The translations under genes and the position numbers were made by a program. This document shows, one piece after another, positions 1 through 24,771 of a stretch of DNA of 24,771 bases. The number at the start of each line of letters is the position of its first letter. The first letter of the stretch is position 1. This DNA comes from Methylophilaceae bacterium (lineage in GTDB: Bacteria > Pseudomonadota > Gammaproteobacteria > Burkholderiales > Methylophilaceae): the NCBI GenBank assembly GCA_041603755.1, contig JBFIDU010000001.1:1-24771 (forward strand), given 5' to 3'. Below the pieces are notes generated by a model that saw nothing but the letters and a program-made list of their open reading frames with translations, was not told where the DNA came from and ran no database searches.

Positions 1-1
1 A

Positions 2-457
2 CTCATGATCAGTCCAGATGGCACACTTAAGACACTTGAGTTCAATTGCCGCATGGGAGACCCAGAGACGCAACCCATACTGATGCGTCTAAAAACTGAT
101 TTGTTGTCTTTATTACAGAAAGCTATTGCTGGCAATCTGGACAAGGCAGAAGCTGAATGGGATAGGCGTTTTGCCCTAGGCGTGGTTATGGCAAGTGCTA
201 ACTATCCAGCTTCACCAAAACTAGGTGATGAAATCTCTGGTCTGCCTAAAGTGTTAGAGGATGCTTATGTTTTCCATGCTGGCACCAAACTAGTGGATGG
301 AAAAGTAATGACCAGTGGTGGGCGCGTATTATGTGTAACGGCCTTGGGTGAAACAGTCAAATTTGCGCAACAAAAAGCTTATCGTATTATTGAAGACATT
401 CATTTTGAAGGTGCGCAATACCGATCAGATATTGGCTATCGTGCAATTAAAGGTTAA
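2..457 (+). CDS. purD: Phosphoribosylamine--glycine ligase, C-terminal part (5'-truncated by the window edge)
   Basis: LEFNCRMGDPETQPI, GVVMASANYP, VFHAGT, TSGGRVLCVTALG and YRSDIG are GARS C-terminal motifs. The frame is open from position 2, so the ATG at 5 is internal. Confidence 0.97.
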   Translation, partial: LMISPDGTLKTLEFNCRMGDPETQPILMRLKTDLLSLLQKAIAGNLDKAEAEWDRRFALGVVMASANYPASPKLGDEISGLPKVLEDAYVFHAGTKLVDGKVMTSGGRVLCVTALGETVKFAQQKAYRIIEDIHFEGAQYRSDIGYRAIKG

Positions 458-463
458 CAGTAG

Positions 464-1495
464 ATGAGCGCTATTGATTCAAACGCTGTATTTGAATATT
501 TGCAAAATTTACAAGCACGCATTATAGAATCTGTTGAACTGGTAGATGGCAAAACATTCTTACATGATGGCTGGCAGCGTCCAGAAGGTGGTGGTGGCAA
601 TTCATGCATGTTAGAAGAAGGCAATGTGTTTGAACGTGCGGGTATTGGTTTTTCACATGTACTTGGAAACAAACTACCACCAGCTGCTAGTGTTGCCCAC
701 CCTGAAGCTGCTGGAAGACCATGGGAAGCCATGGGCGTTTCATTAGTATTTCATCCACGCAATCCCTATATTCCTACCGTGCATATGAATGTGCGTTTCT
801 TTGTGGCTAAAGCTGCAAAAAAGACAGATATATCCTCACAGCATTTGGGAGCGAGCCAAGGCGGTGAGGCAGATTTTTCGCAGACAGCACAACAAGTGCG
901 GCAAGAAAAATCTAACGAAACCAACACTGGCGCAGCCCCAAATGATGACGAGGATATTTGGTGGTTTGGCGGCGGCATGGACTTAACGCCCTATTACGGC
1001 TTTGAAGAAGATTGTGTACATTTTCACCGTACCAATAAAACTGCACTGGCACCTTTTGGTGATGAACTCTATCCAGTATTCAAAAAGCAGTGTGACGAAT
1101 ACTTTCACTTAAAGCATCGCAAGGAACCGCGTGGTATTGGTGGTATATTCTTTGATGACTTTAACGAATTAGGGTTTGAAAAAAGTTTTGCGATGCTGCG
1201 TGCAGTTGGGGATGCTTTTACCCAAGCATACCTGCCTATCGTTCAACGCCGTAAAGATACACCCTATGGCGAACGAGAGCGCGACTTTCAACAATACCGC
1301 CGCGGCCGTTATGTAGAGTTTAATTTGGTGTTTGATCGCGGTACGTTATTCGGCTTACAATCTAATGGCCGCACTGAGTCGATACTGCTGTCCATGCCCC
1401 CTATCGTTAAATGGCGTTACGACTGGAAGCCAGAAACTGGCAGTCCTGAAGCAAAACTGTATACTGATTTCTTAATTGATAAAAATTGGATTTAA
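464..1495 (+). CDS. hemF: Oxygen-dependent coproporphyrinogen-III oxidase carrying a 42-aa in-frame insertion
   Basis: [60 protein letters not shown] and [12 protein letters not shown]. At 343 aa it is about 42 aa longer than a typical ~300-aa HemF. Confidence 0.97.
830..957. mobile_element. Miniature palindromic element (MITE-like; ERIC/Correia/RPE-type architecture) inserted in frame in hemF
   Basis: Nested inverted repeats: ATATCCTC 830-837/GAGGATAT 950-957; CATTTGGG 842-849/CCCAAATG 937-944; AGATTTTTC 871-879/GAAAAATCT 905-913; GCAC 887-890/GTGC 896-899. A GATAT direct repeat at 827-831 and 953-957 is exactly 126 bp apart. Confidence 0.85.
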
Positions 1496-1503
1496 AACGC
1501 GCT

Positions 1504-2805
1504 ATGGTCACTAAAACGGCAATCAAACAAGCACAGGATTTACTGGATTTTATTGATACAAGCCCAAGTCCATGGCATGCCGTTAACAGCACGATTAAGC
1601 AATTAGAAGCAAATGGCTTTGAAGCACTAATAGAAAGTGAACCATGGCATTTGAAGAAAAATGGTCGCTATTATGTTTGCCGTGATGGTGCCTCAATTAT
1701 AGCGTTTACATTAGGATCAAAATCAATAACAGAGGCAGGATTCAGGATAGTAGGCGCTCACACCGACTCACCAGGAATACGCTTAAAGCCAAAAGCAGCA
1801 TTCGCAAATCAGGGAGCGGCACAGCTCGGTGTTGAAGTCTATGGCGGACCTATATTAGCCACTTTTACTGACCGTGATTTAAGCATGGCTGGTAGAGTCA
1901 ATATTGCTACTACTGATGGTTTCACTACTGAACATCTGCACATGACAGAAAGTATTGTCAGATTACCTAATCTTGCTATTCATATGAACCGTGAAGTGAA
2001 TACCAAAGGTTTACTATTGGACAAACAAACTCAGTTGCCGCTGATTTTTGGCTATGCCGCCGATAGCATAGAAGCAAAAAATAAACTCAATACAATAATT
2101 GCTGATCACTTAAATATCAATCAAGCAGATATCCTGACATGGGAACTAAATGTTTACGATACGCAAAAAGGTAGCATATGGGGCAGCAATAATGAATTTA
2201 TTGCTAACAGCCAATTGGATAATTTAGCCTCTTGCCATGCCGCACTACAAGCGCTATTGAGCACCAGTAACCCAGACGCGACCAATATATGCGCCTTTTT
2301 TGATCACGAGGAAGTGGGTAGTGAGAGTGCAACTGGAGCAGGCGGCAGTTTTATTGGTGACACCATTCAACGCATTTGTGCTTTTTATCAAGCGACTGAA
2401 GAAGACCGATTACGTGCCTTTGCTAATAGTTTATTTATCAGTGCTGATATGGCACATGCTTTCCACCCTAACCATCCAGCTGCGTATGAGCCAGAACATC
2501 ATGCAACATTGAATCAAGGGCCTGTCATTAAAACCAATGCCAACCAACGCTACAGCACCAACGCCAACACGGCAGCACGCTTTATTCAATTGTGCAAAAA
2601 AGCTAACGTACCCTATCAGGAGTATGCACACCGCACCGATTTAGGTTGTGGGAGTACCATCGGCCCGACAGTGGCCGCACAACTTGGGATGCCAACTGTT
2701 GATGTCGGCAACCCAATGTGGGCAATGCATAGTATCCGTGAAAGTGCTGGCGTGTTAGATCATGGGTATATGATTGAGGTCTTAAAACAGCACTTTCAGA
2801 CCTAG
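1504..2805 (+). CDS. M18 family (aspartyl-type) aminopeptidase
   Basis: SPSPWHAV, GAHTDSPGIRLKP, LDNLASCH, FDHEEVGS, ISADMAHA, DLGCGSTIGP and MHSIRE. The ATG at 1504 is preferred over the TTG at 1486, which overlaps hemF. Confidence 0.93.
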   Translation: MVTKTAIKQAQDLLDFIDTSPSPWHAVNSTIKQLEANGFEALIESEPWHLKKNGRYYVCRDGASIIAFTLGSKSITEAGFRIVGAHTDSPGIRLKPKAAFANQGAAQLGVEVYGGPILATFTDRDLSMAGRVNIATTDGFTTEHLHMTESIVRLPNLAIHMNREVNTKGLLLDKQTQLPLIFGYAADSIEAKNKLNTIIADHLNINQADILTWELNVYDTQKGSIWGSNNEFIANSQLDNLASCHAALQALLSTSNPDATNICAFFDHEEVGSESATGAGGSFIGDTIQRICAFYQATEEDRLRAFANSLFISADMAHAFHPNHPAAYEPEHHATLNQGPVIKTNANQRYSTNANTAARFIQLCKKANVPYQEYAHRTDLGCGSTIGPTVAAQLGMPTVDVGNPMWAMHSIRESAGVLDHGYMIEVLKQHFQT

Positions 2806-2869
2806 ATAAAAAGTGCCTGCTATGATTAGTGCTTTCTCGTTATAATGAATTAAAAGGGGATAAGCAGTC

Positions 2870-4204
2870 ATGCAATCAATAGAGGAATTCATCGCCACAC
2901 TCTCTGGCATTGTGTGGGGGCCATACATGCTTGTTTTATTAGTAGGCACTGGCCTGTACCTCACCATACTATTAAAAGGAATGCAGTTTAGGATACTGCC
3001 CCATGCGCTAAAGCTCATATTCACTAAAGATAAAAATGAAGAAGGCGATATTAGTCATTTTGCTGCATTAATGACTGCATTAGCTGCAACTGTCGGTATT
3101 GGTAATATTGTAGGTGTCGCCACAGCCATAACATTAGGTGGCCCGGGTGCAGTATTTTGGATGTGGGTCACTGGTTTGGTAGGCATGGCAACGAAATACA
3201 GTGAAGCAGTCCTTGCAGTGAAATACCGTGAGGAAGGTAAGCACGGCATGCGCGGCGGACCAATGTATTACTTAAGCAAAGGTGCAGGACTACCTTGGCT
3301 AGGTACTCTATTTGCAATTTTTACCGCATGCGCTGCATTCGGTATTGGCAATATGACCCAAGCTAATGCCACTGCAAAGGCATTTGAGGCAACATTTCAA
3401 ATTCCAACTGAAATAACAGGCATATTTCTAACTTTTTTAACTGGTTTAGTCATTCTTGGTGGAATTAAAACCATCGGCAAATTTACATCTTTCATCGTCC
3501 CATTTATGATACTGGGCTATGTGCTTTGTAGCTTGTGGGTACTGGCTGCTCATGTAAATGCTATCCCGGAAGCATTTCGATTGATTTTTTATCACGCATT
3601 TAATCCATCCGCTGCAAGTGGCGGATTTGTTGGTGCTACCGTTGCCGCAGCTATGCGTTATGGAGTTGCACGGGGTGTATTTTCAAATGAGTCAGGATTG
3701 GGCTCCGCACCTATTGCTGCTGCTGCTGCAAAAACAGATGATCCCGTCAAGCAGGCATTAGTTAGTATGACACAAACATTTATTGATACATTAGTCGTTT
3801 GCACTATGACTGCTCTGGTTATCTTGACCGCAACAAGTTGGACGCAGGGAGTGGATGCTGCCCAACTCACCAGTGCCAGTATGGCTGAAACCTTAGGCAA
3901 TACGGGCAATATTATTATTGCCATTGCAATCGCTTTTTTTGCATTCTCAACCTTGATTGGTTGGAGCTATTATGGTGAAAAAGCCATCGAGTTTTTATTT
4001 GGTGATGACGCCGTTAAAGCTTATCGCATCTTTTTTACTGCTGCCGTCATGATTGGGTCGATGACAAGTCTAAACTTTGTCTGGAACTTTTCTGATTTAA
4101 TGAACGGGCTTATGGCCATTCCAAATTTAATTGGCTTGTTATTATTGTCTAAAATTATTAAACAAGAAACGGAACGCTACTTCAATCATCAAGAAAATAA
4201 TTAA
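2870..4204 (+). CDS. Alanine/glycine:cation symporter (AGCS family)
   Basis: LAATVGIGNIVGVA, GGPGAVFWMW, GGPMYYL, RGVFSNESGLGSAP, QTFIDTLVVCTMT and MAIPNLI; multiple TM helices. Confidence 0.93.
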   Translation: MQSIEEFIATLSGIVWGPYMLVLLVGTGLYLTILLKGMQFRILPHALKLIFTKDKNEEGDISHFAALMTALAATVGIGNIVGVATAITLGGPGAVFWMWVTGLVGMATKYSEAVLAVKYREEGKHGMRGGPMYYLSKGAGLPWLGTLFAIFTACAAFGIGNMTQANATAKAFEATFQIPTEITGIFLTFLTGLVILGGIKTIGKFTSFIVPFMILGYVLCSLWVLAAHVNAIPEAFRLIFYHAFNPSAASGGFVGATVAAAMRYGVARGVFSNESGLGSAPIAAAAAKTDDPVKQALVSMTQTFIDTLVVCTMTALVILTATSWTQGVDAAQLTSASMAETLGNTGNIIIAIAIAFFAFSTLIGWSYYGEKAIEFLFGDDAVKAYRIFFTAAVMIGSMTSLNFVWNFSDLMNGLMAIPNLIGLLLLSKIIKQETERYFNHQENN

Positions 4205-4217
4205 ATAGGATCCCAAT

Positions 4218-5570
4218 ATGACGCAGCACAGAGGTGCTTGGAAAAATCGTTGGACTTTTATGTTAGCAACCGCAGGCTCTGCTATCGGCTTAGGCAATAT
4301 TTGGAAATTGCCATACATGATTGGTGTTAATGGTGGTAGTGCATTTGTTTTAGTGTTTATCGTTTGTATTTTGTTCGTGGGAATTCCGTTGATGATGACG
4401 GAGATTCTACTTGGTCGCCGAGCACATCAGAATCCTCTTAATGCTATGCAAACACTGGCAAAGGAAGCAAATGCATCAAGCCAGTGGCGTTATATAGGTG
4501 GCATGGGAATGCTAGCAGGCGTACTTATTTTGGGATTTTATAGTGTCATTGGCGGTTGGGTGCTTACATACATCAGCTATTCAGCACAGAATAACTTTTC
4601 AGGCATCACTGCCTCACAGTCCAGTGAAAACTTTGCTACTCTGCTAGCATCACCATTTACTTTATTTTTCTGGCATAGCATTTTCATGATAATGACCATG
4701 GGTGTCGTAGCTAAAGGTGTGAACTCTGGCTTGGAAAAAGCAAATAATCTTCTAATACCGGCTTTATTCGCGATTTTATTAATACTGCTTGGCTACAGTA
4801 TGTCAGTGGGTGACATTGGTACTGCAACCAACTTTATGTTCAAGCCAGACTTTTCAAAAATTACGCCAGTTGCAGTGCTATCAGCACTAGGTCACGCCTT
4901 TTTCTCCCTAAGCTTAGGAATGGGCTCAGTAATGGTTTATGGTTCATACTTAAAGCGAGATGTTTCTATTGCGCGTACGACTATTTATATTGCCCTATTA
5001 GACACAACACTTGGTTTGCTGGTAGGCCTTGCCATTTACTCGCTAGTGTTTGCCAATCACTTGGAGCCCAATGCTGGGCCTGGCTTAATTTTTCAAACAC
5101 TTCCGATTGCATTTGGCCACATGCCATGGGGTAATCTAATTGGCACATTATTTTTTATGCTAGTAGGGTTTGCTGCGTGGACATCAGCTATTTCTTTAGT
5201 AGAACCCACCATTGCATGGATAGTAGAAAATACCCAAATCAAACGTTTTCATGCATGTTTAATACTAGGCATTATTATCTGGTTAATTGGTATAAGCGTT
5301 CTCTTATCCTTCAATTTATGGAAAGATGTCAAAATTATATTTGGGTTGGGTATTTTCGACACACTAGATAAACTTACCTCCACGATTTTTCTACCACTAG
5401 GCGGATTACTAATGGCGGTATTTGCAGGTTACTTTATGAAAAAACACCATGCTCAGGAAGAGCTTGGTTTAAATAACACATGCTTTAGCTTATGGAAAAC
5501 TGCTAATAATATTATTGCCCCCATTGCCATTATTGCTGTGTTTCTCTACTTATTCGGTTTAGTCAAATAA
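4218..5570 (+). CDS. Sodium-dependent transporter, NSS/SLC6 (LeuT/MhsT-like) family
   Basis: AGSAIGLGNIWKLPY, NGGSAF, ALGHAFFSLSLGMG, YGSYL, GPGLIF and FAAWTSAISLVE. Confidence 0.93.
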   Translation: MTQHRGAWKNRWTFMLATAGSAIGLGNIWKLPYMIGVNGGSAFVLVFIVCILFVGIPLMMTEILLGRRAHQNPLNAMQTLAKEANASSQWRYIGGMGMLAGVLILGFYSVIGGWVLTYISYSAQNNFSGITASQSSENFATLLASPFTLFFWHSIFMIMTMGVVAKGVNSGLEKANNLLIPALFAILLILLGYSMSVGDIGTATNFMFKPDFSKITPVAVLSALGHAFFSLSLGMGSVMVYGSYLKRDVSIARTTIYIALLDTTLGLLVGLAIYSLVFANHLEPNAGPGLIFQTLPIAFGHMPWGNLIGTLFFMLVGFAAWTSAISLVEPTIAWIVENTQIKRFHACLILGIIIWLIGISVLLSFNLWKDVKIIFGLGIFDTLDKLTSTIFLPLGGLLMAVFAGYFMKKHHAQEELGLNNTCFSLWKTANNIIAPIAIIAVFLYLFGLVK

Positions 5571-5571
5571 T

Positions 5572-5601
5572 AAAAAAGCCAGCAAAAGCTGGCTTTTTTT
5601 T
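5572..5601. terminator. Bidirectional rho-independent terminator between the convergent NSS transporter and cytochrome c genes
   Basis: AAAAAA-GCCAGC-aaaa-GCTGGC-TTTTTTTT: GC-rich stem with A and T tracts on either side. Confidence 0.9.
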
Positions 5602-5617
5602 GTGTCATATCGCACTG

Positions 5618-5929
5618 TTATAGTGACAATATCCACTTAACAATCGTTTGGATATCACCATCTTTAACTTGTGGGCTATTTGCTGGCATTGGAATTGGAC
5701 CCCATACACCACTACCACCTTTTTTCACCTTATCAACTAACTTACCTTCAGCTGATTTATCACCTTTATACTTTGCTGCCACATCTTTGAATGCTGGACC
5801 TAGTACTTTTTTATCCACGCCATGACATGCCAAACAACCACTCTTCTGCGCTAACGCTTGATCTGCTGCTGCTTGACCAGCAATAAGCAGTGCGCCTGTA
5901 GCGACTACTGTTAACAATAATGCTTTCAT
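5618..5929 (-). CDS. Periplasmic monoheme class I cytochrome c (c551/c552-like)
   Basis: Sec signal peptide ending in AQAAA-like residues, CLACH heme motif, VLGPAFKDVA, WGPIPM with axial Met; SD AAGGAG upstream. Confidence 0.93.
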   Translation of the reverse strand: MKALLLTVVATGALLIAGQAAADQALAQKSGCLACHGVDKKVLGPAFKDVAAKYKGDKSAEGKLVDKVKKGGSGVWGPIPMPANSPQVKDGDIQTIVKWILSL

Positions 5930-5970
5930 GCTATCTCCTTGAATTCTTATAAAATTTTAACCGCTTGGCT

Positions 5971-5998
5971 ATCATACCTATAAAAAAAAATTCTACAA
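5971..5998 (-). promoter_or_regulatory. Candidate sigma70 promoter for the cytochrome c gene
   Basis: Minus strand TTGTAG-16 nt-TATGAT, about 40 nt upstream of the ATG. Confidence 0.4.
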
Positions 5999-6125
5999 CA
6001 ATTCTAGCATGTCATTAAGTAAAAATTTAAAACATCTAAATTTGTTGCCTAATCATCTAACGTCATAACCTAGCCACAGGTTGACACAATTAAAACAATT
6101 TATTTTCAGACTAGCCCAAATGCTA

Positions 6126-7085
6126 CTAATAGGCATTGTATGTAAATGACTCAACATTATATTCGACCGTCATCACATGTGTCCTATGTGGATTTATAAT
6201 GACAGAGTTTTCTAGTGAGTTTGTTGATTCAACGCAAATCATTCTGCGCCACTCATCGCCATTACCCATATCACCTAAAGCATGCGCTTTTTCTTCCCAA
6301 GGCGTCCAGACTACTGTATTACTACTTCCTGACTTCTGCACACGAATCAAACGATTAAATCCAGAATCATGAATGACGCAATCTGATGTATGGTTCATGT
6401 ATATGCGGTCAAACTCTCCATCAAATTGCAAAAAGCCATTCTCTACTGATCGTTCATATTTTTTCAATTTATCAGCATAAACACACTCTTGCAAACCAGT
6501 GATTTTTACATTTTGCACATCACTGACCGCGAGATAAGTGTGGAATCCTTCTCCGATCCTAAATGGGTGGTCTGCTTTATTAGTCGTCGCAAGCTCCATT
6601 TTCAGGCGTCGTCCCACAATCACTGTCAAGGTGACAGCATAAGCATAGCTTAGCTGGCGTTTTGCCTCGGGCGTTTGCACCATCTCTAACGCAATCCGTG
6701 TCGCACCATTATAAATAGTGTCTGCGTCAATGACACGCCAAGGAATCACGCGCGCAAAGCCATGTGGGCACAATGTACCATCTGTAGGATGCGCACCAAA
6801 CCATGGCCAACAAATAGGCACACCACCTCGGATAGAACGCCCTTGTACATATCGAGCGTGGTCAGACAGCCATAGCACAGGCTCCTTTAAGTGTTTTGGA
6901 TGAAATTGCATTACATGTGCGCCTTGCAATGCAATTTTTGCCTTTGCAAACTCATTTTCTACCAGAAGATACTGTAGCCCATTTTCATCTTCTGTCATGC
7001 TGATGTGCGGATGCCTTTCCACTACCTCTGGTACCAAATTTTGGATTATGCACAAATTTTCTTCTACTGCCCCTGATTTAGACAT
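6126..7085 (-). CDS. D-hexose-6-phosphate mutarotase (aldose 1-epimerase superfamily, YeaD-like)
   Basis: IALQGAHVM, IRGGVPICWPWFG, HGFAR, HTYL, VVWTPW and MICVES. Confidence 0.9.
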   Translation of the reverse strand: MSKSGAVEENLCIIQNLVPEVVERHPHISMTEDENGLQYLLVENEFAKAKIALQGAHVMQFHPKHLKEPVLWLSDHARYVQGRSIRGGVPICWPWFGAHPTDGTLCPHGFARVIPWRVIDADTIYNGATRIALEMVQTPEAKRQLSYAYAVTLTVIVGRRLKMELATTNKADHPFRIGEGFHTYLAVSDVQNVKITGLQECVYADKLKKYERSVENGFLQFDGEFDRIYMNHTSDCVIHDSGFNRLIRVQKSGSSNTVVWTPWEEKAHALGDMGNGDEWRRMICVESTNSLENSVIINPHRTHVMTVEYNVESFTYNAY

Positions 7086-7104
7086 TTCTCTATTTACTTT
7101 CTGC

Positions 7105-8961
7105 TCAGTCTCTATTTTCTATTTGTTCTACGTTTCGAACAGCACCAAAAGCTGCACTTGTAGACATAGCAGCATAAGCACGTAATGCTGGAGAAACATA
7201 GCGTTCCCGCTGCACTGGTTTCCATGCACTTTTCCCTTTTGCTTCCATTTTGGTGCGTCTTTCTGCTAATGCTTCATTGCTAATTTTTAGGTTAATTGTC
7301 CGATTTGGAATATCAATTTCAATTACATCCCCTTCTTCAACCAGGCCAATTGCACCACCCTCAGCTGCTTCTGGCGATGCATGCCCTATACTTAAACCAG
7401 ACGTTCCGCCAGAGAACCTGCCATCGGTTAATAAAGCACAATCCTTGCCAAGTCCTTTTGATTTGAGGTATGACGTTGGATACAACATTTCTTGCATACC
7501 AGGACCGCCTCGTGGACCTTCATACCGAATCACAACAACATCACCTGCAACAATCTTATCGGACAAAATTCCTTCAACTGCAGCATCTTGAGATTCAAAC
7601 ACACGCGCTCTGCCAGTAAATTTTAGAATACTCTCATCAACTCCAGCGGTTTTGACTATACAGCCATCAAGCGCGATATTGCCATATAGCACAGCCAAGC
7701 CACCGTCTTTTGAGTAGGCATGCTCTACATCTCGGATGCAACCGCTTGCACGGTCCATATCCAGTGTTGGCCACAACATGCTCTGTGAGAATGCAATTGT
7801 CGTTGCAATGCCGCCAGGTGCTGCGCGATAAAACTGTTTAACATCTTCATCAGCGGTCGTGGCAATATCCCATTTATCCAATGCAGCTCCCATGCTAGGA
7901 GAATGCACTGTCGGTATATCGCGGTGAATTAGGCCTCCTCGACTGAGCTCAGCAAGTATACCCATCACGCCACCAGCACGATGGACATCTTCCATATGAT
8001 ATTTTGATGTGGCAGGCGCAACTTTACTTACGCAAGGCACTTTGCGAGAAATACGATCTATATCCTTCATTGTGAAAGGTATCTTTGCTTCATGGGCTGC
8101 GGCAAGCAAATGTAAGACTGTGTTGGTACTACCGCCCATCGCTACATCTAAACTCATTGCATTTTCAAATGCTTGGAAACTCGCAATATTACGAGGTAAT
8201 ACACTTTCATCATCCTGCTCATAATAGCGCTTCGTAATATCAACAATCGTTTTTCCCGCCTCCAGAAACAGTGATTTCCTAGCTGCATGTGTCGCCAATG
8301 TTGACCCGTTACCTGGCAAACTGAGTCCTAGCGCCTCGGTTAAACAATTCATGGAGTTTGCTGTGAACATCCCAGAACATGAGCCACAAGTGGGGCATGC
8401 TGAACGTTCTATTGCATCCGATTGCTCATCGGAAACCTTGTCATCCGCTGCTGCGACCATTGCATCCACCAAATCCAGCTTGATTGCTTGACCTTGCCAG
8501 TTAACTTTACCAGCCTCCATTGGTCCACCAGAGACAAAAATGACAGGTATATTCAGTCTCAACGCTGCCATCAACATACCTGGCGTTATTTTGTCACAAT
8601 TCGATATGCAAACGAGTGCATCGGCACAATGTGCATTGACCATATACTCAACGCTATCAGCAATTAAATCTCTACTAGGGAGACTATAAAGCATGCCGCC
8701 GTGCCCCATCGCAATACCATCATCCACGGCAATTGTATTAAACTCTTTAGCAACACCGCCAACTTTTTCAATTTCTCTGGCAACAAGCTGACCCATATCT
8801 TTTAAATGCACATGGCCTGGTACAAACTGTGTAAAGGAATTTGCAACAGCAATAATTGGTTTATCAAAATCGCCGTCTTTCATTCCTGTTGCTCGCCATA
8901 GCGCGCGTGCACCAGCCATATTGCGGCCGTGAGTGGTTGTTCTTGAACGATACTGAGGCAT
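7105..8961 (-). CDS. ilvD: Dihydroxy-acid dehydratase
   Basis: [61 protein letters not shown] and TDGRFSGG. Confidence 0.98.
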
Positions 8962-9004
8962 AATCTAATCCAACATTCAATTTATATAATGCATAATTTT
9001 AAAC

Positions 9005-9025
9005 TATGCTGACCTATTCAGCATA
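9005..9025. terminator. Hairpin between the GGDEF-EAL gene and ilvD (weak terminator candidate)
   Basis: TATGCTGA-cctat-TCAGCATA perfect 8-bp stem; only a short GTTT tail on the minus strand. Confidence 0.35.
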
Positions 9026-9040
9026 TGTTAATTCAATTTG

Positions 9041-11599
9041 CTACTGAATTAACTGTTGTGACACGACATGCAGAAACTCAGAAAACGGCAACGGCTTACT
9101 ATAAAAATAGCCCTGCGCCTGATTGCACCCATATTCTTTTAATAATTTAACCTGTTCTTCAGTTTCTATTCCTTCTGCAACCAGTTGTTTATCTAAACTT
9201 TGTGCCATCGCTATAATCGCTTTGACTAAAGATGCTGCACTTGCCGTATTGGTAATATCCATCACAAATGAGCGATCAATTTTAACCTGTTTAATTGGAA
9301 ACTTACTCAAATAGGCAAGTGCAGAATAACCAGTGCCAAAATCATCTATGGATAAAGTAATGCCCATATCATCGATTTTCATCAATGTTTCTAGGGCTAA
9401 ATTAGTATCCTGCAGTAACAAGCTTTCTGTCATTTCTAATGTTATCCACTCAGGGCGGCAACCAGTTGCATTCAAACAACGTTGTAAATTGTGAATGAAG
9501 TCATGATCAGAAAACTCTTTCGTCGAGACATTAATTGCAATATTAAGCGGCTCATGTCTATTTTTATTTAATTGAGCAGCAACTTGACATGACGTTTCTA
9601 AAACCCAGGCACCTATATCGATTATTAACCCACTCTCCTCGGCGATGGGGATAAACTTATCAGGTTCAATCTGACCTAACACATGACCGTGCCATCTCAG
9701 CAAACATTCTGCCCCCACTATTTTGCCTGATTTCATCTCCACTTTTGGTTGGTATAGTAGGAAAAACTCCTTTTTCTGGATTGCATATCTTAGCGCAGTT
9801 GCGATAGCCAAATGCTCCATCGCTTCTTGTGTAAGCTCTGGCGTATAAAATTGGAAGTTATTGCGACCTTGTTTCTTGGCATCATACATCGCAGTATCGG
9901 CATATTTAATCAAATCGCCCACACTGTCACTATCAGCTGGATAGCAAGCAATCCCTATACTGGCACTAACAAAAAAGTTGATTTCATCAATTGTGAATGG
10001 CGCTGCCAGCTGCCCTGCTATATTTACTGCTAGTGCTACTAATTGCGCTTTATCTCTAAAATCAGGTACTAAAATTGCGAATTCATCACCTCCAATGCGG
10101 GCAACCATATCCTTTTTACCTACAATAGAAGCAATTCGTTTTGCTGCCTCAACCAACAATTCATCACCAACAACATGACCCAAGGTATCATTAATTTCTT
10201 TGAATAGGTCTAGATCCATAAAAAACAAGGCAAAGCTAGCTCCTTGATTGGCTAGTTTCTGTAGTTCTTGATTAATTAAACTCCGGTTTGGTAGCGAGGT
10301 AAGCGCATCATGATAGGCCATATACTCTAAATCATCACGGTACTTACTAATCTCTGATACATCATTGGCAATCGTCAATGCGCCGATCACTTGATGATGC
10401 TCATCGAACTCAGGAAGTAAAGTCACCATATTGACAATCGTTTTCCCATCCTCTTCACAATGCATTTCAAATGTTTGCTTTTCACCATGAAACAGTACGT
10501 GCATCAATCTTTCCTGGAACTCCTCTGCTGTAATATTCTTGATGGTTGGCATCCACATTTCTACTGGCGTTTTACCTATCAGAACGCTTGCCTTATCAAG
10601 ATTCGTGTTAACAAAAGTACGCCTGCAATTTGTGTCATAGCGAACAATCGTTAGCGGGAGATTTTTTAATAATGAGGTAAATTGCAAATCTTTTTCTGTA
10701 ATCGTAGAAAACAGCCGTCTTTCTTCGGTTACATCTCTTGCAAACCCAACTGTACCAATCACCTCATCATCAACAATTACTGGGGCCTTGTAGGTTTCAG
10801 CCCATGATGCATCGCCGCTTTTCTTTTTGACCTTTTCTACTAACGTAATAGACTCACCCGACTCCATGACTTTTAGGTCGTCTTCAACATATGTTTTTGC
10901 CAGTAACGGCGACCAAAAATCAAAGTCTGTTTTCCCTTCTAATAATTTAGGATCAGATACCCCCGCCATTTCTGCATATGCGGTATTCGCTGCCAATATT
11001 CGGCTCTGTTTATCCTTTAACCAGATCATAAAAGGAATGCTATCCAAAATTGTTTTGTGATAAACGCTTGTTCGCGCGAGCTCCTGCTCTACTAGGGGTT
11101 TCAGCGTTACAGTCTCTCTTATCATCAACATGCCTAGCATAAACTGATTGGCATTAAGGATTGGAGAGACTGATACTATTTCATAGGAAGCTTGCTTTTC
11201 ATTTATAGCTCTTGCCATGGTTCCAGCTTGTTTAGATGCCACGACTTTATCCAAAACTTTGTCATATTCAATCATCGAGCTGTCTGCAAAAACGGCTGCA
11301 AATGCTTGTCCCAACACTTGTTTTAATTCCAAACCATTTTGCTTCAATACTTGAGTATTCACATAAACAATCTGTTTGGTCGTATCCATTACGATCACCT
11401 GATTGAATGATGTTTCAAATAATGATCCAATCGTTGGCATCAACCCATCAATTGAGGAAATATTTGCATTCGATATGCCTAGCACTGTCTGGCCTATTAT
11501 TGATTTTTTTGTTTGCACTTGGCCCCCCGACCTTTTTATCACATACACAAACTTGTGAAATGTTTTATTCTTACTAAAAATATACAGCTTAAATTCCAC
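9041..11599 (-). CDS. PAS-PAS-PAS-GGDEF-EAL c-di-GMP signalling protein
   Basis: Three PAS-like repeats; YHDALTSLPNR, FMDLDLFKEINDTLGH, RIGGDEF; GAECLLRW, DDFGTGYS, IKQVKIDRSF, AEGIET and QGYFYSKP. The start is uncertain: the GTG at 11518, preceded by AGG/GGGGGG, is more plausible than 11599. Confidence 0.92.
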   Translation of the reverse strand: MEFKLYIFSKNKTFHKFVYVIKRSGGQVQTKKSIIGQTVLGISNANISSIDGLMPTIGSLFETSFNQVIVMDTTKQIVYVNTQVLKQNGLELKQVLGQAFAAVFADSSMIEYDKVLDKVVASKQAGTMARAINEKQASYEIVSVSPILNANQFMLGMLMIRETVTLKPLVEQELARTSVYHKTILDSIPFMIWLKDKQSRILAANTAYAEMAGVSDPKLLEGKTDFDFWSPLLAKTYVEDDLKVMESGESITLVEKVKKKSGDASWAETYKAPVIVDDEVIGTVGFARDVTEERRLFSTITEKDLQFTSLLKNLPLTIVRYDTNCRRTFVNTNLDKASVLIGKTPVEMWMPTIKNITAEEFQERLMHVLFHGEKQTFEMHCEEDGKTIVNMVTLLPEFDEHHQVIGALTIANDVSEISKYRDDLEYMAYHDALTSLPNRSLINQELQKLANQGASFALFFMDLDLFKEINDTLGHVVGDELLVEAAKRIASIVGKKDMVARIGGDEFAILVPDFRDKAQLVALAVNIAGQLAAPFTIDEINFFVSASIGIACYPADSDSVGDLIKYADTAMYDAKKQGRNNFQFYTPELTQEAMEHLAIATALRYAIQKKEFFLLYQPKVEMKSGKIVGAECLLRWHGHVLGQIEPDKFIPIAEESGLIIDIGAWVLETSCQVAAQLNKNRHEPLNIAINVSTKEFSDHDFIHNLQRCLNATGCRPEWITLEMTESLLLQDTNLALETLMKIDDMGITLSIDDFGTGYSALAYLSKFPIKQVKIDRSFVMDITNTASAASLVKAIIAMAQSLDKQLVAEGIETEEQVKLLKEYGCNQAQGYFYSKPLPFSEFLHVVSQQLIQ

Positions 11600-11660
11600 T
11601 GCGCCAAATATTTTTTACTGTAGTATATAGCCCTACGATGTTTTAACGACTTTACTTACA

Positions 11661-12452
11661 ATGTTTACACACCCACAATTCGACCCTGTTGCCATCCATA
11701 TCGGCTCTGTTGGTATTCACTGGTATGGTTTGATGTATCTAACAGGATTTTTGGGATTTCTTTTTCTAGGCCAATATCAAATCAAACATAAACCATGGTT
11801 TAATTGGAACAAAACCATGTTGGATGATGCATTATTTTATGGTGCCTTAGGTGTCATTATTGGTGGTCGCTTAGGTTATGTGCTCTTTTATCAAGCAACT
11901 TACTTCCTGCAACACCCCCTAGAAATTTTAGCAGTGTGGCAAGGCGGCATGAGCTTTCATGGCGGTTTTCTGGGTGTACTTATTGCCATGTACCTGTTTA
12001 ACAAAAAACACCCTCAGTCTTGGCTAAAAACGATGGACTTTGTAGCCCCTTTAGTGCCGATTGGCTTGGGCGCTGGCCGCATGGGTAACTTTATCAATGG
12101 AGAGCTCTGGGGACGTGTTACTAACACCAGCTTTGGCATGATTTTCCCACAAGCAGATAATTTACCACGTCATGCCTCCCAATTATATGAGTTTGCATTA
12201 GAAGGCGTGCTGCTATTTATTATTTTATGGTGGTTTTCTGGCAAACAAAGACCAACAGGTGCAATTTCAGCATTATTTCTAATTGGTTACGGAAGCTTCA
12301 GATTCTTGGTAGAGTTTACGCGACAACCTGATGACTTTTTAGGCTTACTCGGACTTGGTTTATCTATGGGCCAGTGGCTGAGCCTTCCGATGATAATTGC
12401 TGGCTCTTGGATGTTGCGTGCCGCATATCAAAAGCGTTTTGAAAAGCCATGA
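11661..12452 (+). CDS. lgt: Prolipoprotein diacylglyceryl transferase
   Basis: [50 protein letters not shown] and RHASQLYE. Confidence 0.97.
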
Positions 12453-12473
12453 TTTCGTTGCTGTCGAAATCAT
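12449..12473. repeat. Perfect 9-bp inverted repeat at the lgt stop codon
   Basis: ATGATTTCG-ttgctgt-CGAAATCAT, with no U-tract on the plus strand. Confidence 0.6.
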
Positions 12474-12579
12474 AACAATCTTATCAATTTTACATCAGCA
12501 ACATCTTTATCTAAGATTAACAGCAAAGATTTTTAATTTAAAAATCATAATGTTATCTCGCATGTGACAAATCCACATC

Positions 12580-12596
12580 TTGGCATAGCTATTGCT
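12580..12596 (+). promoter_or_regulatory. Candidate sigma54 (-24/-12) promoter
   Basis: TTGGCATAGCTATTGCT matches TGGCAY-N5-TTGCW with exact spacing; it is intergenic and oriented toward the ORF at 12633. Confidence 0.6.
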
Positions 12597-12632
12597 CCAA
12601 ATGAAGTACCTTAATCTATTTATAAAAGTTCT

Positions 12633-12815
12633 ATGAAAAGCATCATTGAAAAACTATTTAGGCGCAATGTACCAAGCTACAACTACATCGTTACCGAGTA
12701 CAAACCCAGTCGTGGCAAAGCCATGAGTAAGCCTGCAAGGCTAACTGAGTACGACCTAGAGTCAAATACTAACGCAGACGAAATGGATATTGATAATATT
12801 TACAAAAAGAATTGA
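12633..12815 (+). CDS. Small hypothetical protein (60 aa)
   Basis: The ORF fills the otherwise empty gap between lgt and ybdD, overlaps no gene and lies downstream of a sigma54-like motif. It has no recognisable domain and a weak SD. Confidence 0.55.
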   Translation: MKSIIEKLFRRNVPSYNYIVTEYKPSRGKAMSKPARLTEYDLESNTNADEMDIDNIYKKN

Positions 12816-12825
12816 ACGCTACCAA

Positions 12826-13017
12826 TTAACAGCAGCGGTTTATTCCCTTCCATTTGTTATCTTGCCAAAGCTTAAAAAAAGCCTGTCGCGATAATGGCGG
12901 TGGTGCATCAACAGATGTTGCATGAAATTCGGCGTGATGATTGAGATAGCGCTCATAAGCATCATCGCCAGTTAGGCGGCGAATTAAGTGCCAAATATGG
13001 ATTACCTTCTTCAACAT
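12826..13017 (-). CDS. YbdD/YjiX family (DUF466) CstA-associated small protein
   Basis: LTGDDAYERYLNH...LSRQAFF...RCC C-terminus; located 2 nt downstream of cstA. Confidence 0.9.
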   Translation of the reverse strand: MLKKVIHIWHLIRRLTGDDAYERYLNHHAEFHATSVDAPPPLSRQAFFKLWQDNKWKGINRCC

Positions 13018-13019
13018 AA

Positions 13020-15074
13020 TTATTCCAGAGCCGTTTTCACATAGGGTGTTTCAGTCGTTGGCAATATTTTTTTACCCTGTATGTGGCGCACACAAACATT
13101 CACCATATCCGCAATCACTACCCACAGCACAACAACAAAAAACATTGTAATGTATGCATCCAAATGTTGATTTAATATCAATTGTGGTGCTACGGCTGCC
13201 TTATTTCCTGGCAACACACCAGCTGATAATTGAGCACTTAAGTGATTGGCTGCTGCAAAAAATCCAATACGTAAATCATCACTGAATATTTTTTCATATG
13301 CTGCCACTGTTGTAATGATCACTAACCAAAGCAGTGGCAACCCTGTTACCCACACATATTTTAACTTGCCAGACTTAACTATAATGCTGGTCCCAACACA
13401 TAATGCAATGGCTGCTAACATTTGGTTGGCGATACCAAATAATGGCCACAAGATATTAACGCCTCCATTAGGGTCAATGACACCGATATACAAAAAATAT
13501 CCCCAACCAGCCACAACAAGTGCACTGGTTAGTATGACGGATGGCATATAAGATGTTTCTCCCAGTTTTTGATTAAAGTTACCCAGTATATCTTGTAACA
13601 TAAACCGTCCAACCCTAGTTCCAGCATCAAGCGTTGTCAGGATAAATAAAGCTTCGAACATGATGGCAAAGTGGTACCACAAAGCCAGCAAACTTTTCCC
13701 AAATGCACTGGCAAAAATACTTGCCATGCCTACAGCTAAGCTTGGCGCACCGCCAGTTCTAGCGAACAATGTAGATTCACCCATATCTTTGGCCAACTGC
13801 TCCATTTGCTCAACTGTAACAGGGAAACCCCAGTTATTTATCGTTGTAACCGCATCAATAGCACTTTTACCAACAACCCCGGCTGGGCTGTTGATAGCGA
13901 AAAATACACCTGGCTCTAAAACTGTTGCGGCAATCATCGCCATAATGGCAACAAAACTTTCTAACAGCATTGCACCATAACCAATCATGCGAATATCACG
14001 TTCGTTGGCTAACAATTTTGGGGTTGTGCCTGAGGCAATCAATGCATGAAAACCTGAAACCGCGCCGCAAGCAATTGTGATAAATACAAACGGGAACAAC
14101 TTACCGCCAAATATCGGTCCTGTACCATCAACAAACTGTGTGACTGCAGGCATGTGTATTTCTGGACCCAATACGATAATAGCAATCGCTAGTAAAAAAA
14201 TAGTGCCTAATTTCATAAAGGTAGAAAGATAGTCGCGCGGTGCTAATAATAACCAAACAGGCAAAACGGCTGCTGAGAAACCATAAAAAATAATTGCATA
14301 GGCCAACACCAGACCATCATGATCAAACAAATCTCGCAAGCCTGATTGATGGTCTATCCAGCCACCTGCAAAGACTGACAGTAATAATAATATCAACCCG
14401 ATAGCCGAAGCTTCCAATACACGCCCAGGACGAATATGTCGCATATACAGGCCTATAATCATAGCAATCGGTATGGTAGCTGCAATAGTAGAAGTGGCCC
14501 ATGGGCTATGTTTCATCGCATTAACGACTACCAAACCTAATACGGCAATTAAGATAATCATAATCATGAAAGTACCAATTAATGCAGCAGTACCTCCTAT
14601 CGGTCCAATTTCATCACGCGCCATCTGACCTAAGCTACGTCCATTACGGCGAGTGGAGATGAATAACGTCACCATATCTTGGACGGCACCGCCCAGTACT
14701 ACACCAATGAGTATCCATAGCGTCCCTGGCAAATATCCAAACTGTGCAGCAAGCGTTGGCCCAATTAACGGTCCTGGCCCAGATATAGCAGCAAAATGAT
14801 GGCCAAATACTATCCACTTATTCGTCGGCAGAAAATCACGCCCATTGTCTAGGCGCTCGGCTGGCGTTGCTCTGGTCTCATCAATCACCAGTACTTTTGC
14901 TGCTATCCATGCTGCATAGAAACGATAGGCTATGGCATAAATACAAACCGCTGCCGTAACCATCCAGAGCGCATTAATGCTCTCACCACGATTTAGGGCT
15001 ATAGCGGAAAGCGCGTAAGCGCCGAGTAGCGCAATCGCAAACCAAATGACCGATTTCAATAGTTTTTGCATCAT
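13020..15074 (-). CDS. cstA: Carbon starvation protein A family transporter (CstA/BtsT-like)
   Basis: FGHHFAAISGPGPLIGP, LLLAPRDYLSTFMK, IACGAVSGFHAL, RTGGAPSLAVG, LTTLDAGTRVGRF and LWPLFGIANQ. Confidence 0.95.
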   Translation of the reverse strand: MMQKLLKSVIWFAIALLGAYALSAIALNRGESINALWMVTAAVCIYAIAYRFYAAWIAAKVLVIDETRATPAERLDNGRDFLPTNKWIVFGHHFAAISGPGPLIGPTLAAQFGYLPGTLWILIGVVLGGAVQDMVTLFISTRRNGRSLGQMARDEIGPIGGTAALIGTFMIMIILIAVLGLVVVNAMKHSPWATSTIAATIPIAMIIGLYMRHIRPGRVLEASAIGLILLLLSVFAGGWIDHQSGLRDLFDHDGLVLAYAIIFYGFSAAVLPVWLLLAPRDYLSTFMKLGTIFLLAIAIIVLGPEIHMPAVTQFVDGTGPIFGGKLFPFVFITIACGAVSGFHALIASGTTPKLLANERDIRMIGYGAMLLESFVAIMAMIAATVLEPGVFFAINSPAGVVGKSAIDAVTTINNWGFPVTVEQMEQLAKDMGESTLFARTGGAPSLAVGMASIFASAFGKSLLALWYHFAIMFEALFILTTLDAGTRVGRFMLQDILGNFNQKLGETSYMPSVILTSALVVAGWGYFLYIGVIDPNGGVNILWPLFGIANQMLAAIALCVGTSIIVKSGKLKYVWVTGLPLLWLVIITTVAAYEKIFSDDLRIGFFAAANHLSAQLSAGVLPGNKAAVAPQLILNQHLDAYITMFFVVVLWVVIADMVNVCVRHIQGKKILPTTETPYVKTALE

Positions 15075-15162
15075 CTTTCGTCTTTAAATAAAAAATTCTA
15101 ATTCAATAAACAGCCCCTACAAGGGTAGAACAAAATCCATCAGTTTATTTTATAACTTAACT

Positions 15163-15837
15163 TTACAATAAACCAACTTCGGCAAAAGACAGCGTCTCAT
15201 TTCCAGCCACGATAAAATGGTCTAAAACCCTAACATCAATTAAAGCGAGTGCTTTTGTTAATTCTTTCGTAATCATTTCATCCGCTTGACTTTGCTTAGC
15301 TATCCCTGATGGATGGTTATGTGCAAACATTACAGAGGCAGCATTATGATGCAATGTCCTTTTGACGACTTCTCGTGGGTAGACACTGGTCTGTGTTAAT
15401 GTACCACTGAACATCTCCTCCATTGCAATTAAGCGATTTTGAGCATCCAAAAATAGCACCATAAAAACCTCTTTTGGTTCATTCGCTAATTTTAATACTA
15501 AATAATTGCGTACCTGCTGTGGAGAGCTGAGCACGTCTTTTTTTCTGATCTGTTCAGATAAAGCACGCCGACTCATCTCGAAAACTGCTTGTAACTGCGC
15601 GTATTTACTCAGCCCCATACCATGCACTAAGCTAATCTCCTTCGCGCTTGCCGCATAGATACCATTTAAGCTACCAAACTGCATTAACAAGTCTCTAGCT
15701 AAATCGACTGCGCTTTTACCATGCACTCCCATGCGCAAGAAAATAGCTAGCAACTCAGCATCTGATAACGCCTGTGCACCCAACTCAATTAACTTCTCTC
15801 GCGGCCGCTCACTTGCGGGCCAATCTGTTATCGCCAT
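15163..15837 (-). CDS. radC: RadC/UPF0758 family JAB-domain protein
   Basis: [22 protein letters not shown], HhH region, VYPREVV, AHNHPSG...SQAD and LDHFIV. Confidence 0.96.
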
Positions 15838-15878
15838 TTATTATTATTCTTACAGTTTTTTATGAATTTAATTAAAAG

Positions 15879-16643
15879 TTACTTTATCCATCCAATTTCA
15901 CGTGCTGTTTTCGGACCAATAAGTGTTTGATCTAAACTTAGTGGGATCTTTTTTTCTGCCACATTTATTGGCACATACCCTCCCATTATCTCCGCAAAAT
16001 CTTGAGGATATAATGGCTGCTTATCTGGATTTGCAAAGCCATCTGGATATATTGGTTGACCAGTTAATAAGTCATATTTGTCCGATGCTGATAACGTGTG
16101 TAACAGCTCATGTGCCGTAACCACTAAATTCTTTTTGGCATAAGATTGGTTACCAAACAAATTCACCCTACCTAAACGTCCCTTATCAAGAGCTGTAGAA
16201 TGCTGTAATGTCTGATGTGTATCAGGGTCATAAAATAATAAGTAAAGTCGAATATCTGGATTCACAGGCACCTTGGGACTATTGTTCCAAGCAAACCACC
16301 TGAATCTCAAGCTCCACAGCATATTTTGAATAACACTATCCCCTGCAGGAGGAGGTGGTGGCATCTGGTCAACAATCTCACCTAACTCTATAGCAATTGG
16401 TCTTCGCATATCCAGTTGATAATGTGCTGCTTCTTGAGCAAAAAACACCTCTATCTCTTCAAAATCATCCCTTTTTAAAGCTTTAATATAATCATCCACT
16501 TTTTTACTGCCGTCAGCATTGACTGGGTAAAGTGCAATATAAAAGTTATCATTCCAATCTAAATCAGCTTTTTCGATATAAGCTTGCCTTGCCACAGTTG
16601 CAAGGACAATCAACAACACACTAGTTCTAAGAATGCGCCACAT
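15879..16643 (-). CDS. Uncharacterised membrane-anchored or exported protein with a zinc-metallopeptidase motif
   Basis: N-terminal hydrophobic helix; HELLHTLSASDKY at residues 178-190; EIMGG at Met220. Confidence 0.75.
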   Translation of the reverse strand: MWRILRTSVLLIVLATVARQAYIEKADLDWNDNFYIALYPVNADGSKKVDDYIKALKRDDFEEIEVFFAQEAAHYQLDMRRPIAIELGEIVDQMPPPPPAGDSVIQNMLWSLRFRWFAWNNSPKVPVNPDIRLYLLFYDPDTHQTLQHSTALDKGRLGRVNLFGNQSYAKKNLVVTAHELLHTLSASDKYDLLTGQPIYPDGFANPDKQPLYPQDFAEIMGGYVPINVAEKKIPLSLDQTLIGPKTAREIGWIK

Positions 16644-16704
16644 TGTTTTGATCTATTTATTATCGTTTCATATTAAAATGCAAGCATTACATAAATGTTG
16701 ACAG

Positions 16705-17895
16705 ATGTACAAAGCAAATATGCAAAAGGCCAAATCTTTAGTCTTAGGTATCACTGGAGGAATTGCTGCTTATAAAGCGGCAGAACTCGTTCGCTTATTA
16801 ATTAAAGATGACATTGATGTGCAAGTAGTGATGACAGAAGCGGCTACACAGTTTATTACACCATTAACAATGCAAGCACTATCTGGTAAACCTGTCTATG
16901 TCGGTATGTGGAATAGCAACATTGATAATGGCATGCCGCACATCGAACTAAGCCGTAAAGCGGATGCAATTTTAATTGCGCCAGCTTCAGCTGAATTTGT
17001 TGCAAAACTCTTGCATGGTCGTGCTGATGATTTACTCTCTACACTATGCTTGGCTCGCGACTGCCCTTTACTTGTAGCTCCTGCCATGAACAAACAAATG
17101 TGGGAAAACCCAGCGACACAGCGCAACTTTGCACAGCTTCGCGCTGAAAATATTCGCATTTTTGGTCCCGGGAATGGCGAACAAGCTTGTGGCGAAACAG
17201 GAGATGGTCGCATGCTTGAGGCAGAGCAGTTATTGGCACTAGTAAATGCTCACTTTACACCCAAAATCCTAGCTTATAAGAAGATCCTGATCACTGCTGG
17301 TGCAACGATAGAAATGATTGATCCTGTACGCGGCATCACTAACTTAAGTAGCGGCAAAATGGGTTATGCCCTGGCACAAGCTGCAACGGACATGGGCGCT
17401 AAGGTGACATTAATTAGTGGTCTTACTCATTTGAATCCACCAGACAATGTCTCCATGCATAAAGCCGAAAGTGCAGATGCGATGTATCAAGCTGTTATGC
17501 ACAATATCGACGAACAAGACATCTTTATTGGCGTTGCCGCCGTAGCGGATTATGCACCATCTGAAACAGCTAATCAGAAGATTAAGAAGAACGCAGACAT
17601 TCTTAATTTACAACTAAAACGCAACAAAGACATATTAGCTGATGTGGCGGCATTAGCTAACCCTCCTTTTTGTGTCGGATTTGCTGCAGAAAGTGAGCAA
17701 ATTATAGAATATGCATCACAAAAACGTATCGCAAAAAAGCTACCACTAATTGTTGCAAATGAGGTTTCAGCAATGGGAAGCAATTTCAATCAAGTGACAC
17801 TGATTGATCAAAGTGGCACATACCCACTTAAGCAATCTACAAAGTCGGAGATTGCACATAAGATTCTCGAACATATAAGTAAAATGCTACCGTAA
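16705..17895 (+). CDS. coaBC: Bifunctional phosphopantothenoylcysteine decarboxylase/phosphopantothenate--cysteine ligase
   Basis: GITGGIAAYK, HIELSR, APAMN, QACGETGDGRM, DPVRGITNLSSGKMG and VGFAAES. An alternative start exists at 16720. Confidence 0.97.
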   Translation: MYKANMQKAKSLVLGITGGIAAYKAAELVRLLIKDDIDVQVVMTEAATQFITPLTMQALSGKPVYVGMWNSNIDNGMPHIELSRKADAILIAPASAEFVAKLLHGRADDLLSTLCLARDCPLLVAPAMNKQMWENPATQRNFAQLRAENIRIFGPGNGEQACGETGDGRMLEAEQLLALVNAHFTPKILAYKKILITAGATIEMIDPVRGITNLSSGKMGYALAQAATDMGAKVTLISGLTHLNPPDNVSMHKAESADAMYQAVMHNIDEQDIFIGVAAVADYAPSETANQKIKKNADILNLQLKRNKDILADVAALANPPFCVGFAAESEQIIEYASQKRIAKKLPLIVANEVSAMGSNFNQVTLIDQSGTYPLKQSTKSEIAHKILEHISKMLP

Positions 17896-18011
17896 AAATA
17901 TAAGTTTTAACCTTGTATTAAAATACATCAGCGCTGTCATTTTTGATTGCCTAGTGATTTTCATCACCAATTAGTGTTTAATAACATATTGATTTTATCT
18001 AAGAAAATGTC

Positions 18012-18464
18012 ATGTCAATAAATGTAGATTTAAAAATACTTGATAACCGCCTGCTTCACATGATGCCAAGCTATGCAACACCAGGCTCAGCTGGTCTGGA
18101 CTTAAGGGCTTGCGTAGAGCACACACAAACAATACAACCAGGCGAAACAACGATGATTCCTACTGGCATGGCTATCCATATTGATAATGCCTATTACGCA
18201 GCACTTATCCTACCTAGATCAGGTTTAGGCCACAAACATGGAATTGTCTTAGGTAATTTAGTTGGTTTGATAGATTCTGATTATCAAGGTCAGCTATTGG
18301 TTTCATGTTGGAATCGCAGTAAAGAAGCATTTATGCTTAACCCCATGGAGCGCATTGCACAACTCGTTATTGTTCCTGTTGTACAAGCTGATTTCCACAT
18401 AGTCGATGAATTCTCAGCCTCAGAACGCGGTGAAGGTGGTTTTGGTAGTACAGGGAAACACTAA
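18012..18464 (+). CDS. dut: dUTP diphosphatase
   Basis: [34 protein letters not shown] and [10 protein letters not shown]. Confidence 0.98.
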
Positions 18465-18500
18465 AAAGTACATTAATTGATACAAAAATGTTTTTTTAAG

Positions 18501-18529
18501 TTGAACTACGCAAGCGTTTCTACTATAAT
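18501..18529 (+). promoter_or_regulatory. sigma70 promoter of rpmB-rpmG
   Basis: TTGAAC-17 nt-TATAAT preceded by an A/T-rich UP-like tract. Confidence 0.8.
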
Positions 18530-18568
18530 TGCGGTCTTTCTGAAAAGACAAAGTATCTGGAGATAACC

Positions 18569-18805
18569 ATGGCACGTGTATGTCAGGTAACAGGCAAAAA
18601 GCCGATGGTGGGTAACAATGTTTCTCACGCACAAAATAAAACAAGACGTCGTTTTCTACCAAATTTACAAAACCGTAAATTCTGGGTTGAGAGTGAAAAC
18701 CGCTGGGTAAGCTTACGTATTACCAATGCAGCATTACGCACTATCGACAAGAACGGCATAGATGCAGTGCTTGAAAAAATGCGCGCTGCTGGCGAAAAAA
18801 TCTAA
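18569..18805 (+). CDS. rpmB: 50S ribosomal protein bL28
   Basis: [33 protein letters not shown]; SD GGAG. Confidence 0.98.
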
Positions 18806-18817
18806 GGAGCATAAATT

Positions 18818-18973
18818 ATGCGTGAAAAAATAAAACTAGAATCGACTGCTGGTACTGGTCATTTCTATACCACTACGAAAAACAAGCGTACCATGCCAGA
18901 AAAAATGGAAATCAAAAAATTTGATCCTGTTGCACGCAAACATGTAATGTACAAAGAAAACAAAATTAAATAA
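18818..18973 (+). CDS. rpmG: 50S ribosomal protein bL33 (cysteine-free form; not in the supplied ORF track)
   Basis: Hand translation: [51 protein letters not shown] (51 aa); SD AAGGAG. Confidence 0.98.
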
Positions 18974-18994
18974 AGCTGCTTGCTTGTTTTATAT

Positions 18995-19018
18995 AACCCG
19001 CCTAGCGCGGGTTTTTTT
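18995..19018 (+). terminator. Rho-independent terminator after rpmG
   Basis: AACCCGC-ctagc-GCGGGTT followed by TTTTT. Confidence 0.85.
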
Positions 19019-19049
19019 GTATTCAAAATCTAATAATCAATCAATAGAA

Positions 19050-20483
19050 TCATAATAAGAATATAGTCGCTAGCCCTAAGAAAATAAAGAACCCGCCACT
19101 ATCGGTCATAGCCGTGATTAATACACTAGAGCCAACTGCTGGATCCTTACCAAATTTATTCATAACCAGTGGGATTACCACACCCATTACCGCAGCCAGC
19201 AATAGATTCAGTGTAATCGCTGCTGTCATTACAAGACTTAAGCGGTAATCACTGTAAAGCATATAGGTAATGCCTCCTAAGACACCACCCCATAACAAAC
19301 CATTAATAAGCGCCACACCTAGCTCTTTATTCAATTGAGAGCGCATGTTACTGCCAGAAATTTGTCCTAAAGCCAAACCGCGCACAATCATTGTTGTGGT
19401 CTGATTGCCAGAATTTCCGCCGATACCGGCGACAATTGGCATCAATGCCGCTAATGCAACGACCTTACCAATTGATTGTTCAAACAATCCGATGACCCGA
19501 GATGCAATCAATGCTGTAATTAAATTAATTGCTAGCCATGCCCAACGGTTTTGAACTGACTTCCATACCGTAGAGAAGAAATCCTCTTCCTCTCGAAGCC
19601 CTGCCATCGAGAGACGATCAGCATCCGATTCTTCTCGGATATAGTCCATTACTTCATCAACCGTTAAACGGCCTACTAATTTATTGTTCTTATCAACTAC
19701 AGGCGCAGTAACTAAATCATAACGTTCAAATGCTTTTGCAGCATCATCTGCCATATCTTCTGGATGGAATAACACTACATCCGCTGCCATGACATCTTCA
19801 ATCTTTTCATCAAGGTCATTAACCAGCATATTTGACAGCGGCAATACACCTTTAATATTATCTTCACGGTCAATGACAAAAATCTTATCGGTATGATCTG
19901 GCAATTGGTCAAGTCTACGCAAATAACGTAATGCAACTTCAATGGTAATGTCTTCCCTTACAGTAACAACATCAAAATCCATTAAAGATCCAACGGTATC
20001 TTCCGGATAAGATAATGCTGACTGTAGCCGCTCTCTATTGAGAACGTCCATGCTATCGAGCAAGTCTTGCAAAACATCTTTTGGTAAGTCTGGTGCTAAA
20101 TCCGCTAACTCATCTGTGTTTAACTGCCCAGCAGCGGCAAGCAGCTCCTCACTATCCATATCTGCAATAAGCGTTTGTCGCACAGCATCCGATACTTCAA
20201 GCAAAATATCACCATCTCGGTCAACCTTTACTAAATCCCAGAGGTACAAGCGATCATCAAGTGGTAAAGCCTCTAAAATATGCGCAACGTCAGCTGGATG
20301 CAATCCGTTTAGAATATTCTGTAGCTCTATTTGGTTTTGTCTTTGCACCAATGACTCTACCAGCTCATGTTTTGGCATTTCTTGCTTATGCACAAGATTT
20401 TCTACTAATTGATGCTTTTCTAGTAGAGAAACGACTTGATTTAGTGCTCCACTTAACCTATCTTTTGTTTCTTGTTCTGACAT
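19050..20483 (-). CDS. mgtE: Magnesium transporter MgtE
   Basis: HPADVAHILE N-domain, tandem CBS domains, RWAWLAIN, PIVAGIGGNSGNQT, DPAVGSSVLITAMTDSGGFFIFLGLA. Confidence 0.96.
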   Translation of the reverse strand: MSEQETKDRLSGALNQVVSLLEKHQLVENLVHKQEMPKHELVESLVQRQNQIELQNILNGLHPADVAHILEALPLDDRLYLWDLVKVDRDGDILLEVSDAVRQTLIADMDSEELLAAAGQLNTDELADLAPDLPKDVLQDLLDSMDVLNRERLQSALSYPEDTVGSLMDFDVVTVREDITIEVALRYLRRLDQLPDHTDKIFVIDREDNIKGVLPLSNMLVNDLDEKIEDVMAADVVLFHPEDMADDAAKAFERYDLVTAPVVDKNNKLVGRLTVDEVMDYIREESDADRLSMAGLREEEDFFSTVWKSVQNRWAWLAINLITALIASRVIGLFEQSIGKVVALAALMPIVAGIGGNSGNQTTTMIVRGLALGQISGSNMRSQLNKELGVALINGLLWGGVLGGITYMLYSDYRLSLVMTAAITLNLLLAAVMGVVIPLVMNKFGKDPAVGSSVLITAMTDSGGFFIFLGLATIFLL

Positions 20484-20568
20484 GCAGTAACCTTGTGTTA
20501 TATCATTGATAAAAGCAACCGTTATTATGATGGGTTTTTAATATTAACTAAATAGACCACTAACAATA

Positions 20569-20799
20569 ATGACACTCAAATTATTCACTACCTCTTATTG
20601 TCACCTCTGTGAAACAGCTAAATCCATTTTATTATCATTAGAACAAACACAGCATTTTTCACAAGTAGATATCTCAGATAATGATAACTTGATAGAGATT
20701 TACGGTCATAGGATACCCGTTTTGCAAAGAACAGATACCTTAGCTGAACTAAACTGGCCATTCACTACTAATGACATTATGACCTTTTTGAAACATTAG
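20569..20799 (+). CDS. Glutaredoxin-like protein (DUF836-type)
   Basis: YCHLC CxxC motif, VDIS, YGHRIPVL and ELNWPF; 76 aa. Confidence 0.85.
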   Translation: MTLKLFTTSYCHLCETAKSILLSLEQTQHFSQVDISDNDNLIEIYGHRIPVLQRTDTLAELNWPFTTNDIMTFLKH

Positions 20800-20810
20800 C
20801 ATCTGTTATT

Positions 20811-20837
20811 AAAAAAAAAGCCAGCGTTAGCTGGCTT
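20811..20837 (-). terminator. Rho-independent terminator of the alpha operon (after rplQ)
   Basis: Minus strand AAGCCAGC-taac-GCTGGC followed by T9. Confidence 0.88.
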
Positions 20838-20860
20838 ATATAATCATGTTGAAGATACTA

Positions 20861-21247
20861 CTACTCTGCTGACGTATCCTCAGCCACCTCAGGACGATCC
20901 ACTAACTCAACAAATGCCATTGGTGCATTATCCCCATTACGGAAGCCGCACTTCAAAATACGTAGATAGCCACCTTTACGCTCGAGGTAACGTGGACCAA
21001 GCTCACCAAATAGTTTTGTTACAACGTCACGATCACGTAATCGGTTAAACGCTAAACGACGATTAGCCAATGTAGCATCTTTTGCTAGTGTGATAAGTGG
21101 CTCTGCATATTTGCGCAACTCCTTTGCCTTTGGCAAAGTAGTTCTGATTACCTCATGACGAAGCAATGATACAGACATATTACGAAACATTGCTGCACGA
21201 TGACTGCTCGTACGATTTAATTTTCGATTTTGATTACCGTGACGCAT
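20861..21247 (-). CDS. rplQ: 50S ribosomal protein bL17
   Basis: [33 protein letters not shown] and GGYLRILK. Confidence 0.98.
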
Positions 21248-21279
21248 AGTAACTTCCTTAAACTTTTAAAATGTAGCTA

Positions 21280-22266
21280 TTAAGCTTTTTCAAGACCAAC
21301 TGGTGGCCAATTTTCCAATTTCATTCCTAATGTCAGGCCTTTTGAAGCCAAAACATCTTTAATTTCATTTAGTGATTTACGTCCTAAATTAGGTGCCTTT
21401 AACAATTCATTCTCTGAACGTTGAATCAAATCACCAATATAGAAAATATTCTCCGCTTTTAGGCAGTTTGCAGAGCGCACTGTAAGCTCAAGATCATCTA
21501 CAGGTCTCAATAGAATTGGATCTACTTGTGGCGCTGCAGCTTCTTCTTCCTCACTTGGTGCACCTTCTAGATTAGCAAATACAGATAGCTGACCCATTAG
21601 GATGGCTGCTGCATCGCGAATCGCCTGTTCAGGATCAACAATACCATTTGTTTCGACATCCATGATTAGTTTGTCCAAATCAGTACGCTGTTCAACACGT
21701 GCACTTTCAACTTGATAACTAACTTTATTAATCGGACTAAATGAAGCATCTACCATAATGAAACCAAGTGTACGATCTTCTTGGTTAACCTTTTCACGCG
21801 CAGGAACTGGTTGGTAACCACGACCCATTTCAACTTTTACCTCAAGGTTTAATGCGCCACCTTTAGTCAAGTGTGCGATCACATGATCTGGGTTAACAAT
21901 CTCTGCATCATGACCTGTCTCAAAGTCTGCAGCAGTAACTACGCCTTCACCTGATTTGTTCAGTGTTAAAATGGTCTCTGACTTACTATTTAATTTTAGT
22001 GCAACACCTTTGAGATTCAACAGAATGTCAACAACATCCTCTTGTACACCTTCAATAGTAGAATACTCATGTACAACGCCATCAATTTTCACTTCTGTAA
22101 TTGCATACCCTGGTATTGAAGACAATAACACACGGCGTAAAGCATTACCCAATGTATAGCCGAAGCCACGCTCCATTGGCTCTAATGTTACACGTGCTCT
22201 TAATGGAGTGATTTCTTCAACATTCACAACACGTGGTTTTAAATACTCTGTAGGATTACTTTGCAT
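21280..22266 (-). CDS. rpoA: RNA polymerase alpha subunit
   Basis: [49 protein letters not shown] and [12 protein letters not shown]. Confidence 0.99.
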
Positions 22267-22316
22267 AAAAGTCCTTGACCTAATTGGTTAATAAAAAGTG
22301 TAAATCTAAGCAAACA

Positions 22317-22946
22317 TTACTTAGAGTACAACTCAACTACCAATGATTCATTAATGGTTGAAGGCAAGTCATCACGTTGTGGTGCTGATTTAAATGTACC
22401 AGTGAACGCTTTAACATCAACTTCAAGCCACTCTGGAAAACCGCGCTCACCTGCAGCTTCTAATGCAGACTTAATGCGCAACTGTTTTTTAGATGCTTCA
22501 GCAACAGTAATAACATCTCCTGGTCTTACTTGGTAAGATGGGATATTAACGCGCTTTCCATTAACAAGAATTGCATTATGCTTAACAACCTGACGTGCCT
22601 CAGTACGTGATCCTGCTAGGCCCATACGATAAGCAACGTTGTCTAAACGGCATTCTAATAACTGCAATAAATTTTCACCCGTTACGCCTTTTCTGCGATC
22701 AGCTTCAGCATAGTAGCTACGGAATTGTTTCTCTAGCACACCGTAAATACGACGTACTTTTTGTTTTTCACGAAGTTGAACACCATAATCAGACAAACGT
22801 GAGCTACGACGCTGACCGTGTTGACCAGGTGGGAAGTTACGTTTTTCAATTGCACACTTATCAGTAAAGCATTTTTCAGCTTTTAAAAACAACTTCTCGC
22901 CTTCGCGACGACACTGACGGCATTTCGGATCTAAATTTCTTGCCAA
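22317..22946 (-). CDS. rpsD: 30S ribosomal protein uS4
   Basis: [40 protein letters not shown] and LVVELYSK. Confidence 0.99.
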
Positions 22947-22972
22947 GATAGTTCTCCAGTAATCTTTTTCGC

Positions 22973-23362
22973 TTAAATGCGACGTTTTTTAGGTGGGCGA
23001 CAACCGTTATGTGGAACTGGTGTCACATCTGTAATGCTGGTAATTTTAAAGCCAGCTGCATTAAGTGCGCGTACTGCAGACTCACGACCTGGTCCTGGTC
23101 CTTTAATTCGCACTTCTAAATTTTTAACGCCATTTTCTTGCGCTGTCTTTCCAGCAACTTCCGCCGCTACCTGTGCTGCATAAGGAGTACTTTTACGTGA
23201 ACCCTTAAAACCCTGCCCACCAGACGTTGCCCAAGATAATGCATTACCTTGACGATCGGTAATAGTAATAATGGTATTGTTGAATGATGCATGAACGTGT
23301 GCCACGCCTTCAGCAATATTCTTTTTTACTTTCTTTTTTACGCGTACATTAGCTTTTGCCAT
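22973..23362 (-). CDS. rpsK: 30S ribosomal protein uS11
   Basis: [32 protein letters not shown] and [13 protein letters not shown]. Confidence 0.99.
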
Positions 23363-23410
23363 GTTGTACTGTCCTTACAATTAATGTTCTTAAATTTATA
23401 ATAAATCGTT

Positions 23411-23773
23411 TTATTTAGATTGCTTAATTGGCTTGATTGGGCCTTTTCGTGTCCGTGCATTTGTTTTCGTACGTTGACCGCGCACAGGCAAACCTCTACG
23501 ATGACGTAAACCGCGATAACAGCCTAAATCCATCAAGCGCTTGATATTCATCGTCACTTCACGACGCAAATCACCTTCTACCGTAAACTTAGCTACCTCT
23601 TCACGTAACTTTTCCACTTCTGCATCATTTAAATCTTTTACCTTTGCAGTTGTAGCTACACCAGCTGCAGCACAAATGCTTTTAGCTGTAGTTTTACCGA
23701 TACCATAAATCGCTGTTAGCGCGATTTCTGTATGTTTATGATTTGGGACATTTACCCCAGCAATACGAGCCAT
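23411..23773 (-). CDS. rpsM: 30S ribosomal protein uS13
   Basis: [45 protein letters not shown]. Confidence 0.99.
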
Positions 23774-23829
23774 ACTCTTAACTCCAAAATGAATCGCTAT
23801 TTATAGCGACCAAATAAAAAAAGCCTTGC

Positions 23830-23858
23830 ATTTTAACAGGTTGCAATTTGTTTTTCAA
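23830..23858 (-). promoter_or_regulatory. sigma70 promoter of the alpha operon (upstream of rpsM)
   Basis: Minus strand TTGAAA-17 nt-TAAAAT with an extended -10 TG (TGtTAAAAT). Confidence 0.75.
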
Positions 23859-23880
23859 ACAAAAAAGGCTAAGTTAACCA

Positions 23881-23994
23881 TTAACCTTGACGTTGTTTGT
23901 GACGTGGATCTGTACAAATAACACGTAACACACCACGACGACGCACTGTTTTACAGTTGCGGCATAACTTTTTAACTGATGCACGAACTCTCAT
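23881..23994 (-). CDS. rpmJ: 50S ribosomal protein bL36, zinc-ribbon (C+) form (not in the supplied ORF track)
   Basis: Hand translation: [37 protein letters not shown] (37 aa); SD GAGG. Confidence 0.98.
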
Positions 23995-24069
23995 AATCAA
24001 CCTCTTTATTCAAAATACTTCAAACATATATGCGCAAATTTTACTCACACCTTCATTGCTACACCTTGA

Positions 24070-24771
24070 TTAGCGTGATGTAGCGCCGCCTTTGAAGTTC
24101 GCCTTTTTTAGCAAGCCTTCATATTGATGGGACATAAGATGCGATTGCACTTGCGCCATAAAATCCATCGTCACAACGACAATAATTAACAATGACGTGC
24201 CACCAAAATAAAACGGTGTATTAAATTTCAAACTTAAGAACTCTGGTAACAAACAAACTAAAGTAATATAGATTGCACCAATCAATGTCAGCCTACCCAT
24301 AATCTTGTCAATGTACTTTGCAGTTTGCTCTCCTGGTCGAATACCTGGAATAAACGCACCACTTTTCTTAAGGTTATCTGCTGTTTCTTTTGGATTAAAT
24401 ACCAGTGCGGTATAGAAAAAACAAAAGAACAATATCGCAGATGCAAATAACAAAATGTAGATCGGCTGACCCGGTGAAATTGCTGAAGACAAATCCTTCA
24501 ACCAATACATACTGTCGCTACTACCAAACCAACCTGCTAGTGATGCAGGAAACAAAATAATACTTGACGCAAAAATTGGCGGTATCACACCAGCCATATT
24601 CAGCTTCAATGGTAAGTGAGTTGTCTGACCACCCATGACTTTATTGCCCACTTGTCTTTTCGCGTAATTGACAGTTATCTTACGTTGTCCACGTTCAACG
24701 AAAACCACAAGCGCAGTAACTAAAACCACCATGACAAACAAGAAAACAACGAGTGGGATTGAAAAAGCTCC
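24070..24771 (-). CDS. secY: Preprotein translocase SecY, C-terminal part (5'-truncated by the window edge)
   Basis: [43 protein letters not shown] and [12 protein letters not shown]. The frame is open to the window end, so the listed ATG at 24741 is internal. Confidence 0.98.

Follow-up and report, generated by a model that had tools for sequence, protein, structure and literature searches.

The hemF locus and its palindromic insert

The window, the whole stretch of 24,771 nucleotides analyzed here, comes from the genome of a methylotrophic bacterium of the Methylophilaceae (contig JBFIDU010000001.1; genome G000) and carries on its forward strand, at positions 464 to 1495, the hemF open reading frame encoding an oxygen-dependent coproporphyrinogen-III oxidase of 343 residues. 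The product matched the Pfam family Coprogen_oxidas (PF01218; E = 1.4e-124) and PDB entry 8t7w (E = 2.5e-122), the latter in two stretches (residues 8 to 116 and 163 to 343), and all invariant HemF columns were retained in the filled protein. The insert is flanked on either side by intact HemF motifs, as the original prediction had claimed. The codons at positions 830 to 955 of the forward strand specify a 42-residue hydrophilic segment (residues 123 to 164), the counterpart of which is absent from every solved HemF. AlphaFold2 assigned pLDDT values below 50 to residues 121 to 159, which lie between strands 105-115 and 165-175; in agreement with the surface loop that had been anticipated, the insert is predicted to be translated into a disordered loop that joins two β-strands.

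The element had been described as a long palindrome in frame inside hemF, and every coordinate of that description agreed with the sequence. The whole hairpin-forming element, an imperfect palindrome, occupies positions 827 to 957 of the forward strand, on which its parts are also numbered. R1, a covariance model built solely from 34 hemF inserts, matched it at positions 826 to 958 with 145 bits (122 bits with R2), and 37 pairs are kept across 34 species. The 5′ outer arm (830 to 849), which encodes ISSQHLG and forms covarying helix 1, pairs with the 3′ outer arm (937 to 957), the inverted repeats being a perfect 8-nt repeat (830-837/950-957) and CATTTGGG/CCCAAATG (842-849/937-944). The center (871 to 913; helices 4 and 5) consists of an inner 9-bp stem, formed by a perfect 9-nt repeat (871-879/905-913), around an apical 4-bp hairpin (887-890/896-899) with the loop AACAA. 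The pentanucleotide GATAT is found at 827-831 and again at 953-957, with a spacing of 126 nt. Folding of the element as DNA and as RNA gave -30.2 kcal/mol (z = -7.5) and -51.4 kcal/mol (z = -8.6), respectively, none of 200 dinucleotide shuffles being as good in either case. The native sequence also folded better than 500 peptide-keeping synonymous-codon resamplings (-51.7 versus a mean of -28.1; z = -5.2), none of which was as low.

Filled and empty hemF alleles in Methylophilaceae

Alignment of orthologues revealed the empty site in the hemF genes of the closest relatives, the nearest empty alleles being those of G021 and G002 (DNA flanks 87 to 90% identical). The original prediction considered a 126-bp element whose removal would leave 10 residues between FF and WW, but the nearest empty alleles have 12 residues at this place and the filled allele exceeds them by 120 bp. 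Filled and empty alleles aligned with MAFFT, together with inspection of the junctions, placed this extra DNA at approximately positions 821 to 940 of the forward strand, the boundaries being approximate because short repeats flank it. The 42-residue segment is the part absent from solved HemF structures; the indel amounts to 40 codons. The sequence ATAT, which contains TA, is present at both ends of the element, and other short repeats occur at the junctions of the 120-bp indel.

A homologous insert is present at this codon of hemF in ~40 of 361 species of Methylophilaceae, and these carriers belong to at least 12 GTDB genera. The other alleles are empty, are deletion remnants of 30 to 50 residues, or contain stacked double elements; many species have remnants that no longer fold. 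The distribution is patchy, the alleles are mosaic, and the tree of the hemF flanks requires at least 13 changes. G000 is sister to the empty G021 and G005 to the empty G002, and trees joining the near-identical inserts were rejected (p-AU = 3e-5 and 2e-8). The inserts of G000 and G005 are ~97% identical, versus 87% for the flanks (64% at third positions), and G010 and G000 have nearly identical N-flanks. The filled allele is therefore an old presence/absence polymorphism of Methylophilaceae and not a recent private insertion. It appears to move between hemF alleles by homologous recombination and to decay by internal deletion.

The filled allele was assembled in four independent metagenomes, indicating that it is not an artifact, and the insert did not differ among three diverged metagenomic strains. 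In a search for a cultured carrier, all 12 exact matches to the G000-type core were metagenome-assembled genomes. Metagenome contigs were searched for a filled/empty pair within a strain: only the empty allele of another species (~10% diverged) co-occurred with the filled one, and near-identical contigs contained no filled/empty joints. No transposition event was caught in our searches. For the intergenic copies located between iscS and iscU and at C98, all five close relatives carry orthologous copies; since none has an empty site, these copies define no target-site duplication, and they do not support recent mobility in the genus.

The hemF turn could be a hot spot that various members of a superfamily have entered on repeated, independent occasions, as opposed to the site of one old insertion spread by recombination. 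Two end types adjoin the same Ile codon (ATATCC../..GGATAT, read as EDIWW, and AATCGGC../..GCCGATT, read as QPIWW); half and full elements are stacked in G374, G366, G362, and G166; and the sister genomes G023/G362 and G374/G366 differ in the end type present. A linker in a FAD-dependent oxidoreductase behaves similarly, since some species have a Correia-type insert there and G009 and G013 have an unrelated palindrome. However, A-type arms are confined to hemF copies, which score 117 to 146 bits with R1 versus at most 85 bits for every other copy, and mosaic inserts, such as that of G350, in which B-type arms surround the inner module of G000, point to recombination between resident elements. 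We consider repeated independent hits rather unlikely as the source of the hemF inserts. Once in place, the insert seems to have become a landing site for additional members of that superfamily.

A dispersed family sharing the Correia/NEMIS core

BLASTN of positions 827 to 957 against the G000 genome returned only the query itself, which alone would have wrongly suggested a single copy; a covariance model was therefore needed. R1 detected four further copies, one in frame in the FAD-dependent oxidoreductase gene and three intergenic, bringing the total to five copies in G000, two of them in frame in genes. Most relatives have 2 to 10 copies detected by R1, and copy numbers in Methylophilaceae range from 2 to 20. 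The copies occur in both orientations relative to neighboring genes.

The sequence common to the copies is the core, located at positions 857 to 927 of the forward strand in hemF and identified by its near-invariant columns and by Infernal and nhmmer: CAAGGCG (857-863), CGCAGACAGCAC (879-890), GTGCGGCAAG (896-905), and CAACAC (922-927). Although trained on hemF inserts alone, R1 matched the Correia (CREE) elements of Neisseria at 40 to 54 bits, and a sequence-only profile (nhmmer) matched them with E values of 2e-7 to 9e-6. Copies from Neisseria lactamica L224 and from G411/G463, read directly, agreed on the core, and the N. lactamica copy bears the Correia terminal repeat, of which variants have been published (PMC5039591). 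To judge from these sequences, the ~60- to 70-nt core conserved in the family is the same as that of the Neisseria Correia/NEMIS element. The original prediction, which knew of no described family of this kind in betaproteobacteria, has to be amended in this respect. Core-bearing elements with lineage-specific arms were found in 47 of 151 sampled genomes of the order.

The arms behave differently from the core. The five copies of G000 have the same core and five different arm pairs, and orthologous copies downstream of leuA have arms that are self-complementary but species specific. The hemF 3′ outer arm, GAGGATAT, is also found in empty alleles, in which its last 8 to 9 nt provide the E-D-I codons. 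Similarly, the 3′ arm of the insert in the oxidoreductase of G012 encodes GKLHSQ, as does the empty allele of the sister genome G001. A preformed mobile unit that brings its own terminal repeats would predict neither copy-specific arms nor a 3′ arm present in empty alleles. Both would be expected if the core alone were the mobile or seeding unit, with fold-back or template-switch synthesis copying the 3′ flank in inverted orientation so that the hairpin grows outward. The same facts nevertheless fit empty alleles that are deletion derivatives retaining the tip of the 3′ arm, and the H..G spacing is 25 residues in the empty alleles of Methylophilaceae versus 23 in other families. In addition, GKLHS is missing from most other empty oxidoreductase alleles, some of the hemF match would arise by chance because its codons are acidic, and arms are common to the copies of one genome in Neisseria, G035, and G409, as in ordinary MITEs (many copies with shared ends occur in some other families of the order, namely, in G035, G409, and G463). 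Outward growth from a core thus remains a tentative proposal, to which we give a minor share of the probability.

Constraint on the nucleic acid rather than on the peptide

In relatives with the loop, the palindrome is likewise present and has undergone compensatory changes. Among 34 species, 91.3% of the stem cells pair, versus 29 to 41% with slid partners, and the covariation score is 0.54, against 0.06 to 0.10. Changes affecting both sides were found for 26 of the 37 pairs, including 7 of the 8 pairs of helix 4, and the inner stem sequence is replaced in other species by other self-complementary sequences. Identity between species in the stem columns is 62%. In the hemF flanks, conservation is 0.89 at codon positions 1 and 2 versus 0.48 at position 3. 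The insert displays no such periodicity, with values of 0.68, 0.62 to 0.70, and 0.57 to 0.71 at positions 1, 2, and 3, respectively, indicating that the constraint bears on the nucleic acid and not on the peptide. In the unpaired core, third positions reach 0.71, versus 0.48 in the flanks. Thus, conservation extends to Watson-Crick pairing between the two arms and to the unpaired core sequence but not to the encoded peptide.

Strong covariation, a fold more stable than that of synonymous resamplings, an unpaired core more conserved than flanking third positions, and an insert unchanged among three diverged strains could all result from selection by the host of a cis-regulatory RNA hairpin that controls hemF expression, for instance as an RNase III site destroying untranslated message or through stability or translation pausing, translation of the loop being a side effect. 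There is precedent in Neisseria, in which Correia hairpins in mRNAs are RNase III substrates (PMC10969869, PMC2229807). Such a function is difficult to reconcile with the absence of the insert from most Methylophilaceae, including the nearest relatives, with the many remnants that have lost the fold, and with the presence of family copies in both orientations. No Rfam 15 family matched the window or the four other copies at the gathering score, or positions 760 to 1020 at E values up to 10. Finally, G-U pairs account for only 2.6% of the pair cells and 23% of the non-Watson-Crick cells, which fits DNA-level copying rather than RNA-level selection, although this argument is indirect. On balance, a regulatory RNA is an unlikely explanation. 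Selection of a lineage-specific loop for its peptide, in interaction or localization, with incidental palindromy, is highly improbable: the frame is open in 35 of 35 full-length variants and a QTAxQVRQ-like motif recurs, but codon periodicity is lacking, residues vary freely where the partner arm varies (E/P/S/A before D-I), the motif corresponds to the nucleotide core, which intergenic copies conserve as well, and the loop, predicted to be disordered, is dispensable in the nearest relatives.

Proposed origin and maintenance of the insert

Taken together, the data are probably best explained by a Correia-core hairpin repeat that is lodged in the HemF turn, translated as a tolerated loop, and conserved at the nucleic acid level. 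This repeat would belong to a dispersed family of miniature hairpins with a conserved core and copy-variable arms. The original insertion would have been transposition-like, mediated by a putative enzyme as for Correia elements, and would have placed the element in frame in the turn between two β-strands. Translation would yield a disordered loop of 40 to 42 residues and leave the enzyme intact, because the frame is open and the site is a surface turn. Pairing of the arms may be kept mainly at the DNA level, through hairpin-templated (template-switch) correction, by which a mutation arising in one arm is transferred to its partner. Template switching alone cannot explain conservation of the unpaired core, which requires selection or repeated conversion; this constraint might be exerted by whatever recognizes the core. 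A role at the level of the host, such as RNase III processing of the hemF mRNA by analogy with Neisseria Correia hairpins, is conceivable but not needed to account for the data.

A bolder proposal, which we advance as speculation with little expectation that it holds in full, is that the Correia core, rather than being filler between transposon ends, constitutes the functional unit of an ancient superfamily distributed across the betaproteobacterial order. It would be a structured module, with internal loops that are conserved, recognized by a putative enzyme or host factor and would seed long hairpins whose arms are made from, or coevolve with, the local sequence. The hemF copy would then be under selection at the nucleic acid level and might serve as a site of mRNA processing for the oxygen-dependent heme step.

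In-frame palindromic repeats in housekeeping proteins are a known phenomenon, to which the Correia-core repeat of hemF adds in other respects. The Correia element has so far been treated as a Neisseria element, and its core is now found in Methylophilaceae and in about one-third of the sampled genomes of the order, often with copy-specific arms. This assigns the conserved function to the core instead of the ends and opens the way to searching for a partner gene that co-occurs with it. We know of no enzyme that mobilizes Correia elements; if the core is indeed the module, comparing genomes with and without it could identify this long-sought partner. The hemF site offers at least 34 diverged orthologous copies of one insertion in which pairing and core are kept and the peptide is not, providing a clean natural system to separate DNA-level maintenance of hairpins by template switching from RNA-level selection. 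With full, double, chimeric, and decayed elements and a recombining polymorphism at one protein turn, it also shows how enzyme loops arise and vanish.

Comparison with known palindromic repeats

The REP/BIME/REPIN sequences are hairpin repeats located mostly downstream of genes and sometimes within them (PMC3733652). The hemF element is likewise a hairpin repeat but consists of one long hairpin with a conserved center and not of a doublet of short REPs. REP/RAYT identity was rejected, since the copies contain neither a GTAG nor a CGTC tag and no Y1 (RAYT/IS200) transposase (PF01797) was found in the G000 genome, which is 84% complete. The BRE of Bordetella, a ~90-bp repeat present across Betaproteobacteria with some copies in coding sequences (Hot et al. 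2011, PMC3110155), belongs to a different family, as the sequences in its supplement are GC-rich, tandem, and devoid of the Correia core. The ERIC/IRU element of enterobacteria is a 127-bp hairpin MITE that is sometimes intragenic. An E. coli copy contains short look-alike motifs (AAGGCGACAAG, AACGCA, and the ends TATAC../..GTATA) and scored 17.5 bits with R2 in Infernal, which mostly reflects hairpin shape. The sequence-only nhmmer profile did not match ERIC, whereas shuffles reached 10 bits, and blastn of a hemF insert found no match in E. coli, leaving kinship with ERIC unsupported.

Besides Rickettsia, a few other groups are known to have palindromic repeats translated as part of housekeeping proteins. 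The Rickettsia palindromic elements (RPEs) are in-frame palindromes in housekeeping genes that add surface segments compatible with the fold and are old and common to species (PMC10969869). The proposal that the hemF element is a protein-tolerated palindrome of this sort is supported by the copies, the empty alleles, covariation, folding, and the AlphaFold model: the family is dispersed, the insert is in frame, the host protein is intact, orthologues are empty, and a surface loop is predicted. None of the conditions that the original prediction had set for its own refutation held. The FAD-dependent oxidoreductase provides a second in-frame case. The likeness is one of behavior, with no sequence relation claimed, and RPEs differ in being numerous per genome with a high share in open reading frames, whereas the copies here are few and mostly intergenic.

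For palindromic repeats in Methylophilaceae and Correia-like elements outside Neisseria, the literature searched contained nothing relevant. Relative to Correia elements in the strict sense, the hemF element has the core but neither the terminal repeat nor a high copy number with shared ends. The 26-bp terminal repeat (TATAGTGGATTAA...) is absent, the arms are copy specific (ATATCCTCACAG.../...GACGAGGATAT in hemF), there are 5 copies per genome versus 100 to 250 in Neisseria, and the tip is GCAC/GTGC in hemF copies versus GTAC/GTAC. The 50-bp segment of the long Correia form, a form with an IHF site, is absent; a TA target-site duplication like that of Correia elements is at most putative in the hemF element; and the host is a member of Methylophilaceae, with a hemF copy common to many genera at one orthologous codon. 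Correia elements are mostly intergenic but can also sit in frame in open reading frames (PMC2229807). The likeness extends to size (105 to 155 nt in one long hairpin), to the order and spacing class of the core (..ACAAGGCG.., ..CGCAGACAGTAC-N5-GTACGGCAAG.., ..CAACGC..), and to the open frame of the core, which reads QTVQxVRQ in Neisseria and QTAQQVRQ in the HemF loop.

The hemF element folds as a rod within an intact coding sequence

The window begins with the 3' end of purD and carries hemF on the forward strand (464-1495; 343 residues; Pfam Coprogen_oxidas, E = 1e-124), which encodes oxygen-dependent coproporphyrinogen-III oxidase. The sequence confirmed the palindrome at every predicted position: inverted-repeat arms at 830-837/950-957, 842-849/937-944, and 871-879/905-913, an apical stem at 887-890/896-899 with the loop AACAA, and flanking GATAT repeats at 827-831 and 953-957. 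The element (827-957; 131 nt) formed one rod when folded as single-stranded DNA (-30.2 kcal/mol; z = -7.5 versus shuffles), and RNA folding gave -51.4 (z = -8.6); no shuffle was as stable in DNA or RNA folding. The rod also exceeded codon-preserving shuffles, in which the peptide was fixed and codons were resampled from local usage (n = 500), with a native value of -51.7 versus a mean of -28.1 (z = -5.2; 0/500). Permutation of synonymous codons within the insert region gave a z of -4.0.

Solved HemF structures matched the protein in two blocks (residues 8 to 116 and 163 to 343), leaving the insert without a counterpart. AlphaFold2, given an alignment of 47 sequences (mean pLDDT, 72.9; pTM, 0.75), modeled the HemF fold and left residues 121 to 159 without structure (pLDDT, 25 to 42) between strands 105-115 and 165-175, as expected for the surface loop originally proposed. 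The model fits an insert tolerated as a surface turn.

The hairpin, not the peptide, is maintained

In an alignment of 34 hemF inserts (mean column identity, 72%), RNAalifold recovered the rod with double changes in 23 of 28 pairs. Covariation was tested on a 37-pair structure, the controls being the 3' partner slid by 1 to 3 columns and column shuffles. Cells were paired in 91.3% of cases, versus 29 to 41% with the slid partner and 70% in column shuffles. Both sides had changed in 26 of the 37 pairs and in 263 cells (33 to 54 with the slid partner), and the covariation score was 0.54 (0.06 to 0.10 with the slid partner). The inner stem of hemF in G000, the genome carrying the window, is AGATTTTTC/GAAAAATCT; in other species it is replaced by wholly unlike but again self-complementary sequences, and the residue preceding D-I varies (E, P, S, or A) jointly with the opposite arm.

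Mean pairwise identities by codon position were calculated with the same species for flanks and insert. The hemF flanks gave 0.89 at positions 1 and 2 and 0.48 at position 3, paired insert columns gave 0.68, 0.62, and 0.57 at positions 1, 2, and 3, and unpaired insert columns gave 0.68, 0.70, and 0.71. By these identities the hemF inserts have no three-base periodicity, and their unpaired third positions are better conserved than third positions of the flanks. As judged from these alignments, the constraint on the insert is on the nucleic acid and not on the peptide, and such unusually clear evidence that a hairpin is maintained within a coding sequence is one of the two main points of interest of the element. 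Counting of pair cells revealed no wobble enrichment in the stem, where G-U made up 2.6% of all pair cells and 23% of those that were not Watson-Crick. The scarcity of G-U pairs argues indirectly for copying at the DNA level over selection acting on an RNA helix.

Filled and empty alleles of hemF

A 68-residue query spanning the hemF site found full-length matches in about 35 to 40 of 361 Methylophilaceae genomes, from at least 12 GTDB genera. Reading of 89 hemF alleles identified 35 full inserts (spacing of 61 to 103 residues), 16 partial inserts (30 to 50 residues), and 38 empty sites. Several of the partial inserts are plainly internal deletions of the full insert of a sister species, e.g., G355 versus G339. 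Four alleles hold one and a half to two elements (L060 in G374, L089 in G166, L088 in G362, and L090 in G366); in these stacked alleles (79- to 103-residue spacing), left halves broken near the core are followed by a complete element. Two end types, A-type and B-type, adjoin the same Ile codon, the two forms being ATATCC../..GGATAT (..EDIWW) and AATCGGC../..GCCGATT (..QPIWW). Chimeras occur as well; in that of G350, for example, B-type arms enclose the inner module of G000.

Only G005, of 21 species in the same GTDB genus, has the insert in common with G000. The empty-site orthologues sought are present in the other species with a readable site, in which 24 to 25 residues separate HMN from FGGG, versus 65 in G000. 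The flanks closest to those of G000 belong to empty alleles (G021, 90% DNA identity; G010 and G002, 87%). Relative to the nearest empty alleles, the extra DNA of G000 amounts to 120 bp in the alignment, and the last 8 to 9 nt of the 3' arm (GAG GAT ATT, E-D-I) occur in empty alleles too; the originally proposed unit of 126 bp, duplicating GATAT or TA, is therefore not established and is only one way to read the site. Excision of 126 bp would restore the spacing of 23 residues seen in families other than Methylophilaceae; the Methylophilaceae empties mostly have 25 residues. In the sample that probably yielded G000, an empty-allele contig from a species about 10% diverged skips 132 nt (814-945) and has 12 other letters instead.

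An assembly artifact is excluded by the presence of the filled allele on contigs of four independent metagenomes (marine, ballast water, soil, and one coded source). Overall divergence is 0.7 to 2.3% for three of these contigs, and none of their listed differences falls between 815 and 982.

Probable recombination among hemF alleles

On a hemF flank tree (810 columns, insert excluded), presence or absence of the insert requires at least 13 changes, and well-supported branches force 10 of these. G000 pairs with the empty G021 (96/92) and G005 with the empty G002 (100/99); the forced clades G000+G005 and G000+G005+G306, groups named after the first tree had been seen, were rejected (p-AU = 3e-5 and 2e-8). 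G306, from another GTDB genus, has a hemF that nests among the window's genus in this tree. The inserts resemble one another far more closely than the flanks do: G000 and G005 differ at 4 of 132 insert nucleotides, all unpaired, with flanks 87% identical overall and 64% at third positions, and G000 and G306 are about 93% identical in the insert and 80% in the flanks. The allele of G010 (L011) differs from that of G000 by one base in the last 150 nt of the N-flank (650-800) and by many in the C-flank. The hemF alleles of the genus are visibly recombination mosaics. The economical reading of these sequences is that the filled state would pass between alleles by homologous recombination in the highly conserved codons on either side, and that many lines would lose the insert by deletion. 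Besides recombination, strong constraint may account for part of the insert's low divergence.

Other copies of the repeat and origin of its arms

BLASTN of the element against the G000 genome returned no second copy. That search would have suggested a single-copy element; R1, a covariance model built from hemF inserts only, found four more copies in G000, all confirmed at 67 to 78 bits by R2, a model from mixed copies. One lies in a gene for an FAD-dependent oxidoreductase (PF21688; contig C77:565-700, minus strand; L107:572-691), in frame and in the sense orientation, one directly downstream of leuA (C2:10363-10468; L108:1501-1606), one in an intergenic region upstream of the next ORF (C98:1088-1191), and one between two tandem ORFs, putative iscS and iscU (C140:2799-2904). 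All five copies have in common the motifs ..ACAAGGCG.., ..CGCAGRCAGTAC-N5-GTACGRCAAG.., and ..CAACGC.., and have five different arm pairs. Relatives have 2 to 10 detectable copies. A Y1 transposase was not found in the G000 genome (84% complete).

The leuA-downstream copy adjoins the leuA stop codon and has orthologues in many congeneric species and in a second genus (L117, L122, L125 to L127, L129, L131, L134, L135, and L137), the core being conserved and the self-complementary arms particular to each species. All five close relatives also carry the C140 and C98 copies, which are therefore old residents; none of these relatives has an empty site defining a target duplication. The oxidoreductase insert, which lengthens the linker preceding the Rossmann GFGPAG motif by about 40 to 45 residues, is polymorphic, being filled in G000, G010 (L138), G021 (L123), and G012 (L120), and the linker is empty (8 to 12 residues) in most other species of the genus. 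The core is read there in the same frame (..QG..VHKVRQ..) as in hemF. The same linker holds a different palindromic insert of about 33 to 35 residues, without the core, in G009 (L276, C1:10640-11100) and G013 (L271, C1:65900-66450). With two unlike palindromic inserts, this linker is a repeated landing place for hairpin repeats.

The arms are copy specific, and in two genes the 3' arm matches sequence of empty alleles: hemF, with E-D-I, and the oxidoreductase gene, with GKLHSQ (G012 versus its sister G001). Two explanations remain, and this match suits both. The 5' arm may have been copied in inverted orientation from the native 3' flank, with fold-back or template switching extending the hairpin from the core, or the empties may be deletion products retaining the arm tip. 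Template switching would maintain pairing without wobble intermediates. It can explain the maintained pairing but not the conserved unpaired core, which would need selection by a recognizer of the core or repeated conversion from other copies.

Relationship to known repeat families

The original view of an in-frame palindromic element resembling the Rickettsia palindromic elements was confirmed as an observation and supported as an interpretation; a described relative does exist in betaproteobacteria, the core being that of Correia/NEMIS (CREE), the Neisseria mini-transposon. An exact-pattern scan with the core matched Neisseria contigs only. A copy from N. lactamica starts with tatagtggattaaatttaaatcaggacaa, a variant of the Correia repeat already in the literature (PMC5039591), and continues with the same core as the hemF element. 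Neisseria elements scored 40 to 54 bits with R1, and a sequence-only HMM of the hemF inserts matched them with E values of 2e-7 to 9e-6 in alignments spanning GACAAGGCG to CAACGC. Of 151 genomes sampled across the GTDB order, 47 had matches at E ≤ 1e-5. The core matches read out from six families (L124, L139, and L226 to L236; G035, G409, G471, G411, G463, G491, G389, G428, and G429) have the same core with lineage-specific arms or terminal repeats, some genomes having at least 20 near-identical copies. Among the copies read, textbook Correia elements were confined to family f52. G409, G471, and G491 have a 130-nt subtype that includes the hemF A-type.

The Bordetella repeat BRE is distinct from the element. 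ERIC ends on the element are not supported: a real E. coli ERIC scored 17.5 bits with R2 but obtained no score from sequence-only profiles. This ERIC, from the E. coli ybhJ-ybhI spacer (L237:110-238), has short look-alikes to the 130-nt subtype (AAGGCGACAAG, AACGCA, and TATAC/GTATA ends), motifs without statistical support at the sequence level. In the literature searched, we found no description of Correia-like elements outside Neisseria or of palindromic repeats in Methylophilaceae.

The hemF element is identified as a Correia-core relative. The other main interest is an order-wide Correia core with non-Correia arms, more than a repeat inside a gene. The hemF element has the defining core in common with Correia/NEMIS but fails the defining terminal repeat and copy-number pattern, and we therefore file it as a relative and not as a member.
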